From NCBI GenBank assembly GCA_947503035.1, contig CANNCD010000005.1, forward strand, positions 50,208 through 114,207: DNA of 64,000 nucleotides, in the 5' to 3' direction. This DNA comes from an uncultured Halocynthiibacter sp. GTDB lineage: Bacteria > Pseudomonadota > Alphaproteobacteria > Rhodobacterales > Rhodobacteraceae. The notes under the pieces were generated by a model, which did not search any database, was not told the DNA's origin, and saw only the letters and a list, made by a program, of their open reading frames with translations. Shown here one piece after another: positions 1 through 64,000 of the stretch. Numbering within the stretch: the first letter of the stretch is position 1; every line of letters begins with the position of its first letter. The position numbers were made by a program, and so were the translations under genes.

Positions 1-147
1 TTTATAGACATACAGTATTTTTATCCTTACGATTTTTATTAACTCGGGTTGGCATTCCCTGACCCGTGTTGACCCTGAAATTACAAGAAGCAAAGCAAGT
101 TTGTTTCAAACACACAAGAGAAATACCGCGATTAGAGTGGAAGATTA

Positions 148-1569
148 ATGTACAATGAGATGTTTCGTGGAGATGATCTACGCAAAGAGTATTCTGTAAT
201 CAAAGAGTGGATGGACAAGCACGGTCCGGAGGCACTTCTTGAACGCCAAGCCGAGGCAGAGGAACTTTTTCGACGAATAGGCATCACATTCGCGGTGTAT
301 TCTGAGGGCGCAGACACCGACCGGTTGATCCCATTCGATATGGTCCCGCGTGTATTCAATGCCGATGAATGGAACATCGTTGAGCGCGGTTCAATTCAGC
401 GCGCCAAGGCGCTTAATGCTTTTATCGCGGATATATACGGTTCCCGCGCCATCATTGAACAAGGCGTCGTTCCCGCCAGTATTTTGGAAAACAACCCTGC
501 TTATTTGCCCGCAATGAACGGGTTTCGTCCGCCGAATGATATCTGGGCCCATATTATTGGCGTCGATATTGTGCGCACGGATGAGAACGAATTCTATGTT
601 CTCGAGGACAACAGCCGCACCCCGTCGGGCATCTCCTATGTTCTGCAAAACCGCGAAGTGATGACGCGCATGTTCCCCAACCTGTTTGAGGGCGGTCGCG
701 TGCGTCCCGTCGACGGTTACGGCGACCATTTGGCCACCGCGATGCAAGATTGCGCACCGGCGAATTGCATCGGCGCGCCAACGCTTGCCCTGCTGACCCC
801 TGGTCAGTTCAACTCGGCCTATTACGAACATTACTTCCTTGCGGATTTGATGGGGATTGAGCTGGTTGAAGGGTCCGATTTGTTCGTGGACAGTGACGAC
901 AAGGTCTACATGCGCACCACCAAAGGCCCCCAACAGGTCGACGTTATTTATCGCCGCCTTGACGACGATTACATCGACCCTGAAATGTTCGAACCGACCA
1001 GTCTTTTGGGCGTGCCCGGCCTGATGCGTGCCATGATGGCCGGCAATATCACCGTCGTAAATGCCCCTGGAACGGGCATCGCGGACGACAAGGCAATCTA
1101 TACCTATGTGCCTGATATGATACGGTTCTATCTGAACGAAGAACCCGTGATCCCGAATGTGCCGACCTACTGCTGTGAACGGCCCGATGATTTGGCCTAT
1201 GTTCTGGAAAACCTCGCCGATCTGGTGGTCAAAGAGGTCCACGGATCGGGCGGGTATGGGATGTTGGTCGGCCCAACCTCCACACCAGAAGAGGTCGCCG
1301 CGTTCTATAAAAAGGTCGAGGCCAATCCCGAGAACTATATCGCGCAACCGACACTGTCTTTGTCGACGTCACCGATCCTGACACCGGACGGTATGTCGCC
1401 GCGCCACGTCGATCTACGCCCCTATGTCATCTCAGGGGCAACCACATCTCTTATTCCAAGCGGTCTGTCGCGCGTCGCTTTGACCGAAGGGTCACTTATC
1501 GTTAACTCAAGCCAAGGCGGCGGAGTGAAAGATACGTGGGTACTAAACGAAGGAGCATCCCATGCTTAG
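148..1569 (+). CDS. circularly permuted ATP-grasp (type 2, COG2308-like) amidoligase-family protein
   Basis: 473-aa ORF. Stretches such as FYVLEDNSRTPSGISYVLQNREVM and NAPGTGIADDKAIY match the family that precedes alpha-E genes. It overlaps the next gene by 8 nt. Confidence 0.85.
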   Translation: MYNEMFRGDDLRKEYSVIKEWMDKHGPEALLERQAEAEELFRRIGITFAVYSEGADTDRLIPFDMVPRVFNADEWNIVERGSIQRAKALNAFIADIYGSRAIIEQGVVPASILENNPAYLPAMNGFRPPNDIWAHIIGVDIVRTDENEFYVLEDNSRTPSGISYVLQNREVMTRMFPNLFEGGRVRPVDGYGDHLATAMQDCAPANCIGAPTLALLTPGQFNSAYYEHYFLADLMGIELVEGSDLFVDSDDKVYMRTTKGPQQVDVIYRRLDDDYIDPEMFEPTSLLGVPGLMRAMMAGNITVVNAPGTGIADDKAIYTYVPDMIRFYLNEEPVIPNVPTYCCERPDDLAYVLENLADLVVKEVHGSGGYGMLVGPTSTPEEVAAFYKKVEANPENYIAQPTLSLSTSPILTPDGMSPRHVDLRPYVISGATTSLIPSGLSRVALTEGSLIVNSSQGGGVKDTWVLNEGASHA

Positions 1570-2533
1570 CAGTACCGCAGAAAACCTATTTTGGATGTCC
1601 CGCTATGTAGAGCGCATGGACTTTATCGCCCGTCTTTTGGATGCTGGACGCCGTCTCGACGCGCTTCCGCGGCGCGAAGGCACGGTCGAAAGCGAATGGA
1701 CCTCAGTTTTGATTGCATCTGGCTCGGCGACGACGTTTCCTGATGATCCGCAGAACGCAACCGCCGCCTCTGTGTGCCACCATTTAATCCGCGATACTAA
1801 TAACCCGTCATCGATCATGTCCTGTATCGCTGCCGCACGTTTCAACACCAAAGCCGTGAGATCGTCGGTCACGTCCGAGGTCTGGGAGGCCATCAATCAG
1901 ACCCGTTCTGAACTACAACGGCTCATAGAACAGGATCTAGATGTTCATAATCTCAGCGCGTTTTTGGACAAGGTCCGTGGCCGCTCGATCATGATCGGTG
2001 GCGCCGCCACAGAAACGATGATCCGAGACGATCGACATGGCTACATGCAGCTCGGGAAATGGCTCGAGCGCGCGGATTCAACAGCCCGCTTGTTGGATGT
2101 AAAATACAACGTTCTGTTGCCCAAGGCGTCCGATGTCGGCGGAGGCTTGGATTATTTGCAATGGCTCCAAATTCTACGCGCGGCAAACTCGGCTGGCGCG
2201 TTTCGCCACATCTATGGTCGAAGCATCGACTCCGAAGGGGTCGTCGACATGCTGGTCCTCAATTCTGATAGCCCTCGGTCGCTGCGCACATCTCTGTCGC
2301 ATGTCTATGGCGAACTTCAAGCCCTCGTGACCCAGAACAGCCCACCCCAGCAGGACCTGCTGCACCGTGTCCGATCCAACTATACGCAGCTCATGAACCT
2401 GAGTGTCGAGGACATCTTTGCGCAGGGGCTTCATGAATGGTTGACCGCCTTTATTGTTGAGTTGAACAAGACATCGTTGCAAACTGCCACTGTTTTTGGC
2501 TTTGGGCCCGCAACAATACCGTCGTCTTCCTAA
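1562..2533 (+). CDS. alpha-E domain protein (DUF403/COG2307-like)
   Basis: 323-aa ORF. The N-terminus MLSSTAENLFWMSRYVERMD is the typical alpha-E start. ATG 1562 overlaps the upstream stop at 1567-1569. Confidence 0.8.
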   Translation: MLSSTAENLFWMSRYVERMDFIARLLDAGRRLDALPRREGTVESEWTSVLIASGSATTFPDDPQNATAASVCHHLIRDTNNPSSIMSCIAAARFNTKAVRSSVTSEVWEAINQTRSELQRLIEQDLDVHNLSAFLDKVRGRSIMIGGAATETMIRDDRHGYMQLGKWLERADSTARLLDVKYNVLLPKASDVGGGLDYLQWLQILRAANSAGAFRHIYGRSIDSEGVVDMLVLNSDSPRSLRTSLSHVYGELQALVTQNSPPQQDLLHRVRSNYTQLMNLSVEDIFAQGLHEWLTAFIVELNKTSLQTATVFGFGPATIPSSS

Positions 2534-2570
2534 AATCTTTAGAGAATACGGCGACTGTGCTGATCGATGG

Positions 2571-2613
2571 CTTGCGCCAGCGCTTGGATTAACCCATAAG
2601 CGCTGCGCGCAAG
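2571..2613 (+). promoter_or_regulatory. intercistronic imperfect stem-loop between the alpha-E and Anbu genes
   Basis: CTTGCGCCAGCGCTT (2571-2585) pairs with AAGCGCTGCGCGCAAG (2598-2613) with one bulged base and a 12-nt loop. No U-tract follows. It ends 12 nt before the Anbu RBS. Confidence 0.4.
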
Positions 2614-2634
2614 ACCCCAACGATGGAGCGAATA

Positions 2635-3366
2635 ATGACGTATTGTGTGGCAATCAAACTTAAGACCGGCATGGTGTTTTTGTCTGATACGCGTACCAAC
2701 GCGGGCATTGATAACATCTCTAAGTTCAAAAAGATGTTCACTTGGACTGTGCCAGGCGAGAGATGCATCACCATGATGACCTCGGGCAATCTATCGATCA
2801 CTCAGGCCGTGATTTCGCTTCTTCAGGAAAACATTGATCAGCCCGAGAACGGGCTCGAAACGATCTTGTCCGCGCCCTCTATGTTCCGTATTGCCGAATT
2901 GGTCGGTGATGCGATGCAAGTGGTGCAAAACCGCTATGGTCAGGGCCTCTCACAGGCCGGAGAAAGCACGATCAGCTCGATCCTTGTGGGTGGGCAACGC
3001 ATTGGTGGCTCTCCACGGTTGTTCCATGTCTATTCGGCTGGGAACTTTATCGAAGCAACCGACGAAACGCCCTATTTCCAGATTGGCGAACATAAATACG
3101 GCAAGCCAATTTTGGATCGGGTTCTGACGCCTGACACCCCGTTGGATGTCTCTGTGACCGCGGCCCTGCTGTCGATGGATTCCACGCTTCGCTCGAACCT
3201 GTCAGTTGGGATGCCCTTGGATTTGGCCGTTATGGAAACCGACCAGTTCGCGTTCTCACAAAGCAGACGGATCGAAGAAAACGACGAAAACTTTCAACGC
3301 CTCTCAGATGGCTGGTCCAGTGCAATTCGCAACGCGTTTGACCAGATGTCTCATTTATCGGTCTGA
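2635..3366 (+). CDS. Anbu-type proteasome-like (T1 family, COG3484-like) peptidase
   Basis: The ORF track starts at 2623. ATG 2635 sits 6 nt after GGAG (2625-2628) and gives the N-terminus Met-Thr (MTYCVAIKLKTGMVFLSDTRTNAG), so Thr would be exposed as the Ntn nucleophile after Met removal. The gene follows ATP-grasp and alpha-E genes. Confidence 0.8.
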   Translation: MTYCVAIKLKTGMVFLSDTRTNAGIDNISKFKKMFTWTVPGERCITMMTSGNLSITQAVISLLQENIDQPENGLETILSAPSMFRIAELVGDAMQVVQNRYGQGLSQAGESTISSILVGGQRIGGSPRLFHVYSAGNFIEATDETPYFQIGEHKYGKPILDRVLTPDTPLDVSVTAALLSMDSTLRSNLSVGMPLDLAVMETDQFAFSQSRRIEENDENFQRLSDGWSSAIRNAFDQMSHLSV

Positions 3367-3900
3367 CCCAAAGAACTTCGAAATCTCGTGCGCTGGCCTC
3401 TCGCTCAGCCATATTCGCTTCGGCTTCGCACGTTATTTTTCGCCCTGATCCATGCAGCGCGCCCAGAATGAATGTCTCGCCCAGCCAGACATTCGCGCCG
3501 GCCCGCCTGCCGCCCCCGTATTGCCAACCCGACCTGTCCGAAGCCCATACCATCCTTCTCGGCACCCCGCTTCCGGAGAACCCGCGCCTGGTCCTGATTC
3601 TGCGCAATCACATTGGGGAACGGGAAGTGCTTGAACATTCGGTCAAAGCACCTGCGTTCTAGAAACATATTGGATGCGTCGAAGTAAACGCCATTTCGTT
3701 GTACGTTTAAACAAGCGAACAACGGAGGCGGGCAAAATGCAACGCTTACGCCAAGCCTTGTGACGTTAGCACTGTGCGTCCAACGCAAAAAAGGTTTGAG
3801 TGTAAAAACTCAAGTCTTTGATAATACTGGAGGCTTATGTTTTATTGGTTGCGGGAGCCCGATTTGGACACTGTTTTAGAGAGCTGCACCAAACGTTCAT

Positions 3901-4590
3901 TTACCGGCAAGTGCCGTTAGGGAAACTATTCACAACATCAGACACAGCCCCCTCCTTTGCACAGGCGAGCTGAGCTGAGGCCCTTACCCCATCGATCAAG
4001 GGGATCCCGCAGCGTTCTTCTAGATCCTCCAAAAGGGGCGACATGCCAGCGCATCCTAAGACAACAGCGCCAGATCCATCCCGCTCAAATGCTACGCCGA
4101 TGGCGGCAGCGAGTGCCGCGCGCACTTGGATTGTCCCCTCATCAATGTCGAGCACCGCAAGACCACTCGCATGAACACCGCGGCACGCGGCTTGAGCCCC
4201 CTGTGCTTCGATATTTGCGGCGATGACAGGGACGGCGACTTGCACCGATGTCACCACTGAAAACCCACCCTGTGCCCGCGCGCCCATAATGTAAGCGGCC
4301 TGACCAATGCCATAAACGGGGCACGGTGAGGCTGCCTGCGCTTGAGCGAGGCCTGTATCGTCAAAACAGGCGATGACAATGGCATCGGCGCCCAAGGCCT
4401 TTGCATCCTCAAGCAGGCTCAACATCCCGGGGATCGCAGCATCGCCATCTTCTGGGCCTTCGATGGCCGCAGGGCCCTTCGTGTTTGTCAGGCCAGAAAC
4501 AATCGCATTGGGCACGTGATGTCGGGCGACCTTCACGACCGCATCGGTCATCGTCTGCGTGGCGTTTGGGTTGATGTAGACCAGATGCAT
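3901..4590 (-). CDS. Asp/Glu/hydantoin racemase family protein (hydantoin/allantoin racemase-like)
   Basis: 229-aa ORF with two candidate catalytic Cys residues: Cys75 in IVIACFDDTG and Cys180 in VVLGCAGM. This spacing matches the two-Cys racemase family. Its start codon overlaps the stop of the upstream permease by 1 nt (base 4590). Confidence 0.8.
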   Translation of the reverse strand: MHLVYINPNATQTMTDAVVKVARHHVPNAIVSGLTNTKGPAAIEGPEDGDAAIPGMLSLLEDAKALGADAIVIACFDDTGLAQAQAASPCPVYGIGQAAYIMGARAQGGFSVVTSVQVAVPVIAANIEAQGAQAACRGVHASGLAVLDIDEGTIQVRAALAAAIGVAFERDGSGAVVLGCAGMSPLLEDLEERCGIPLIDGVRASAQLACAKEGAVSDVVNSFPNGTCR

Positions 4591-5426
4591 TACGCGGCCT
4601 CTTTGGTCCGCGCCACGGACAGGGTTCTGCGCTTATTAAGGAGCCACACAATCACAAGAAACAGACCAATGACGATGAGAGAGAAGAAGGTGGTGAATGT
4701 GCCCAGTGCGTAGATGACGGGGGTTGTGACATTGGTTGTCATGCCAAAGATCTCGAGCGGCAGGGTGTTGTAGCTGCCAGAGGTGAGCAAGGTGCGGGCA
4801 AATTCATCATAAGAAAGCGTGAAGCCAAAGAGCGCAACGCCAATCAAAGATGGCGCAATGATCGGCACAATGACATGCCAAATGACCTGCCACGATGAGG
4901 CGCCCTGATCACGGGCCGCCTCTTCAAAGGATTTATCAAACCGGTTGAAGACCGCAAACATAATCAAAAGGCCGAAGGGCAATGTCCAGGTCAACTGGCT
5001 GCCAAACCCCGAGGTGGCCCAATGCACTTTGAAACCGAGTTGATTGAAGATGAGGCCCACCCCGAGGGAGATCAAAATGGATGGGATCACCAGAGAAGTG
5101 ATGGCAAAGTAAAACAACAGCGCGGAGCCTTTGAAGCGTTTTCGAAAGGCAAGACCGGCCATCACTGAGACGATGACCGTGGTGATCATGACCATAAAGC
5201 CGAGCGTCAAAGATCTGCGAAAGGAGCCCCAGATATCGCCAACGGCTTGCTGCTCGAAGAGCTCGCGAAACCAATTGAACGACATGCCCTGCATCGGAAA
5301 GGTGAGTCCGCCTTTGGGGCCTTGAAAAGACAAGAGGCCAATGGTCAGCGTCGGGCCATACAGAAACAAAAGGAACAGGCTGAAGAAGCTTGCAAGTACA
5401 TAGAAAGAGCGCGGCCGTTTTTCCAT
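4590..5426 (-). CDS. ABC transporter permease (PotC/spermidine-putrescine type)
   Basis: Multi-TM ORF. I chose the internal start MEKRPRSF at 5426, which is preceded by AAGGAG (complement of 5433-5438) and lies 1 nt after the upstream stop. The ORF-track start at 5471 would overlap the upstream gene. Confidence 0.85.
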   Translation of the reverse strand: MEKRPRSFYVLASFFSLFLLFLYGPTLTIGLLSFQGPKGGLTFPMQGMSFNWFRELFEQQAVGDIWGSFRRSLTLGFMVMITTVIVSVMAGLAFRKRFKGSALLFYFAITSLVIPSILISLGVGLIFNQLGFKVHWATSGFGSQLTWTLPFGLLIMFAVFNRFDKSFEEAARDQGASSWQVIWHVIVPIIAPSLIGVALFGFTLSYDEFARTLLTSGSYNTLPLEIFGMTTNVTTPVIYALGTFTTFFSLIVIGLFLVIVWLLNKRRTLSVARTKEAA

Positions 5427-5427
5427 A

Positions 5428-6339
5428 TCAAAGCTCCTTACGAATATTGACGAAGCGTAGCAGAATGCCAATCACCAAGAGCACTGTGATCAAGAGCACC
5501 ACGGCGGTGGCCGCTGCGGATGGGTATTGCAGGAGGGAAATGTCATTGGAAATCAAGCGGCCAACGTTGGCTTTTTGACTGCCAGACATAAAGCGCACCG
5601 TGATGAAATCGCCCATGACCAACGTGATGACAAAGATGGAGCCGATCATGATACCGGGCTTGGTGAGCGGCACAATGACATGCCAGAGCGTTTGAAAACC
5701 GCTGGCCCCATTGTCATAGGCGGCCTCGACAAAGGACTTATCAATACGAACCATCGTGTTGAAAATTGGGACGACCATAAAGAGCGTGTAGAGATGCACA
5801 AAGGCCAAAATGACGGAGAAATCCGAATAGAGCAGCCACTCCAGCGGCTCATCGATAATCCCCCAAGAGATCAGCGTTTGATTGGCAATGCCATTGCGCC
5901 CCAGAAAGGGGATCCATGAAATCATGCGGATGATATTGGAGGTCAAAAAGGGAATGGTGCAGAGCAAAAACAGCACCGTCTGCATCATCTGCGTGCGCAC
6001 ATGAAAGGCCAGAAAATACGCCACGGTAAAACCAATCGCGAGGGTGAAGCCCCATGTGATGAAGGCATATTTGAACGTTGCGAAGAAGACTTTGTAGGTG
6101 ACGGGCGATCCAAAAAGGAAGGCGTAATTGTCGAATTGAAAGGCGGGATAAATTGAGAATTCTGTCGCGCCCCAAAAGCTCACGACCACGATCATCAGGA
6201 TCGGAGCGATCAGGAATGTGAGCAGCACAGCCATTAAGGGGGCCGCTTGCAGATAGGCAATTATGTCGCGAGGCATGCGCATCAGAGGTCTCTTGTATAA
6301 GGGGATTGAGGGCGCAAGCGAGATGCCTGCGCCCAGCAT
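5428..6339 (-). CDS. ABC transporter permease (PotB type)
   Basis: 303-aa multi-TM ORF. The start is uncertain: alternative ATGs lie at 6282 and 6276. Confidence 0.8.
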   Translation of the reverse strand: MLGAGISLAPSIPLYKRPLMRMPRDIIAYLQAAPLMAVLLTFLIAPILMIVVVSFWGATEFSIYPAFQFDNYAFLFGSPVTYKVFFATFKYAFITWGFTLAIGFTVAYFLAFHVRTQMMQTVLFLLCTIPFLTSNIIRMISWIPFLGRNGIANQTLISWGIIDEPLEWLLYSDFSVILAFVHLYTLFMVVPIFNTMVRIDKSFVEAAYDNGASGFQTLWHVIVPLTKPGIMIGSIFVITLVMGDFITVRFMSGSQKANVGRLISNDISLLQYPSAAATAVVLLITVLLVIGILLRFVNIRKEL

Positions 6340-6350
6340 TTATGGATGGA

Positions 6351-7613
6351 TTATGCCGCGATGAACTCGTTCCACTTGCGCACCATGTATTGGTTCTCGT
6401 CCATGACAGAGTTCCAGCATGCCACTGCGCCCATGCGATCCGTAAAGGACCCGCCATCGCGCACGTCGCCTGCAACCGCCAGCTGGTCACCTGTTGGCGA
6501 TGTGATGACATCCGTTGCCGCCTTGCCTTCGTACCAGTAGCCCCATTCGTTTTCAGACATGAAGTTCTTGGAGGTTTCAGGCACAGCTGAGTAGTAGCCT
6601 TGGCGCATCAAGTAACCGCCGACCCAACCCGAGAGATACCAGTTGATGTACTCATAGGCCGCTTCCAGCTCCATGCCAGACAAGCTCGCAGACAAGCCGA
6701 GGCCGCCGCCCCATGAACGGTAACCCTCTTTGAGCGGTTGATAGACGCAAGGCACGCCGCGTGATTTCACAGCTGTGATCGCTGGCGACCACATGGATTG
6801 GATCACCACTTCGCCAGACGCCATGAGGTTCACGGATTCATCGAAGGATTTCCAGAAAGCGCGGAACTGACCATTCTTCTTGGCCTCAGTGAAGATCGCG
6901 AAGGTCTTGTCGATCTCTTCCTTGGTCATGTTGCCTTTGTCGCCATAGGAGATCTCACCCATCGACTCGCAGACCATGGCCATGTCCATGATGCCAATGG
7001 AAGAAATGTCCAAAATAGACGCTTTGCCCTTAAACTCTGGGTTCAACAACTCGGCCCATGTGTTGATCGGACGGTTGATCAAGTCAGGACGAATGCCAAG
7101 CGTATCGGCATTGTAGATGGTTGGGATCAAGGTCATCCAGCCAGAGTCTTCGGTGGCAAATTCAGTGCCATTCGGACCGTCAACAAAGCCTACCGTGTGC
7201 GGCGCGGTGCCTTGTGCAATCACGCTCTCAGGTGTGAGTTTGCCGGAGCGGAAAGTGCCGGCAATCTTGTCGAAGTTGGTTATTTTGGATGCATCCATGG
7301 CTTGCAAATTGCCAGTCGGCCAGACTTTTTTACAAATCCAATATTCGATATCCGCGATGTCAAAGCTGTCCGGCTGCGTGGCGGCGCGCTGCGTCACGCT
7401 GTCGGAATCGAGCGCCGTCATCTCGAGCGTAAAGCCAAGGTCTTCTTTCACCTTGGTTGCAACATCATTGAGGTTAGACACGCCAGTGCCGAACTGGCGA
7501 AGTTTGATATCTTTAATTTCCTGCGCCCAAACCATAGGAGCAGCAAGTGTTGAGGCCGCAGCCGCAACACCGGTTTTCAAAAGACTACGACGATTATAAC
7601 GCATTTTGGACAT
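6351..7613 (-). CDS. ABC transporter periplasmic substrate-binding protein (PotD/PotF-like family 1)
   Basis: 420-aa ORF with a twin-arginine-like signal (MRYNRRSLLKTGVAAAASTLAAPMVWA). It sits between the ATPase and permease genes. Confidence 0.85.
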   Translation of the reverse strand: MSKMRYNRRSLLKTGVAAAASTLAAPMVWAQEIKDIKLRQFGTGVSNLNDVATKVKEDLGFTLEMTALDSDSVTQRAATQPDSFDIADIEYWICKKVWPTGNLQAMDASKITNFDKIAGTFRSGKLTPESVIAQGTAPHTVGFVDGPNGTEFATEDSGWMTLIPTIYNADTLGIRPDLINRPINTWAELLNPEFKGKASILDISSIGIMDMAMVCESMGEISYGDKGNMTKEEIDKTFAIFTEAKKNGQFRAFWKSFDESVNLMASGEVVIQSMWSPAITAVKSRGVPCVYQPLKEGYRSWGGGLGLSASLSGMELEAAYEYINWYLSGWVGGYLMRQGYYSAVPETSKNFMSENEWGYWYEGKAATDVITSPTGDQLAVAGDVRDGGSFTDRMGAVACWNSVMDENQYMVRKWNEFIAA

Positions 7614-7643
7614 GTTGATTTTCCTTGTTGTGAGACAGTTTCT

Positions 7644-8618
7644 TTAGGCTTGGAGGCGGTGCAGCCGCCCCTCATCCCAAGCAAGCAAAACCGCATCGCC
7701 TGGATTTTTTGGAGTGTCGAAAAAAGTGGTATCCGCCAGCAAAGCGAGCACTTCATCGCCTGCTTCGGTCCGTGTCGTCAAAGCGACATGATTGCCTTGA
7801 TACTCAACCGACGTGATGGTGGCAGCGAGCCCAGTTTTGCCAAAGGTCACATCATCGGCGCGCAGAGCGACCTTCGTGCCGCCAAGGGTGATCACATTGT
7901 GGCCGCCCATAAAGCGCGCCACGAATTCCGTTTTGGGCGCCGACCAAACCTCGCGCGCAGGGCCAGATTGCTCAATCACGGCGTTGTTCATGACAACCAA
8001 TTCATCCCCAAGCGCCAAAGCTTCGTCCTGCCCGTGAGTGACGTGAATGAAGGTGATGCCAAGCTCGCGCTGTAGCTTCTTAAGTTCGGCGCGCATGCGG
8101 ATGCGAAGGAAGGGATCGAGAGCTGAGAGCGGTTCATCAAGCAACAAAACTTTGGGTTTTGTGACCAAGGCGCGCGCCAAGGCCACGCGCTGCTGTTGCC
8201 CTCCAGACAGCTGCGACGGGAGGCGATCCGCGAGGGCTGTCATATCCACGAGCTCCAGAAGTTCATTGGCGATGGCATGGCGCGAGGATTTATTTTCGCC
8301 CTTCATGCGCAAAGAGAAGGCCACGTTGTCGCGCACAGTCAAATGAGGAAAGAGCGCATAGTTTTGAAACATCATCGCCGTGCCGCGTTTGGCAGGCGGC
8401 AGATGTGACACATCAAACCCGTCTAAAACCACAGAGCCACCCGTGACAGCTTCATGCCCTGCGATCATGCGCAGCGTGGACGATTTTCCGCAGCCAGACG
8501 GTCCCAAAAGACAGACGTATTTGCCTGCATCAAAGCGGGCATTGATCTGATCTACGGCAAGAGCGTCGCCGTATTTCTTCGTCAAATTGATCAATTCAAG
8601 ATCGCAGCCGTCAGTCAT
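7644..8618 (-). CDS. ABC transporter ATP-binding protein (PotA-like with C-terminal TOBE-like region)
   Basis: Walker A GPSGCGKSS, signature [15 protein letters not shown], Walker B LLLDEP. Start chosen at MTDGCDLEL (8618). Confidence 0.9.
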   Translation of the reverse strand: MTDGCDLELINLTKKYGDALAVDQINARFDAGKYVCLLGPSGCGKSSTLRMIAGHEAVTGGSVVLDGFDVSHLPPAKRGTAMMFQNYALFPHLTVRDNVAFSLRMKGENKSSRHAIANELLELVDMTALADRLPSQLSGGQQQRVALARALVTKPKVLLLDEPLSALDPFLRIRMRAELKKLQRELGITFIHVTHGQDEALALGDELVVMNNAVIEQSGPAREVWSAPKTEFVARFMGGHNVITLGGTKVALRADDVTFGKTGLAATITSVEYQGNHVALTTRTEAGDEVLALLADTTFFDTPKNPGDAVLLAWDEGRLHRLQA

Positions 8619-8780
8619 TTTCACACCCTTTATAGGAAGCTTCGTGGGCCTCACCCGTCCAGCTTCACGCTCAGATGGCGCTTTTCGCCTAGGGTTTTGT
8701 GTTGAGACTTTGTTAAAAAAACCGATAGCGATGGATTTTTGTGCGCTTCAAATCGGCATGTCCTGAATTTTGTGCGCGAT

Positions 8781-8792
8781 ATTGTATACAAT
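8781..8792. promoter_or_regulatory. candidate GntR/FadR-type operator (perfect palindrome ATTGTATACAAT)
   Basis: 12-bp perfect palindrome with a GT-N-AC core, in the divergent region between the ABC operon and the GntR gene. It is nested in an outer inverted repeat, GCGCGATAT (8774-8782) / ATATCGCGC (8803-8811). Confidence 0.45.
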
Positions 8793-8883
8793 AATGCGTG
8801 CGATATCGCGCTTGAAATCCAGCACCAGCGAATCCAGTATGAGACCCAGCATATCCGCGCTGATGGACACGAAAGGACTGCAG

Positions 8884-9609
8884 ATGACCCAAACGCCTGT
8901 GACGCCGCCTGCGATACTTTCTGATGTGGAGAAAAATGCGACGCCGCCAAACGCGCAACAATTGTTTGAGAGATTAGAACTGGCCATCCACGAGCACCAG
9001 CTGCCGCCCGGCATGAAACTGGGTGAGGATGATATCGCCGATATCTACGGCGTCAGCCGCACAACCGTACGTTCCGCGCTGCAGACATTATCTCACCAAA
9101 GATTGGTCGAGCTCAAACGCAACCGAGGGGCCTTCGTGGCGCAGCCTTCGGTGCAAGAAGCGCGCGACGTGTTTGAGGCGCGTGCGCTGCTCGAGCCGCG
9201 CACCGCCTATTCGGCCGCTGAGCGCGCCACCCCTGAGGATATCGTGAGGTTGCAAGGTCACATCGACGCCGAGCACGAAGCATTGCACGCGGGCAATCAC
9301 GGGCGCGCCATTTATCTGTCAGGTCAGTTTCACATCGCGATTGCCAAGATCGCCGACCAGCACACTATTGAGGCCTTCATCACCCAGTTGATATCACGGT
9401 CCTCCTTGATTGTGGCGCTGTATTGGGAGCGCCGCGCCGCCATGTGTGAGAGCCATGCTCATGATGCTTTGATCTCGGCCTTTGCGGATCAAGATGGGCC
9501 GCGCGCAGAAGAACTGATGAAGAGCCATTTGTTGGACCTCGTCACCTCTCTTGATTTGCGCAACAAAACATCAGCCCCCGTATCGCTCAAGGATGCCCTC
9601 GCCAAATGA
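8884..9609 (+). CDS. GntR family transcriptional regulator with FCD-type C-terminal domain
   Basis: wHTH segment DDIADIYGVSRTTVRSALQTLSHQRLVELKRNRGAFV. Start set at ATG 8884, with alternatives at 8839 and 8863. The ORF-track start at 8770 would place the operator palindrome inside the CDS. Confidence 0.85.
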   Translation: MTQTPVTPPAILSDVEKNATPPNAQQLFERLELAIHEHQLPPGMKLGEDDIADIYGVSRTTVRSALQTLSHQRLVELKRNRGAFVAQPSVQEARDVFEARALLEPRTAYSAAERATPEDIVRLQGHIDAEHEALHAGNHGRAIYLSGQFHIAIAKIADQHTIEAFITQLISRSSLIVALYWERRAAMCESHAHDALISAFADQDGPRAEELMKSHLLDLVTSLDLRNKTSAPVSLKDALAK

Positions 9610-10463
9610 GCCACGCCCTTGCGCCCGAGATCAGTTTTCATACCGCCACGCTAGAACAAGTGGAGCGCATGCTGACTTGGGCCGCGCGTGAAGGTTGGAA
9701 CCCAGGTCTCGATGATGCGCAGGCCTTCTGGGGCGCGGACCCTGCCGGCTTTTTCATCGCAACATTGGCCGGCGACATGGTCGCGGCGATCAGCGTTGTG
9801 AATCACGATGATGACTTGGCGTTTCTTGGACTTTATCTTTGTGAACCCGAGTTTCGCGGACAAGGCATAGGCTTTGCACTTTGGCAACACGCGCTGAAGC
9901 ACGCAGGGTTCCGGACAATCGGGCTGGATGGCGTGACGGCCCAAGAAGCCAATTATCAAAAGTCAGGGTTTGTGCGCGACGGCGCAATCGTACGATTGGA
10001 AGGCGTGCTCGCCGACAAGATGCCTGCGGGCACACGTATGGTCGATTTGACCCACGACGCAGAGCAAATAGCGGCCCTCGACGCGCGGGCCATCGGATAC
10101 CGTCGCCCACGTTTTCTCTCACATTGGGTCACGCAGCACGTGGCCTCCCGCAAGACGATCGTCTCTGAAGGCAGTGATGGGATCACGGGTTTTGCCACCG
10201 TGCGAAACTGCGTGGATGGTGTGAAGATCGGCCCGATTGTGGCCCCAAGCACGCAAACAGCTTGGGCGCTTTTAACGGCAGCAGCAGCAATGTTTGACCG
10301 CCCAAAGGTCAGCGTCGACCTGCCAGACACACAGAGAAAACTCATGGCGATGTTGCAAGCCCATGGTTTCGAAGCCACATTCCAAACCGCGCACATGTTT
10401 CGCGGCCCGACGCCCGCTACATCCCACACCTACCGCGCCGTGGCCTCAATGGAATGCGGATAG
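9606..10463 (+). CDS. GNAT family N-acetyltransferase (two-domain, YitH-like architecture)
   Basis: 285 aa. Acetyl-CoA motif A-like FRGQGIGFALWQHAL. ATGA start/stop overlap with the GntR gene. Confidence 0.7.
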   Translation: MSHALAPEISFHTATLEQVERMLTWAAREGWNPGLDDAQAFWGADPAGFFIATLAGDMVAAISVVNHDDDLAFLGLYLCEPEFRGQGIGFALWQHALKHAGFRTIGLDGVTAQEANYQKSGFVRDGAIVRLEGVLADKMPAGTRMVDLTHDAEQIAALDARAIGYRRPRFLSHWVTQHVASRKTIVSEGSDGITGFATVRNCVDGVKIGPIVAPSTQTAWALLTAAAAMFDRPKVSVDLPDTQRKLMAMLQAHGFEATFQTAHMFRGPTPATSHTYRAVASMECG

Positions 10464-10612
10464 TCTCAAAATATGTTCAATCTGTGAACTTATGTATTAG
10501 ATTTGGTTGCGGGAGGGCGCAACCGCCGTAAATTTCCTCGATTGAAATGCACGCTTTAGAAGGGCGAACACATTTAATGGAGAGCGGTTGTCGTCCCGCG
10601 CCTCTAAGCGAC

Positions 10613-12349
10613 TTAACGAGTGAGTAAAGTTTCATTTTTTGAATGTCGACCTACCGCTTTTACGGCTTCAAATTGAGAGAGAAAAACAAAACCTGTGAGG
10701 TCGCTTAAGAATTGCTCCGATCCAAGATGATCCATAACTGGCCCTTTCACTTCTGAAAGATGAAGTTTCACATCCATCTCATTTAGTACCTTGTTAATCG
10801 TCTCCAGTGCCTCAAGCGCGCTGAGATCAATGTCGTTCACCGCTGAGCATTGCAAGATCACATGACGTACCGCTGTATCCCCCATAACCCTATTGTAGAT
10901 CGCCTCTTCTAGGTAGTGCGCATTGGCGAAATAAAGGCTTTCATCGACACGCAGGCTGATCACGCTCGGATCCGTCTGAACGTCATGTCGCAGCACATTA
11001 CGAAAATGTTCCGTTCCTTCAATAAGACCAACTTCGGCAATATGGGGCTTTGATGTCCGGTATAGGTGGAGCAAAATTGACACCCCTACTCCGACTGAGA
11101 CACCGGCCTCAACGCCGAACCCCAAGGTCAGAATGAGTGTCACGAACACGGCCGCAAAGTCCGGTTTTGAATACGACCAGCTCCGGCGTAGAACACTGAA
11201 ATCAACCAAATTGGCCACCGCGACAATGATCGTGGCCGCCAGTGTTGCCTTAGGTAGGAAATAGATCAGTGGGGTCAAGAAAAGCGCGGCACAGGCCAAC
11301 CCGATCGCCGTAAAGGCCCCCGCCGCAGGTGTTGCAGCCCCCGCATCAAAATTCACCACCGACCGAGAGAAACCGCCGGTCACCGGGAAGCCGCCCGTGA
11401 GAGATGCACCGATATTCGCAGCGCCCAATCCAATCAACTCCTGGTCTGGGTCAATTCGCTCGCGTTTTTTAGCCGCTAGAGTTTGAGCCACAGCAATAGA
11501 TTCCACGAAACCAATGATCGAGATTAAGATCGCTGGCATCACCAATGCATCTAATAACTCTGTGGACAAAGACGGGAACGTCAATGGAGGCAAACTCTGA
11601 GGTACCTCCCCGACAATTCGGACACCTTTGTTCATCAGTCCCGCGAGCCATACAGCGAGGGTTGTGAGAACGACAACGAAAATAGGTCCAATCTTGACGA
11701 CGGCCCCAGCCAAGGGTGCCCCTACCCCTAGCCTGCTCAAAAGTGGCTTCAACCCAAGCCGCATCCAGAACAAAAATGCAGTAGCACAAACGCCAATCAC
11801 GGCTGTATAGATGTTTGTTTGCGAAATGTTTTTACTCAATGACTGCATCAACTGCCACAAGCTTTGGCCAGATGCGTCGATGCCGAGGATATGTTGAATT
11901 TGGCTTGCGGCGATAATAATCCCTGATGCCGAGACAAACCCAGACATCACAGGATGAGAAAGAAAATTCGCGATAAATCCAAGGCGAAGCATGCCCATCA
12001 CAAGCAAGATAAGCCCAGACAATCCCGCCAGAGAAAGCGCAGCAATCGCGTATCCCATTGTACCTTGTTCAGCGATCTGGCTGAGCGTTGCGGCGGTCAT
12101 CAGGGAAACAACAGCAACAGGACCAACAGCAAGTGCGCTGCTTGTCCCAAAGATCGCATAGAGGATGATCGGCGCTATGGACGCATATAGGCCTGCCTCG
12201 GGAGGCAGGCCAGCAAGCAATGCATAGGCCAAAGATTGCGGGATAAGCATGACCGTGACGATCACAGCAGCAAGCAGATCCTCCAGCATTATCTTTTTCG
12301 AATAACGCCGGCCCCACGACAATATCGGAACGTAGTTGTGTATCATCAC
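10613..12349 (-). CDS. SulP family anion transporter with C-terminal STAS domain
   Basis: 578 aa with many TM segments. Characteristic SulP N-terminus (LAAVIVTVMLIPQSLAYALLAGLPPEAGLYAS) and a soluble C-terminal STAS-like domain. Confidence 0.9.
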   Translation of the reverse strand: MMIHNYVPILSWGRRYSKKIMLEDLLAAVIVTVMLIPQSLAYALLAGLPPEAGLYASIAPIILYAIFGTSSALAVGPVAVVSLMTAATLSQIAEQGTMGYAIAALSLAGLSGLILLVMGMLRLGFIANFLSHPVMSGFVSASGIIIAASQIQHILGIDASGQSLWQLMQSLSKNISQTNIYTAVIGVCATAFLFWMRLGLKPLLSRLGVGAPLAGAVVKIGPIFVVVLTTLAVWLAGLMNKGVRIVGEVPQSLPPLTFPSLSTELLDALVMPAILISIIGFVESIAVAQTLAAKKRERIDPDQELIGLGAANIGASLTGGFPVTGGFSRSVVNFDAGAATPAAGAFTAIGLACAALFLTPLIYFLPKATLAATIIVAVANLVDFSVLRRSWSYSKPDFAAVFVTLILTLGFGVEAGVSVGVGVSILLHLYRTSKPHIAEVGLIEGTEHFRNVLRHDVQTDPSVISLRVDESLYFANAHYLEEAIYNRVMGDTAVRHVILQCSAVNDIDLSALEALETINKVLNEMDVKLHLSEVKGPVMDHLGSEQFLSDLTGFVFLSQFEAVKAVGRHSKNETLLTR

Positions 12350-12390
12350 GAGCCCTCGAGTTTGCGTGTAGCTGAAGCGCCGCTAGTTTA

Positions 12391-13128
12391 TTAGTGAGTG
12401 AGAACTTGATCTAAGAAGTTCCGTGTCCGCTCATTGGCTGGCGAGGTGAAGAAAGTTTCCGGATCGCTTTCTTCGATGATTTCCCCGGCATCCATAAAGA
12501 TAACACGGTCAGCAACCTTGCGCGCAAAACCCATTTCATGCGTCACGCAGACCATCGTCATGCCTTCTTGGGCCAATGTTTCCATGACATCCAAAACCTC
12601 ACCAATCATCTCGGGATCAAGCGCCGAAGTCGGTTCATCAAAGAGCAAAATTTCCGGCTTCATGCAAAGTGCCCGTGCGATCGCAACACGCTGTTGTTGA
12701 CCGCCAGACAGTTGACCTGGAAATTTGTCGGCTTGGTTGGCGATTTGAACTTTTTCCAAGAATGCCATCGCGGTCGCCTCTGCATCTGCTTGGGTTTCTT
12801 TACGCGCAAGCATCGGTGCAAGCGTGCAGTTTTCCAAAATGGACAGATGCGGGAAGAGATTAAAATGCTGGAAACACATCCCCACCTCACGACGCATTTC
12901 TTCGATATTTGGCGCATCGGCGTTGATCGGGTCACCGTTGATCAATATCTCGCCGGATTGATGCTCTTCGAGCTGGTTGATCGTGCGGATCATCGTTGAC
13001 TTACCTGAACCAGACGGCCCGCAAACCACGATTTTCTCACCCTTTTTCACCGAAAGATTAATGCCCTTCAAGGCATGAAACGTTCCGTAAAACTTGTTCA
13101 CATCTTTCATTTCTACTGCATAAGTCAT
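12391..13128 (-). CDS. polar amino-acid ABC transporter ATP-binding protein (GlnQ/AapP-like); no cognate permease adjacent
   Basis: Walker [10 protein letters not shown], signature [15 protein letters not shown], Walker [12 protein letters not shown]. At 245 aa it is typical of PAAT-family ATPases. Confidence 0.9.
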
Positions 13129-13143
13129 AGGCGATCCTTTTGT

Positions 13144-13500
13144 TTACGATTTAACGGCGGCGGTAACGATGATTTCTACCTTCAACACATCGCGGGCAAG
13201 CTTGGCTTCGCCGCAGGCGCGGGCAGGCGCATGGCCGGCAGGCACCCAAGCATCCCAAACCGCGTTCATTTCAGCGAAATGAGCCATGTCAGACACCCAA
13301 ATTACAGCCTGAAGAATGTGTTCGCGGTCTGAGCCTGCCTCCGCAAGAAGCGCATCTACACGCGCCAGACAGTCAGCGGTTTGCTCGGCGACGCTGTCAC
13401 CCGCGCCGACTTGACCACAAAGGTAGGCGACACCGTTGTGTTTGACGATTTTGCTCATGCGTTCAGATGTGTGAATGCGTTCAATCATTGGGTTTTCCAA
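13144..13500 (-). CDS. RidA/YjgF family (reactive enamine/imine deaminase-like) protein
   Basis: 118-aa ORF with RidA-family features. The start could instead be 13488. Confidence 0.8.
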
Positions 13501-15400
13501 TCAAGTTTCGTGCGCCAAGCGCCTCGTGGATTTCGGTTAAAATCATTGTGTCATCAATCGCTGCGGGTATCTTGTAAGTCTTGCCGTTTGCGATTTTTTG
13601 CATCGTCCCACGCAACACTTTGCCTGATCGCGTTTTGGGCAAACGTTTTACCGGCACAGCCAATTTAAACGCCGCAACTGCGCCAATCTTGGCACGGACC
13701 AACTGAACCAGTTCTTTTTCCAAGTCAGCAGGGTCGCGATCCACACCATCGTTCACAACAAAAAATCCGAGCGGCATCTGTCCCTTAAGCGCATCGGCTG
13801 CACCCACCACTGCGCATTCGGCGATGTCTTCATGCCCCGAGATAACTTCCTCCATCGCGCCGGTGGACAACCGGTGCCCTGCGACATTGATGATGTCATC
13901 TGTGCGCGCCATGATAAAAACATATCCGTCTTCGTCGATCATACCAGCGTCAGATGTCGCATAATACCCAGGGAACTCCTCCATATAGGAGGATCGGAAA
14001 CGCTCTTCAGCATTCCACAATGTAGGAAATCCCGAAGGGGGCAACGGTAGCTTGCAGACGATATTCCCCAACGTACCAGCTTCTACAGCGTTACCCTCGT
14101 CATCCAGCACACGGATATCGTAACCAGGCATTGGTTTCCCAGGTGAACCAAGCTTGATCGGAAATGCCCCCAGCCCCACAGGGTTGCCAGACATGGCCCA
14201 TCCGGTTTCGGTTTGCCACCAATGGTCGATAACAAGACGGTCGAGTTTCTCCTGCGCCCATTCAATCGTCGCCGGATCAGATCGTTCACCCGCCAAGAAC
14301 AAGGTCCTGAAGTTGCTTAGATCGTAATCCTGAATAAGCAGCCCCGAGGGATCAACCTTTTTGATCGCGCGAAGCGCGGTCGGTGCGGTGAACATCGCCG
14401 CGACTTTGTGGTCTTGGATCACGCGCCAGAACGCCCCAGCATCCGGTGTGCCAACGGGTTTGCCCTCAAAGACAACCGTTGCACTGCCATTCAGCAATGG
14501 TCCGTAGCAGATATAGGAATGGCCAACGACCCAACCCACATCAGAGGCGGCCCAGAAGGTTTCTCCCGGTTTGATATCATAGTGATACTCCATCGACCAA
14601 CGCAGCGCGACCATATGCCCGCCATTGTCGCGAACAACGCCTTTGGGCTGGCCCGTCGTGCCCGATGTATAAAGGATATAAAGCGGATCAGTCGCCTCGA
14701 CCGGCACACATTCTGTACCCTCGCCAGCCGCAATGGCAGATTGAACCGATTGCGCGTAATCAACATCGCGCCCTTCGATCAGCTCACATGTCTGGGTATC
14801 GCGTTGCAAGATCACACAGTGATCAGGCTTGGCCGATGCGATTTCAATCGCTTCATCCAATAACGGCTTATAGGCGATCACCCGATTTGGCTCGATCCCA
14901 CAGGACGCCGAAATGATCGCTTTTGGAGCAGCATCGTCAATTCGGGTTGCCAATTCGCGCGCAGCAAAACCACCGAATACAACCGAATGGATCGCACCAA
15001 GGCGCGCACAGGCCAGCATCGCAAAGATCGCCTCAGGCACCATTGGCATGTATATAATAACACGATCACCTTTGGTGACGCCTAGCCCACGCAGAACAGA
15101 CGCCAACGCGCTGACCTCGTCCTTGGTTTGGGCATAGGAATAGGTTTTCGCGGTTCCCGTAACAGGGCTATCATAAATAACAGCCGCGCGGTCGCCGTGG
15201 CCGGCTTCGACATGGCGATCAACGCAGTTGTAACAGGTATTGCATGTCGCCCCATCAAACCAACGCCCATAGGCGCCTTTGTCGGAATTGAACGTGGACG
15301 TCGGCGGGGTGAACCAATCAATTGCTTTAGCGGCATTGGCCCAAAAGGCCGCGGGATCCGCCTGCCAATCGGCATAGGTTTGTGGGTATTTCGACATCAT
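13481..15400 (-). CDS. prpE: propionate--CoA ligase-like acyl-CoA synthetase (AMP-forming)
   Basis: 639 aa. The N-terminus ([16 protein letters not shown]...[10 protein letters not shown]) resembles PrpE/Acs. AMP-binding motif [11 protein letters not shown]. Confidence 0.8.
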
Positions 15401-15405
15401 TTACC

Positions 15406-16158
15406 TCAGCACGTGTAGTTCATACCAATGCGCCCACCATCCACATAGATGGTTTCGCCAGTGATATATTTGGCTTTTTTGCTCGCGAGAAATGCGACGG
15501 CATCGCCAATATCACGTGGCTCGCCGACACGTTTCAGAGGCGTACGCGACATAACCATTTTCATGGCTTCTGGGTTTGCATTCACGCCGGCCATCATTTC
15601 GGTATCGATCGAACCAGGTCCAACAGCATTCACCCGAATATTGTGCGGAGCCAATGCCAGCGCCGTCGCCTTGGTCAACTGCATCACACCGCCCTTTGAG
15701 GCACAATACGCAGGGATTGACGGGATTGCGACGACCGCATTGATGGACGACATATTCACAATCGCGCCCTCAATGTTATTGGCGGCCATGGTTTTTGCAG
15801 CACGTTGAAGTGCAAGGAACGTCCCAGTGAGATTAACGTCGATCACCTTTTGAAAGCTCTCGAGCGACGTTTCAAGAAAATCTCCCGGCATCGCGATGCC
15901 CGCGTTGTTCACAAGAATTTCAACAGGGCCATGCTCTGCTTCGATTGCGTCGAACATGGCTTCGATCTGCGCAGGATCCCCCATGTCACAGGCCATGCCA
16001 ACGGCACCACCACCAAGTTTTTCGGCCGCTGCCGCGACACCTTCGGCGTTGATATCTGCCAAAATCACCTTTGCACCATCTTCTGCGATGGCTTCTGCAC
16101 AGGCATAGCCGATCCCTTGGGCGGCGCCCGTGACCAATGCGATTGGTTGTTTGCTCAT
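15406..16158 (-). CDS. SDR family oxidoreductase (FabG-like)
   Basis: TGxxxGxG motif (ALVTGAAQGIGYA) and catalytic YxxxK (YCASKGGV). Confidence 0.9.
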   Translation of the reverse strand: MSKQPIALVTGAAQGIGYACAEAIAEDGAKVILADINAEGVAAAAEKLGGGAVGMACDMGDPAQIEAMFDAIEAEHGPVEILVNNAGIAMPGDFLETSLESFQKVIDVNLTGTFLALQRAAKTMAANNIEGAIVNMSSINAVVAIPSIPAYCASKGGVMQLTKATALALAPHNIRVNAVGPGSIDTEMMAGVNANPEAMKMVMSRTPLKRVGEPRDIGDAVAFLASKKAKYITGETIYVDGGRIGMNYTC

Positions 16159-16166
16159 GTCATGTC

Positions 16167-17813
16167 CTACTTTTTCAGACCGTAAACGCCGGTCGCTTGC
16201 TCTTCTGTGATGAATCCAGCGGCCAGATCTTGGGCCACTTCCGTTTTGTCGCGCGCGCTTGGCGCGCCATATCCGCCCCCTCCTGGGAGGCTGAGTTTGA
16301 GACGTTGGCCATTTTTGACCAACTGGCGCCCCTTGCTTCTCATCTTGGTGCCATCTGAAAGTTCGACCTGTCCCTTGGCACCCGCATGGCCACCTTCGCG
16401 ACCGCGCGCGGGATTTTCCACCCGATCGAACATGGCGTTAAAGTAAAAGTCATAGCCTTCGCGGGGTTCGATTTCGATGTTCTGACCAAGGCCGCCCCGA
16501 AAGGCCCCCGCCCCGCCTGATCCCTCACGAAGATCTTTTCGCCACACTGTGATCGGGCCAACGTGCTCGGTCGCTTCGACGCTCATCGTCGACACACCAG
16601 ATGGGAAGGCCGTCGCAGACAATCCGTCCAATGTTGGGCGGGCCCCTGTCCCGCCAGAGTTGAACATCAGGACCTCGGCATTCGGCAAACCGCTTGCGGG
16701 GTCACTGGCGCGTGCCGAAATTTGGATATTCCAAAGTGCGCTTGCCCCCTCGGCGGGAACTGTGTCGGGCATCGCTTGGTGCAAAGCGCCCAGCACCACA
16801 TCAGGCACCAAATGTCCCAAGACATGGCGCACCGAAACCGGAGCAGGTCGACGCGCGGCCAAGATGCATCCCTCAGGAGCGGTAATTTCAAAGGGTTCAA
16901 GTGAACCCGAGTTATTCGGCACCTCTGCCGCAATCGCGCATTTCAAGCCATAGCACGCATAGGCACGTGTGTAGACCTCGGGAACGTTTACGCCAAAGCG
17001 GCTCATGCCTGAGGTACCATCAAAATCGGCTTTGATTTTATCCCCAGCGACATCCAAACGCACAACCATATTGACCGGTGCATCATACCCATCCACCTGC
17101 ATAGAATGACGAAACGTGCCATCGGGAACTTTGGCGATGGCCTCATGGGTGGCTTTGCGCGATGTCTCAATCACGAAATCCGACAGACCCTCCAGATCAG
17201 AGATGCCAAATTCGCCCATCATGGTCTGTAAGCGGCGATCCCCTGCCTCGTTACAGGCCGCTAGAGAATAAAGATCGCCGACCACTTGATCCGGTTCACG
17301 CACGTTAGAGCGCACCATACGGATAAGATCCTTGGACACGTTTCCCCGTTCGGCGAACTTCATGATCGGGATCAAGAGACCCTCTTCATACACTTCGTTC
17401 GCGTCAGGCCCAAAACCCCGACCACCAATATCCACAACATGCGCAGTACAGGCAAAGAAACCGATGTGTTGGCCGTTGCGAAACGTTGGCGACACAACCG
17501 TAATGTCGTGAAGGTGCCCCGTGCCAAGCCATGGGTCGTTGGTGATGAAAACGTCGTTTTCAAATACGTTATCCAGTCCCAGCTCACGTACAAAATGCGT
17601 CACGCTCTCGGCCATTGCGTTCACGTGACCTGGCGTGCCGGTGACCGCCTGCGCCATCATTCGGCCTTGGCGATCAAAAAGCCCTGCCGACAAATCGCCC
17701 GCTTCGCGCACTGAGGTTGAAAAAGCGGTTCGGATCAATGTCGTGGCTTGTTCTTCGACAACCGCAATCAAGCGGTTCCACATGATTTGATAATCGATTG
17801 CTGTCGGGCTCAT
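16167..17813 (-). CDS. hyuB: hydantoinase B/oxoprolinase family protein (ATP-dependent lactam/hydantoin hydrolase beta-type subunit)
   Basis: 548 aa with a HyuB-family N-terminus (IMWNRLIAVVEEQATTLIRTAFSTSVREAGDLSAGLFD). 4-nt overlap with hyuA. Confidence 0.9.
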   Translation of the reverse strand: MSPTAIDYQIMWNRLIAVVEEQATTLIRTAFSTSVREAGDLSAGLFDRQGRMMAQAVTGTPGHVNAMAESVTHFVRELGLDNVFENDVFITNDPWLGTGHLHDITVVSPTFRNGQHIGFFACTAHVVDIGGRGFGPDANEVYEEGLLIPIMKFAERGNVSKDLIRMVRSNVREPDQVVGDLYSLAACNEAGDRRLQTMMGEFGISDLEGLSDFVIETSRKATHEAIAKVPDGTFRHSMQVDGYDAPVNMVVRLDVAGDKIKADFDGTSGMSRFGVNVPEVYTRAYACYGLKCAIAAEVPNNSGSLEPFEITAPEGCILAARRPAPVSVRHVLGHLVPDVVLGALHQAMPDTVPAEGASALWNIQISARASDPASGLPNAEVLMFNSGGTGARPTLDGLSATAFPSGVSTMSVEATEHVGPITVWRKDLREGSGGAGAFRGGLGQNIEIEPREGYDFYFNAMFDRVENPARGREGGHAGAKGQVELSDGTKMRSKGRQLVKNGQRLKLSLPGGGGYGAPSARDKTEVAQDLAAGFITEEQATGVYGLKK

Positions 17814-19903
17814 AGTGCGTCTCCCTTGCGGCGCAGCAGCAAGCTGCCGTCGCCTTGGCCAATCGCCGTATAGGCGGATGTGACAATTGTGGTGGTCTCA
17901 TTTTCGATAATCACGGCGGGGCCTGCGACAGATTTCCCAGCGCTCATTTCGCTACGCTCTACTTCGCGCGCATCCACGGTGCTTCGCAGTGCAGCGTCAT
18001 AGAATTGACGTGTCCGTCGCTCTGTTGCTGCATCTCCCGATGCGAAATGCGCGGCCTTTGCAACATCAGGCAGCACGGATGCAACCACAAGCGACCAGTT
18101 GGTGATTTCAATCGCAAGCCCATCGATGGTCCGGCCAAACAACATTTCATATGCGGCTTCAAACGCATCTTGGATCTCTGATTTATCCGAGTCCGCAAAC
18201 GGTTTGTACGGTAGGGACACTGGGATTTCCCAACCCTGCCCCGCATATCGCATAAACGCAGTCAGTTTAGATGAGGTATCCGCGTCCTTGGCCCCTGCTT
18301 CAACAAAAGCGCGGGCCTCTTGCTCCAGCTCAGCCAAAGCTGAGTTCACTGCAGCGCCATTGAAATCAGCGAGTTGCTGAAACAATCCGCGCGTAGCTTC
18401 ATAACTGAAGGGGGCCTTCAGGAAGCCAATCGCAGAACCAACACCCGCACCTGGCGGAATGATCAAATCACGTATGCCGAGTTTTTCACAGAGACGACAG
18501 GCATGAAGCGGTGCCCCACCTCCGAAACCGATCATGGTAAAATGTTCAATATCACGGCCATTTTCAACCGTGTGAACACGCGCCGCGTTGGCCATGTTTT
18601 CGTCAACCATTTCAGTAACACCAAAGGCGGCGTCGCTGCTTGTAATACTCAAAGTTTCGCCAAGTTTCGCAGCCACGGCAGTGTCCGATGCGTCAGGGTG
18701 CAGTTGGATCGCACCTCCCGCGAAATTGTTTGGATCAAGGCGACCCAAAAGCAGGTTCGCATCCGTCACAGTTGGCTCTTCTCCGCCTCGGCCATAGCAC
18801 GCCGGGCCTGGCTCTGAGGCCGCGGATCGAGGTCCAACTTGGATTCGGTTCATGCTGTCGATGGACGCAATTGAACCGCCTCCCGCGCCGATCTCGACCA
18901 TTTCAACAACGGGTGTGGACACGGTCATGCCCGAGCCTTTTTTGAAACGATATGTACGCGCGACTTCGAAGGTATTCGCCGTCTTGGGCGCACCATCTTC
19001 GATCAAGCAAATCTTGGCAGTGGTGCCCCCCATATCAAAGCTCAAGACTTTGTCGAGATCATGCGCCCGCGCAAAATCGGCGGCAAAAATTGCGCCCCCT
19101 GCGGGACCAGATTCAAGCAGACGGACAGGCTGTTCTGCGGCTGTTTCTACCGAAATCAAACCACCCCCAGAATGTAACATAAAGACTGGGGCCGCGACGC
19201 CGGCGCCACGAAGGCGGGCGACCAAACGTCCAAGATAATCCGCGACCTGTGGTTGTACATATGCGTTTGCGATCACTGTATTAAACCGTGGCAGTTCGCG
19301 CATTTGTGGCGAAATCACAGATGAGATCGAAATCGACAAATCAGGGGCCGCAGTACGCAATGCATCCGCCATCTGACGTTCGTGCGCATCATTGGCATAG
19401 GAGTGCATCAACCCAATCGCGACGGCTTCAAAGTCGCCGGCCAGAATGGTTTGTACCATTGCGTCCACGTCGTCTTGCTCAAGCGGCAACAGGACCTCGC
19501 CACTTGCGCCGATCCGTTCATTCAATGTGAAACGATCCTGACGAGGCACCATCGGCTTTGGCAGGTTAAGGTTCAGGTCATACTGCTCAAACCGATTTTC
19601 AGAACGCATTTCGATGACGTCGCGAAAACCTTCGGTCGTGATAAACGCCAGCTTTGCTCCGCGACGCTCAATCAAAGAGTTCGTCACCAAAGTGGTGCCG
19701 TGGATCACTTGATCAATATCAGACAATTCGATCCCAGCCTGTTTGGAAGCCAAGGCAATTCCATCCAAAATCGCCTGTTCAGGTTGAGTGTAGTTGGTCA
19801 GAACTTTGCACGTCGAAAGCCCGCCCGCATGTTGCAATGCAACATCCGTAAAGGTGCCGCCGATATCCACGCCGACGCGTGTAGAAGCCAGTGTCATAGT
19901 CAA
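17810..19903 (-). CDS. hyuA: hydantoinase A/oxoprolinase family protein (ATPase subunit)
   Basis: 697 aa with the sugar-kinase/actin-fold phosphate motif VGVDIGGTFTD. 4-nt overlaps on both sides. Confidence 0.9.
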   Translation of the reverse strand: MTMTLASTRVGVDIGGTFTDVALQHAGGLSTCKVLTNYTQPEQAILDGIALASKQAGIELSDIDQVIHGTTLVTNSLIERRGAKLAFITTEGFRDVIEMRSENRFEQYDLNLNLPKPMVPRQDRFTLNERIGASGEVLLPLEQDDVDAMVQTILAGDFEAVAIGLMHSYANDAHERQMADALRTAAPDLSISISSVISPQMRELPRFNTVIANAYVQPQVADYLGRLVARLRGAGVAAPVFMLHSGGGLISVETAAEQPVRLLESGPAGGAIFAADFARAHDLDKVLSFDMGGTTAKICLIEDGAPKTANTFEVARTYRFKKGSGMTVSTPVVEMVEIGAGGGSIASIDSMNRIQVGPRSAASEPGPACYGRGGEEPTVTDANLLLGRLDPNNFAGGAIQLHPDASDTAVAAKLGETLSITSSDAAFGVTEMVDENMANAARVHTVENGRDIEHFTMIGFGGGAPLHACRLCEKLGIRDLIIPPGAGVGSAIGFLKAPFSYEATRGLFQQLADFNGAAVNSALAELEQEARAFVEAGAKDADTSSKLTAFMRYAGQGWEIPVSLPYKPFADSDKSEIQDAFEAAYEMLFGRTIDGLAIEITNWSLVVASVLPDVAKAAHFASGDAATERRTRQFYDAALRSTVDAREVERSEMSAGKSVAGPAVIIENETTTIVTSAYTAIGQGDGSLLLRRKGDAL

Positions 19904-21174
19904 ATTGCTTTCAAGATTTGTTTTGCTGTGAACGCCGTTTGGTACAAGCGCGAAAAGACAGGAGCAGATTTCACTGTCGATGGGTCCGTCATAGGTAGCG
20001 GCAGATCTGCACGATCCATGCCGGTCAATAATTGCGACATCGTGCGCCCAAACATCGTACCGGTTGTGATACCACGACCATTGTAACCAATTGGCGTGAA
20101 TAGATTTTTATCAAGCTCATGAATGCGGGGCAGATGATCTGGTGTCATTGCAATTTGCCCTGTCCACGCCTCTTCGAACTCGACGGGGCCAAGTGTTGGG
20201 AACAAACGCGCGATTTGTTTGCGCGCCCAACGCTGTGAAACGCCGCCATTAATATCACCCATGACCTTACCCATAGATCCAATCAGCAGGCGATCGTATG
20301 CATCGCGGCGCACATTAAACATGATCTGACCGGTATCCCACAAACCCTGTTTTTCGGGCATAATATGCGCGGCCTCTGGCCCCAGCGGCTTGGTGGCGAG
20401 TTGAAAGTAATTGATCAACGTAAAGTTCTGCTTCAAGCCTGGCCATAGGTCATCCGTGTAAGCGTTGGTTCCCAGAACAACCGCCTTAGCTTTCACTGTG
20501 CCCTTATCCGTTTCAACGATCCACAGATCACCTTCTTTGGATAATTTGGTCGCGCGGACCTTGGTGCTTATTTTCGCACCGGCTCCGAGCGCCGCACGTG
20601 CAAGTCCTCGCACATAGCCCATTGGGTTTATCGTGCCGGCGCGGTGATCCAAAAGGCCACCATGGAACACAGTCGTGCCCAATTTCTCGGATACCTCCTC
20701 ACGCGATAGCAGATCCACTGGCTGACCCAGGCGCTGCCACTCTTTGTGGCGGTCCTGTAGGTCGCGAAAACCTGAAGGGGCATGCGCACCATGAATTGTC
20801 CCAGTTTTGGTCACTTCACAGCGGATTTGGTGCTTTTCAATTAGAGAAAACACATACCCTGGGCCTTGACCGAACATATCGATGAAACGCGGACCATATA
20901 CCGGTCCCAATTTCTCACGCACTTTTTGGGGTGGCAACCAAAGCGCGGCATTTACCAGCCCACAGTTGCGTCCTGACCCACCGAAACCGATTTGATTCGC
21001 CTCAAGCACATGCGCCGACAGTCCCTGCTCGGCGCAATGAAGCGCTGATGATAACCCGGTGAACCCACCGCCGATAATCACGACATCCAAGATACCTTGC
21101 GTATCGAGCGGCGCATGAAAATCTTCTTCAATCGCCGTGGCGTTCCAAAGCGAAATTGCATTTTGTGCACTCAT
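19900..21174 (-). CDS. FAD-dependent oxidoreductase (DAO family, gamma-glutamylputrescine oxidase/PuuB-like amine oxidase)
   Basis: 424 aa with dinucleotide fold DVVIIGGGFTGLSSAL. It is the first gene of the minus-strand string. Confidence 0.85.
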   Translation of the reverse strand: MSAQNAISLWNATAIEEDFHAPLDTQGILDVVIIGGGFTGLSSALHCAEQGLSAHVLEANQIGFGGSGRNCGLVNAALWLPPQKVREKLGPVYGPRFIDMFGQGPGYVFSLIEKHQIRCEVTKTGTIHGAHAPSGFRDLQDRHKEWQRLGQPVDLLSREEVSEKLGTTVFHGGLLDHRAGTINPMGYVRGLARAALGAGAKISTKVRATKLSKEGDLWIVETDKGTVKAKAVVLGTNAYTDDLWPGLKQNFTLINYFQLATKPLGPEAAHIMPEKQGLWDTGQIMFNVRRDAYDRLLIGSMGKVMGDINGGVSQRWARKQIARLFPTLGPVEFEEAWTGQIAMTPDHLPRIHELDKNLFTPIGYNGRGITTGTMFGRTMSQLLTGMDRADLPLPMTDPSTVKSAPVFSRLYQTAFTAKQILKAI

Positions 21175-21285
21175 ATAGATTCCCTACCTCAAACGGAATG
21201 GCTGCGATTGAAGAAAGGTTGCAACAGCTTCTCCTCTGTGTCAATATATGATATACAAGTTCTATATATCAGCACGGAGGTCTTT

Positions 21286-21687
21286 ATGAAAAAGCTCAAA
21301 TTGTCATCATCTGACATGGTGAAAGCCGCAAGAGCGCGCATTGAGGAAGTCGAAACCGCCGACCTCATCGCGATGCTCGAAAATCCAAATGTTGTCGTGG
21401 TTGACATTCGCGACCCACGTGAACGCCAGCGCACAGGTTTTATTCCTGGCAGCTTTCACGCGCCGCGTGGCATGATCGAATTCTGGGTCGATCCAGACAG
21501 CCCATATTTCAAGGACATCTTTGGAGAAGATAAAAAGTTTGTCTTCCATTGCGCCTCAGGTTGGCGCTCGTCGCTAACAGTTGCCACGCTCCAAGACATG
21601 GGGTTTGAAGCGGCTCACCTCAAAGAAGGTTTCTCCACTTGGGAAAAACAAGGCGGTTCAGTCGAATTTCCTGAAAAGAAGGGCTAA
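21286..21687 (+). CDS. rhodanese-like single-domain sulfurtransferase
   Basis: Start ATG 21286 lies 5 nt after GGAGG (21276-21280). Active-site loop FHCASGWRS (CxxxxR/S). Confidence 0.85.
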   Translation: MKKLKLSSSDMVKAARARIEEVETADLIAMLENPNVVVVDIRDPRERQRTGFIPGSFHAPRGMIEFWVDPDSPYFKDIFGEDKKFVFHCASGWRSSLTVATLQDMGFEAAHLKEGFSTWEKQGGSVEFPEKKG

Positions 21688-21729
21688 AAAACTCTGTTTC
21701 GCGCACTCTACAAAGAAGGCGCGAAACAG
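21686..21729 (-). terminator. rho-independent terminator downstream of the IclR gene
   Basis: Perfect 11-bp stem, CTGTTTCGCGC (21694-21704) / GCGCGAAACAG (21719-21729), with a 14-nt loop. On the minus strand it is followed by T6 (complement of A-run 21686-21691). Confidence 0.65.
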
Positions 21730-21745
21730 TTAGATCAAGTGAAAT

Positions 21746-22516
21746 TTAGCGGCGCGCCAGTTTCGCAGATACGCTTTCGGCGCAATTGGCAACCAAAGAT
21801 CCATATCTATCTAACCCGTTTTCGGGCATACTCACATCTGGCAACGAAATCCCCAACGACGCTATGCTTTCTCCACTGGGAAGCGTAATCGCTGCCCCAA
21901 GACTCCAAATGCGCTCGCGAAATTCGCCTTGGTCTACGGCATATCCTCGGGCAAGCGTCGCATTCATATCATCATCAAGGGCCGCAATAGAGGATATTGT
22001 CTTTTCCGTATGTCGGGTCAGTTGCCCCTTAATGCGTTCGCGCATGCTACCATAATTCGCCGCCAAGATGGCCTTCCCGGTACCCACGCAATGAATCGGC
22101 GCTTCGCCGCCAATCGGGCTCCAAGACCGGATGGGTTTTTGGCTCTCAATCTTATCTATATAGACGATCCCAAGATGTTCAGGAACGGCCAGATAAATCG
22201 TCTCGCCGGTTTCCTTGGACAGGAATGACATCTCAGGCGCGGCCAGTTCGCGCAGGTTCAAATTATCAACCGAAGCTCGTCCAATTTGCCACGTCTTCAA
22301 CGTCGCGGCATAAGCTTTGCTTTCCAAGTGCTTGACATATCCAAGTGTTGTGAGACTCTGCAAAAGGCGAAATGTGTTAGATTTCGTAAGACCCAACTCC
22401 ACCGATAACTCGGTAACGCCCTTGCCTGATGGGGCATGTGCCAAGTTTTCAAGAATGCTCAATCCCTTGGAGAGGGTAGAGTCAACTTTGGGCGTCTTAG
22501 GCGGCGTATCTGTCAT
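21746..22516 (-). CDS. IclR family transcriptional regulator
   Basis: 256 aa. N-terminal wHTH (LSKGLSILENLAHAPSGKGVTELSVELGLTKSNTFRLLQSL) plus an IclR effector domain. It lies 21 bp downstream of the Mo-enzyme gene. Confidence 0.9.
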   Translation of the reverse strand: MTDTPPKTPKVDSTLSKGLSILENLAHAPSGKGVTELSVELGLTKSNTFRLLQSLTTLGYVKHLESKAYAATLKTWQIGRASVDNLNLRELAAPEMSFLSKETGETIYLAVPEHLGIVYIDKIESQKPIRSWSPIGGEAPIHCVGTGKAILAANYGSMRERIKGQLTRHTEKTISSIAALDDDMNATLARGYAVDQGEFRERIWSLGAAITLPSGESIASLGISLPDVSMPENGLDRYGSLVANCAESVSAKLARR

Positions 22517-22537
22517 TGGTTCATCCTCCGATACGTA

Positions 22538-24874
22538 TCAAGTATCAGGTTCATTCCGAAACAGGAAGTCAGGAGCTGAATGAGCCGTGATTTTTGGCAA
22601 TACACCTTCAAACTTACGTACATTCAACAAGGTTGAATGTGCCGCCGTGCTTTGACTAAGGGACGATGTGCGAAGATCATGGGTTAAAACATTCGGATTT
22701 CCATGTCGATCACGGTTTTGCGGCGCATTGAAATCGGGATCATACCAAGCTCCCGTCCACAAAAAGACACAGCCCTCGCGGACTTCATCGGTTATTTTTG
22801 CACCAGCAAGACAACGCCCGCGTTCATTGTAGAGCTCAACGATATCTCCATGCTCAATCCCACGCTCAGCCGCATCTCTTGGATGAAGCAGCACCGGCTC
22901 GCGATCCTTGATCTTATGGCTTTTACTATAGTCGCCATTATCAAGCTGGCTGTGCAACCGCGTTTTTGGTTGCCCCGACAACATATACAGTGGGTATTTT
23001 TGTTCCGCTCCGGCTGCCACATCCCGTGGCGCGAACCACGCCGCATGGCCTGGGCAGTCAGGGCGACCAAACGACGCAATGGTTTGCGAGAATAGCTCGA
23101 TGCGGCCGCTTGGGGTCGACAAGGGATTTGCCACCGGATCGGCACGAAATTTGTCCAGAAATACTTGCTCAGGCGCTGGATCTGGCACATGCACAACGTC
23201 CCCAGAGATAAATTCATCCCAGTTCGGCAGATCAATACCGGCCTTCGAAGCCGTAGATTGCGTTTGTTGCCAAATGCACCGCAACCAGTCTTCACTGCTG
23301 CGCCCCTCCGTAAACGCCTCGGCATTTCCAAGACGCCCTGCGAGGTCTGCATAGATGTCATATTCCATCCGCGCCTCGCCCACCGGCTTGATTAATGCTG
23401 GCATCGGAACAAGGGCATTGTCTGATTTCCCTGCGCCAAAGTCTGTACGTTCTTGCGCAGACGCAATCGGCAAAACGATATCCGCATGACGCGCGGTTGC
23501 GGTCCAATTCAGCTCATTCACAATCACGGTGTCGGGGGCCTGGAACGCCTCGTGTAACCTATTCAGGTCTTGGTGATGATGAAAAGGGTTTCCTCCGGCC
23601 CACCAGACCATACGCGCATGGGGGAATTTCCGTTTACGCCCGTTGTAATCATAGCTTTTCCCGGGACTTAGTAACATCTCGGAAATCATCGCGACTGGGA
23701 TAAAGTCATCGTGCGGGTTCTTGAGTTGTGAAAAGGCGCCCCACCGAAATGGGCGCTCTACATTCCCGATGTTCGCGTTCACGCCGTACCCAATCACATA
23801 TCCGCCACCAGGTAAGCCGATTTGCCCCAGCATCGCTGCCAAAGTCACTCCCATCCAAAGGGGTTGTTCGCCATAATCTGCCCTCTGTACCCCCGCGGCA
23901 ATACTGATCATCGTACGGGACGACGCCATTTTTCGAGCGAGGGCCGCAATGTCTTCGGCGTCGATTCCCGATTGTGCCGCAGCCCAAGCGGCGTCTTTTG
24001 GCTGGCCATCGGTTTTGCCCAGAATGTACGCTGCGACGCGGTCAAAGCCGACGGTGTATTTATCCAAAAACGAAACATCATGCAGACCTTCGGTTAGCAA
24101 GGTATGCGCGAGCCCCAACATCAATGCAGTGTCAGAACCCGGCAATGGTGGCATCCAGACAGCATCAAGTGTCTCTAAGATATCGCTGCGCAATGGGCTG
24201 ATGTTGACAAACTCAACGCCCGCGTCCTTGCATAGGGTCAAGTTATCTTTCATCCGATGACGCGCAACGCCACCATCGCTGACTTGAGTATTGCGCTGTG
24301 CGATGCCACCAAAACACACAACAAGATCGCTGTGTTTGGCAATGACCGGCCAGCGGGTCGCGTCCACAACATGTTGTCGGTACGGCCCAACGATATGCGG
24401 CATCAGGACAAGGGCCGCATTATAGCTATAGTTACCCTCTGAACGCACGAACCCGCCCTGCGTGTTCAAAAAACGCTTCAGTTGACTCTGGGCGTGATGA
24501 AAGCGTCCGGCGCTTGACCAACCATATGAACCGGCAAAAATTGCTCCATTCCCATACGCCTCACGAATACGTCTAAGTTCTTTGGCAATCAAATCGAGAG
24601 CCGTATCCCAACTGACTTCGACAAAGCCATCGCGACCGCGTGCTGTTTCGCCGCTTGTACCGCGCCCTTCGGGACCGTTCTCAAGCCATGATTTGCGCAC
24701 GGCTGGACGCGTGATACGCGCATCGCCATGCAAGCTGCTTGCGATATTATCGTTGATCCGCGACGGATTTGGATCCTCGCAATGCCCAGCGACCGATTGA
24801 ATTTTTTCATCTTCAACCACAGCGACACCAACGCCCCAGTGGCTTGCAGTAATCTTTGTTTCAATCTTAGGCAT
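22538..24874 (-). CDS. cytoplasmic molybdopterin (bis-MGD) S-/N-oxide reductase, BisC/TorZ-like
   Basis: 778 aa with no Tat signal. The N-terminal region (ASHWG..., VSWDTALDLIAKELRRIREAYGNGAIFAGSYGWSSAG) closely parallels biotin sulfoxide reductase BisC. Confidence 0.85.
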   Translation of the reverse strand: MPKIETKITASHWGVGVAVVEDEKIQSVAGHCEDPNPSRINDNIASSLHGDARITRPAVRKSWLENGPEGRGTSGETARGRDGFVEVSWDTALDLIAKELRRIREAYGNGAIFAGSYGWSSAGRFHHAQSQLKRFLNTQGGFVRSEGNYSYNAALVLMPHIVGPYRQHVVDATRWPVIAKHSDLVVCFGGIAQRNTQVSDGGVARHRMKDNLTLCKDAGVEFVNISPLRSDILETLDAVWMPPLPGSDTALMLGLAHTLLTEGLHDVSFLDKYTVGFDRVAAYILGKTDGQPKDAAWAAAQSGIDAEDIAALARKMASSRTMISIAAGVQRADYGEQPLWMGVTLAAMLGQIGLPGGGYVIGYGVNANIGNVERPFRWGAFSQLKNPHDDFIPVAMISEMLLSPGKSYDYNGRKRKFPHARMVWWAGGNPFHHHQDLNRLHEAFQAPDTVIVNELNWTATARHADIVLPIASAQERTDFGAGKSDNALVPMPALIKPVGEARMEYDIYADLAGRLGNAEAFTEGRSSEDWLRCIWQQTQSTASKAGIDLPNWDEFISGDVVHVPDPAPEQVFLDKFRADPVANPLSTPSGRIELFSQTIASFGRPDCPGHAAWFAPRDVAAGAEQKYPLYMLSGQPKTRLHSQLDNGDYSKSHKIKDREPVLLHPRDAAERGIEHGDIVELYNERGRCLAGAKITDEVREGCVFLWTGAWYDPDFNAPQNRDRHGNPNVLTHDLRTSSLSQSTAAHSTLLNVRKFEGVLPKITAHSAPDFLFRNEPDT

Positions 24875-24975
24875 TCAACTCTCACGTGCTGCTATAGTGA
24901 ACATATTTTCTGCATATTGACACAGTAGATCTGGGATGTCATCCTCAGAACGTCTATATTAAGCGAGATTATTCC

Positions 24976-26151
24976 ATGCCTTCAGATACAAGAAATAACG
25001 CCGATGCTCTCGTGCAAAACGGTAGGCCTCCCCGTGTCGATGGTCGTCATGTTAACATGCCTATTGAGCTTGGCTCGACGATTGTCTTTGACAGTATGGC
25101 AAGTTTTGAGAGCGCACGCGATGCGCGCTACGCATCCGGTACCCTTTACTATGGGCGGTATGGAAATGACGCCTCATTTCAACTGGAAGCGCTACTTGCC
25201 AATCTCGAAAACGCACGCGGTGTCACCTTAACATCATCCGGCGTGGCGGCCATCTCTACGGCGTTGATGACATTCGTTGCCCCGGGAAAACACCTATTGG
25301 TCGCCGATCACGTCTACGGCAACACGCGCGCCTTTTGTGATGGCGTTTTGAGCCGCATGGGCGTTGAGATTGAATACTACGATCCCATGATCGGCACAGA
25401 TATCTACGATTTAATTCGTGAAACAACCTGCGCCATTATGCTCGAAGCCCCAGGGTCGGGCACCTTTGAAATACCTGACATTCCGGCCATTGCAAAAGCC
25501 GCACGCGATGCCTCTATCCCCTCGATTATCGATAGCACTTGGGCCACGCCGTTGTTTTGCAAACCCCTTGATCTGGGCTGCGATGTCGTGGTCGCCTCTT
25601 GCTCAAAATACATCAGCGGGCATTCAGATTGCATGATGGGCATGATCGCGAGCAATACCATGTACCATGATCAGATACGTAAGACCGTTTTTGCAATCGG
25701 CGACAAGCCAGGATCACACGAAGTTTTCCTCGCCTTGCGCGGGCTTAGAACGCTTAAGGTCCGCATGGAGTATTTTGACAAGGCCGGCCGTGAAATCGCG
25801 ACATGGCTGGGACAACAAAAACAAGTAAAGACTGTTCTGCACCCAGCCTTTGAGAGTTGCCCCGGCCACGATTTCTGGAAGCGTGACTTCACCGGCGCCG
25901 CAGGTCTGTTCTCCGTGATTTTTCACCCCTGCAGCGCGGCACAAATCCGCGATTTTGTCGACGCCCTGCATCATTTTGGTATCGGCGTGAGCTGGGGTGG
26001 ATACGAGAGCCTTGTATTGCCCGTTGACCCCATGCGCAGCGCGAAAGCTTGGACTGAGACCGGTGCCTTGGTGCGGTTTAACATCGGCCTTGAAGACACA
26101 GATAGCCTGAAAGCAGACCTGCAGGCCGCGTTACCTCTTTTGAATTCATAG
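24976..26151 (+). CDS. metC: Cys/Met-metabolism PLP enzyme, cystathionine beta-lyase-like
   Basis: 391 aa. PLP-lysine motif SCSKYISGHSD and a MetC-like N-terminal region (STIVFDS...LYYGRYGN). Confidence 0.75.
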   Translation: MPSDTRNNADALVQNGRPPRVDGRHVNMPIELGSTIVFDSMASFESARDARYASGTLYYGRYGNDASFQLEALLANLENARGVTLTSSGVAAISTALMTFVAPGKHLLVADHVYGNTRAFCDGVLSRMGVEIEYYDPMIGTDIYDLIRETTCAIMLEAPGSGTFEIPDIPAIAKAARDASIPSIIDSTWATPLFCKPLDLGCDVVVASCSKYISGHSDCMMGMIASNTMYHDQIRKTVFAIGDKPGSHEVFLALRGLRTLKVRMEYFDKAGREIATWLGQQKQVKTVLHPAFESCPGHDFWKRDFTGAAGLFSVIFHPCSAAQIRDFVDALHHFGIGVSWGGYESLVLPVDPMRSAKAWTETGALVRFNIGLEDTDSLKADLQAALPLLNS

Positions 26152-26176
26152 TTTACCATCAAAACGGAGTGCCCAA

Positions 26177-26815
26177 ATGCACAACAAAATTGACCACTTT
26201 GCGATTGGCGCCGACAGCTTGGAGCAAGGTATCGAAAGCCTGAAGGACGTCCTTGGCGTCGAAGTTCCACGCGGCGGCAAACACGACGCGATGAGCACGC
26301 ATAATTGTGTGATGCAATCAGGCAACGAGAGCTTCTTTGAACTTATCGCGATCGATCCCGACGCACCAGCCGATCCAGGACGGGTACGTTGGTTCACGCT
26401 GGATGACCGTGCCACCCAAGCCCGCCTAAAAACCCGTCCTCGTGCATTGTGCTGGGTCGTTGGGACCGACGATCTGGATGCGGTCATCGCCGCGAGCCCC
26501 GTGGATCTGGGCGAAGTGGTACTGTTCACGCGCGGTGATCGCTCATGGCGTTTGACTGTACCAAAAGACGGAAGCTTGCCGATGGGAGGTTTGTTGCCTG
26601 CGTTCATCGAATGGTCGCCAGGGCCCCATCCAAGCACAGGCCAACAAGATTTGGGCGTGACCTTGGACAAGGTTCAATTGGCCCACCCAAACCCGTCTGA
26701 ACTGTTGGAAGTTTTGAAAGCACTCAAGGTCGATCACTTGGCCAATGTCAGCGAGGGCCCCGCCGCGTTGTCCTTTGATCTAAGTACACCAAAAGGCGCT
26801 GTAACTCTCGATTAG
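26177..26815 (+). CDS. VOC / glyoxalase-like domain protein
   Basis: 212 aa. The N-terminus (IDHFAIGADSLEQGIESL...GGKHDAMSTHN) resembles the glyoxalase-like (Glyoxalase_3) family. The assignment is tentative. Confidence 0.6.
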   Translation: MHNKIDHFAIGADSLEQGIESLKDVLGVEVPRGGKHDAMSTHNCVMQSGNESFFELIAIDPDAPADPGRVRWFTLDDRATQARLKTRPRALCWVVGTDDLDAVIAASPVDLGEVVLFTRGDRSWRLTVPKDGSLPMGGLLPAFIEWSPGPHPSTGQQDLGVTLDKVQLAHPNPSELLEVLKALKVDHLANVSEGPAALSFDLSTPKGAVTLD

Positions 26816-26830
26816 AAAAGGAAGACGGGC

Positions 26831-27715
26831 ATGGAACATCCAATTGCATCTCTGGATCAAAAGCCAGACGTAACGGCATTCTTCGATGCGCAGTCCAACA
26901 CAATAAGCTATGTCATCAAAGACCCCGCAAGCACGTCTTGCGCGGTCATTGATGCTGTCATGCAATTTGATTACGCGGCTGCACGCCTCAGCTTTGATAC
27001 CGCGGATCAGATCATCGCATTCATAACCGAACGCGGGCTTAGACTTGAATGGATTATTGAAACACATGTTCACGCAGATCACCTATCTGGCGCGCCCTAT
27101 ATACAGAAAAAACTGGGCGGTAAAATCGGGATCGGTGAACATATCCTGACTGTGCAAGAAACCTTTGGAAAGATCTTTAATGCTGGCACCGAATTCCAAC
27201 GGGACGGCACACAGTTCGACTGTCTGTTCACGGACAATCAGGTTTATAATGTCGGAAAAATGACTTGTTTTGCCATGCATACGCCCGGACATACGCCGGC
27301 CTGTATGGTGCATGTCATAGGGGATGCGGTCTTTACGGGTGATACATTATTCATGCCAGATGGCGGGTCCGCGCGGGCGGATTTTCCTGGAGGCGATGCC
27401 GGTGAGTTGTTCGATTCAATCGAACGCGTTCTTGCTCTCCCTGAAGAAATGCGACTGTTTGTATGTCACGACTACGGCCCCAATGGGCGCGCAATCCGTT
27501 GGGAGACGACCATCGGCGCACAAAAGAAAGCGAATATCCATGTTGGTGAAGGGGCGTCTCGTGAAGAGTTCGTCTCCATGCGCGAAGCCCGCGACGCGAC
27601 CCTTGGCATGCCAAAACTGATTATTCCGTCGCTCCAAGTCAATATGCGCGCCGGCGAAGTTCCCAAAGATAAAGACGGTAACATGACGCTTACTGTGCCA
27701 ATTGATGCGTTGTGA
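26831..27715 (+). CDS. MBL-fold metallo-hydrolase, persulfide dioxygenase (ETHE1/Blh)-like
   Basis: 294 aa. Metal motifs THVHADHLSG, HTPGHTP, GDTLF and CHDY. Confidence 0.7.
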   Translation: MEHPIASLDQKPDVTAFFDAQSNTISYVIKDPASTSCAVIDAVMQFDYAAARLSFDTADQIIAFITERGLRLEWIIETHVHADHLSGAPYIQKKLGGKIGIGEHILTVQETFGKIFNAGTEFQRDGTQFDCLFTDNQVYNVGKMTCFAMHTPGHTPACMVHVIGDAVFTGDTLFMPDGGSARADFPGGDAGELFDSIERVLALPEEMRLFVCHDYGPNGRAIRWETTIGAQKKANIHVGEGASREEFVSMREARDATLGMPKLIIPSLQVNMRAGEVPKDKDGNMTLTVPIDAL

Positions 27716-27745
27716 TCCCTAACGAAATAACGAAAGAGTAAAGAT

Positions 27746-27961
27746 ATGGAACGCGTAGATGTGATCAAATGGATTGCGACGGTCGTGCAACTTATTGGAT
27801 ATGCCTTGACGGGGATGAATATCGTGCCGTGGAATATTGCGGCCTTTGTCATCGGTATCGTGCTGTGGTTTGTCGTTGGATTTATGTGGAGGGACCGAGC
27901 GCTGATGGTCGTGCACATCGGGGCCTTTGTTGCACTCATTGCTGGATATTTGAATTCGTAA
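27746..27961 (+). CDS. small hydrophobic (about 3 TM) membrane protein, unknown function
   Basis: 71-aa ORF at the 3' end of the plus-strand operon, followed by a strong terminator. I could not recognise a family. Confidence 0.45.
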   Translation: MERVDVIKWIATVVQLIGYALTGMNIVPWNIAAFVIGIVLWFVVGFMWRDRALMVVHIGAFVALIAGYLNS

Positions 27962-27983
27962 TACCCAACACTTGATCCAATAG

Positions 27984-28025
27984 AAAAGGGGCGAAGCGGG
28001 TTTTACCTCTTCGCCCCTTTTCTTT
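27984..28025. terminator. bidirectional rho-independent terminator
   Basis: Perfect 13-bp stem, AAAAGGGGCGAAG (27984-27996) / CTTCGCCCCTTTT (28009-28021), with T-runs on both strands. It sits between convergent operons. Confidence 0.85.
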
Positions 28026-28040
28026 GCACCTCCTAGGTCG

Positions 28041-29123
28041 CTAGTGCGTCGATAAGGCCATTCTTCCTTTCAAATACTCGCCATACTGGCCGAGCGAAAA
28101 GATGAATGTCCAATATATCGCACCGACAAAGACATAGACCTCCATGTAATGCGGCGCCCACTCGCCTGTCCCGAAAGCAGCCTTGGCCGATGCCAGTACA
28201 TCAAAGAAGCCGATGATGATCACGATGGCTGTCTCTTTAAACGTCACAACAACCATATTGATGGTACTTGGCAAAGCATGGCGGAACACTTGCGGCAAAA
28301 TGATGCGCGCCATGATCTTCCAATACCCTATACCAAGGGCCTTGCCGGCTTCGAATTGCCCTTTCGGAATGGCCTGAAAACCGCCTCTGAAAACTTCGGC
28401 CTGATAACAGCCAAAGAACAAAGAAAACGCGATGATAACGCGCCAAATCTTGTCACCTTCAAGCCAGCTTGGCAAAAGGATTGGAACGACGACAGCCGCG
28501 GTAAACAGTGTAGTCAAAAGAGGCAATGAACGAATTGTATCGATCACGATCACCGCAAAGCTACGCACAACAGGCATCTCAGAGCGGCGCATCAACGCCA
28601 AGCCAAGCCCCATAGGCATGCCCAATAGAACAACAGACGCAAACAGAAATAACGTGAGGGAAAGCCCGCCCCACCCATCCGTTGTAACCTGCGCAAGGCC
28701 CAGCAAGCTCCCTTCCATCAGGAGATAATATGCAGCAAATCCTGCCACCCAAAGGCTTGTGAGTCGCTTCGCCGTCCAGGTGGCCGGAAAACAAGAAATG
28801 ATCACTGTCGCAATAATGGACAGGCAAGCAAATGTAGATCGCCAATGTTCCTCATAGGGATAAAGACCGAAGAGGATCAGGCGATGGCGCGCATCAATCA
28901 CAGACCAACAGGCACCCGCCTCTTCGGTACAGTGGGCAACATTTTCGGCGGACCACACCGCTCGAAAAATGGCCCAATCAACCGCAAGCCAAGTCCAATA
29001 CCCGAGAGCGCCAAAAATGACGATGGACAAAACTGCTGCGGATGGGGTCCCGAAAGCGCGTTTTGAGAAAGACGCCATATAGGCGTGAAAGCGGTTGGGA
29101 GATAATTTTTGAGTATGTGCCAT
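28041..29123 (-). CDS. amino-acid ABC transporter permease (AapM-like, long form)
   Basis: 360-aa multi-TM ORF. Its start lies 1 nt from the upstream stop. Confidence 0.85.
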   Translation of the reverse strand: MAHTQKLSPNRFHAYMASFSKRAFGTPSAAVLSIVIFGALGYWTWLAVDWAIFRAVWSAENVAHCTEEAGACWSVIDARHRLILFGLYPYEEHWRSTFACLSIIATVIISCFPATWTAKRLTSLWVAGFAAYYLLMEGSLLGLAQVTTDGWGGLSLTLFLFASVVLLGMPMGLGLALMRRSEMPVVRSFAVIVIDTIRSLPLLTTLFTAAVVVPILLPSWLEGDKIWRVIIAFSLFFGCYQAEVFRGGFQAIPKGQFEAGKALGIGYWKIMARIILPQVFRHALPSTINMVVVTFKETAIVIIIGFFDVLASAKAAFGTGEWAPHYMEVYVFVGAIYWTFIFSLGQYGEYLKGRMALSTH

Positions 29124-29124
29124 C

Positions 29125-30273
29125 TTAGTGTGCCTTTAGCTTTAGTCGATTGTTCAACCAATTCGTAAAAATTGAGATTGAAAAATTCACGGTAAGAAAC
29201 GCCGCCATCAACAAGAAGATAAGTTCAAGCGTCTGCCCAGATTGCGTAATGGAATTCGATACAATGTAGAACATATCACTAAAGCCAATAGCGATACCGA
29301 TGGTGGTGGCTTTCATGATGAAAATCCACTGATTGCCCAATGGCGGAATGATGCTGCGTAGCGACATGGGCATCTTGATGCGGTGCCAAATTTGACCTTG
29401 TGTTAGTCCCACAGCCTGCCCCGCTTCAATCAAACCACTGGGCACTTGTTTGAGGCCACCGCGCACAACTTCTGCGATATACGCACTTCCGTACAATGTG
29501 ATCGCTGTGATCATCGCTACGAGTTCAATAGAAACGGTTATGCCCCCATTAAATCGAAGCCCTTTCAATGATGGGATTGACAACAACGGCTCACCCTCGG
29601 GACGCATCACAAACGCAACAATCACAGACATCGAGATGGCCGCAGCAATCCAAATTATCAAACCACGCAGCAAAGGCACCTTTCTCCACACCAAAAGCAC
29701 AGCCACGCTAGCTATGGCCAAAATCAAAGCGACCGCGACGCTAGGCGATACATTTAAGCCTGGCAACATAAGCCCACGATTTGACAAAAATACACTGTCA
29801 GCGAATGACATGGATTGGCGCGGTCCTGGGAAATGTATGAGAACTGAGTAAAGGAAAACGCCTTGCAAAATCAAAGGAATATTACGGAACGTTTGTACAA
29901 AAACTGTTGCGGCGGCCTTCACGCCAGGATGGGATGAATCGCGTCCAGTTCCGATGATGAAGCCAAAAATCGTTGCAAAAAAGATGGAAATAAAACCGAC
30001 GAAAATCGTATTTTGAAATCCTATTACCAAAGTCTTTGAATAGGGATCATTGATGGATCGCTCGACCAGAGAAAAGCTGTAGTCCCAGCCTGTACTGCGA
30101 TCTAAAAACCCAAAACCGTTCGTAATTCCTAGCGCAGCAAGGTTGACTTGGGCACTGCTCACTGCCCCCCAAATCGCTATGATTGAGATGATAACAAGCA
30201 ATACTTGTATCGTAATTTTTCGCTGTCTACTCTTCTTTCGAAGCACTTCTGTTGTCGTCATATTAGCCCCCAA
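29125..30273 (-). CDS. amino-acid ABC transporter permease (AapQ-like, long form)
   Basis: 382-aa multi-TM ORF. An alternative start lies at 30261. Confidence 0.85.
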   Translation of the reverse strand: MGANMTTTEVLRKKSRQRKITIQVLLVIISIIAIWGAVSSAQVNLAALGITNGFGFLDRSTGWDYSFSLVERSINDPYSKTLVIGFQNTIFVGFISIFFATIFGFIIGTGRDSSHPGVKAAATVFVQTFRNIPLILQGVFLYSVLIHFPGPRQSMSFADSVFLSNRGLMLPGLNVSPSVAVALILAIASVAVLLVWRKVPLLRGLIIWIAAAISMSVIVAFVMRPEGEPLLSIPSLKGLRFNGGITVSIELVAMITAITLYGSAYIAEVVRGGLKQVPSGLIEAGQAVGLTQGQIWHRIKMPMSLRSIIPPLGNQWIFIMKATTIGIAIGFSDMFYIVSNSITQSGQTLELIFLLMAAFLTVNFSISIFTNWLNNRLKLKAH

Positions 30274-30318
30274 ATATAAGTGAACCGCCCAATATCGATT
30301 GGGCGGTCCATATACTGT

Positions 30319-31356
30319 TTAGTCAAGGATCGGAGCGTAAAGAACGCCGCCGTGGCTCCAGAGATTGTTCAAGCCACGCTCAAGATTGTACGGGCTTTCA
30401 GAACCGAGGTTTCGATCGTAGATTTCACCGAAGTTACCAACTGCTGCGATCATTTCACGCGCCCAAGTATCACGGATGCCAAGACGCTCGCCCATTCCCG
30501 GTTCAACACCAAGAAGGCGTGCCACCTTAGGGTTCGGAGGTGTTGCGGCCATTTCTTCGACATTCGCAGAGGTGACGCCTTCTTCTTCGGCAATCAAAAG
30601 CGCCGCGATTGTCCAGTTCGCCATATCAACGAAACCTTCATCGCCTTGACGCATTGCTGCTGCGATTGGCTCGCTCGAGAGTTGGTCATTCAGAATGACG
30701 TGTGCGTCTGGGTTATCGAGTTCGGTCGCGCGTAGAACCGCCAGACTTGGGCCCCAACCCGCAAAGGCATCACAGCGATTTGCAAGATATGCCGCACGAA
30801 GTTCAGCCGCGCTTTCGTAGGACACCATGGTGTGCTCAACGCCAGCGGTCTGAAGGTAGTTTGCGGAAATACGTTCAATCGTTGTACCCGCTTCAACACA
30901 AACGGTACCGCCTTCGAGGCCGGACGAGTCCGAGATACCCAGATCACCGTGGACCATGAACTGTGTCCCACCAAAGAAGTAAGGCAAGCTGAACTGAAGA
31001 CCAAGCTCTGTATCGCGGCCCATTGTCCAACCTGTCGCCTTAATAATGATATCGACATCGCCGGACTGAAGTGCAGGGAAACGTTGGGCCCAGCTAAGCG
31101 GCACAATTTGCGCCTTGTCTGGATCACCAAGAATCGCGGTGGTCATTGCACGGCAAAGGTCGATATCAAGACCCTTCCATTCGTTCTTGTCGTTCACTTC
31201 GACAAAACCGAAGTAGCTACCGTTGTGGCCAGAGCACAACATAGTCCCGCGATCCATAATCTGCTGAACCGTCGCGCTCTGCGCGAATGATGCAGTTGGA
31301 GCCAAGGCTGCGCCCGCAAGACCCACTGCAATTGCAAGTGTCGTATTCTTTTTCAT
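30319..31356 (-). CDS. amino-acid ABC transporter substrate-binding protein (AapJ-like)
   Basis: 345 aa with a signal peptide (MKKNTTLAIAVGLAGAALAPTASFA). An AAGGAG RBS lies upstream. Confidence 0.85.
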   Translation of the reverse strand: MKKNTTLAIAVGLAGAALAPTASFAQSATVQQIMDRGTMLCSGHNGSYFGFVEVNDKNEWKGLDIDLCRAMTTAILGDPDKAQIVPLSWAQRFPALQSGDVDIIIKATGWTMGRDTELGLQFSLPYFFGGTQFMVHGDLGISDSSGLEGGTVCVEAGTTIERISANYLQTAGVEHTMVSYESAAELRAAYLANRCDAFAGWGPSLAVLRATELDNPDAHVILNDQLSSEPIAAAMRQGDEGFVDMANWTIAALLIAEEEGVTSANVEEMAATPPNPKVARLLGVEPGMGERLGIRDTWAREMIAAVGNFGEIYDRNLGSESPYNLERGLNNLWSHGGVLYAPILD

Positions 31357-31378
31357 GATTTCACTCCTTGTTGTTTGT

Positions 31379-31412
31379 GCTGTATGTCAGCACATATGTA
31401 TTGACATACAGC
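31379..31412. promoter_or_regulatory. 34-bp near-perfect palindrome upstream of the AapJ-like gene (operator or 5'-UTR hairpin)
   Basis: GCTGTATGTCA (31379-31389) / TGACATACAGC (31402-31412) form perfect 11-bp arms. The central ACATATGT is also palindromic, so 30 of 34 positions are self-complementary. It lies 23-56 nt upstream of the start codon. Confidence 0.5.
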
Positions 31413-31914
31413 ATGACGAGGCCAATTCATCGAGTCAACAATTTTAAATGAGTATCAGCTTTCGAATTATCAATTTGCCCAAAACAACCGCATATCACCT
31501 AAAATGAAAGGCACATCATTGTGTGGAAGTTCCTAAATAAGGTGGTGGCCGGAATTTCGGATACAAACTTGACCACCAGCCCCTCAAGATCAGAGAGCCG
31601 ATCATCTGTCCGGAGGAAGACGCCGTGGTGAAGATATTTTCAACGCATACAATCTCGGACAGTCCGCACTCATCATCGCAACTATCTTCACCGCTGAAGG
31701 AACCCCTGCGCCACCATCTTGCAAGTGCACAGGAACCTTTTCTCAGGCTTTCGCAAGCGGCAAACTCTCTCTTAGAGCGGATCGCTCCTGCCATCAGCCA
31801 CGGAGACAAGCAAGCCCGAATTTGATCAAAATCAGTCACAACACCTTCTAGATGCTATAGTGATGTTTTGAGCTAAATTGATTGAGCCGTCGCCAAGACA
31901 CCCTCCAAGCCGCA

Positions 31915-33279
31915 TCACTGGCTGAGCTGCCAAATTTGATTATTGAGATGGGACAGAAGCTTTGGCAGAGTTTCGCGTTGAATACGCCCGCCAAGACAAA
32001 TGCGCACGTTTTGGTCATGTATCCCCGCGGTGCGAAACGCGTTTTCAGGGGCAATGCCGATCTCGTGGTTGGACATATGGGACATCAACGTCGCACAGCT
32101 CACGTTCTCGGGGAGCCGCAGCCAGATATTAAATGCATGCGGGTGTGACCAAAACTCGGCCTCGGTGATTTCCTGCGCGGCGATTTCCTGACGGATGGCG
32201 CTTTCTTTGCGAATATAGCGTCGAATTTGATCCGCCGTGCCATCTAGAACCCAGCGGGTCGCAAGCGCCATACACACCGGCGAAGACATGCCTGATACGG
32301 CACGAATACCATTTTCAAGGGCGAAATTGGCCCTCGCATTGGGAGTGACGGTATAGGCAAGACGCAACCCCGCGCCAATGCACTTCGCAAGCCCCCCGAT
32401 GTACCACGTCAACTCAGGCGCGCTGGTTGCCATCGGAGGCGGCGCATCAGGTAGAACAAACCCATAGGCATCGTCCTCAATCAGCGGAAGACTGTGGCGG
32501 TTGATCACCTTGGCAATCTCAAGGCGGCGATGTTGAGGCACAATCATAGTGGTCGGATTGTGCAAGGTCGGATTAAGATAAAGCGCTTTTGGACCATGGC
32601 GGTGAATGGCCTCTTCGAGGGCGTCTGGCAAAATGCCATCCTTGTCCATCGGCAAACCAATCAGTTCAAGACCCAGCTGCGCCGCGATCTTTTTGAAGCC
32701 CGCATAGGTAATATCTTCGCACAAAATGCAATCACCAGGGCGCGCCAAAACAGTGAGGATCGCGAGCATCGTGGCATGTGCCCCAGGGGTGACCGACACG
32801 CGATCCAGATTGGGCACCAACCCACGCATAGACAGCCAGATCGACGCCGCTTCTTTGTCGACATCGCCGCCCATCGGTGCTTGATAGCGCAGCAGATGCA
32901 AGAGATCTTCGGACACGGCAGAAAGCCCTAAGCGCATGCGTTCGATAAGATCAGGATCCGTGGGTTCGGGCGGCGCATTCATGGTGAGATCATTCGCCAT
33001 CGCGCGGCGTTCATCGCTGGCACCGTTGATATTGTGCTGGGGCAACACAAAGGTGCCACGCCCAACATGTGATTCAACAAGTCCGCGACTGATCGCTTCG
33101 GTATAGCCACGTGAAACGGTTGTGAAATCAACGCCAATCATGTCGGCAAGCCGCCGCTGCGGCGGCAACCGATCACCGGGTAACAACACACGATCCTTCA
33201 TGTCCTGCGCAATACAATCGGCAATCGCCAAATACCGCGGTTTGCTCGCTTGTTCGATTCTTTTCGACCAATTCTCCAT
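31915..33279 (-). CDS. MocR/GabR-type regulator (GntR wHTH fused to a PLP-dependent aminotransferase-fold domain)
   Basis: wHTH segment LPPQRRLADMIGVDFTTVSRGYTEAISRGLVESHVGRGTFV. Aminotransferase fold with a PLP-lysine context (GGLAKCIGAGLRLAY). Start set at MENWSK (33279). Confidence 0.85.
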   Translation of the reverse strand: MENWSKRIEQASKPRYLAIADCIAQDMKDRVLLPGDRLPPQRRLADMIGVDFTTVSRGYTEAISRGLVESHVGRGTFVLPQHNINGASDERRAMANDLTMNAPPEPTDPDLIERMRLGLSAVSEDLLHLLRYQAPMGGDVDKEAASIWLSMRGLVPNLDRVSVTPGAHATMLAILTVLARPGDCILCEDITYAGFKKIAAQLGLELIGLPMDKDGILPDALEEAIHRHGPKALYLNPTLHNPTTMIVPQHRRLEIAKVINRHSLPLIEDDAYGFVLPDAPPPMATSAPELTWYIGGLAKCIGAGLRLAYTVTPNARANFALENGIRAVSGMSSPVCMALATRWVLDGTADQIRRYIRKESAIRQEIAAQEITEAEFWSHPHAFNIWLRLPENVSCATLMSHMSNHEIGIAPENAFRTAGIHDQNVRICLGGRIQRETLPKLLSHLNNQIWQLSQ

Positions 33280-33433
33280 TGCTCTCCGTTCATCCTTGCG
33301 CTTAGTGCCAACATTGTATGCATAGTATGCAATCAATATTAGGGCGAGAAGCAAGCCTGTAAAGCGCCAAAAAAACAAATACAGCCCAAATATTCGCATA
33401 TTTTATCCGGTATCGCACAGCAGTTAAGCAAAA

Positions 33434-33475
33434 GCGTACAATCAATACAATTGCATTGTATGTATAATTGTACGC
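33434..33475. promoter_or_regulatory. nested palindrome of TACAAT/ATTGTA hexamers in the MocR / nit-cluster divergent region
   Basis: The sequence reads GCGTACAAT-CAA-TACAAT-TGC-ATTGTA-TGTATA-ATTGTACGC. Outer arms are 9 bp and inner arms 6 bp. A further ATTGTA lies at 33313-33318. The element is 70-111 nt upstream of the first nit gene. Confidence 0.5.
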
Positions 33476-33544
33476 ACCAATAGAAGCCTACCGCATGACC
33501 TGACACACCTAAGGCAAGACAACCGCAAACTACAGGAGAGCGAA

Positions 33545-34027
33545 ATGCCAAAGGTAACAACACCAGCCCATAAAGACGGTGATTTCTTTGTGGACTACGA
33601 AGAGAAAGTATTCGAAGACGTACAGGCCGAAGAAGGCCAGAAAGCACTTGTGACCTTCCACTCTGTTGCCTTTGAGGGCTCTATTGGATTGGTGAATATC
33701 CTTCAGGCCATCCGCCTACAGCGCAAAGGTTTTGAGACGTCTGTGCTGCTTTATGGCCCAGGTGTGTCTTTGGGTGTTCAACGTGGTTTCCCGACATTGG
33801 GCGACGAAGCCTTTCCGGGCGCGCAGAACTATTCGGCCAACTTGAAAAAGTTCATGAAAGAGGGCGGCAAAGTCTATGCCTGCCGTTTTGCCCTGCAAAT
33901 GCTTATGGGCCACGGCGAGCCATCCTTGCTTCCTGGCATCGTGCCAATCGCACCGCAAGATGTGCTTGATCTCAAGTTGCTACACATCCGCGACGATGCG
34001 GTGATCGTGGACACCTGGACTGTCTAA
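33545..34027 (+). CDS. nitB: MSMEG_0572/Sll0783 family nitrogen-starvation-response protein (Nit1C cluster NitB-like)
   Basis: 160 aa, with RBS AGGAG upstream. The family is recognised from memory by sequence and by its position directly before the nitrilase. Confidence 0.75.
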
Positions 34028-34139
34028 CACCGGAAGCTTTGGGGCGGCAACGGCGTCGCCCCAAGGCTCCGACCTTCAAATTTGAATTCATCTGATCATG
34101 GCGCGGTTTTCCCCGCCGATCACCCACAAAGGATGGCCT

Positions 34140-35112
<973 letters not shown>

Positions 35113-35126
<14 letters not shown>

Positions 35127-36213
35127 ATTGATCAATGAATTGCAGACCCATGGAATGCGGCTGGTTGACCCGACCGCGGGCATGGAAAGCCGTCGTGGCG
35201 GGGCGGGTCCAACGGATCACAAGGCCGTCACGATTGGCGACACCACGGTCATGGTCCCTGTCCACACCGCTCCGGCCTTTGACAGCCCCTACTGGGTGCA
35301 AGCGCCCGACGAAGACGGGTTCGCGCAAGTCAGCAAACAAGGCCAGCCGTTGGCCAAAATTCGGTTCCCGAACCGCCCCAAATTCTATGACCTGAAAACC
35401 GCAGATGGGGTGGAATACAGCAAAATCGCGACGCTGCACTCAAAGGACGTTCTGGCCACGACGGTTTTGCAAACCTGCATTCGGTATGAAAGCCGCAAGA
35501 AAACCTGCCAGTTCTGCTCTATCGGCCAGTCCCTCGCCGCGGGTCGCACGATTGCCCATAAAACGCCCCAACAGCTCGCCGAAGTTGCCAAGGCCGCTGT
35601 GGAATTGGATGGCGTGAAACACATGGTTATGACCACAGGCACCCCCGCCGGAAAAGATCGCGGCGCATCGGTGATGGTCGACAGCGCCCTTGCGATCAAG
35701 GCCGCGGTTGATTTGCCAATCCAAGGCCAATGCGAACCACCCGAAGACAACATCTGGCACGAGCGCATGTTTGAAGCGGGCATCGATGCGCTTGGCATGC
35801 ACCTTGAAGCCGTGACCCCAGAAGTGCGCGCACGCGTGATGCCCGGCAAGGCGCAAGTCAGCTTAGAGAAGTACTTTGACAGCTTCAAATCCGCGGTCCA
35901 AGTGTTCGGTCGCGGCCAAGTCTCGACCTATATTTTGGCCGGCCTCGGGGATACGCCCGAAGCGATCCTTGAGACCTCGCAAGAGCTTTGCAATATCGGG
36001 GTTTACCCCTTTGTGGTGCCATTCGTTCCTGTTTCGGGCACCCCAATGGAAAGCCACCCCGCGCCCGATGCAGATTTCATGGCACGTATCCTTAAGCCTT
36101 TGTCGGGCATGATTTTACGGGCAGGCATGAGCGCGGAAAGCGTAAAAGCAGGCTGTGCCAAATGTGGCGCGTGCTCGGCCCTTTCTGTCTACGAAAAATT
36201 GAGGGCGTCATGA
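35113..36213 (+). CDS. nitD: MSMEG_0568-type radical SAM protein
   Basis: 366 aa. Cys cluster [18 protein letters not shown] plus a C-terminal [16 protein letters not shown]. 14-nt overlap with the nitrilase gene. Confidence 0.8.
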
Positions 36214-36761
36214 GTTTTCAGAACCCCCGCATTTTTCTCTCACCCGATTTTATTATCCGCGCGGCGGCCAAACCTTGGGAACTTAACGGCGTTGAGGCCC
36301 TGCGCCGTCAAGTCTTTGTCGATGAACAAGGCATTTTCAAAGACCATGACCGCGACGCGATTGACGCGATTGCCATGCCGCTCGCGGCCATAAGCACGCT
36401 TGCGTCTGAGGCGGATCAAGTGGTCGGCACCGTGCGCATTCACGAAGAGGCACCGCGGTTGTGGCGCGGTTCGCGTTTGGCGGTGACTGAGAGCCATCGA
36501 CGCATGGGGCGCCTTGGCGCCGAACTCATTCGGTTGGCGGTTTGCACCGCACATGGGCGTGGCTGCGACAGGTTTCTTGCGCAGGTTCAGATGCAAAACG
36601 TGCGCCTCTTTAAACGCCTCCACTGGACCCCCTTGCAAGAGGTGAACGTCCACGGCGTCCCCCACATGGAGATGGAGGCCGACCTTAACGCCTACCCTGC
36701 GATCACGGACCCATTCGTCGGCTGGAAATCCCTTTCCCCGCACCGAAAGCGCAGCGCATGA
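36210..36761 (+). CDS. nitE: MSMEG_0567/Sll0786-type GNAT N-acetyltransferase
   Basis: ATGA overlap with the upstream gene. Motif A-like HRRMGRLGAELIRLAV. Confidence 0.8.
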   Translation: MSFQNPRIFLSPDFIIRAAAKPWELNGVEALRRQVFVDEQGIFKDHDRDAIDAIAMPLAAISTLASEADQVVGTVRIHEEAPRLWRGSRLAVTESHRRMGRLGAELIRLAVCTAHGRGCDRFLAQVQMQNVRLFKRLHWTPLQEVNVHGVPHMEMEADLNAYPAITDPFVGWKSLSPHRKRSA

Positions 36762-37741
36762 GAACTCAGCAGTCCCTTCGCCAGATCGCGCGTACGCTGC
36801 GTGACCATCCGTCCATCCGCAGCAAGCTCGACATCGCCCAAAGCACCGCAACACTTGGTTTGACCTCTGACAGCGCGGGCCAACCAGGCGATGATTGCGC
36901 CGTTTTGCCGACCCAAGACGGTTACGATTTATTCGCCTGCGAAGGGTTCATCAACGCTTTCGTACAGGCCGATCCGTGGTTTGCAGGGTGGTGCGGCGTG
37001 ATGGTGAACATTTCGGATATTCTATCTATGGGCGGTCACCCAAAGGCGGTCACCAACGCGATTTGGGCCCCAAGCGCCGATAAAGCGCAGCCTGTCCTTG
37101 CGGGAATGAAAGCCGCATCTCTGGCATATGGCGTGCCAATTGTGGGCGGACACACCAATCTCCATACGGATGAATTACAGCTTTCGGTGTCCATTCTTGG
37201 GCATGCGACAAATGTCATTTCAAGCTTTACGGCCCAGCCCGGTGACGTTCTGATCTGCGCGGTAGATTTACGAGGCAGCTACCGAGAGCCCTTCGACAAC
37301 TGGAACGCAGCCCTGACCGCAGCTCCTCAAACGCTTCGGACTACTATGGATATTTTGCCTAAACTGGCAAACAGTAACCTTGTACATTCAGGCAAAGACA
37401 TAAGCCAAGGCGGCATCGTTGGCACTGCACTGATGCTGGCTGAAGCCTCCGGTGTTGGCATCGACATTCAAGTCGATGCAGTGCCGCGCCCAGCGGAGGT
37501 TGCACTAGATCGCTGGCTTCGCAGCTTCCCAAGTTTCGGCTTTTTGCTCAGCGCAAGACCAGAGAATGTCGAGGCTATTTGCCAAGCATTTGTCGCCCGA
37601 GGGGTTTCCGCCGCAGCCTGCGGAGACATCAACGATGGCAGCGCTGTGCAGCTCTCAGGACGCGAAGAAACCGCCGTATTCTGGGATCATGAACGCACCC
37701 CTTATTTGAATTTAACAGCAAGAGAACCCCACCATGCCTGA
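36758..37741 (+). CDS. nitF: Sll0787-type AIR synthase-related (PurM/ThiL/HypE superfamily) protein
   Basis: ATGA overlap. PurM-superfamily N-terminal motif GDDCAVLP. 327 aa. Confidence 0.8.
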   Translation: MRTQQSLRQIARTLRDHPSIRSKLDIAQSTATLGLTSDSAGQPGDDCAVLPTQDGYDLFACEGFINAFVQADPWFAGWCGVMVNISDILSMGGHPKAVTNAIWAPSADKAQPVLAGMKAASLAYGVPIVGGHTNLHTDELQLSVSILGHATNVISSFTAQPGDVLICAVDLRGSYREPFDNWNAALTAAPQTLRTTMDILPKLANSNLVHSGKDISQGGIVGTALMLAEASGVGIDIQVDAVPRPAEVALDRWLRSFPSFGFLLSARPENVEAICQAFVARGVSAAACGDINDGSAVQLSGREETAVFWDHERTPYLNLTAREPHHA

Positions 37742-38012
37742 AGCACGTTTTACCATTCAATGGCCTGATGGTCAGACCGAAGACTGCTACTCACCATCGA
37801 CCGTTATTCGAGATTTCCTAGCTGCGGGGACCACATATACACTGAGTGACTTTCTATCTCAGAGCCGCTTGGCATTAGAAGAAGCCAGCACACGCGTAGA
37901 GGCCAAGTTTGGGTATCGCTGCACGAGTGCGGACGCACAATTGGAAAAAATCGAAAACGCCGCGCGCGCTTTTTCTGCAGCCGACAACGTTACATGCCTG
38001 TCGATCACCTAA
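37734..38012 (+). CDS. nitG: MSMEG_0570-type small protein of the Nit1C cluster
   Basis: 92-aa ORF overlapping the upstream gene by 8 nt. Its position and size match the conserved small gene of the cluster. Confidence 0.65.
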   Translation: MPEARFTIQWPDGQTEDCYSPSTVIRDFLAAGTTYTLSDFLSQSRLALEEASTRVEAKFGYRCTSADAQLEKIENAARAFSAADNVTCLSIT

Positions 38013-38023
38013 GGAATACATCC

Positions 38024-39280
38024 ATGAACCATCGCGAATATAAATCTATCGTCGTTGTCGGCGGTGGTCAGGCCGGCCTGTCGGTAAGTTACTATCTAAC
38101 ACAGGAAAACATCGACCATGTTATCTTGGAACGTCGGAAGAAATTCCATTCGTGGCGGGTCAATCGGTGGGATACTTTTTGTCTGGTCACGCCCAATTGG
38201 CAATGCCGTTTACCTGATTTCCCTTATGCAGGAAATGACCCTGATGGGTTTATGGTAAAGGACGAGATTGCGAATTATCTGGATGCCTTTGCACAGACGT
38301 TCAATCCGCCAATTGTTGAAGATTGCGAAGTGACACGGATCACAAAACGGCCCGAAGGCGGATACCTTGTTGACACGTCCATGGGTAACTATTCGACCGA
38401 CCAAGTCGTGATTGCCACCGGTGGTTATGACAACCCGATTGTCCCGCCCTATGCGGCCGACCTCGATCCCTCGATCATGCAAATGCATTCGGTAGACTAC
38501 CGCCGCCCAAGCCAAATGCCCGAGGGCGCAACCCTTGTGGTTGGCACGGGGCAATCGGGGGTTCAGCTGATGGAGGATTTGCACCTCGCTGGCCGCGACG
38601 TTCATCTCGCTGTGGGCCCTGCACCACGCTCGCCTCGGATGTACCGAGGACGAGACGCGACCGATTGGATGTATGATTTGGGCCACTACGACATCACAAT
38701 CGATAAACACCCAAACCCTGAACACGCGGTATCGAAGACCAATCACTATATGACTGGACGTGACGGCGGACACGAAATTGATCTGCGCAAATTTGCCCGC
38801 GATGGAGTGTCTTTATATGGCTCGGTCAGCGGCATGGACGACAAAAGTATTCAATTTCTGCCAGACTTGGAAAAGAACCTGGATGACGCGGATGAAAGCT
38901 ATCTTGGCATTTGTACGGCCATTGACGGCTACATTGAGAGGAACAATATCGATGCCCCTGTAGAGCCGGAATTTGAAAAGGTTTGGCGTCCAGAACAAGA
39001 GATCACTCACATTGATTGCGAGGCCCTCGGCATCACTTCAATCCTTTGGGCGATCGGGTTTCGCCCGAACTATGGGTGGATCGACGTCGATGTCTTCGAC
39101 GATCTGGGGCGTCCTGTTTACAGGCGCGGCGTGTGTGAAGAAGACGGGTTCTATTTCATCGGTCTGGGATGGTTGAACACATGGGGATCCGGCCGATTTT
39201 TGGGGATTAATGAAGACTCCAGATACTTGGTTGACGTGATTTCAGCACGACAAAAAAGCAAGATGCGCGAAGCATCATGA
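38024..39280 (+). CDS. nitH: MSMEG_0569-type flavin-dependent (class B FMO-like, two-dinucleotide-fold) oxidoreductase
   Basis: FAD fold VVVGGGQAGLS and a second fold LVVGTGQSGVQL. Start ATG 38024 follows AAGGAA. Confidence 0.85.
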   Translation: MNHREYKSIVVVGGGQAGLSVSYYLTQENIDHVILERRKKFHSWRVNRWDTFCLVTPNWQCRLPDFPYAGNDPDGFMVKDEIANYLDAFAQTFNPPIVEDCEVTRITKRPEGGYLVDTSMGNYSTDQVVIATGGYDNPIVPPYAADLDPSIMQMHSVDYRRPSQMPEGATLVVGTGQSGVQLMEDLHLAGRDVHLAVGPAPRSPRMYRGRDATDWMYDLGHYDITIDKHPNPEHAVSKTNHYMTGRDGGHEIDLRKFARDGVSLYGSVSGMDDKSIQFLPDLEKNLDDADESYLGICTAIDGYIERNNIDAPVEPEFEKVWRPEQEITHIDCEALGITSILWAIGFRPNYGWIDVDVFDDLGRPVYRRGVCEEDGFYFIGLGWLNTWGSGRFLGINEDSRYLVDVISARQKSKMREAS

Positions 39281-40113
39281 TTGCACAGCCCACAAGCGCG
39301 CAAAAACACATCAGCCACCATGCAACCCATACTCTAGGCATGGCGCAGCTAGGGTTGCGTGGACTGGCGGAAGAATGGTGGCTGCGCCATCTTGGCGATG
39401 TGCATTGGCAATTGATTGCCGCTTCCCTCGGTCAAACCACAACTGTGTTCAAAGATGCCTCTGGGCGGCAAGTCTATGCGGCCTTTTGTGCGACCGAGTT
39501 TGCCCAACTCAATCCTGATCACATCGGTTTGGGAGATGTCTTAGAAGTGAATTCCATACTGTGGGCGGCCGGCAGAAGCCGCCTTCAATCCAACCATGTC
39601 CTTATGGTCGGCAATGTCATTGTTGCGCGCTTTCGGTTGATTTCCACATTTGTGTGCCACGAGAAAGATGGCCTTAATTCGAGCATCTGTCGCACAATGC
39701 CCTACTTGGTTCCGGTGCTTGATCCTGCGCCGGATGCATTTGCCGCGCAAACAAGCCAAACGGCCCGTGCCTGCCGCGCCCAAGACAAAACATGGGAGAA
39801 GAACGTCCTGATACACCCCTGTGTGGGGACTGATTTCAACGCTGTGGGGCTGCTCTATTTCCCAAGCTTTACGCGTTTTTTCGATCAAGTTGAACGCTGC
39901 CTCGAAAACTCCAAAGAATGGGCCCCCGTGCGGTGCCGGCGTGTGCACTATTTTGGCAACATTGAACGTGGTGAAGATGTGATCGGGGCGCGGACATCGT
40001 CTGGCAAACCCGTTGGTTTGGAACTGTGGCACTCAGCAGGACACGCAAAACCCACGAAAAAACTGGCCCATAGTGCGCTTCAGCGGTTTCCAATCCGATC
40101 AAAGCCAGCCTAG
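39277..40113 (+). CDS. Pnap_2097 / LnmK-N-terminal-like (double hot-dog fold) putative biosynthetic protein
   Basis: 278 aa with an ATGA overlap to the monooxygenase gene. The N-terminal pattern GMAQLGLRGLAEEWWLRHLGDVHWQLIA recalls the Pnap_2097/LnmK_N family. The assignment is from memory. Confidence 0.5.
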   Translation: MIAQPTSAQKHISHHATHTLGMAQLGLRGLAEEWWLRHLGDVHWQLIAASLGQTTTVFKDASGRQVYAAFCATEFAQLNPDHIGLGDVLEVNSILWAAGRSRLQSNHVLMVGNVIVARFRLISTFVCHEKDGLNSSICRTMPYLVPVLDPAPDAFAAQTSQTARACRAQDKTWEKNVLIHPCVGTDFNAVGLLYFPSFTRFFDQVERCLENSKEWAPVRCRRVHYFGNIERGEDVIGARTSSGKPVGLELWHSAGHAKPTKKLAHSALQRFPIRSKPA

Positions 40114-40299
40114 GCCCCCAGTCCCCTATACGAAATGTGTATACCTAGAGATTTAGCGACACCTTCCAACAAACACGGGTTTTCTTCGCCGCGTGCGGCG
40201 ATCCGCCCCCCCCTTCTAGCATCGAAAGTGTCGCTGCCGCCTCTAGGGAGGCTCGATAACCTCTAAGATTGTCCCGTAATTGCCAATATCGTTCAGCCA

Positions 40300-40633
40300 C
40301 GTCATGATCATCGCGCGGAATTGGCTGCTAAGTCAGCACCACGGCAGGAAGGCTATGATGACTGGCAGAAAACGATGTACGAAGGCAAGCTGTTTGCTGT
40401 CTCGATACCGACCAATCAGTCCCAACAATTTTTGGCTACCTGTCGCAGTGTTCTGACCTATATTAGCGCGCAAATGGCATCAAAGCCACCGGTTACCTGG
40501 CATTGGACGGGAAACGGTGGCGAATACTTGCTTTGCGGATGCCGACATCCGCAGCAAAATCGGCATAGCCAAAATCATCGAAACCCATTGTTCGTGCGGC
40601 ATGCTCGGCGGAATTTGTCAAAGCGATTTTGTG
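40300..40633 (-). pseudogene. decayed TetR/AcrR-family regulator remnant
   Basis: The minus-strand frame directly after the amine-oxidase stop reads ...SAEHAARTMGFDDFGYADFAADVGIRKASIRHRFPSNAR, a TetR HTH. It has no proper start and hits an in-frame TAA at 40493-40495. Further stops and frame changes follow downstream. Confidence 0.4.
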
Positions 40634-41707
40634 TCAACAGTCGGAATTTTGACCACCCATCTTAATGTCCAACGTTCGCAATGCGTTTTCGGCCGATTCC
40701 AAAGCCCCTTCGATATATCCGCCAAATAGGGGAGCCATTTCGGTGCCACAAAACAGCAGCTGTTCATCCCAAAGCCCGACAAGCGAGCGCGGCATTCCAT
40801 AAGACGGATGGGCATGTAAAGGGGCCAAATCCGCCTCGGTTGCCGTAAACGGGTCAAAGGCCCAGTCTTTTACAAACAGATGTCTCGGCTTTGCCCCCAA
40901 TGACCCAAACAGTCGCCCGAGTTGTACCTGAATGTTCTGGCGCAACATCTGTACGTCTGTGCGTACTTTTGGCGGCACTCCAATAAACCCGAACAATGCG
41001 TATGGCCCGCCATGTTCGGGTGAGGCATCATGTATTTCAACCATGGGGCCAAACCGGCTTTGTGCATCTCCAGATAAGCCGGCGTTACGCCAAAATGGTG
41101 TATCATAAATGGCAACCGCCTTCGCTTGACCGGCCATCCATGTGGGGGTTTTTTCCAATGCCCTCGTGGCGACACTGGGCAAGCCGGGCAAGAATTTAAT
41201 ATTGGTCGCCACACGTGGCGGCAAACACAAAACCACACGGTCGAACACCGCAAATTCACCCGTGCGAAAGGTGGCCACGATGCCGGCTTCTGTCTTTTTT
41301 AGTTCGGTCACTTCGGTGCCCATGCGGATACGATCCTGTGGTAGGCCATCCGCCAGAGCGTCGATCAACGCACCCAGACCGCCTGCAAGCCTCCAAGAGC
41401 CTTGCATAGAGGAAAACCCACGGCCGCGCTGTACGTGCCCCCGTTCATTTTCATACATCAAATCGCCGTCTGCGAATTGGTCGAATTTCGCAAGTTTCAA
41501 GCGTTCAATCAGGCACGCGATACGTGGCTGCCCGGGCCAAAACCAAGCCGGTCCAAGGTCAAACGCTCCACCCGCATAGGTATCGGTTTTTATACGACCG
41601 CCAAGGCGCGCGCGCGCTTCGACCAAAACGAAATCTCTACCCTTTGCGTGCAGGGCATCCGCGAGGGCAAGGCCGGACAGGCCACCACCGACAATCAGCG
41701 TCGTCAT
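40634..41707 (-). CDS. flavin-containing amine oxidase / NAD(P)-FAD-dependent oxidoreductase
   Basis: 357 aa with dinucleotide fold LIVGGGLSGLALADAL. Confidence 0.8.
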   Translation of the reverse strand: MTTLIVGGGLSGLALADALHAKGRDFVLVEARARLGGRIKTDTYAGGAFDLGPAWFWPGQPRIACLIERLKLAKFDQFADGDLMYENERGHVQRGRGFSSMQGSWRLAGGLGALIDALADGLPQDRIRMGTEVTELKKTEAGIVATFRTGEFAVFDRVVLCLPPRVATNIKFLPGLPSVATRALEKTPTWMAGQAKAVAIYDTPFWRNAGLSGDAQSRFGPMVEIHDASPEHGGPYALFGFIGVPPKVRTDVQMLRQNIQVQLGRLFGSLGAKPRHLFVKDWAFDPFTATEADLAPLHAHPSYGMPRSLVGLWDEQLLFCGTEMAPLFGGYIEGALESAENALRTLDIKMGGQNSDC

Positions 41708-41774
41708 AGGTAATACCCCTTCGGGTATCGCGCGCGCGACGAGGCGGGTTTTGCACTCATTCCTGGCATCGGGA

Positions 41775-42443
41775 TCACACGGCCGGTGGTTTTGCGTGGA
41801 TCAAATGCCCAGTTTTAATCCAGAGTTTCGCACCATCTTGGCCTGCGACCACGGTCAGGTTTTCGCCATCAGGCAAACGCAACCAAGCGCCTTTGCCAAG
41901 TTCGGCACCGTTTTCCGTGACTGAACCGCTGATCACCAACATCTCGATCCCACCAGCATCGCCATTGGTCATGGATGCCCCCGCATCGAGATGATGATAG
42001 GTGACCACTTCGCGATCATCGCGATGAAGCTGCGCCGTTGCCACACCATCTATTGGCGCACCAAGTTCTTCTGCCATGTTCTTGCGAAACTGGCTGCGGT
42101 CGTCCATGTCAAACTGCCACAGCTTCACAAAGACCGTGCATCCAAGGTCTGAACTTGGGGCGTGAGATGTGGTTGGCGGATTGCGCACATAAGTGCCTGC
42201 GGGAAAATCACCATATTGATCTTGGAAGACGCCATCCAGCACTATGTATTCTTCGCCACCGGTATGGGTATGTTCCGAAAACTTGCTGTCGGCGGCAAAG
42301 CGCACGATGGTTGTCGCGCGCGCAACCTCGCCCCCGATACGGTCAAGCATGCGGCGCTCCACTCCTGGCACAGGAGACGAAACCCAATCGATTTGCTCCG
42401 ACTGGACAAGTGTTCGTACTGCAAAGTCAGCGTTCAGTTCCAT
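41775..42443 (-). CDS. cupin domain protein (ChrR-like double cupin)
   Basis: 222 aa. Cupin motif [15 protein letters not shown] ... [12 protein letters not shown]. Confidence 0.65.
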
Positions 42444-42650
42444 TATCTCAAGTCCTTTTTATCTTGTCCGGCTAGATCAACCGCTCAGCCTTACCTACCA
42501 ATAGGTAGGATGCGCAGTCAATAGGGAAAATACGGTGCCAACCGCAACGGGTGACACCGTGTTATCGTGTCGCCTGTTGCGGACTTAAGATACACCTAGG
42601 GGACGTGGGGCTTCCTTACGGACCGACGCAAGGCAAACGAATGCCCACAA

Positions 42651-44594
42651 TCAAAAAACAAAGGATTCGCGGTGTATTCGCGTCTGTGCAATCCCAAGGT
42701 CCGTAAGGCTTGTTTCACTCCAGTTCATCAAAGCATCGGGTCCGCACAAGAAGATCTCGCGGGCCATGAGGTCTGACACCGATTGGATGTCACCGAACTC
42801 CATACGACGCTGCTTGACGGGCACGGCTGGTGTGTTCTTCTGGGTCAATTGTGGGACTGACGACGCGTTCTGACTGCTTTGAAATGCATGGATACGAAGT
42901 GTCACATTCGGGGCAAGTTCGCTTTGTTGTGCGGCAAATTCCGCCAAGACATTTACGTCATCATCACGTCCCGCAAACATAAGAACGATATCGGTTTTCA
43001 CCTTGCTTGGGTGCGCCTTTGCCATCTTAAGGATACCGTCCCACATCGCCATGAAGGGCGTGATACCAGCACCGCCAGCGATCCAAAGCATCTGCGCAGG
43101 AAGATGTGGTTGCGCGGACTCATCAGAGTGCGAAAAACATGAGAACCCCGCCCCCGTGCCTTTGAACGTAACCGGCAGGTTTTGCGCGATCAATGTATCG
43201 GCATTGTCATGCAACAGATTGGAGATCAAGCCACTCTTTTTGCGTTTGACCGTCACGCTCACTTGATCCGAGGCGCGGAACAGACTGTACTGTGCATCAA
43301 AATCACTCGCACTCGAAAGCGTCCAAGTGCGTACATAGTCTTCGTTCACCAGTTGCGGATTGGCCTCGTACATATGGTTGTACCCAAGATCCAGAATGCG
43401 TGAGAAATCGAAAATCCCAAACCCTCCGGGCAATGGCAGATCCGTCGGCGACGAGAGTTGAAAGTTGAAGGTCGTGATACTGTCAGATAGCGTTTTGGTT
43501 GAGATAAGCGTGGCCGTTGTGCCAACGTCAACCGCGGTCTGCCCCATCTGATCCAATTCATGCCGCAGGTATTTTACCGGCGGATTATACGGCGAGAGCT
43601 GTTCCTCGGAGGTTAGCCTCAGATTGAGACCATGTTTTACAAAGACCGCACCAGTCACCTTGATACGCGTCAATAGCTCAACCCGCGGCATGAGCGCCTC
43701 GGCGTCTTGGCCGGTTAAGTTCTTGGCCTCACCCGTGATATACAGAACATCGCCCGTTGTGAAATCTGGGAACATAAGACCAACTTGGGGGTCGGTCTCA
43801 ATATTGCCCAGGGACTGGTAAAATCGATTTCCGGAATGGTCAGGCAACACCAGATAGGTCGTGATTTGATCGCCATCATTTTCTTCGTAGACGCGCGTGA
43901 AACCGGGAGCACCGCCGCGATGGTTCACCCCCATGTCAGTCTGCGCGCCCAAAGTCGTGTCTCCAGCCACGTGTTTCGTCGCCAGAAACACCGTACTTGC
44001 GCGGCCGACAACGGCTTTGGCGTCGGCGGGCAGGATGGACGTGGCAGTGTCAAAACTATCGTGAACCAATTCACCCGCGCGTTTCATATACTCTAGCGCC
44101 CGCACGGTTATGTATTTCGGGCAATTTCCAAGGTGCTGGTCGGACCGGAGCCGGAGCTCCACCTTCCCTTTTTCATCAACGTTGGCCGCTTCGATCGTAC
44201 CGGCTATTTTATTGCGCCGCCGGTTGTTGAAATCGACCCCGACACCTGCAAAAAACCGTTTTTCACCCGCCGACGCGGGCCTGTGTCCAAGCGCGCGCGC
44301 GAAGGGATCATTTGGCGTTGTCTCGGCAATGATGTCTGTAACATTCCCACCGCGTACGTTGATGCCGACGTTTGGGTCAGTGCTTGACGCGGTCACCAAA
44401 AGGCTGACCCAAGGGCGCCCGTCCCGATCAAGCGTGGCCAGAGGCAGGTAAGGTAAATCCGCAAAGAAATCCGCGTGCTGCACTGGCATATCACGGCGGA
44501 TATAGCCCGGAATGGCGTCAATAAGCTCTTTTGGTGTATTGCGTCGTTCTTGCAATACCAGCTCACCTCGGTGTGATTTATGTGACTGCGACAT
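42651..44594 (-). CDS. fusion protein: PNPOx-like FMN-binding split-barrel domain + ferredoxin-reductase-type FAD/NAD(P)-binding domains
   Basis: 647 aa. N-terminal segment LATLDRDGRPWVSLLV (PNPOx-like). C-terminal motifs VRTWTLSS (RxYS-like FAD motif) and GGAGITPFMAM (NAD-binding). Confidence 0.7.
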   Translation of the reverse strand: MSQSHKSHRGELVLQERRNTPKELIDAIPGYIRRDMPVQHADFFADLPYLPLATLDRDGRPWVSLLVTASSTDPNVGINVRGGNVTDIIAETTPNDPFARALGHRPASAGEKRFFAGVGVDFNNRRRNKIAGTIEAANVDEKGKVELRLRSDQHLGNCPKYITVRALEYMKRAGELVHDSFDTATSILPADAKAVVGRASTVFLATKHVAGDTTLGAQTDMGVNHRGGAPGFTRVYEENDGDQITTYLVLPDHSGNRFYQSLGNIETDPQVGLMFPDFTTGDVLYITGEAKNLTGQDAEALMPRVELLTRIKVTGAVFVKHGLNLRLTSEEQLSPYNPPVKYLRHELDQMGQTAVDVGTTATLISTKTLSDSITTFNFQLSSPTDLPLPGGFGIFDFSRILDLGYNHMYEANPQLVNEDYVRTWTLSSASDFDAQYSLFRASDQVSVTVKRKKSGLISNLLHDNADTLIAQNLPVTFKGTGAGFSCFSHSDESAQPHLPAQMLWIAGGAGITPFMAMWDGILKMAKAHPSKVKTDIVLMFAGRDDDVNVLAEFAAQQSELAPNVTLRIHAFQSSQNASSVPQLTQKNTPAVPVKQRRMEFGDIQSVSDLMAREIFLCGPDALMNWSETSLTDLGIAQTRIHRESFVF

Positions 44595-44663
44595 TGCTTG
44601 ATCCTTCTACTCTTGTGACAAGGTTGCCTCGCAAGAGCTGCTCCGACATTGCGCCTGATTGAA

Positions 44664-45140
44664 CTAGAGACCGAGATCGCTCAGACTTGGGTGATCATCA
44701 GGCCGGCGTCCGAGCGCCCAACGGAACTTTCTGTCGGTCTCTTGGATCGGGTGTTCGTTGATGCTCGCAAAGCGGCGCTCCATGTACCCGTTTTCGTCAA
44801 ACTCCCAGTTTTCGTTGCCATAGGCGCGAAACCAATTGCCGCTGTCATCGTGGTATTCATAGGCATATCGCACCGCGATACGATTGCTGTCATAGGCCCA
44901 AAGTTCCTTGATCAGCCGATAGTCGAGTTCTTTTGCCCATTTTCTGGTCAGGAACTCTTCGATCTGGACACGACCTTGCGGAAACTCGGCGCGATTGCGC
45001 CATTTGCTATCGGGGGTATAGGCACCTGCAACCTTGGCTGGATTGCGACCATTCCAGCCATCTTCGGCAAGGCGAACTTTTTCAATGGCGGTTTCCCGTG
45101 TGAACGGGGGCACGGGATGACGTGGATTTTCAAATTTCAT
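44664..45140 (-). CDS. DUF1348 / NTF2-like (SnoaL-like) protein
   Basis: 158 aa. The sequence ([38 protein letters not shown]) is recognised as the DUF1348 family. Confidence 0.75.
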
Positions 45141-45149
45141 TTCAATACC

Positions 45150-45776
45150 CTATCTTTCTGCTACGAGGCCGACCGCGGTTGCTGGCATTGGCTCAAATCC
45201 TGGCAAAGCCTCAAAACGCGCAAGCCAAGCTTGTACATTCGGATAAGGCGCAAGCGATACGTTCCCCTCGGGCGCATGGGCTGTATAGGAGTAGGTCGCA
45301 ACATCCGCGATGCTGGGTTTGTCACCGACAAGCCAGTCGCGTCCTTCCAAACCTTGTTCCAATTTCTGCAGCGCCTTGTTTGCAGTGGCTTTTGCAAAAT
45401 CCGCATCCAGCGGCGCTCCAAACACCGTAATCAGCCGCGCAGCGCAGGTTCCAAAGGCAACCTCACCCGCTGCGAGCGTCAACCACCGCTGAATGTTTGC
45501 CATGCTCGCTGCATCGTCTGGCATCCATCCAGGGGCGTATTTTCGCGCCAGATACACCAAAATGGCGTTTGAATCTGAAACAACTGTGTCCCCATCTTCC
45601 AACACAGGCACCTGTCCGTTTGGGTTCATCGCCAGAAAATCGGCAGACTTATGAGCGCCAGCGGCAAGGTCAACAAATACCGCCTCATGGGCGATCCCCG
45701 CCAGCTTGGCAAAGACCAAAGCGCGATGCGCATGACCGGATTTTGGAAAATGATGAATACGAACGGCGCTAGACAT
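45150..45776 (-). CDS. glutathione S-transferase
   Basis: 208 aa. GST N-domain motifs NPNGQVPVLEDG and SDSNAILVYLA. Confidence 0.85.
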   Translation of the reverse strand: MSSAVRIHHFPKSGHAHRALVFAKLAGIAHEAVFVDLAAGAHKSADFLAMNPNGQVPVLEDGDTVVSDSNAILVYLARKYAPGWMPDDAASMANIQRWLTLAAGEVAFGTCAARLITVFGAPLDADFAKATANKALQKLEQGLEGRDWLVGDKPSIADVATYSYTAHAPEGNVSLAPYPNVQAWLARFEALPGFEPMPATAVGLVAER

Positions 45777-45887
45777 GTGACGGCTCCTGCTTGGGTAAAA
45801 TATCTTGGGATACGGATACCACTTGCAGTCATTCGTTATAATTGACAGAATTAGGCGAACTTTAAGCCCAGAGAGGGCGCAATCATC

Positions 45888-46790
45888 ATGGACAAAATTG
45901 ATCGCATGCGGGCCTTTGCTTTGGTTGCAAAGAACGCATCATTCACAGTAGCCGCCCACCGCATGGGCAGATCAGCCCGGCTGGTCAGTAAATATGTTGC
46001 CGATCTGGAAGAGTCCCTTGACGTTCAACTGTTGAACCGCACGACGCGCAATGTGTCCATGACCGACGCAGGCGTCACCTATCTTGCAATGTGCGAGCCG
46101 CTTTTGGATGGGTTTGACGAGCTGGAAGAAGCCGTAACAAACCAACAAACTGCGTTGCGCGGGGCCATTCATATCACGGCCCCAACAGGGTTCGGTTCAA
46201 TGCGACTTGCGCCTTCATTGGCCAAGTTCGCGGCCCAGCATCCAGAGATCGAGGTTGACCTAAGGCTTTCTGATAGTCGGGTGTCTTTGGTCGAAGAAGG
46301 TCTCGATCTTGCAATTCGGGTAGGAGCACTGCGCGACAGCGCTCTCAAAGTTCGTCGCCTTGGCCCTATGCCTCTGGTTGTCTGCGCATCTCCCGCCTAC
46401 CTCATGCGGGTGGGACACCCCGCCCACCCTGACGCGCTCACTGAGCATGAGTGCATTTTGGACGGTAACATGACAGAGCCGACGGTTTGGCGTTTTCACA
46501 TCAATGGTAAAGACAAGGCAGTCCATGTGAGAGGACGGCTTCGTGCAAATGCACCTGCTGCCACTGCGCGGTTGGCCGCAGCGGGGGTTGGGATCGCGCG
46601 CTGCCCTGCCTATACGGTTTCTGATGCCTTGAAGTCAGGAGAGTTGGTCGAAGTTTTCGCCGAGCACCGCATAGCACCCTATGCTGTCGCAGCTTTGTTC
46701 CCCCAAAACCGTCGGCTCGCAACACGCGTTCGGGCGCTTATTGATCATCTCGCAAGCGACGTGTCGCTTTGTGGTGACGAAACACTATAA
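45888..46790 (+). CDS. LysR family transcriptional regulator
   Basis: HTH segment MRAFALVAKNASFTVAAHRMGRSARLVSKYVADLEESLDVQLLNRTTR. Divergent from the GST/DUF1348 pair. Confidence 0.9.
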   Translation: MDKIDRMRAFALVAKNASFTVAAHRMGRSARLVSKYVADLEESLDVQLLNRTTRNVSMTDAGVTYLAMCEPLLDGFDELEEAVTNQQTALRGAIHITAPTGFGSMRLAPSLAKFAAQHPEIEVDLRLSDSRVSLVEEGLDLAIRVGALRDSALKVRRLGPMPLVVCASPAYLMRVGHPAHPDALTEHECILDGNMTEPTVWRFHINGKDKAVHVRGRLRANAPAATARLAAAGVGIARCPAYTVSDALKSGELVEVFAEHRIAPYAVAALFPQNRRLATRVRALIDHLASDVSLCGDETL

Positions 46791-46843
46791 TCATCGTCCC
46801 CCGCCTTGGGGATCAATGTTTGCGCAAAGTCGTTCACATCGAA

Positions 46844-46865
46844 AAGGGGCCGTTTCCAGCCCCTT
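46844..46865. terminator. hairpin between convergent LysR and SDR genes
   Basis: 7-bp stem AAGGGGC / GCCCCTT with an 8-nt loop. The flanking T-runs are short. Confidence 0.4.
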
Positions 46866-46895
46866 CCCCGTTCTTGCACGGTAAGTGCCTATTAA

Positions 46896-47651
46896 TCAGT
46901 TGCGGCCAGCCATTACACCGCCATCCACATCGTTGACCACACCAGTCGTCCAACCCGCAGCGTCAGACAGCAAGAAGCAGATGTTTTGCGCGATGTCTTC
47001 TGGGCGGCCAACGCGACCAATCGGGTGGAATGCGCCAAAACCGTCAACCAGAGTTTTCTCGACGTCATCCGCAGGGATGAATGAGGCAAAGATCGGTGTA
47101 ACGACAACAGCAGGCGACACTGCGTTCACGCGAATATTGTGATCCGCCAATTCCATTGCGAGATGCTGGGTCATCGCGTGGAGACCGGCCTTGGCCATGG
47201 AGTACGCAGAGGATGGCGTGGCTTTGATCGCTTGCTTGGCCCACATGGAACCGACGTTTACGATGGATCCACCGCCATGCGCCTTCATGTTGCGCGCCAC
47301 GGCCTGTGTAACAAAGAACAAGCCGCGGTTTACGTTGTGGTAGGTGTCAAAATCAGCGACTTCATGATCGAGGAACGCTTTTGGAAGGAATGAACCAGCT
47401 GCGTTCACCAGTTCTGCGATGTGGCGATCTTCGGCGTCGATCTTCGCGATCAGTGCTTCTACGCCAGCTGTATCCGCAACGTCGCCTTGAAGTGTTTCAA
47501 CCTGACCTGAGATCTGGGCGCGCGCCGCATCCAGTTTGGCAGTGTCACGCCCTACCAGTACAACGGTTTTCCCTTGGGACGCGAGCTGCTGCGCCGTCGC
47601 AAGGCCCATACCAGAAGAGCCACCAATGATGATGCTGATTGAATTTGTCAT
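46896..47651 (-). CDS. SDR family oxidoreductase
   Basis: Start at MTNSISIIIGGSSGMGLA (47651). Catalytic YSMAKAG motif. Confidence 0.85.
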   Translation of the reverse strand: MTNSISIIIGGSSGMGLATAQQLASQGKTVVLVGRDTAKLDAARAQISGQVETLQGDVADTAGVEALIAKIDAEDRHIAELVNAAGSFLPKAFLDHEVADFDTYHNVNRGLFFVTQAVARNMKAHGGGSIVNVGSMWAKQAIKATPSSAYSMAKAGLHAMTQHLAMELADHNIRVNAVSPAVVVTPIFASFIPADDVEKTLVDGFGAFHPIGRVGRPEDIAQNICFLLSDAAGWTTGVVNDVDGGVMAGRN

Positions 47652-47666
47652 GTTCGTCTCCGTTTG

Positions 47667-47736
47667 TTTATCTACTACTAGGTAGCTTCTAGGCTTGCCG
47701 CTCGAGGATTGCAAATACTATCTACTACTAGATAGA
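47667..47736. promoter_or_regulatory. two copies of a 20-bp TetR-type operator upstream of the SDR gene
   Basis: TATCTACTACTAGGTAG (47669-47685) and TATCTACTACTAGATAG (47719-47735) are 16/17 identical and 50 bp apart. Copy 2 has the dyad ACTATC-N8-GATAGA. Confidence 0.55.
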
Positions 47737-47811
47737 TCGCAGGTTCGTGATCAAATGCTCTCGACGTACTTACCTCGAAAGATCCGCAGAATCAGAATTG
47801 AGAAGAAAGAG

Positions 47812-48387
47812 CTACGCTTTTGACAGTTGGATCAACGCGTCCAGCGACGCTTCGAGGTCTTGTGGTTTCTCTATACCTCGGGCGACCAACATTGCCCCCT
47901 CAAGGCTTGAGACAAACAATTTGGCAAACATGCCAGCGTCCAAATCGTTGCGGATTTCACCTGTTGCTTGGCCATTGCGCAGAACATTCGTGACCCAGTC
48001 GTACTGATCTGCGAAGAACAACGCGACTTCTGAGCGCACGCGTTCAGGAAGAGATGACACATCCGCCGCCAACACGCCACACAGGCATAAACCACGCTGA
48101 TTTTGCAGGGTGCTCACGAAGAGCCCGCCATATTCACGCATGAGGTCGGATGCAGATGTGGCTTCTATCTGGGCTGTCAGTTCGCGAAAATTCTGACGAT
48201 ACTCTTTTGCCACTGCCTCGGCCAAGTCGGGCTTTGTTGCAAAGTGGTAGTGAATGCTCGCGCTTTTGATCCCTACAATTTCCGCGATGTCACGAAAACT
48301 GAAGCCATTGTACCCGCTTTCCATCATAAGATCGCGCGCAGTATTTAAGATGGCGGTTGCCTTACTATTGGGTTGTCGCTCGGTCAT
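47812..48387 (-). CDS. TetR/AcrR family transcriptional regulator
   Basis: HTH segment GYNGFSFRDIAEIVGIKSASIHYHFATKPDL. Confidence 0.9.
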   Translation of the reverse strand: MTERQPNSKATAILNTARDLMMESGYNGFSFRDIAEIVGIKSASIHYHFATKPDLAEAVAKEYRQNFRELTAQIEATSASDLMREYGGLFVSTLQNQRGLCLCGVLAADVSSLPERVRSEVALFFADQYDWVTNVLRNGQATGEIRNDLDAGMFAKLFVSSLEGAMLVARGIEKPQDLEASLDALIQLSKA

Positions 48388-48398
48388 AAGTCTTACCT

Positions 48399-48418
48399 AC
48401 TATCAACTGGTAGATAGT
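48399..48418. promoter_or_regulatory. third copy of the same operator, upstream of the TetR gene (autoregulation site)
   Basis: ACTATC-AACTGGTA-GATAGT is a perfect 6-bp dyad. It matches copy 2 at 17 of 21 positions and lies 12-31 nt upstream of the tetR start. Confidence 0.5.
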
Positions 48419-48505
48419 ATTTGGCAGCAGAACGACATTTTGTCAAACCGCACGGAACGTTCCAACGACAGAGAAACCCGATATGCCTCTTGATTTCGTG
48501 CGCTG

Positions 48506-49807
48506 TCATCCAAGCAAAAGGTTCGGTAGCCATGTGACAAGACTTGGCACGAGTGCAAGAAGAATAACAAAGCTTAGCATAATCAAGAAGAACGGCAGAG
48601 CAGCACGCACGATTTGATTTAGCGGCTTGCGCGCCAGGCCTTGCAAGACAAACAAGTTCATCCCAACCGGTGGTGAAATCTGCGCCAGCTCAACCATCAA
48701 GATCAAGAAAACGCCGAACCAAACTTGGTCGTAACCCGCATTGAGCACCAAGGGCAGTGCGATTGGAATGGTGATGACAATGATCGACATGCCTTCAAGA
48801 AAACTCCCGAGAACGACATAGATCACAATCAGCAACAGAATGAGCATCAACGGTGCGAGATCCAGACTTTCGATATAGCGTTCAATCGCTTGCGGCATTC
48901 CAAGGAAGCCCATTGCTACCGAAAGGAAGGACGCAGCAGCGATAATTAAGCCCAACATAGATACGGTCCGCGAGGTTCCTATCGCCGCGGCGGAAAGCGC
49001 CGTAATGGAGAGCGACCCTTCAATTGCCATGATCCCAACGGTTGCGACGACGGCAACGGCAGCCGCCTCTGTTGGGCTCGCGATGCCTGAATACATGGAT
49101 CCGAGAATAGCCGTCATTAACGCCATGAACGGCAAGAGTTTCGGAAGGCGCGTAAAACGGGTACGCCAAATATTTTCATCAGTCGCTTCGGCCGTCCCAA
49201 ACTTTTCAGGCTTCAAGACTGCCATGATCATGACAAAGCCCATGAAACACAGAGCAAGCAACAAGCCCGGCACTAAGCCTGCCGCGAACAGTTTAAGGAC
49301 CGATGTTTGGGACAGAACACCGTAGATAATCATTACGATGCTCGGAGGAATGAGGAAGCCAAGCGTCCCTGCGCCCGCAAGGGTACCATAGGTCAACTGT
49401 TCATCGTATCCACGATCGCGAAGCTCATTGATCGTGATTCGCCCAACCGAGCTCGTGGTCGCAGCAGACGAACCAGAAATCAGCGCGAACAATGTACACC
49501 CGACAATATTGATATGTAGCAGGCCGCCAGGCAGATAACGCAACCATGGTTCGAGCGCCTCAAAGAGCCCGTCAATGAAGCGAGACCGATAGAGTAGCTC
49601 TGCCATCATGATAAACAATGGCAGAGCCAACAATTCCGGCGAACTGAGGCCGTTCCACATCGCCTGAGCCAACAGTTTCTCAACCGGCATCGAGCGGAAA
49701 ATCTCAAGACTAACGACGCCAATGCCGACCAACCCCAAGCCCACCCAAGCGCCAGACCCCAGAATGAGTACAAGTAAGATAAGAGGTAGAATTACAGATG
49801 CTGGCAT
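48506..49807 (-). CDS. TRAP transporter large permease (DctM family)
   Basis: 433-aa polytopic ORF. It is last in the P-Q-M gene order. Confidence 0.9.
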   Translation of the reverse strand: MPASVILPLILLVLILGSGAWVGLGLVGIGVVSLEIFRSMPVEKLLAQAMWNGLSSPELLALPLFIMMAELLYRSRFIDGLFEALEPWLRYLPGGLLHINIVGCTLFALISGSSAATTSSVGRITINELRDRGYDEQLTYGTLAGAGTLGFLIPPSIVMIIYGVLSQTSVLKLFAAGLVPGLLLALCFMGFVMIMAVLKPEKFGTAEATDENIWRTRFTRLPKLLPFMALMTAILGSMYSGIASPTEAAAVAVVATVGIMAIEGSLSITALSAAAIGTSRTVSMLGLIIAAASFLSVAMGFLGMPQAIERYIESLDLAPLMLILLLIVIYVVLGSFLEGMSIIVITIPIALPLVLNAGYDQVWFGVFLILMVELAQISPPVGMNLFVLQGLARKPLNQIVRAALPFFLIMLSFVILLALVPSLVTWLPNLLLG

Positions 49808-49840
49808 AGCGAAAAGAGTCCAATAGGGGGGTGGATAAAT

Positions 49841-50326
49841 TTAAGTGGAGGGATCAAGTTCTTCGGGCTGATTGCGTAACAAACACACAGCGCGCATCAG
49901 AATTTGCAGCGACAACAAACACGCGCCGAATGCGATTATGGCCGACGGGTAGACCAGTGGGGTATCCGTGATCGACCCGCTGGTGCGTCCAGACTTGAAG
50001 TAGGACCAGCAGAGCTGAACCAGCGCGGAACTCACGTAGAGTGAAATCACAAATCCTAAACCTAGCCCCAGCCATTCTGCACCACGTGGCAACACCGATT
50101 TGAGCAAAGTCACGCGAATATGCCCGCCAGTACGCAACGTCCACGCAAGCCCTAAGAATACCGCAGACATGTGAACAAAAACGCCAAGTTCCCACAGGAA
50201 ATGCAGGCTGATACCAAAGAGATTGCGTAGAACAATTTCAAGGACAATGAAGACAGCAACCGCGCCAAGCGCGACCCCCGAAAGCAAAGATAAGCACCGA
50301 GTGAACCGATCCATTGCGTTAATCAT
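49841..50326 (-). CDS. TRAP transporter small permease (DctQ family)
   Basis: 161 aa with 4 predicted TM segments, between the DctP- and DctM-type genes. Confidence 0.85.
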   Translation of the reverse strand: MINAMDRFTRCLSLLSGVALGAVAVFIVLEIVLRNLFGISLHFLWELGVFVHMSAVFLGLAWTLRTGGHIRVTLLKSVLPRGAEWLGLGLGFVISLYVSSALVQLCWSYFKSGRTSGSITDTPLVYPSAIIAFGACLLSLQILMRAVCLLRNQPEELDPST

Positions 50327-50386
50327 TATCTATCACCTTTGTTGAATGACGATCCCAACCTATATGGTCAGGATCGCAAATACGTT

Positions 50387-51352
50387 TTATTGAGCTGCGG
50401 CGTAGCCATCTAGGATTGCTTTGGCTTTATCACCAAGGCTTTCCAGTGCCGCTTCACGCATTGGTGTTGCGCGCTCGACGAGAGCATTGTGAAGATCGTC
50501 TGAGACCTCACCCAACGTCATGCCGTTTTCCGCCAGAATGGCTTTCTTCGCAGCATCTTCTGCCCGAGCGGTTTCCCAAAATGTAGGCTGAAGATCCGTT
50601 GCGACTTTCTCGATCGCAGCTTGATCTTCTTCACTTAGGCCTGCCCAAGCATCTGCATTCACAGTCATCGCATTCAGGTTCCAAGAATGCGATGTTGGGT
50701 AGCCGTGTGACAAGAATTCCCAGAAAGAGCCATCAACCGCAGAAGATGAAGACGTTACAACCCCCTCGATTGCTCCGGATGCAAGAGATGGGATGACCTC
50801 GCCCCAAGGCAATTGCACTGATGTCATGCCCGCGGCGCTATATACTTCTGTCGAAGTTTTATCATAGGTACGAACACGAATGTTCGCGAGCGAGTCGATG
50901 TCCGTCAGCTCTTGCTTTACCCACACCTGCGGCGCTGGCCAAGGAATTGTGTAGAGAACCTTTTGATTGTGGCTGTCCATGATATCTTCAAGATCATCGC
51001 GGAAATAGTCATCGAAGCTTTCAAATGCATCAAAGGACGCGAACATAAACGGCAGACCAGGAAGGCCAAGAAGAGGTTCATCGCCAATTTGCTGTGGCAA
51101 AAGAAGGTCACCAATCGGGACCAAACCATCACGCACCGCGCCCAACATCTCTGGGCCTTTGAAGCCCAATGAACCACCGGGGTGAATTGTGATGTCAACG
51201 CGGCCGTCTGTGGCAGCTTTGACCTCTTCGGCAAAAACACCTGCGCTTTGCGTGATGAAATTGCCTTCTGGCCATGCCATCGGCAAATCCCAATTATCGG
51301 CAAGGGCCGGTGTTGTGGCGAGTGTGAGCGCTGCAATAGTGCGAATGAACAT
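50387..51352 (-). CDS. TRAP transporter substrate-binding protein (DctP family)
   Basis: Start set at MFIRTIAALTLATTPALA (signal peptide). Confidence 0.85.
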   Translation of the reverse strand: MFIRTIAALTLATTPALADNWDLPMAWPEGNFITQSAGVFAEEVKAATDGRVDITIHPGGSLGFKGPEMLGAVRDGLVPIGDLLLPQQIGDEPLLGLPGLPFMFASFDAFESFDDYFRDDLEDIMDSHNQKVLYTIPWPAPQVWVKQELTDIDSLANIRVRTYDKTSTEVYSAAGMTSVQLPWGEVIPSLASGAIEGVVTSSSSAVDGSFWEFLSHGYPTSHSWNLNAMTVNADAWAGLSEEDQAAIEKVATDLQPTFWETARAEDAAKKAILAENGMTLGEVSDDLHNALVERATPMREAALESLGDKAKAILDGYAAAQ

Positions 51353-51965
51353 TTCGGAATCCCCAAATTGGCTGAAAAGGTTGTTTGATTGTTCCAACGT
51401 TATTCATCGTCAACAAGATAAACAGAGATATAATTTCACCCAATTTCATTCCTTAAGGGAATGATTTAGATTTTCTAGTCACCCAAGATGTCGGCCCCCT
51501 TGGGTCACAAGTGAACTTTCTATACGCCTTTTAACACCACGTCTGCAGGAGCATTCTTGCGCCACGTGTTGGCGTCAGGGGCAGGATGCTTACATTATTA
51601 TATAAATAACAAAACCTTAACGAGACAATAGTGCTCCTCCAAAAGCCAATTAACAATGTCGACGTATACATTTCAATACATCACAGGGCACTTGATAAGA
51701 TCTTTCTACTGGCTTGAGACGGAGGATGCTTGCCTTCAAAACCCCGTGGCTGGCGTCGAAGATCTGGTCAACTCTTGGTGGAAAACTGAGTTACCGCGAA
51801 GCACCCAAACCTGTAAGAAACGGTCGTAATTTTTTCGACAAAGCAACCGCAGGTGATGAAAATATGTGCACAGAAACCGCTATTCTTCGCCGCCGCAACA
51901 GGCGCCCCACATTTAAGTCGACCCCCAATGCGCCTAAGTGCGGTTCGTAGGTTCACCACATTAAG

Positions 51966-52727
51966 TCACACTTTGTAGCCAGCAATCGACAATCCAGCCC
52001 TTTCAATGCCGGAACGAATTGCCATTGCAAGTTCCACGCTACCAGGGGTGTCGCTGTGAACGAGCACAGAGTCGAATTCACACGGTACTTCGCGCCCATC
52101 CAGCAAAGTCAGTTTTCCACTGGCGAGCGTATTTGCAACACGGTCTTCAACGCTTTTTAGGTCTTTGATCAATGCGCCCTTTGTGCCGCGCGGAGCAAGC
52201 CTTCCAGCCTCCACATAGCCGCGGTCCGCCAAAAAAGACCTGATTACCGGAATGTTGGCATCCTCTGCCGCGATTGCCGCTTCTGTGTTTGGAAGGCCCA
52301 CGAACTGCAATGTGGGATCAAAAGACTTCATCGCTGCGATAAGAGTACGCGCGACGTCGGCATCACCAAATGACAGGTTGCCCAAAGCGCCATGAAAGTT
52401 CGCATGAGTGAGTTTTTGTCCCTTGTGCTCTGCAATCGCGCTGAGTGCGCCCAGCTGTGCGATCGTCTCAAGTTCTAGTTCTTTCAATGACATACTTAAC
52501 GCGCGCCGGCCAAATCCACTTCGATCTGGATACCCCACATGCCCCCCAATCCGAACGTTGTGAGTGGCCGCAAATCCTATCGTACGCTCCATCACCACGG
52601 GATCCCCCGCGTGTGCACCGCACGCGATGTTTGCCGATGTGATCAAGGGCATAAGGGTTTCGTCCGGCGCGATTTCGTAGGGGCCAAAACCTTCGCCCAA
52701 ATCGGAATTTACATCAATCGTTCTCAT
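51966..52727 (-). CDS. pxpA: 5-oxoprolinase subunit A (LamB/YcsF family)
   Basis: N-terminus MRTIDVNSDLGEGFGPY. Start at 52727 preceded by GGGAGA. Confidence 0.9.
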   Translation of the reverse strand: MRTIDVNSDLGEGFGPYEIAPDETLMPLITSANIACGAHAGDPVVMERTIGFAATHNVRIGGHVGYPDRSGFGRRALSMSLKELELETIAQLGALSAIAEHKGQKLTHANFHGALGNLSFGDADVARTLIAAMKSFDPTLQFVGLPNTEAAIAAEDANIPVIRSFLADRGYVEAGRLAPRGTKGALIKDLKSVEDRVANTLASGKLTLLDGREVPCEFDSVLVHSDTPGSVELAMAIRSGIERAGLSIAGYKV

Positions 52728-52737
52728 TATTGTCTCC

Positions 52738-53709
52738 CTAGGCGATATTGCGTAAGCCATTCATGATCTTTCGTACGCGGTCCGAGTGGGCATTTTGAGT
52801 ACGCAGCGCGATCTTTGCCTCGTCGATACTACAAGGTGCAAACCGGATTGACTTGCCTATCGGGACTTGTGCGAGCACCGACATGTCAGCCTCGATGACT
52901 TTACCAAGTTTCGGATATCCGCCGGCCGTATTTGCGTCTTTCATCTGAACGACGGGCTGCCCTGACGGAGGCAACTGAATTGTACCGGGCAAAATTCCAT
53001 GCGATAGCATTTCTTTGTGGACTTTTGGGGAAATTTGAACGCCATTTAGACGGTAGCCGACCCGGTTGCTATCGGGACTGATGACCCATTCCTCGTCCAA
53101 GAATTTTCTTTGATTGGCCGCGTCAAGGTCTTCCCACTCGCGCGCTGGGATAAACAGCAGCGTAGGGCACGCGGTAAAGTCCCTGAATAGGTCAGGGAAC
53201 TCACGCGGGCTAAGGCCTTTTGGGCGCATTTCACGGCCTTTGCGCGCTGGTCCAACATCCAAGACATCGCCCGCTTTTAACAAACGCCCAGACAAACCAC
53301 CAAAGCCCCCCTTAAGGTCGGTAGACTTTGATCCAAGAACAGTCGGCACATCGATACCACCGGCAACACACAGATAACTGCGCATGCCTGACGCGCATGG
53401 TCCTACGCTCAACCGCTGTCCTTTATGAAAGGTCTGCGCCCACCATCGATGTATCGGTTTCCCGTCAATCTTTGCTTGGATTGGAGCCCCGCCAATACAG
53501 ATTTCGATGTCGCGAGTGGCCTCGACTTCAAACCCGCCAAACGTAAACTCAAGGGCGGCTGCGGTATCTGGGTTGCCAACGGCCGCATTGCCGACCTTCA
53601 ACGCCAAGGCATCCATCGCGCCACAGCGCCCGACCCCATCCGATAGGTAACCAACCCGCCCAGCGTCTTGAACACTTGCGTAAAAGCCGGGCTTCAATAT
53701 CCTGATCAT
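52738..53709 (-). CDS. pxpC: 5-oxoprolinase subunit C (KipA / allophanate hydrolase subunit 2 family)
   Basis: 323 aa with the N-terminus MIRILKPGFYASVQDAGR. 4-nt overlap with pxpB. Confidence 0.9.
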   Translation of the reverse strand: MIRILKPGFYASVQDAGRVGYLSDGVGRCGAMDALALKVGNAAVGNPDTAAALEFTFGGFEVEATRDIEICIGGAPIQAKIDGKPIHRWWAQTFHKGQRLSVGPCASGMRSYLCVAGGIDVPTVLGSKSTDLKGGFGGLSGRLLKAGDVLDVGPARKGREMRPKGLSPREFPDLFRDFTACPTLLFIPAREWEDLDAANQRKFLDEEWVISPDSNRVGYRLNGVQISPKVHKEMLSHGILPGTIQLPPSGQPVVQMKDANTAGGYPKLGKVIEADMSVLAQVPIGKSIRFAPCSIDEAKIALRTQNAHSDRVRKIMNGLRNIA

Positions 53710-54353
53710 GCCGCACCCTCTCGTGCAACGAACCGGACCCGATCCCGTGCGGACAACAGCGAGGGCTGCTTCCGGTTCTCATCAAAAAGCTCAATCTCGG
53801 TGTGACCTAATATATGCCATCCAGATGGTGACGTCCGAGAAATAATGCCAGTTTGTCCACCTCCGATCGCAACACTCCCCGCTTCGACGCGAACTCTGGG
53901 AGATGCGCGGCGGGGGCAGTGAAGTCGTTCATCCAATCCACCCAAATAGGGAAACCCTGGCTGGCTTCCGAGTGCGAAGACAATGTATTCTGTGGCAGTG
54001 TGTATGCGCACGACTTCTGCAGGGGTGAGCCCTTCAGCATGGGCCAAATCAGCGAGATCCTCGCCATTGTAACGAACCGGTATTTCCACGACTGTGTCTG
54101 ACGGTTCTAACGGTGTAAGAGTTTCCCACAGCCGAAAAACGTGATCACACACAGCATCATCCGTCGCATCGGGCCCAAGACAGAGCAGCAGACTGTGTAC
54201 GCCAAGGACACAGGCCTGGACCATTTCGAGATCATGGCAGTGTTGCTCCAAGGCCCAAAATCTTGCCTGCGTCTCTCGCATGAGCGGGCCATCACACTGG
54301 AACAACACCGCCTCTTCACCTAGATGAGACACATGGAGCGCAGGTGTTGTCAT
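53706..54353 (-). CDS. pxpB: 5-oxoprolinase subunit B (KipI / allophanate hydrolase subunit 1 family)
   Basis: 215-aa cyclophilin-like KipI-family sequence, in the pxpB-pxpC-pxpA gene order. Confidence 0.9.
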   Translation of the reverse strand: MTTPALHVSHLGEEAVLFQCDGPLMRETQARFWALEQHCHDLEMVQACVLGVHSLLLCLGPDATDDAVCDHVFRLWETLTPLEPSDTVVEIPVRYNGEDLADLAHAEGLTPAEVVRIHTATEYIVFALGSQPGFPYLGGLDERLHCPRRASPRVRVEAGSVAIGGGQTGIISRTSPSGWHILGHTEIELFDENRKQPSLLSARDRVRFVAREGAA

Positions 54354-54414
54354 TTGGTTCTCTCTTGATTGGCATAGCGTGGGCCGGTTCGGCCGATCAT
54401 CATCTTATTTCGGA

Positions 54415-54846
54415 TTACCGGACCACATAAACAGAACAGTGTGCATGGCGCACAATACGAGCCGCGTTCGGTCCAAGCATGTAGTGAGACCTATCTGCTT
54501 TGTGGCTTCCAACCACGATCATAGATGGCCGTGTTTGATCCGCCAGACTAAGCACCTCTTCATAGGCGCGACCTGTGGCAACGACGTGGCGCAGTTTTGC
54601 ATTTGCCTCGGCGCCCAAGGCCTCGCACGCCAGTGTATTCAGCAGGTTCTTTGCCTCTTCCAACATATGATCGTGGTGATCCTTGCTGAAGAAACTGCCG
54701 ACACTGCTCATACCAAAATCAGGGATCACCGCGATGACATCAAGTTGCTTGTTCCGCAAAGTCGCCATCTCTTGGGCTGCTTTGATGGTTTGGATGTCAT
54801 CATTTCCGTTGCTGACGTCGACTGCGCAAAGAATGGGACCGGTCAT
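54415..54846 (-). CDS. universal stress protein (UspA family)
   Basis: 143 aa. ILCAVDVS at the N-terminus and VVGSH...GPNAARIVRHAHCSVYVV at the C-terminus. ATGA overlap with the permease gene. Confidence 0.9.
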   Translation of the reverse strand: MTGPILCAVDVSNGNDDIQTIKAAQEMATLRNKQLDVIAVIPDFGMSSVGSFFSKDHHDHMLEEAKNLLNTLACEALGAEANAKLRHVVATGRAYEEVLSLADQTRPSMIVVGSHKADRSHYMLGPNAARIVRHAHCSVYVVR

Positions 54847-57452
54847 GAGGGAACTCCTTCTCGCGACATGCGCGCGCGTTGCAAGAATGCGATTAAAGCC
54901 AAGAACGCCAATGCCGGCAGGAAGACGATTTCTTTTGCCATTTGATCAGCGGGCGCTTGGACGGATGCGATTTTGACGGGCGCATCGCCGTAGAAATCAA
55001 AGCCATTAAGGGTGCTGCTGAACGCAGAGCCAAAGGATGGCTCGTCCATATTCACAGCATCACCGTCTTTGAGAAGCAAGAGACCAAACTCTGCGAGACG
55101 ATTATCGCTAGACCCTTCGGTGTCAATCGGCAGAACCAATGTTGTCTGTTTGGTCTCACCCGTATCGTAGTCCGGACCAGATACGACGAGACGCAGCTCT
55201 TCGCCAACAGCAGCATCGCCAAGCGCTTGGGTGAAAGCGGCCGGTTCGATTGCTTCGAAAGGTGGCAGAATACGGTTCATCACAAAGTCAGGGCGGAACA
55301 AGACGAATGCGACCAGCACGAGTGCGACGCTTTCATAAATGCGGCTCTTGGTGAGGAACCATCCCATTGTACCGGCAGTAAACACAAGGATGGCAATGGA
55401 CGCCGTGACGAAGACCACAATGCCCTGCCACCACGTGACATCAATAAGCAGCAAGTCAGTGTTAAAGATAAAGACAAACGGCAATGCCACGGTGCGCAAG
55501 CTGTAGAAAAAGGCGACAAAACCGGTTTTGATCGCGTCACCGCCAGAAACAGCAGCAGCGGCGAAACTGGCAAGGCCCACAGGCGGCGTCACGTCGGCCA
55601 TGATACCGAAGTAGAACACAAACAAGTGGACCGCGATGAGAGGCACAATGAGACCAGACTGGGCCCCAAGCTCTACCACGACGCCAGCCATCAAAGATGA
55701 CACCACGATGTAGTTCGCCGTCGTAGGAAGACCCATGCCCAGGATGAGGGACAGAAGTCCAACCATCACCAGCGTCAAAATCAAGTTGCCTCCAGACAGA
55801 AACTCAACCAAATCGGCCATCACTTGACCAACACCCGTAAGAGTGACCGTGCCCACAATCACGCCAGCCGTCGCAGTGGCAAGGCCGATGCCGATCATAT
55901 TGCGCGCCCCATCAATGAGACCTTGCGTCAGATCCACTACGCCTTCTTTAAAGGCATTGGCCGTGTCATTTTCACCGCGGAAAATTGCCTTGAGGGGACG
56001 CTGAGTGAGCAAGATTACAAACAAAAGCATGGTCGCCCAGAACGCAGACAAGCCCGGGGATTTTTGCTCAATCATCAAAAAATAGACCAGTACGATGATT
56101 GGCAAAAGGTAGTAAAGACCGGCTTTATAGATCTCGGCCACAACCGGTAGTTCAACGGTCTTCGCATGGGGATCATCCGCCTCCAAGTCAGAGACACCGG
56201 ACGCAAGATACAAAAGCCCAACATAGGCTGCGAAAATCAACAGGGACATGACAGGTGCAGACATTGATGGCACCAAAGATGTCACCAATTTCACGGGATA
56301 TTGCACACCATAGCAAAGCGCCGCAAAGCCAGCGAAGAATGCGGCCATACCGCCAATGGTTTTGCCCATGGACACCACGCGATTGCCAAGGGTTGGCATG
56401 TTGTTTTTCACCGCTTCGAGGTGAACGATGTATACGAGTGCGATGTAAGAAATCGCCGCTGGCAAGAACGCATGAGTGATCACTTCAACATAGGAAATGC
56501 CCACGTATTCCACCATCAAGAACGCCGCGGCGCCCATCACCGGCGGCATGATTTGACCGTTTACAGAAGACGCCACCTCAACTGCGCCTGCTTTTTCGGA
56601 TGAGAAGCCAACACGTTTCATAAGTGGGATCGTGAACGTGCCAGTGGTCACGACATTCGCAATGGAAGAGCCAGAAATGAGACCCGTTGCAGCAGAACCA
56701 ACAACAGCCGCCTTTGCTGGGCCGCCGCGCAAATGACCAAGCGCGCCGAATGCCATCTTGATGAAATAATTGCCGGCCCCCGCTTTGTCGAGAAGCGCAC
56801 CGAACAACACAAACAGGAACACGAATTTCGTAGAAACCCCGAGCGCGATGCCAAAGACACCTTCGGAGGTGATCCACATGTGGCTCATAGCTTTCTTAAG
56901 AGAGGCCCCTTTCCAACGGATCACATCGGGGATGATTTCTGACGATCCAAAGAACACATAGGCAAGGAAAACAGTCGCGATGATGGCCATAGCAGGGCCG
57001 AGCGCGCGCCGCGCCCCTTCGAACAAGATAAGCAAACCCGCCAGCGCGAACCATTTATCGACGTCATCCGCAAGGCCGCCTGCCGCTACAACTTTTTGGT
57101 AGAAAAAGAAACCATACAGGGCGATGAACGCGCCGAAAAGGCCCAAGAACCAGTCGGCTATTGGAATGTAATTGCGAGGGCTGGCTTTGAAGGCGGGATA
57201 GGCCATAAAGGCAAGAAACACCGCAAAGGCCAAGTGAACTTGGCGTGAGTTGTTGATGATATCACCAGGCAGAATGTAATTTGCGAGCGGCGAAGCAAGC
57301 AAAACCTGAAAGAGTGACCACACAACCGCGACGATCGAGATAAAGATGCCCACAGACCCCGCTGGGTTGCGCGCCCCCGCATCAGACGATGCGACAAGCT
57401 CTTGCAGCTCCTCTTCGGTTAATGGTCGGTTTTCCGTCGATTTATCTATCAT
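54843..57452 (-). CDS. TAXI-type TRAP transporter fused (4TM/12TM) permease
   Basis: 869-aa polytopic ORF directly downstream of a TAXI receptor gene. Confidence 0.9.
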   Translation of the reverse strand: MIDKSTENRPLTEEELQELVASSDAGARNPAGSVGIFISIVAVVWSLFQVLLASPLANYILPGDIINNSRQVHLAFAVFLAFMAYPAFKASPRNYIPIADWFLGLFGAFIALYGFFFYQKVVAAGGLADDVDKWFALAGLLILFEGARRALGPAMAIIATVFLAYVFFGSSEIIPDVIRWKGASLKKAMSHMWITSEGVFGIALGVSTKFVFLFVLFGALLDKAGAGNYFIKMAFGALGHLRGGPAKAAVVGSAATGLISGSSIANVVTTGTFTIPLMKRVGFSSEKAGAVEVASSVNGQIMPPVMGAAAFLMVEYVGISYVEVITHAFLPAAISYIALVYIVHLEAVKNNMPTLGNRVVSMGKTIGGMAAFFAGFAALCYGVQYPVKLVTSLVPSMSAPVMSLLIFAAYVGLLYLASGVSDLEADDPHAKTVELPVVAEIYKAGLYYLLPIIVLVYFLMIEQKSPGLSAFWATMLLFVILLTQRPLKAIFRGENDTANAFKEGVVDLTQGLIDGARNMIGIGLATATAGVIVGTVTLTGVGQVMADLVEFLSGGNLILTLVMVGLLSLILGMGLPTTANYIVVSSLMAGVVVELGAQSGLIVPLIAVHLFVFYFGIMADVTPPVGLASFAAAAVSGGDAIKTGFVAFFYSLRTVALPFVFIFNTDLLLIDVTWWQGIVVFVTASIAILVFTAGTMGWFLTKSRIYESVALVLVAFVLFRPDFVMNRILPPFEAIEPAAFTQALGDAAVGEELRLVVSGPDYDTGETKQTTLVLPIDTEGSSDNRLAEFGLLLLKDGDAVNMDEPSFGSAFSSTLNGFDFYGDAPVKIASVQAPADQMAKEIVFLPALAFLALIAFLQRARMSREGVPS

Positions 57453-57490
57453 GGCTGTCTCTCTTACCTCGCGAATTTTTCCGCGCTATC

Positions 57491-57523
57491 AAAACAAAAA
57501 CGAAGGGGCACCGAAGTGCCCCT
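57491..57523 (-). terminator. intra-operon rho-independent terminator/attenuator between the TAXI receptor and permease genes
   Basis: 8-bp GC-rich stem AGGGGCAC / GTGCCCCT with a 4-nt loop (57504-57523). On the minus strand it is followed by TCGTTTTTGTTTT. Confidence 0.65.
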
Positions 57524-57544
57524 CCTAGAAACGTAAGGTTTGAG

Positions 57545-58513
57545 TTAGTCAATCAGACCGGCTTCTTTGTAGTACTTCTCGGCGCCAGCGTGCAGCGGCG
57601 CAGATAGGCCAGCGGTTGCCATTGCCTTTGGATCAAGATTGGCAAAAGCAGGGTGCAACTTGCGGAAGTCTTCGATGTTTTCAAAGACGGCTTTCACAAT
57701 CGTATAAACCGCCTCTTCTGATACGTCCGTGGAAGAAACGAATGTCGCACCAACGCCGAATGTCGACACGTCTGCGTCACTGCCGCGATACATGCCACCC
57801 GGAATTGTAGCCGTACGGTAGAACGGATTGTCCGCAATCAGGCCGTCAACCTCAGCACCATCAACGGTTACAAGAACGGAATCACATGCGGTTGTTGCTT
57901 CTTGGATCGTGCCAGAAGGGTGGCCAACGGTTACAACCATCGCATCGATTTGGTTGTCACAAAGGGCTGCGGATTGCTCGGCGACTTTCATTTCAGTTGC
58001 CAAAGCGAACGCGTCTTGACCCCAACCTTTGGCTGCCATCAAGGTTTCCATCGTGCCGCGCTGGCCAGAGCCTGGGTTGCCGATGTTTACACGCTTGCCT
58101 TTTAGGTCATCAAAGTTGGTGATACCTGCATCTGCACGGGCAACAACGGTGAATGGCTCTGGATGCACAGAAAAGACTGCGCGAAGGCCTTCGAACGCAC
58201 CGGCCTCTTCAAAGCGCGACGTGCCGTGAAACGCGTGGTGTTGCCAATCGGATTGCGCCACACCGAACTCCAATTCGCCTTCGCGGATCGTGTTGATGTT
58301 GTAGACGGAACCACCCGTGGACTCGACTGAGCAACGAATGCCGTGCTCTTTGCGATCTTTGTTTACAAGACGACAGATCGCGCCACCAGTAGGATAGTAA
58401 ACGCCTGTGACACCACCAGTACCGATTGTGATGAATTCCTCTGCGAACGCAGCTGGCGCTAGAAATGTTGTAAGCGCCACCGCTGTAATTGAAGATTTTA
58501 GTTTGGATTGCAT
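57545..58513 (-). CDS. TAXI family TRAP transporter solute receptor
   Basis: Signal peptide, then the TAXI hallmark TIGTGGVTGVYYPTGGAICRL. Confidence 0.9.
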   Translation of the reverse strand: MQSKLKSSITAVALTTFLAPAAFAEEFITIGTGGVTGVYYPTGGAICRLVNKDRKEHGIRCSVESTGGSVYNINTIREGELEFGVAQSDWQHHAFHGTSRFEEAGAFEGLRAVFSVHPEPFTVVARADAGITNFDDLKGKRVNIGNPGSGQRGTMETLMAAKGWGQDAFALATEMKVAEQSAALCDNQIDAMVVTVGHPSGTIQEATTACDSVLVTVDGAEVDGLIADNPFYRTATIPGGMYRGSDADVSTFGVGATFVSSTDVSEEAVYTIVKAVFENIEDFRKLHPAFANLDPKAMATAGLSAPLHAGAEKYYKEAGLID

Positions 58514-58544
58514 CCCTGAACTCCCGGTTCTGTTAAATTATAAT

Positions 58545-58564
58545 TATCTGGTCTGTGCCAGATA
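58545..58564. promoter_or_regulatory. dyad TATCTGG-N6-CCAGATA upstream of the TAXI gene
   Basis: 7-bp perfect arms, 32-51 nt upstream of the start codon. Confidence 0.3.
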
Positions 58565-58786
58565 TCTGGGCGAACCTCGTTGCGTCATATTTTTCTGAGG
58601 CAACAAAACCAACCATCGTCAATTTACCACTAGGCTGCCCCAATTGATTAACGAGATTTTGGACTTTCGATACATTCCATAAGGGACTTGATCGGACGTA
58701 AATTCATTCCGAACTGGGCGCAGCGAGGAATGATACACGGGAAGACGCGCGATCGAAACGGGCCAACCGCACCTCTGGCGCTATGC

Positions 58787-60049
58787 TCACCCCGCCGCTT
58801 CGCAAATATGTTGTATAACGGCCAGTGCCTGGGCGACTTCTTGGATCGTATTGTAGTGGCACATTGATAGACGAACACAATCCGGCAGATCCAAGGGATA
58901 AAGAATATTGCCGCTATAGTGATCCGCCTTTCGCATATGGGTGCGAACCCGCTCTTTGTTCAATGTCGCAACAACATCCGCCGACGCAACACCATCAATG
59001 ACAAAGGACACAGTTCCCTCTCGATGCTGATTGTCCGCACCCCCAAGGATCGTTATCCGGTCCATATCTCGAAGCCCCATGAGGTTCCCAGTCCCGTTGA
59101 TCAGGGAATCTGTCAAAGTCATCTCATAACTTTTGATCGCGGCCCCAGCCGCCTCTAGGCGTTTCCGTGGCGCAACCTCGTCCGACACGTTGCCGCCGAG
59201 CCAATCAAAATATGCAATAACGTCAGAAATCGCAGCAAAAGCACCCGTATCGCGCGTGCCCAATTCCCAGTTGCGGATCGGCCCGCCGATCAATGCCTCA
59301 TGGGAAAATGACGTCAGTTTGTCTGAAATCCACGCAACCCCATATCCATGGCGCGAGAACATTTTGTACGGAGAAATAGCATAACCATCAATGTCATATG
59401 CCGCCAAATCGACTTGTCCATGCGCCGCATGCTGGATACCATCCACAATGATAACACAGTCGGGCGACACGGCACGGATGGCCGCCGCAATCGCGGCAAC
59501 ATCGACACCGATCCCTGTAACGGGGGAGGCATGTAAAATCGTTGCGACCGCAACGTCTGGGGTCATCTGCGCGGCGTAATGTGAAGCGGTTACCGTGCCT
59601 TCGACATCGTCGTGCGCGACGCTCACATATTCCATACCCGTGACGCCGGCCCAATGCTGTGCAGCGCTCCGGCTAGATGGATGCTCAAGCGAACTTCCAA
59701 TAACCTTTGCACCCTTTGGCGCATTCAGACATGCCACCTTGATCATCCGAAACAAGAGCTCGGTCCCGGTCTCGCCAAGAATAAACTGACCAGAGTGGGA
59801 ATTCATGAACACAGCCAAGTCGGTACGTGCCTTTTCAATCGTAGCCTCCAGCGCTTTGGCAGCTGGGTTGTCGCGACCTTGATTATCGGGGATACCCGCG
59901 TATTTCGCCGACGTCTCGATCACAGACTTCAAGGTCAGGGCCCCACCACCGTTCTCAAAATACACCCGCGGCCCTTCGATCGGGCACGCCTCGACATTTG
60001 CGAAGCGATCACGAATTTCATGGATAAGAGATTGGTTATCTTGGATCAT
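58787..60049 (-). CDS. class V aminotransferase-fold PLP enzyme (cysteine desulfurase / SufS-CsdA-like family)
   Basis: Start at MIQDNQSL (60049). Class V fold with a candidate PLP lysine in AISPYKMFSRHGYG. Confidence 0.75.
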   Translation of the reverse strand: MIQDNQSLIHEIRDRFANVEACPIEGPRVYFENGGGALTLKSVIETSAKYAGIPDNQGRDNPAAKALEATIEKARTDLAVFMNSHSGQFILGETGTELLFRMIKVACLNAPKGAKVIGSSLEHPSSRSAAQHWAGVTGMEYVSVAHDDVEGTVTASHYAAQMTPDVAVATILHASPVTGIGVDVAAIAAAIRAVSPDCVIIVDGIQHAAHGQVDLAAYDIDGYAISPYKMFSRHGYGVAWISDKLTSFSHEALIGGPIRNWELGTRDTGAFAAISDVIAYFDWLGGNVSDEVAPRKRLEAAGAAIKSYEMTLTDSLINGTGNLMGLRDMDRITILGGADNQHREGTVSFVIDGVASADVVATLNKERVRTHMRKADHYSGNILYPLDLPDCVRLSMCHYNTIQEVAQALAVIQHICEAAG

Positions 60050-60163
60050 GGTGTATTCCGTATAGAGATATAGGGCCAGACGATCGGCCGCCGCAGACAC
60101 AGGTCAGCAGCCAGATTTAACGAACACGTCTCTTGTGAGAGCCGGCACGTTTTCCCGTACGAA

Positions 60164-60184
60164 TATCTCTGATCCAGAGAGATA
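60164..60184. promoter_or_regulatory. dyad TATCTCT-N7-AGAGATA upstream of the aminotransferase gene (candidate LysR site)
   Basis: 7-bp perfect arms. A further AGAGATA half-site lies near 60066-60072. Confidence 0.3.
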
Positions 60185-60269
60185 CTTAAAACGACTAATA
60201 ATCAGGAAGGCATATCGAAAAAAGGAATGCATCATCAGGGTACCCCCACACAGCGTTACCTAGGGGACC

Positions 60270-61178
60270 TCAAATCTGATGACTGCGCCCAAAATCGCAA
60301 TGCAGTTTGGCCAGTTCTGCTACTTCTTGAATAAATGCGTTGGGACGGTCGCTTCTGTACATCGCCACATAGGGAATTGGGGGAAGAGGATCCTCGGTGG
60401 CGATGACTTCCAATTTGCCCGACGTCTCCAGATCTTGGCAATATTCGTAAGGCAAATATGCCACGCCAAGGCCTGCAACGGTCAAGCCAAGCAACGCTGT
60501 CATTGAATCACATACAAGCGTTTCATCAAACACGACGCCTCGATCCTTTAGCCACTTGTTCAAAAACAACCCAGAGCCCGATGCGTGACCTTGGACAAAC
60601 ACCGGAAAACGCGCCAAGTCTCTGTGCCTGATGGGTTTGTCGACATCAATCAGCCCCGTTTTGGCCATCCAATGGTTCTGAACTGTTGCAAGCGGCTTAG
60701 ACGTGAATTCCGGAAGCACGAAGGTTTCCGGTATAAGAATCAGATCAAGCTGGCTTTGCTCTAGATCATGAAACAACGCTTTGGCCATATCGACTTTTGG
60801 CGAGATATGTACGTTCTCAAATTTGTCTTTTATTGCAGAAATCAACTGGGGAAACCACGTGATGGCCGTCAACTCTGTCACACCAATTCGAAGGGTTCTT
60901 GGCCGGTTTACGACATCCTGTTGAATGTCCGAAATTTGATCGTGCAATCGAAGAATTTGCCGTGCCACATCAAAAAGCTCTTCGCCGCGCGCCGTCAATT
61001 GCGCCCCGCGCAGCCGCCGGTCAAAGACTTCTATCTGTGACCCACGCTCAAGTTCCTGAACGCGCTTCGAGATCGCGGATTGGGTTGTATAGAGCTTTGC
61101 CGCGGCGCGTTCAAACGTACCCAATTCTGCGATCCAGTACAAAGCTTCGAGCTGTTTCAAAGTGATGTTTACATTCAT
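60270..61178 (-). CDS. LysR family transcriptional regulator
   Basis: Start at MNVNITLKQLEALYWIAELGTFERAAAKLYTTQSAISKRVQELE (61178). Confidence 0.9.
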   Translation of the reverse strand: MNVNITLKQLEALYWIAELGTFERAAAKLYTTQSAISKRVQELERGSQIEVFDRRLRGAQLTARGEELFDVARQILRLHDQISDIQQDVVNRPRTLRIGVTELTAITWFPQLISAIKDKFENVHISPKVDMAKALFHDLEQSQLDLILIPETFVLPEFTSKPLATVQNHWMAKTGLIDVDKPIRHRDLARFPVFVQGHASGSGLFLNKWLKDRGVVFDETLVCDSMTALLGLTVAGLGVAYLPYEYCQDLETSGKLEVIATEDPLPPIPYVAMYRSDRPNAFIQEVAELAKLHCDFGRSHQI

Positions 61179-61813
61179 TGATCTTCTTTCCAGCCAAGCA
61201 AGCCCATTCCAAAAAACTATCAATAAAACTGAACACCACCTCCAAAAGGAATGCAATCCCTCCCTGCATCCAACTATCTAACCGTCGCCCTCGCTCATCA
61301 CAGCGTCAAACAAGCTCCTGTCCCGATCAACGCATTGCTCAGACATCAGGCCTCATCTCGCCCTAGGAATGCGCCCTTAAGTGCCAGAAGCCTTATTCGA
61401 AAAATCAAAAACGAGCAGTACTGAAATTGGGGGCTAGACACCGAAATTCAGGTTCTTTCATATTTTCCAAACCAGATATGGGTGGGAATCTAGGGGGTAT
61501 TACTCCTAGATTCACACCATTAAACGAACGCAATATTCGGCAGACTGGTGCGTAGCCAAAGTTCGCTGCAGAGGGTCGGAATGTCCAAGTTTGGCCTATT
61601 TGCGATGATCTTACTTGGAGCGTTGCGCCGCTCCACCACGCAAAGGTTGTGACATAGGTTAGGGACACCCCACACCCCGATCAATGACAAATGAGCCATG
61701 GAAAACGGGCAAATAAAGAGCAGCTGCAACAAAAGAAGAGCTCTGAGGTTTCCACCAGATTTATTGGAAGGCAGACTCAAAAAGTTGTACAGATTGGCGT
61801 CACCCGAAATTTA

Positions 61814-61942
61814 GTTAAACGATCATCAGGAATTGTTTAACGATCAAGCAAGGGGCCTTGGCCCCGCGCAGTTGTTTTGCTCGCAAAACGACGGAGCGCC
61901 CCCACGGCGTAAGTGGCATACAGGTAGCTCTCAAAGCTACCT
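61814..61942 (+). other. candidate oriT region (repeat cluster upstream of the relaxase gene)
   Basis: Direct repeats GTTAAACGATCA (61814-61825) and GTTTAACGATCA (61835-61846) lie 21 bp apart. Inverted repeats are GGGGCC-TT-GGCCCC (61852-61865), GTTGTTTTGC-TC-GCAAAACGAC (61871-61892, one mismatch) and AGGTAGCT-CTCAA-AGCTACCT (61922-61942). Confidence 0.4.
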
Positions 61943-62090
61943 ACAGTCTGTCTCTATGGGTAGGAAACCGCGCCCAATTAATAGGTTATCCACATAATTC
62001 AGATCCCCACTCACCCAGAGCACGAAATCCGGTTTTAAACTTTCATGAACCTCACCGAGCCTTTCTGAAACGCAACAGAAAGGAACTGTG

Positions 62091-63428
62091 ATGGCCTATC
62101 AATTCATTCACATCGAAACATACTCAAGAGCCCAGACCAAGGTTAAAGGGACAGACAATCATTTCAATTCCGCAGCTCAGGTTTTCGGGGAGGCAAGACG
62201 CGTGCCCAAATATTCTGGTCATGTAGAACAGGTTGGAAAGGTTTATCGGCTTGGAGGAACACTCTCGGTCGCCCAACTAGAAGCAAGACACACAGCCCTT
62301 CTGAAAGACCTCAAGGAAAGGGTCACCCGCAAAGATGGCAGCACTTATGAGCGTAAGCTTCGAAAGGATGCGGCGACGCTCTATACGGAAATCCATTCGC
62401 ATCCCCTGCCCACCTCCACGTTCTTGGCAGACAAGAAAACCTATGGACCCGAAATTCAGAAATGGATCAAGCTGGCGCTTGAGGATTTTCAGGCTCGGAT
62501 GCCAGACGACATCGAATGGACCGCGGTCATGCATGTCGATGAAAGCCATGTGCATTTTCATATCCTTGCGATCAATCCAAAGGACCCGAAGCTGGACGCC
62601 AACAAGCTCCACACGGGAAAAGCAGCGGCAGCAAAGCTCCGCAAGGCTTTGGATGCCCCGACTGCGGTCACAGCATTGCCAAAGCCTGAACTACAGAAGC
62701 GACCGAGGAAGCCCAAGCAACCCCGCCCCTCAAAGAACCGCGAAACTCAGCGCAAGAATAAGATCAAACGAGAGGCGCAGCTGTCAAATTGGGAAAAGGA
62801 ATGCCGAGATGTTGAAGCCCACAATGCTGCGTTGCTGGCGGCCTGGAATACGGAAAACGCTGCGCACCTCAAATCCGCACGCAAGCAACGCGGAACAATC
62901 CCGGAAAAGGATGCTTACACAGCTGCAATGAAAGCGCTGCAAGATCGGTATTATGAACAGGTGGGAAAACCCTGCGGCCTCTTGCGGGACGGCCCCAGAG
63001 CCGAGCGCCTGAGCGCGGTTGAATATGGGGCACGACAGAAAAACGCGCAACGGCTGGCTTCCGATATTGAGACTGTTGAAAGGGATCGCGAACGTGTCGA
63101 TCAGGAAATCGATATGGTCGAAGATATCAAAGCACGTCACGCTGATAACCTTGCGGACTTTTCCAAAAAGCAGGCAGAATTCGACGACGGGCTGGACGCC
63201 TTGGAAACGCTCATCACTCAATTAGAAACCGGTGAGGCGACCGTTTCGGATGGCGCAATCCAAATGCAGAAACCACCCCGCTTTCTCAAGCATCTATTTC
63301 AGAAGAAGCCCGACGAAAGCAGAACGGTTGGTCTATTCAGACGACTTTTTAAACTAATTGTCCAGGGAGTTAATAGCGGGCGCAACGTGGTCGAAACCAC
63401 GCCAGAGTCCAATGAGCCTGAACTTTAG
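62091..63428 (+). CDS. MobV/Pre family relaxase (plasmid recombination/mobilization enzyme)
   Basis: The N-terminus MAYQFIHIETYS, the RKDAATLYTEI segment and the metal motif MHVDESHVHFH parallel MobM-type relaxases (RKDAV..., HLDESTPHMH). The C-terminal half is coiled-coil-like. ATG 62091 follows AAAGGAA. Confidence 0.75.
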   Translation: MAYQFIHIETYSRAQTKVKGTDNHFNSAAQVFGEARRVPKYSGHVEQVGKVYRLGGTLSVAQLEARHTALLKDLKERVTRKDGSTYERKLRKDAATLYTEIHSHPLPTSTFLADKKTYGPEIQKWIKLALEDFQARMPDDIEWTAVMHVDESHVHFHILAINPKDPKLDANKLHTGKAAAAKLRKALDAPTAVTALPKPELQKRPRKPKQPRPSKNRETQRKNKIKREAQLSNWEKECRDVEAHNAALLAAWNTENAAHLKSARKQRGTIPEKDAYTAAMKALQDRYYEQVGKPCGLLRDGPRAERLSAVEYGARQKNAQRLASDIETVERDRERVDQEIDMVEDIKARHADNLADFSKKQAEFDDGLDALETLITQLETGEATVSDGAIQMQKPPRFLKHLFQKKPDESRTVGLFRRLFKLIVQGVNSGRNVVETTPESNEPEL

Positions 63429-63732
63429 GAGCTACACAAACGGCCCATAGCTGCCGTTCGTGAGCACGATGCGCGCGGAACTGCAGGCTCTTCGAAGTGG
63501 ACATTGATGACACGGTGCAATAGCTTGGAATGAAATGAGGGAGATTGCCCGACCTCGGGCCTGGCATATAATTCTACTTCGAACGCAATTATTCCCAAAC
63601 ACCTAGATCAGGTATTTTTACTCCACTCGTGGTTGCAAGTAGTGACGGCGCAACTATATATCGTGGTAAGATTCGCAAATTGCGGCGCGTATTTCAGGAA
63701 TTTTTTACCAAGAAGCTTGAAGGTTTTATTGA

Positions 63733-64000
63733 ATGAGTAACGGATACACTATTGATTTTGTTGGAGTTGGTGAGGAATCGAAGAGTGGTGATTGTATTAT
63801 TATTCAGTTCGGCGATTTCACTAACGCGTTGAGCCTGCGTACCATTGTTATCGATGGAGGGTTTAAGTCGTCGTTTGAAAAAGTTTCTGAACATCTAACC
63901 AATGTTCTCCAAATAGATAAAATCGACCTTGTTGTCTCCACTCACCCTGACAGAGACCATGTCGGCGGGCTAGTTCAGTTAGTAGAAGAATTTGATGTCG
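63733..64000 (+). CDS. MBL-fold metallo-hydrolase (partial, 3' end beyond the window)
   Basis: This ORF is not in the ORF track because it is open to the window end. My translation is MSNGYTIDFVGVGEESKSGDCIIIQFGD...VVSTHPDRDHVGGLVQLVEEFDV, which carries an HxDxDH-type metal motif. The DNA is AT-rich. Confidence 0.6.
   Translation, partial: MSNGYTIDFVGVGEESKSGDCIIIQFGDFTNALSLRTIVIDGGFKSSFEKVSEHLTNVLQIDKIDLVVSTHPDRDHVGGLVQLVEEFDV

Follow-up and report, generated by a model that had tools for sequence, protein, structure and literature searches.

The window, i.e. the whole 64-kb stretch of DNA that was analysed, harbors a complete Nit1C operon (33545-40113, + strand) that is divergent from mocR (31915-33279, - strand), a gene encoding a 454-aa MocR/GabR-type regulator with the Pfam domains GntR and Aminotran_1_2. 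All seven proteins encoded by nitB to nitH (33545-39280, + strand) exceeded the curated cut-offs of the respective NCBIfam models for Nit1C (TIGR04042-04046, 04048 and 04049). The operon starts with nitB of the MSMEG_0572/Sll0783 family (33545-34027; TIGR04044, 270.8 bits against a cut-off of 109.85), followed by nitC encoding a Nit6803-family nitrilase with a CN_hydrolase domain (34098-35126; TIGR04048, 560.4 bits against a cut-off of 502.6), nitD encoding an MSMEG_0568-family radical SAM protein (35113-36213; TIGR04043, 586.7 bits), nitE encoding a GNAT acetyltransferase of the MSMEG_0567/Sll0786 family (36162-36761; TIGR04045, 220.6 bits), nitF encoding an sll0787-family AIR-synthase-like protein (36758-37741; TIGR04049, 438.2 bits), nitG of the MSMEG_0570 family (37734-38012; TIGR04042, 119.6 bits) and nitH encoding an MSMEG_0569-family flavin-dependent oxidoreductase (37994-39280; TIGR04046, 616.6 bits), all on the + strand. 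The seven co-oriented genes by which Nit1C is defined are therefore present, and they are closely packed or overlapping. Nit1C is a widely conserved seven-gene cluster, recognised since the work of Podar et al. in 2005, that has been connected with the assimilation of cyanide in Pseudomonas and, in cyanobacteria and mycobacteria, with nitrogen starvation. A gene encoding a Pnap_2097-family/LnmK-like acyltransferase-decarboxylase (39277-40113, + strand; TIGR04099, 184.9 bits against a cut-off of 125) overlaps the stop of nitH by 4 nt, has homologues 3' of nitH in many related loci and is probably the final gene of the operon. Downstream of mocR and on the same strand lies an Aap-like ABC transporter (28041-31356), with one SBP_bac_3 gene and a pair of permease genes.

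An earlier note on this DNA had described the regulator as a divergently encoded GntR-wHTH/aminotransferase-fold protein that retains its PLP lysine, and this description was borne out. The wHTH domain (GntR, PF00392, residues 16-78, E = 1.9e-12, above the Pfam cut-off) is combined with a C-terminal fold-type I aminotransferase-like domain (PF00155, residues 159-445, E = 8.8e-18), for which the aminotransferases MppQ and LysN were the closest solved structures and GabR was matched as well. K299 in the motif LAK-CIGAGLRLAY aligned with the catalytic Schiff-base lysine of MppQ and LysN. Together with N241, Y272, R306 and R426, this residue was unchanged in 64 of 64 Nit1C-linked MocR proteins, while position 270 was either D or E. 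The hallmarks of the MocR/GabR subfamily, namely a wHTH, an aminotransferase-like domain, the PLP lysine and the pocket residues, were all recognised in the predicted protein, and the orientations and conservation of the putative operator boxes described below likewise agree with this subfamily. Because the PLP-site residues and the carboxylate-binding C-terminal Arg are invariant, an amino-acid-like effector is plausible. The longest ORF of mocR, like the public 494-aa protein P0001, begins at 33399. The length of most orthologues is 453-458 aa, and conservation starts at the ATG at 33279, which is most likely the start of MocR rather than 33399.

The mocR-nitB spacer (33280-33544) comprises 265 bp and contains five exact hexamers, TACAAT on the + strand at 33437 and 33446 and ATTGTA at 33455, 33467 and 33313. 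Thus the four hexamers between 33434 and 33475 and the additional ATTGTA that had been noticed in the divergent region were all located exactly. In the whole window TACAAT was counted 27 times against 19 expected (about 0.42 per kb), and five hexamers in 160 bp correspond to about 70 times the window density, with a Poisson estimate of about 1e-8 per 160-bp stretch. The four clustered hexamers had been read as a 42-bp nested palindrome, which holds as far as the arms are concerned, the outer ones (GCGTACAAT/ATTGTACGC, 33434-33442 and 33467-33475) being complementary at 9 of 9 and the inner ones (ATACAAT/ATTGTAT, 33445-33451 and 33455-33461) at 7 of 7 positions. However, the two centres differ (outer 33454.5, inner 33453), so that the arms are not concentric, and the perfect form is confined to this sequence.

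In an alignment of 10 roseobacter-group spacers, consisting of the window and nine close relatives (alignment A1), two islands were the sole conserved parts of the spacer apart from the start regions and the nitB ribosome-binding site ACAGGAGA (33531-33538, + strand), which showed no variation. Counterparts of both islands were found in 12 further Rhodobacterales. Site 1, the mocR-proximal operator candidate (33313-33337, ATTGTATGCATAGTATGCAATCAAT), is an imperfect 25-bp palindrome of two 10-bp boxes, located 34-58 nt upstream of the mocR ATG; its consensus among relatives is ATTGTaTGCATAnTATGCAgACAAT, and its counterpart in the 12 more distant Rhodobacterales is GAATTGAAGCnnATTGTATGGAT. Site 2, the nitB-proximal operator candidate (33434-33481, GCGTACAAT-CAATACAAT-TGC-ATTGTATGTA-TA-ATTGTACGCA-CCAAT), is located 64-111 nt upstream of the nitB ATG and includes the 42-bp palindrome (33434-33475) as well as a TATAAT (33463-33468). 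It is built from a leftward pair of boxes spaced by 9 bp, a rightward pair spaced by 12 bp and one partial box. Within site 2, TACAATCAATACAAT and TTGTA showed little or no variation among 10 species, in contrast to the diverged flanks, and the rightward tandem is common to the mid-distance group as ATTGTATGCAtaATTGATTnnTnnATTGATTGCA. The hexamers are the cores of 10-bp boxes whose general form is ATTGnnTG(C/G)A and whose roseobacter form is ATTGTATG(C/G)A; of the inner-right hexamer (33455-33460) relatives keep ATTG alone.

The perfect 9-bp and 7-bp inverted repeats of the window might form a DNA cruciform or an RNA hairpin (attenuator or terminator) instead of being protein-binding boxes, which we consider extremely unlikely. 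Among the 10 relatives, paired cells amounted to 85.0% compared with 85.2% in shuffled alignments and covariation was 0.057 in both cases, the inner helix is broken without compensation in 5-7 of the 10 sequences, the arms are A+T rich, and an Rfam search of the region gave no family match. On the alignment, the conserved unit is a set of separately conserved boxes, and compensatory changes were not seen.

Linkage between mocR and Nit1C was scored in the best 80 of at least 451 NitB loci from a species-representative genome set, covering alpha-, beta- and gammaproteobacteria. An opposite-strand MocR homologue was present upstream of nitB in 65 of these best 80 loci; it directly adjoins nitB in 56 of them, and in the other 9 a stretch of 1.5-2.5 kb with inserted or relocated genes separates mocR and nitB. 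In one further locus (L073) both genes are co-oriented. The supposed co-occurrence of MocR with Nit1C in other genomes, Rhodobacterales included, is supported by these counts. The pairing, which the earlier note had contrasted with the control of Nit1C in Pseudomonas, cyanobacteria and mycobacteria, is not unusual: with 65 of 80 loci it represents the predominant arrangement of Nit1C in proteobacteria, and such regulons were already predicted in 2016. From the MocR side, three of three homologues picked without regard to NitB (from Roseibium, an Agrobacterium plasmid and Acuticoccus) were divergent from Nit1C, and their other flanking genes differ. In the Methylophilaceae (Methylotenera, Methylophilus, Methylobacillus), the genes inserted between mocR and nitB encode proteins of about 410 aa with N-termini that by eye resemble signal peptides, and not regulators.

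For the substrate-binding protein of the Aap-like transporter no match was obtained in any of the 80 NitB loci, and its permeases had weak matches (27-34% identity) in three of the 80, none of which adjoins mocR. As judged from gene order, the conserved partner of MocR is Nit1C and not another neighbour such as the transporter. That MocR instead controls this transporter (28041-31356) or is the ectoine regulator EnuR, its adjacency to Nit1C being incidental, is very unlikely. Such an assignment could draw on the position of the SBP_bac_3 and permease genes downstream of mocR on the same strand, on single boxes at 31518, 31646 and 31877, and on EhuR/EnuR (NF052286) as the top NCBIfam match of MocR. 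However, this match reached 402.1 bits and stayed under the family cut-off of 480, and ectoine catabolic genes are absent nearby, for which reasons the window MocR was rejected as an EnuR/EhuR. Distances of over 100 bp separate the stray boxes, of which that at 31646 falls within an ORF, and a linkage to the transporter is missing in related loci, in contrast to the linkage to Nit1C that was found from the NitB side as well as from the MocR side.

In 19.9 kb of MocR-nitB spacers the box ATTGnnTG(C/G)A was found 200 times (10.1 per kb), compared with 28 ± 5 in composition-matched simulations and with 0.39 per kb in the remainder of the loci, and 51 of 56 spacers contained at least two boxes. 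In the nitB upstream regions of MocR-less loci plus L073 the density was 1.2 boxes per kb. Of the 9 loci where mocR and nitB are split by other genes, 8 had boxes upstream of each of the two genes. The boxes follow the presence of MocR. The proposal that the hexamers are MocR-linked sites is thereby strengthened, as they are footprinted in the spacer sequences of relatives and their density tracks MocR (10.1 versus 1.2 per kb). Residues of the predicted recognition helix changed along with the central box dinucleotide (DFTTVSRGY with TA, DFTTVARGY with AC or AA, NYTT(A/V)AR(A/G)Y with AT); since this co-variation is inseparable from phylogeny, it was set aside as evidence. Elsewhere in the 64-kb window box hits were isolated singles, mostly in coding DNA, and on these no further regulon members were assigned within the window. 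A TACAAT pair at 48274/48307 was rejected as a regulon site because it lies inside a TetR gene, and a palindrome at 8780-8793 was rejected as a MocR site because it goes with another gene, which encodes a GntR protein of the FadR type.

Upstream of nitB in the window a -24/-12 promoter of the type TGGCAC-N5-TTGCW was not found. The best candidate (AGGCAAGACAACCGCA, 33 nt before the ATG) scored 16 of 20.5, compared with 17.5-20.5 in non-Rhodobacterales relatives, and was rejected as its score is at random level and the implied start would fall inside the ribosome-binding site. A search of the 64-kb window for ORFs of at least 250 codons with the motif G[AS][FY]TGA revealed no GAFTGA enhancer-binding protein. 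In contrast, all 36 intergenic regions with a MocR at ≤54% identity contained MocR boxes as well as a canonical TGGCAC-N5-TTGCW promoter. In the non-Rhodobacterales the nearest MocR boxes precede the -24 element by at most about 40 nt and in a subset abut it, and among the MocR-linked loci examined only the Rhodobacterales were without a sigma-54 promoter. A local enhancer-binding protein was rejected for these sigma-54-type relatives, since a GAFTGA ORF within 10 kb was found in 1 of 80 NitB loci. The claim of the earlier note that MocR stands in place of a sigma-54 activator thus holds for the window, which has neither a sigma-54 promoter nor a GAFTGA gene, but not for the distant intergenic regions, in 36 of 36 of which MocR boxes and a sigma-54 promoter coexist. 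Because distant MocR-linked loci have a sigma-54 promoter plus boxes, MocR and sigma-54 are not alternatives, and outside the Rhodobacterales their opposition is, as far as the intergenic sequences can tell, a false dichotomy.

A sigma-70 consensus scan of 33200-33620 gave no promoter match on the + strand; the minus-strand matches were weak and not conserved in relatives, and no promoter was assigned to either nitB or mocR. TACAAT differs by one mismatch from the -10 consensus TATAAT, and the perfect TATAAT at 33463-33468 lies within site 2, where relatives have a cAnAnT-like hexamer. The hexamers might on these grounds be mere -10 elements of two divergent sigma-70 promoters, without a dedicated regulator site. 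We consider this unlikely, as -10 elements need neither 15-25 invariant bases nor five to six copies in both orientations, and the + strand is without a matching -35. Moreover, boxes are depleted upstream of nitB in MocR-less loci, and the same box family occurs 2-8 times in beta- and gammaproteobacterial spacers whose nitB promoter is of the sigma-54 type. It is well possible that an operator coincides in part with a -10 element here.

Real operator boxes could also be bound by another factor, such as an NtrC-like nitrogen regulator or a nucleoid protein, with MocR regulating something else. Nit1C is induced by nitrogen starvation in cyanobacteria and mycobacteria (according to NCBIfam family names and papers), and the sigma-54 promoters of the relatives require an enhancer-binding protein encoded elsewhere. 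Nevertheless this is rather improbable, as the boxes accompany MocR, drop to near-background density in MocR-less clusters and are found directly upstream of mocR even where it is split from nitB, and their half-site is the predicted operator half-site of the nearest MocR family. The layout of multiple direct and inverted boxes is also typical of MocR motifs (PMC5320631). The TACAAT/ATTGTA boxes very probably constitute the operator of MocR.

MocR control of Nit1C is well supported, and it is of a kind that was already predicted by computer in 2016, when 'YrdX' and 'YrdX3' MocR regulons were predicted in silico by Suvorova and Rodionov (Microb Genom 2:e000047; PMC5320631, Table S1b). The YrdX regulons contain PF02635, a COG388 nitrilase, a COG2516 radical SAM protein, a COG3153 acetyltransferase, COG2144 and COG2072 (PMC5320631). 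Compared by gene content, the window and the 65 related loci have equal operon content and adjacency. COG2144 is the AIR-synthase-like protein and COG2072 the flavoprotein, and the YrdX operon content is that of Nit1C. YrdX appears in the supplementary table only, with 11 regulons from Rhizobiales, Burkholderia, Comamonadaceae, Ralstonia and Rhodospirillales, among whose regulators are H16_A1958, RL1422 and Pnap_2106; Rhodobacterales and gammaproteobacteria are not included (PMC5320631). The main text of that paper mentions neither YrdX nor nitrilase and does not contain the YrdX motif, and no experimental literature on the listed YrdX genes was found. Two Cupriavidus loci (L040 and L070) and two Rhizobium loci (L068 and L076) of our sample carry the divergent MocR-Nit1C pair, and via these same-genus loci we infer that the window MocR is related to the YrdX regulators. 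The window differs from loci of YrdX genera (Rhizobium, Cupriavidus/Ralstonia) in being without a sigma-54 promoter, and its candidate operator is distinguished by the central dinucleotide TA and by a leftward-leftward-rightward-rightward order of boxes.

The closest named family is EnuR/EhuR/EutR, with which the window MocR has the architecture, the PLP lysine and the predicted half-site ATTGT/ACAAT in common. EnuR of Ruegeria pomeroyi and Sinorhizobium meliloti is a repressor of ectoine catabolism that is relieved by an amino-acid-like pathway intermediate reacting with PLP, and the predicted EnuR/EutR operator ATTGTnnnnnnACAAT (ATTGT-N6-ACAAT) is a 16-bp palindrome (PMC8739950). In contrast, the window has tandems spaced by 9-12 bp and a 25-bp palindrome, the partner of MocR is Nit1C and not the eut, ehu or ueh genes, and the transporter permeases score far under the EhuC/EhuD cut-offs. 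MocR-family control of cyanide-induced clusters is known from two further cases, which were likened to the window MocR by description. MpaR of P. aeruginosa needs its PLP-pocket residues and was proposed to sense cyanide-modified PLP (PMC10790758), and the MocR BN5_1899 adjoins the cio cluster of P. pseudoalcaligenes CECT5344, where cio and the Nit4 nitrilase were constitutive in the mutant, suggesting a repressor (PMC8567248). Their targets are terminal oxidases and Nit4, and the MpaR motif is ATCTGAT, unlike the ATTG boxes described here. The 'YrdX3' group also has Ralstonia regulators of cyoABCD-cysI clusters (PMC5320631). As in the window, the nitBCDEFGH operon of Pseudomonas has a divergently encoded dedicated regulator, but this protein, NitA, is a Fis-family sigma-54 enhancer-binding protein (PMC11049912), for which the window has neither a GAFTGA gene nor a promoter. 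GabR, PdxR and TauR are encoded in divergent pairs, are autoregulated, act on operators with direct and inverted boxes and are switched by an external aldimine between PLP and the effector (PMC5320631). The divergent gene pair and the candidate operators mixing direct and inverted repeats resemble these systems, whereas the box sequences differ, and the repeats of GabR and TauR are spaced by two to three helical turns, compared with about one here.

We propose, with a probability of roughly 80%, that 31915-40113 forms a single regulatory module. Dimers of MocR would bind the boxes via their winged helix-turn-helix domains. Site 1 would serve the autoregulation of mocR, while site 2, which overlies the most -10-like sequence upstream of nitB, would gate the access of RNA polymerase to the nit promoter. 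An effector that carries a carboxylate as well as a primary amine, or possibly a cyanide-modified PLP, would react at the K299-bound PLP, and the resulting change in the geometry of the DNA-binding domains would turn the operon on. Concerning the sign of regulation we lean slightly towards a repression that is lifted by the effector, because EnuR as the nearest named family is described as a repressor, because a repressor was also suggested for the MocR next to the cio cluster that cyanide induces in CECT5344, and because in non-Rhodobacterales relatives the nearest boxes are within about 40 nt of the sigma-54 -24 element on its upstream side and touch it in a subset, a position from which activation is not possible for a protein lacking an AAA+ domain. 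Against this stands that several characterised MocR factors, i.e. GabR, PdxR, TauR and MpaR, act as activators, the first three at promoters taken to be of the sigma-70 type. In the searchable literature, reports on binding, expression or transcription starts for Nit1C-linked MocRs were not found.

A further-reaching reading is possible, yet doubtful. The Nit1C-linked MocR might be a PLP-based sensor of a Nit1C metabolite, or it might detect cyanide or an aminonitrile by way of PLP chemistry, similar to the proposal for MpaR. In most proteobacteria it would then gate a nitrogen-starvation sigma-54 promoter from boxes that precede its -24 element by at most about 40 nt, and in the Rhodobacterales, where this promoter is absent, it would be the sole dedicated switch of the operon. 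We know of no description of such a combination of MocR and sigma-54.

The present analysis extends the predicted MocR-Nit1C regulons to the Rhodobacterales, which lie outside the 2016 listing. The pairing spans alpha-, beta- and gammaproteobacteria and uses a common box with clade-specific central bases, and as the majority layout it speaks against NitA as the typical regulator of Nit1C, an impression that the Pseudomonas literature gives. A dedicated regulator with a covalent effector adduct would offer a direct biochemical handle on the Nit1C metabolite, for which the release of DNA from a defined 50-bp candidate operator is available as a readout. If MocR is indeed a sensor of this kind, the ligands of this one protein would show what Nit1C makes or degrades.

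Downstream of the 265-bp mocR-nitB spacer (33280-33544), a run of genes on the plus strand (33545-39280) was assigned to Nit1C with the NCBIfam models defining the Nit1C / MSMEG_0567-0572 / sll0783-0787 cluster. All seven scored above the curated cut-offs: nitB (TIGR04044), which is first, the nitrilase gene nitC (TIGR04048), radical SAM nitD (TIGR04043), GNAT nitE (TIGR04045), AIR-synthase-like nitF (TIGR04049), nitG (TIGR04042) and flavoprotein nitH (TIGR04046). An eighth gene (39277-40113; TIGR04099), encoding a Pnap_2097/LnmK-like acyltransferase-decarboxylase, overlaps the nitH stop codon, and homologues follow nitH in many, not all, MocR-linked loci, marking it by position as an accessory eighth cluster member in these lineages. 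Since the genes overlap one another, save for nitB and nitC, which lie 70 nt apart, 33545-40113 reads as a single operon. The divergent mocR (31915-33279, minus strand) encodes 454 aa in the MocR architecture, a GntR winged helix-turn-helix (PF00392) at the N-terminus being followed by a class I/II aminotransferase domain (PF00155) at the C-terminus.

For the distribution of this pairing, NitB was scanned for in one genome per species (GTDB set), and the best 80 of 451 confirmed loci were analyzed with 10-kb flanks, in which MocR and neighbours were located by tblastn with the window's proteins. In 65 of these best 80 loci a MocR homologue lay upstream of nitB on the opposite strand, directly adjoining it in 56 (spacers 237-755 bp), whereas in nine, inserted or relocated genes spanning 1.5-2.5 kb stood between the two; a single further locus (L073) carried MocR on nitB's own strand. 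The 65 loci belonged to Alphaproteobacteria (Rhodobacterales, Rhizobium, Rhodopila, Methylobacterium), Betaproteobacteria (Cupriavidus, Massilia, Herbaspirillum, Methylophilus, Limnobacter) and Gammaproteobacteria (Pantoea, Tatumella, Brenneria, Sodalis, Marinobacter, Marinobacterium, Gynuella, Oceanospirillaceae), while nine cyanobacterial, four Bacteroidota and one Agaribacter locus of the 80 were without MocR. In Massilia (L054, L055, L057, L062) nitE and nitH were relocated between mocR and nitB, and in Methylotenera, Methylophilus and Methylobacillus (L039, L044, L049, L052) a gene was inserted for a ~410-aa protein whose N-terminus resembles a signal peptide. Conversely, three MocR homologues from a protein search, chosen blind to NitB (Roseibium, an Agrobacterium plasmid, Acuticoccus; 55-58% identity), were all divergent from a full Nit1C cluster, and their far-side neighbours were different in each.

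The other neighbour of mocR is an Aap-like amino-acid ABC transporter (28041-31356), and the best NCBIfam match of MocR is the EhuR/EnuR family (NF052286), so that the regulator might serve the transporter or ectoine catabolism. However, the score of 402 bits lies below the cut-off of 480, which makes the protein by this model a relative rather than a member of that family, and the linkage was not conserved: in the best 80 of 451 loci the transporter's SBP had no match, and its permeases had weak matches in three, none adjoining mocR. As the Nit1C linkage recurs and the transporter linkage does not, gene neighbourhood identifies Nit1C as the conserved partner of MocR. The divergent arrangement described in the earlier note thus holds, also in the Rhodobacterales (20 other spacers in the set), but it is not unusual, being found in three proteobacterial classes and predicted in 2016. 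A perfect 10-bp inverted repeat, CTGTATGTCA-N12-TGACATACAG (31380-31411), was found 24-55 nt upstream of the SBP_bac_3 gene of the transporter (30319-31356, minus strand); it is a candidate operator.

In the mocR-nitB spacer TACAAT occurs twice (33437, 33446) and ATTGTA three times (33313, 33455, 33467). Given a background of 27 copies in 64 kb, five exact copies within 160 bp are far above chance. The repeat finder returned perfect outer arms of 9 bp (33434-42 / 33467-75), perfect inner arms of 7 bp (33445-51 / 33455-61) and a 10-mer family, ATTGTATGCA, with four copies (33313, 33322, 33455, 33467). Both arm pairs of the proposed nested palindrome are therefore real, but they are not concentric, as the centres of the two palindromes differ. 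A further pair, TACAAT-N27-ATTGTA (48274-48312), falls within a TetR-family gene on the minus strand (47812-48387) and is most likely due to chance. Elsewhere, a perfect 14-bp palindrome, TATTGTATACAATA (8780-8793), which has a TGTA/TACA core in common with the MocR boxes, is located at the 5' end of an ORF (8770-9609; GntR and FCD domains) for a FadR-type regulator divergent from an ABC-transporter ATPase gene; it lies just upstream of the likely true start and is probably the operator of that regulator itself.

When the spacer was aligned with those of nine roseobacter-group relatives (MocR 80-87% identical), the sequences had almost wholly diverged, and conservation was confined to the RBS, both start regions and two islands. 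Site 1, ATTGTATGCAT...(G)ACAAT (33313-33337), is a 25-bp imperfect palindrome 34-58 nt upstream of the mocR ATG. Both the longest mocR ORF and the public protein P0001 (494 aa) begin at 33399, which would conceal this site within coding sequence; orthologues are mostly 453-458 aa, with conservation from ATG 33279 onward, and the annotation probably places the start ~40 codons upstream of the true one. Site 2, C(A/G)TACAATCAATACAATT..ATTG..TGCA.AATTGTA(T/C)G.AT.AAT.G (33434-33486), is 64-111 nt away from the start codon of nitB; within it is TATAAT (33463-68), which retains a cAnAnT shape in the alignment. What is conserved here are the boxes, not the four-hexamer palindrome as a unit, since only ATTG of the inner-right hexamer is kept in relatives. 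If the palindrome formed a hairpin, its arms should covary, but compensatory changes were not detected (paired cells 85.0% vs 85.2% in shuffles; covariation score 0.057 vs 0.057), nor did the region match Rfam. The boxes are thus conserved singly, which fits protein binding. Two islands were again present in 12 remoter Rhodobacterales (MocR 55-59% identical): GAATTGAAGCnnATTGTATGGAT beside mocR and, ~75-105 nt upstream of nitB, the triple direct repeat ATTGTATGCAtaATTGATTnnTnnATTGATTGCA (12-bp period).

In nearly every short spacer (n=57, the window and 56 loci) ATTGnnTG occurred 2-8 times. Its central dinucleotide follows the clade: roseobacters have TA, gammaproteobacteria and Methylophilaceae/Cupriavidus betaproteobacteria have AT (ATTGATTGCA), and Rhizobiales, Acetobacteraceae and Burkholderiales have AC/AA/CA. 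The 10-bp box, ATTGnnTG(C/G)A, was counted 200 times in 19.9 kb of spacer (10.1 per kb), compared to 0.39 per kb in the other 1.01 Mb of the same loci and 28 +/- 5 (maximum 40) in first-order Markov simulations of the spacers; 51/56 spacers held at least two. In the loci lacking MocR, taken together with L073, the region upstream of nitB had 1.2 boxes per kb. Where mocR and nitB are separated, boxes were found upstream of both genes in 8/9 loci (ATTGnnTG in 8/8 Massilia and Methylophilaceae split loci), the pattern expected if MocR reads the boxes and regulates itself. That another protein binds them is countered by their dependence on MocR presence and by the half-site: the predicted EnuR/EutR-type operator, ATTGT-N6-ACAAT (PMC8739950), has a half-site identical to that of the window's hexamers, an independent tie to this MocR branch. 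The footprinted islands and the box counts support the hexamers as candidate MocR operator. They could also be plain -10 elements, but against this stand their number, their length and their occurrence in either orientation, besides the presence of the same boxes next to sigma-54 promoters in relatives.

The PLP context noted earlier is retained in MocR. In alignments with the aminotransferases MppQ and LysN, K299 falls on their Schiff-base lysine, and it is invariant in 64 Nit1C-linked homologues, as are N241 (NPT motif), Y272 (DDAY motif), the phosphate-binding R306 and R426; position 270 is D in 58 and E in 6. This conservation indicates that the sensor pocket is under selection. R426 aligns with the arginine of class I aminotransferases that binds the substrate carboxylate, and by analogy with aminotransferases in general the effector probably has both an amine and a carboxylate. 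In the 64 loci the recognition helix (window residues about 45-75) varies jointly with the box dinucleotide: DFTTVSRGY goes with TA, DFTTVARGY with AC/AA and NYTT(A/V)AR(A/G)Y with AT, a concordance confounded with phylogeny and suggestive of protein-DNA co-evolution.

Every spacer was scored for TGGCACG-N4-TTGCW (maximum 20.5). A canonical -24/-12 promoter was present in 36/36 spacers with MocR of <=54% identity (scores 17.5-20.5; Rhizobium, Rhodopila, Methylobacterium and all beta- and gammaproteobacteria), where TGGCAC-N5-TTGCW lies 65-128 nt upstream of nitB (within loci L012-L079, e.g. L014, about 9875-9930; L066, L043, L033). In contrast, none was found in the window and 20/20 other Rhodobacterales spacers (best scores 11.5-16.5), and the window's best match would place the transcription start inside the RBS. 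In most promoter-bearing spacers the nearest MocR boxes were within ~40 nt upstream of the -24 element; in roughly ten an inverted ...CAAT box stood 0-2 nt from TGGC (TGCAGTCAATc[TGGCAC, aaatcaat[TGGCAT), and in a few loci a box overlapped the promoter itself. A GAFTGA enhancer-binding protein was encoded within 10 kb in 1/80 loci (best 80 of 451) and nowhere in the 64-kb window, so the activator of the relatives' promoters would have to be encoded at a more remote locus; the nitrogen-starvation link points to NtrC as the obvious candidate. MocR has no AAA+ domain and hence cannot activate a sigma-54 promoter itself, and its role there is most plausibly negative or architectural. Action by a MocR factor at a sigma-54 promoter has, to our knowledge, no described precedent. 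The lack of a sigma-54 activator described in the earlier note holds for the window, unlike Pseudomonas Nit1C with its NitA control (PMC11049912), whereas in most lineages MocR and sigma-54 control appear to be combined rather than alternatives.

Action of MocR at the boxes on Nit1C is well supported by these comparisons. MocR dimers would occupy the ATTG boxes, site 1 serving mocR autoregulation and site 2 controlling access to the nit promoter, and an amino compound or cyanide-modified PLP would react at K299 to switch MocR. The mocR and nitB promoters of the window were not located by sequence analysis. As the sign of control we lean slightly towards effector-relieved repression, because EnuR is described as a repressor (PMC8739950), a mutant of the MocR gene beside the cyanide-induced cio/nit4 cluster of P. 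pseudoalcaligenes suggests a repressor (PMC8567248), and the relatives' boxes adjoin sigma-54 promoters; activation, as by GabR, PdxR, TauR and MpaR, or a dual mode is possible.

MocR control of Nit1C had already been predicted computationally. Suvorova and Rodionov (2016) reconstructed regulons for 825 MocR factors, and in their Table S1b the groups 'YrdX' and 'YrdX3' include 11 regulons of PF02635, COG388, COG2516, COG3153, COG2144 and COG2072, with COG438 in some, a content that is that of Nit1C, from Rhizobiales, Burkholderia, Comamonadaceae, Ralstonia and Rhodospirillales (PMC5320631). The main text mentions neither YrdX nor nitrilase. Predicted Nit1C control is common to those groups and the window, but Rhodobacterales and gammaproteobacteria are not in the groups as tabulated, and the window extends the prediction to another lineage, in which the operator is a variant of its own and the relatives' sigma-54 promoter is absent. 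A literature search returned no experimental work on YrdX-type or Nit1C-linked MocR regulators, and the original Nit1C paper reports no conserved upstream sites (PMC1199592). MpaR, a MocR of P. aeruginosa, mediates cyanide-dependent induction, possibly via a PLP-cyanide adduct (PMC10790758), and 'YrdX3' also holds Ralstonia regulators of cyoABCD-cysI clusters (PMC5320631), so that a compound related to cyanide or nitriles is an attractive candidate effector. What these comparisons contribute is the extent of the linkage, a box that the lineages share and that depends on MocR, and the juxtaposition of MocR and sigma-54, and the long-open function of Nit1C becomes approachable through its sensor.
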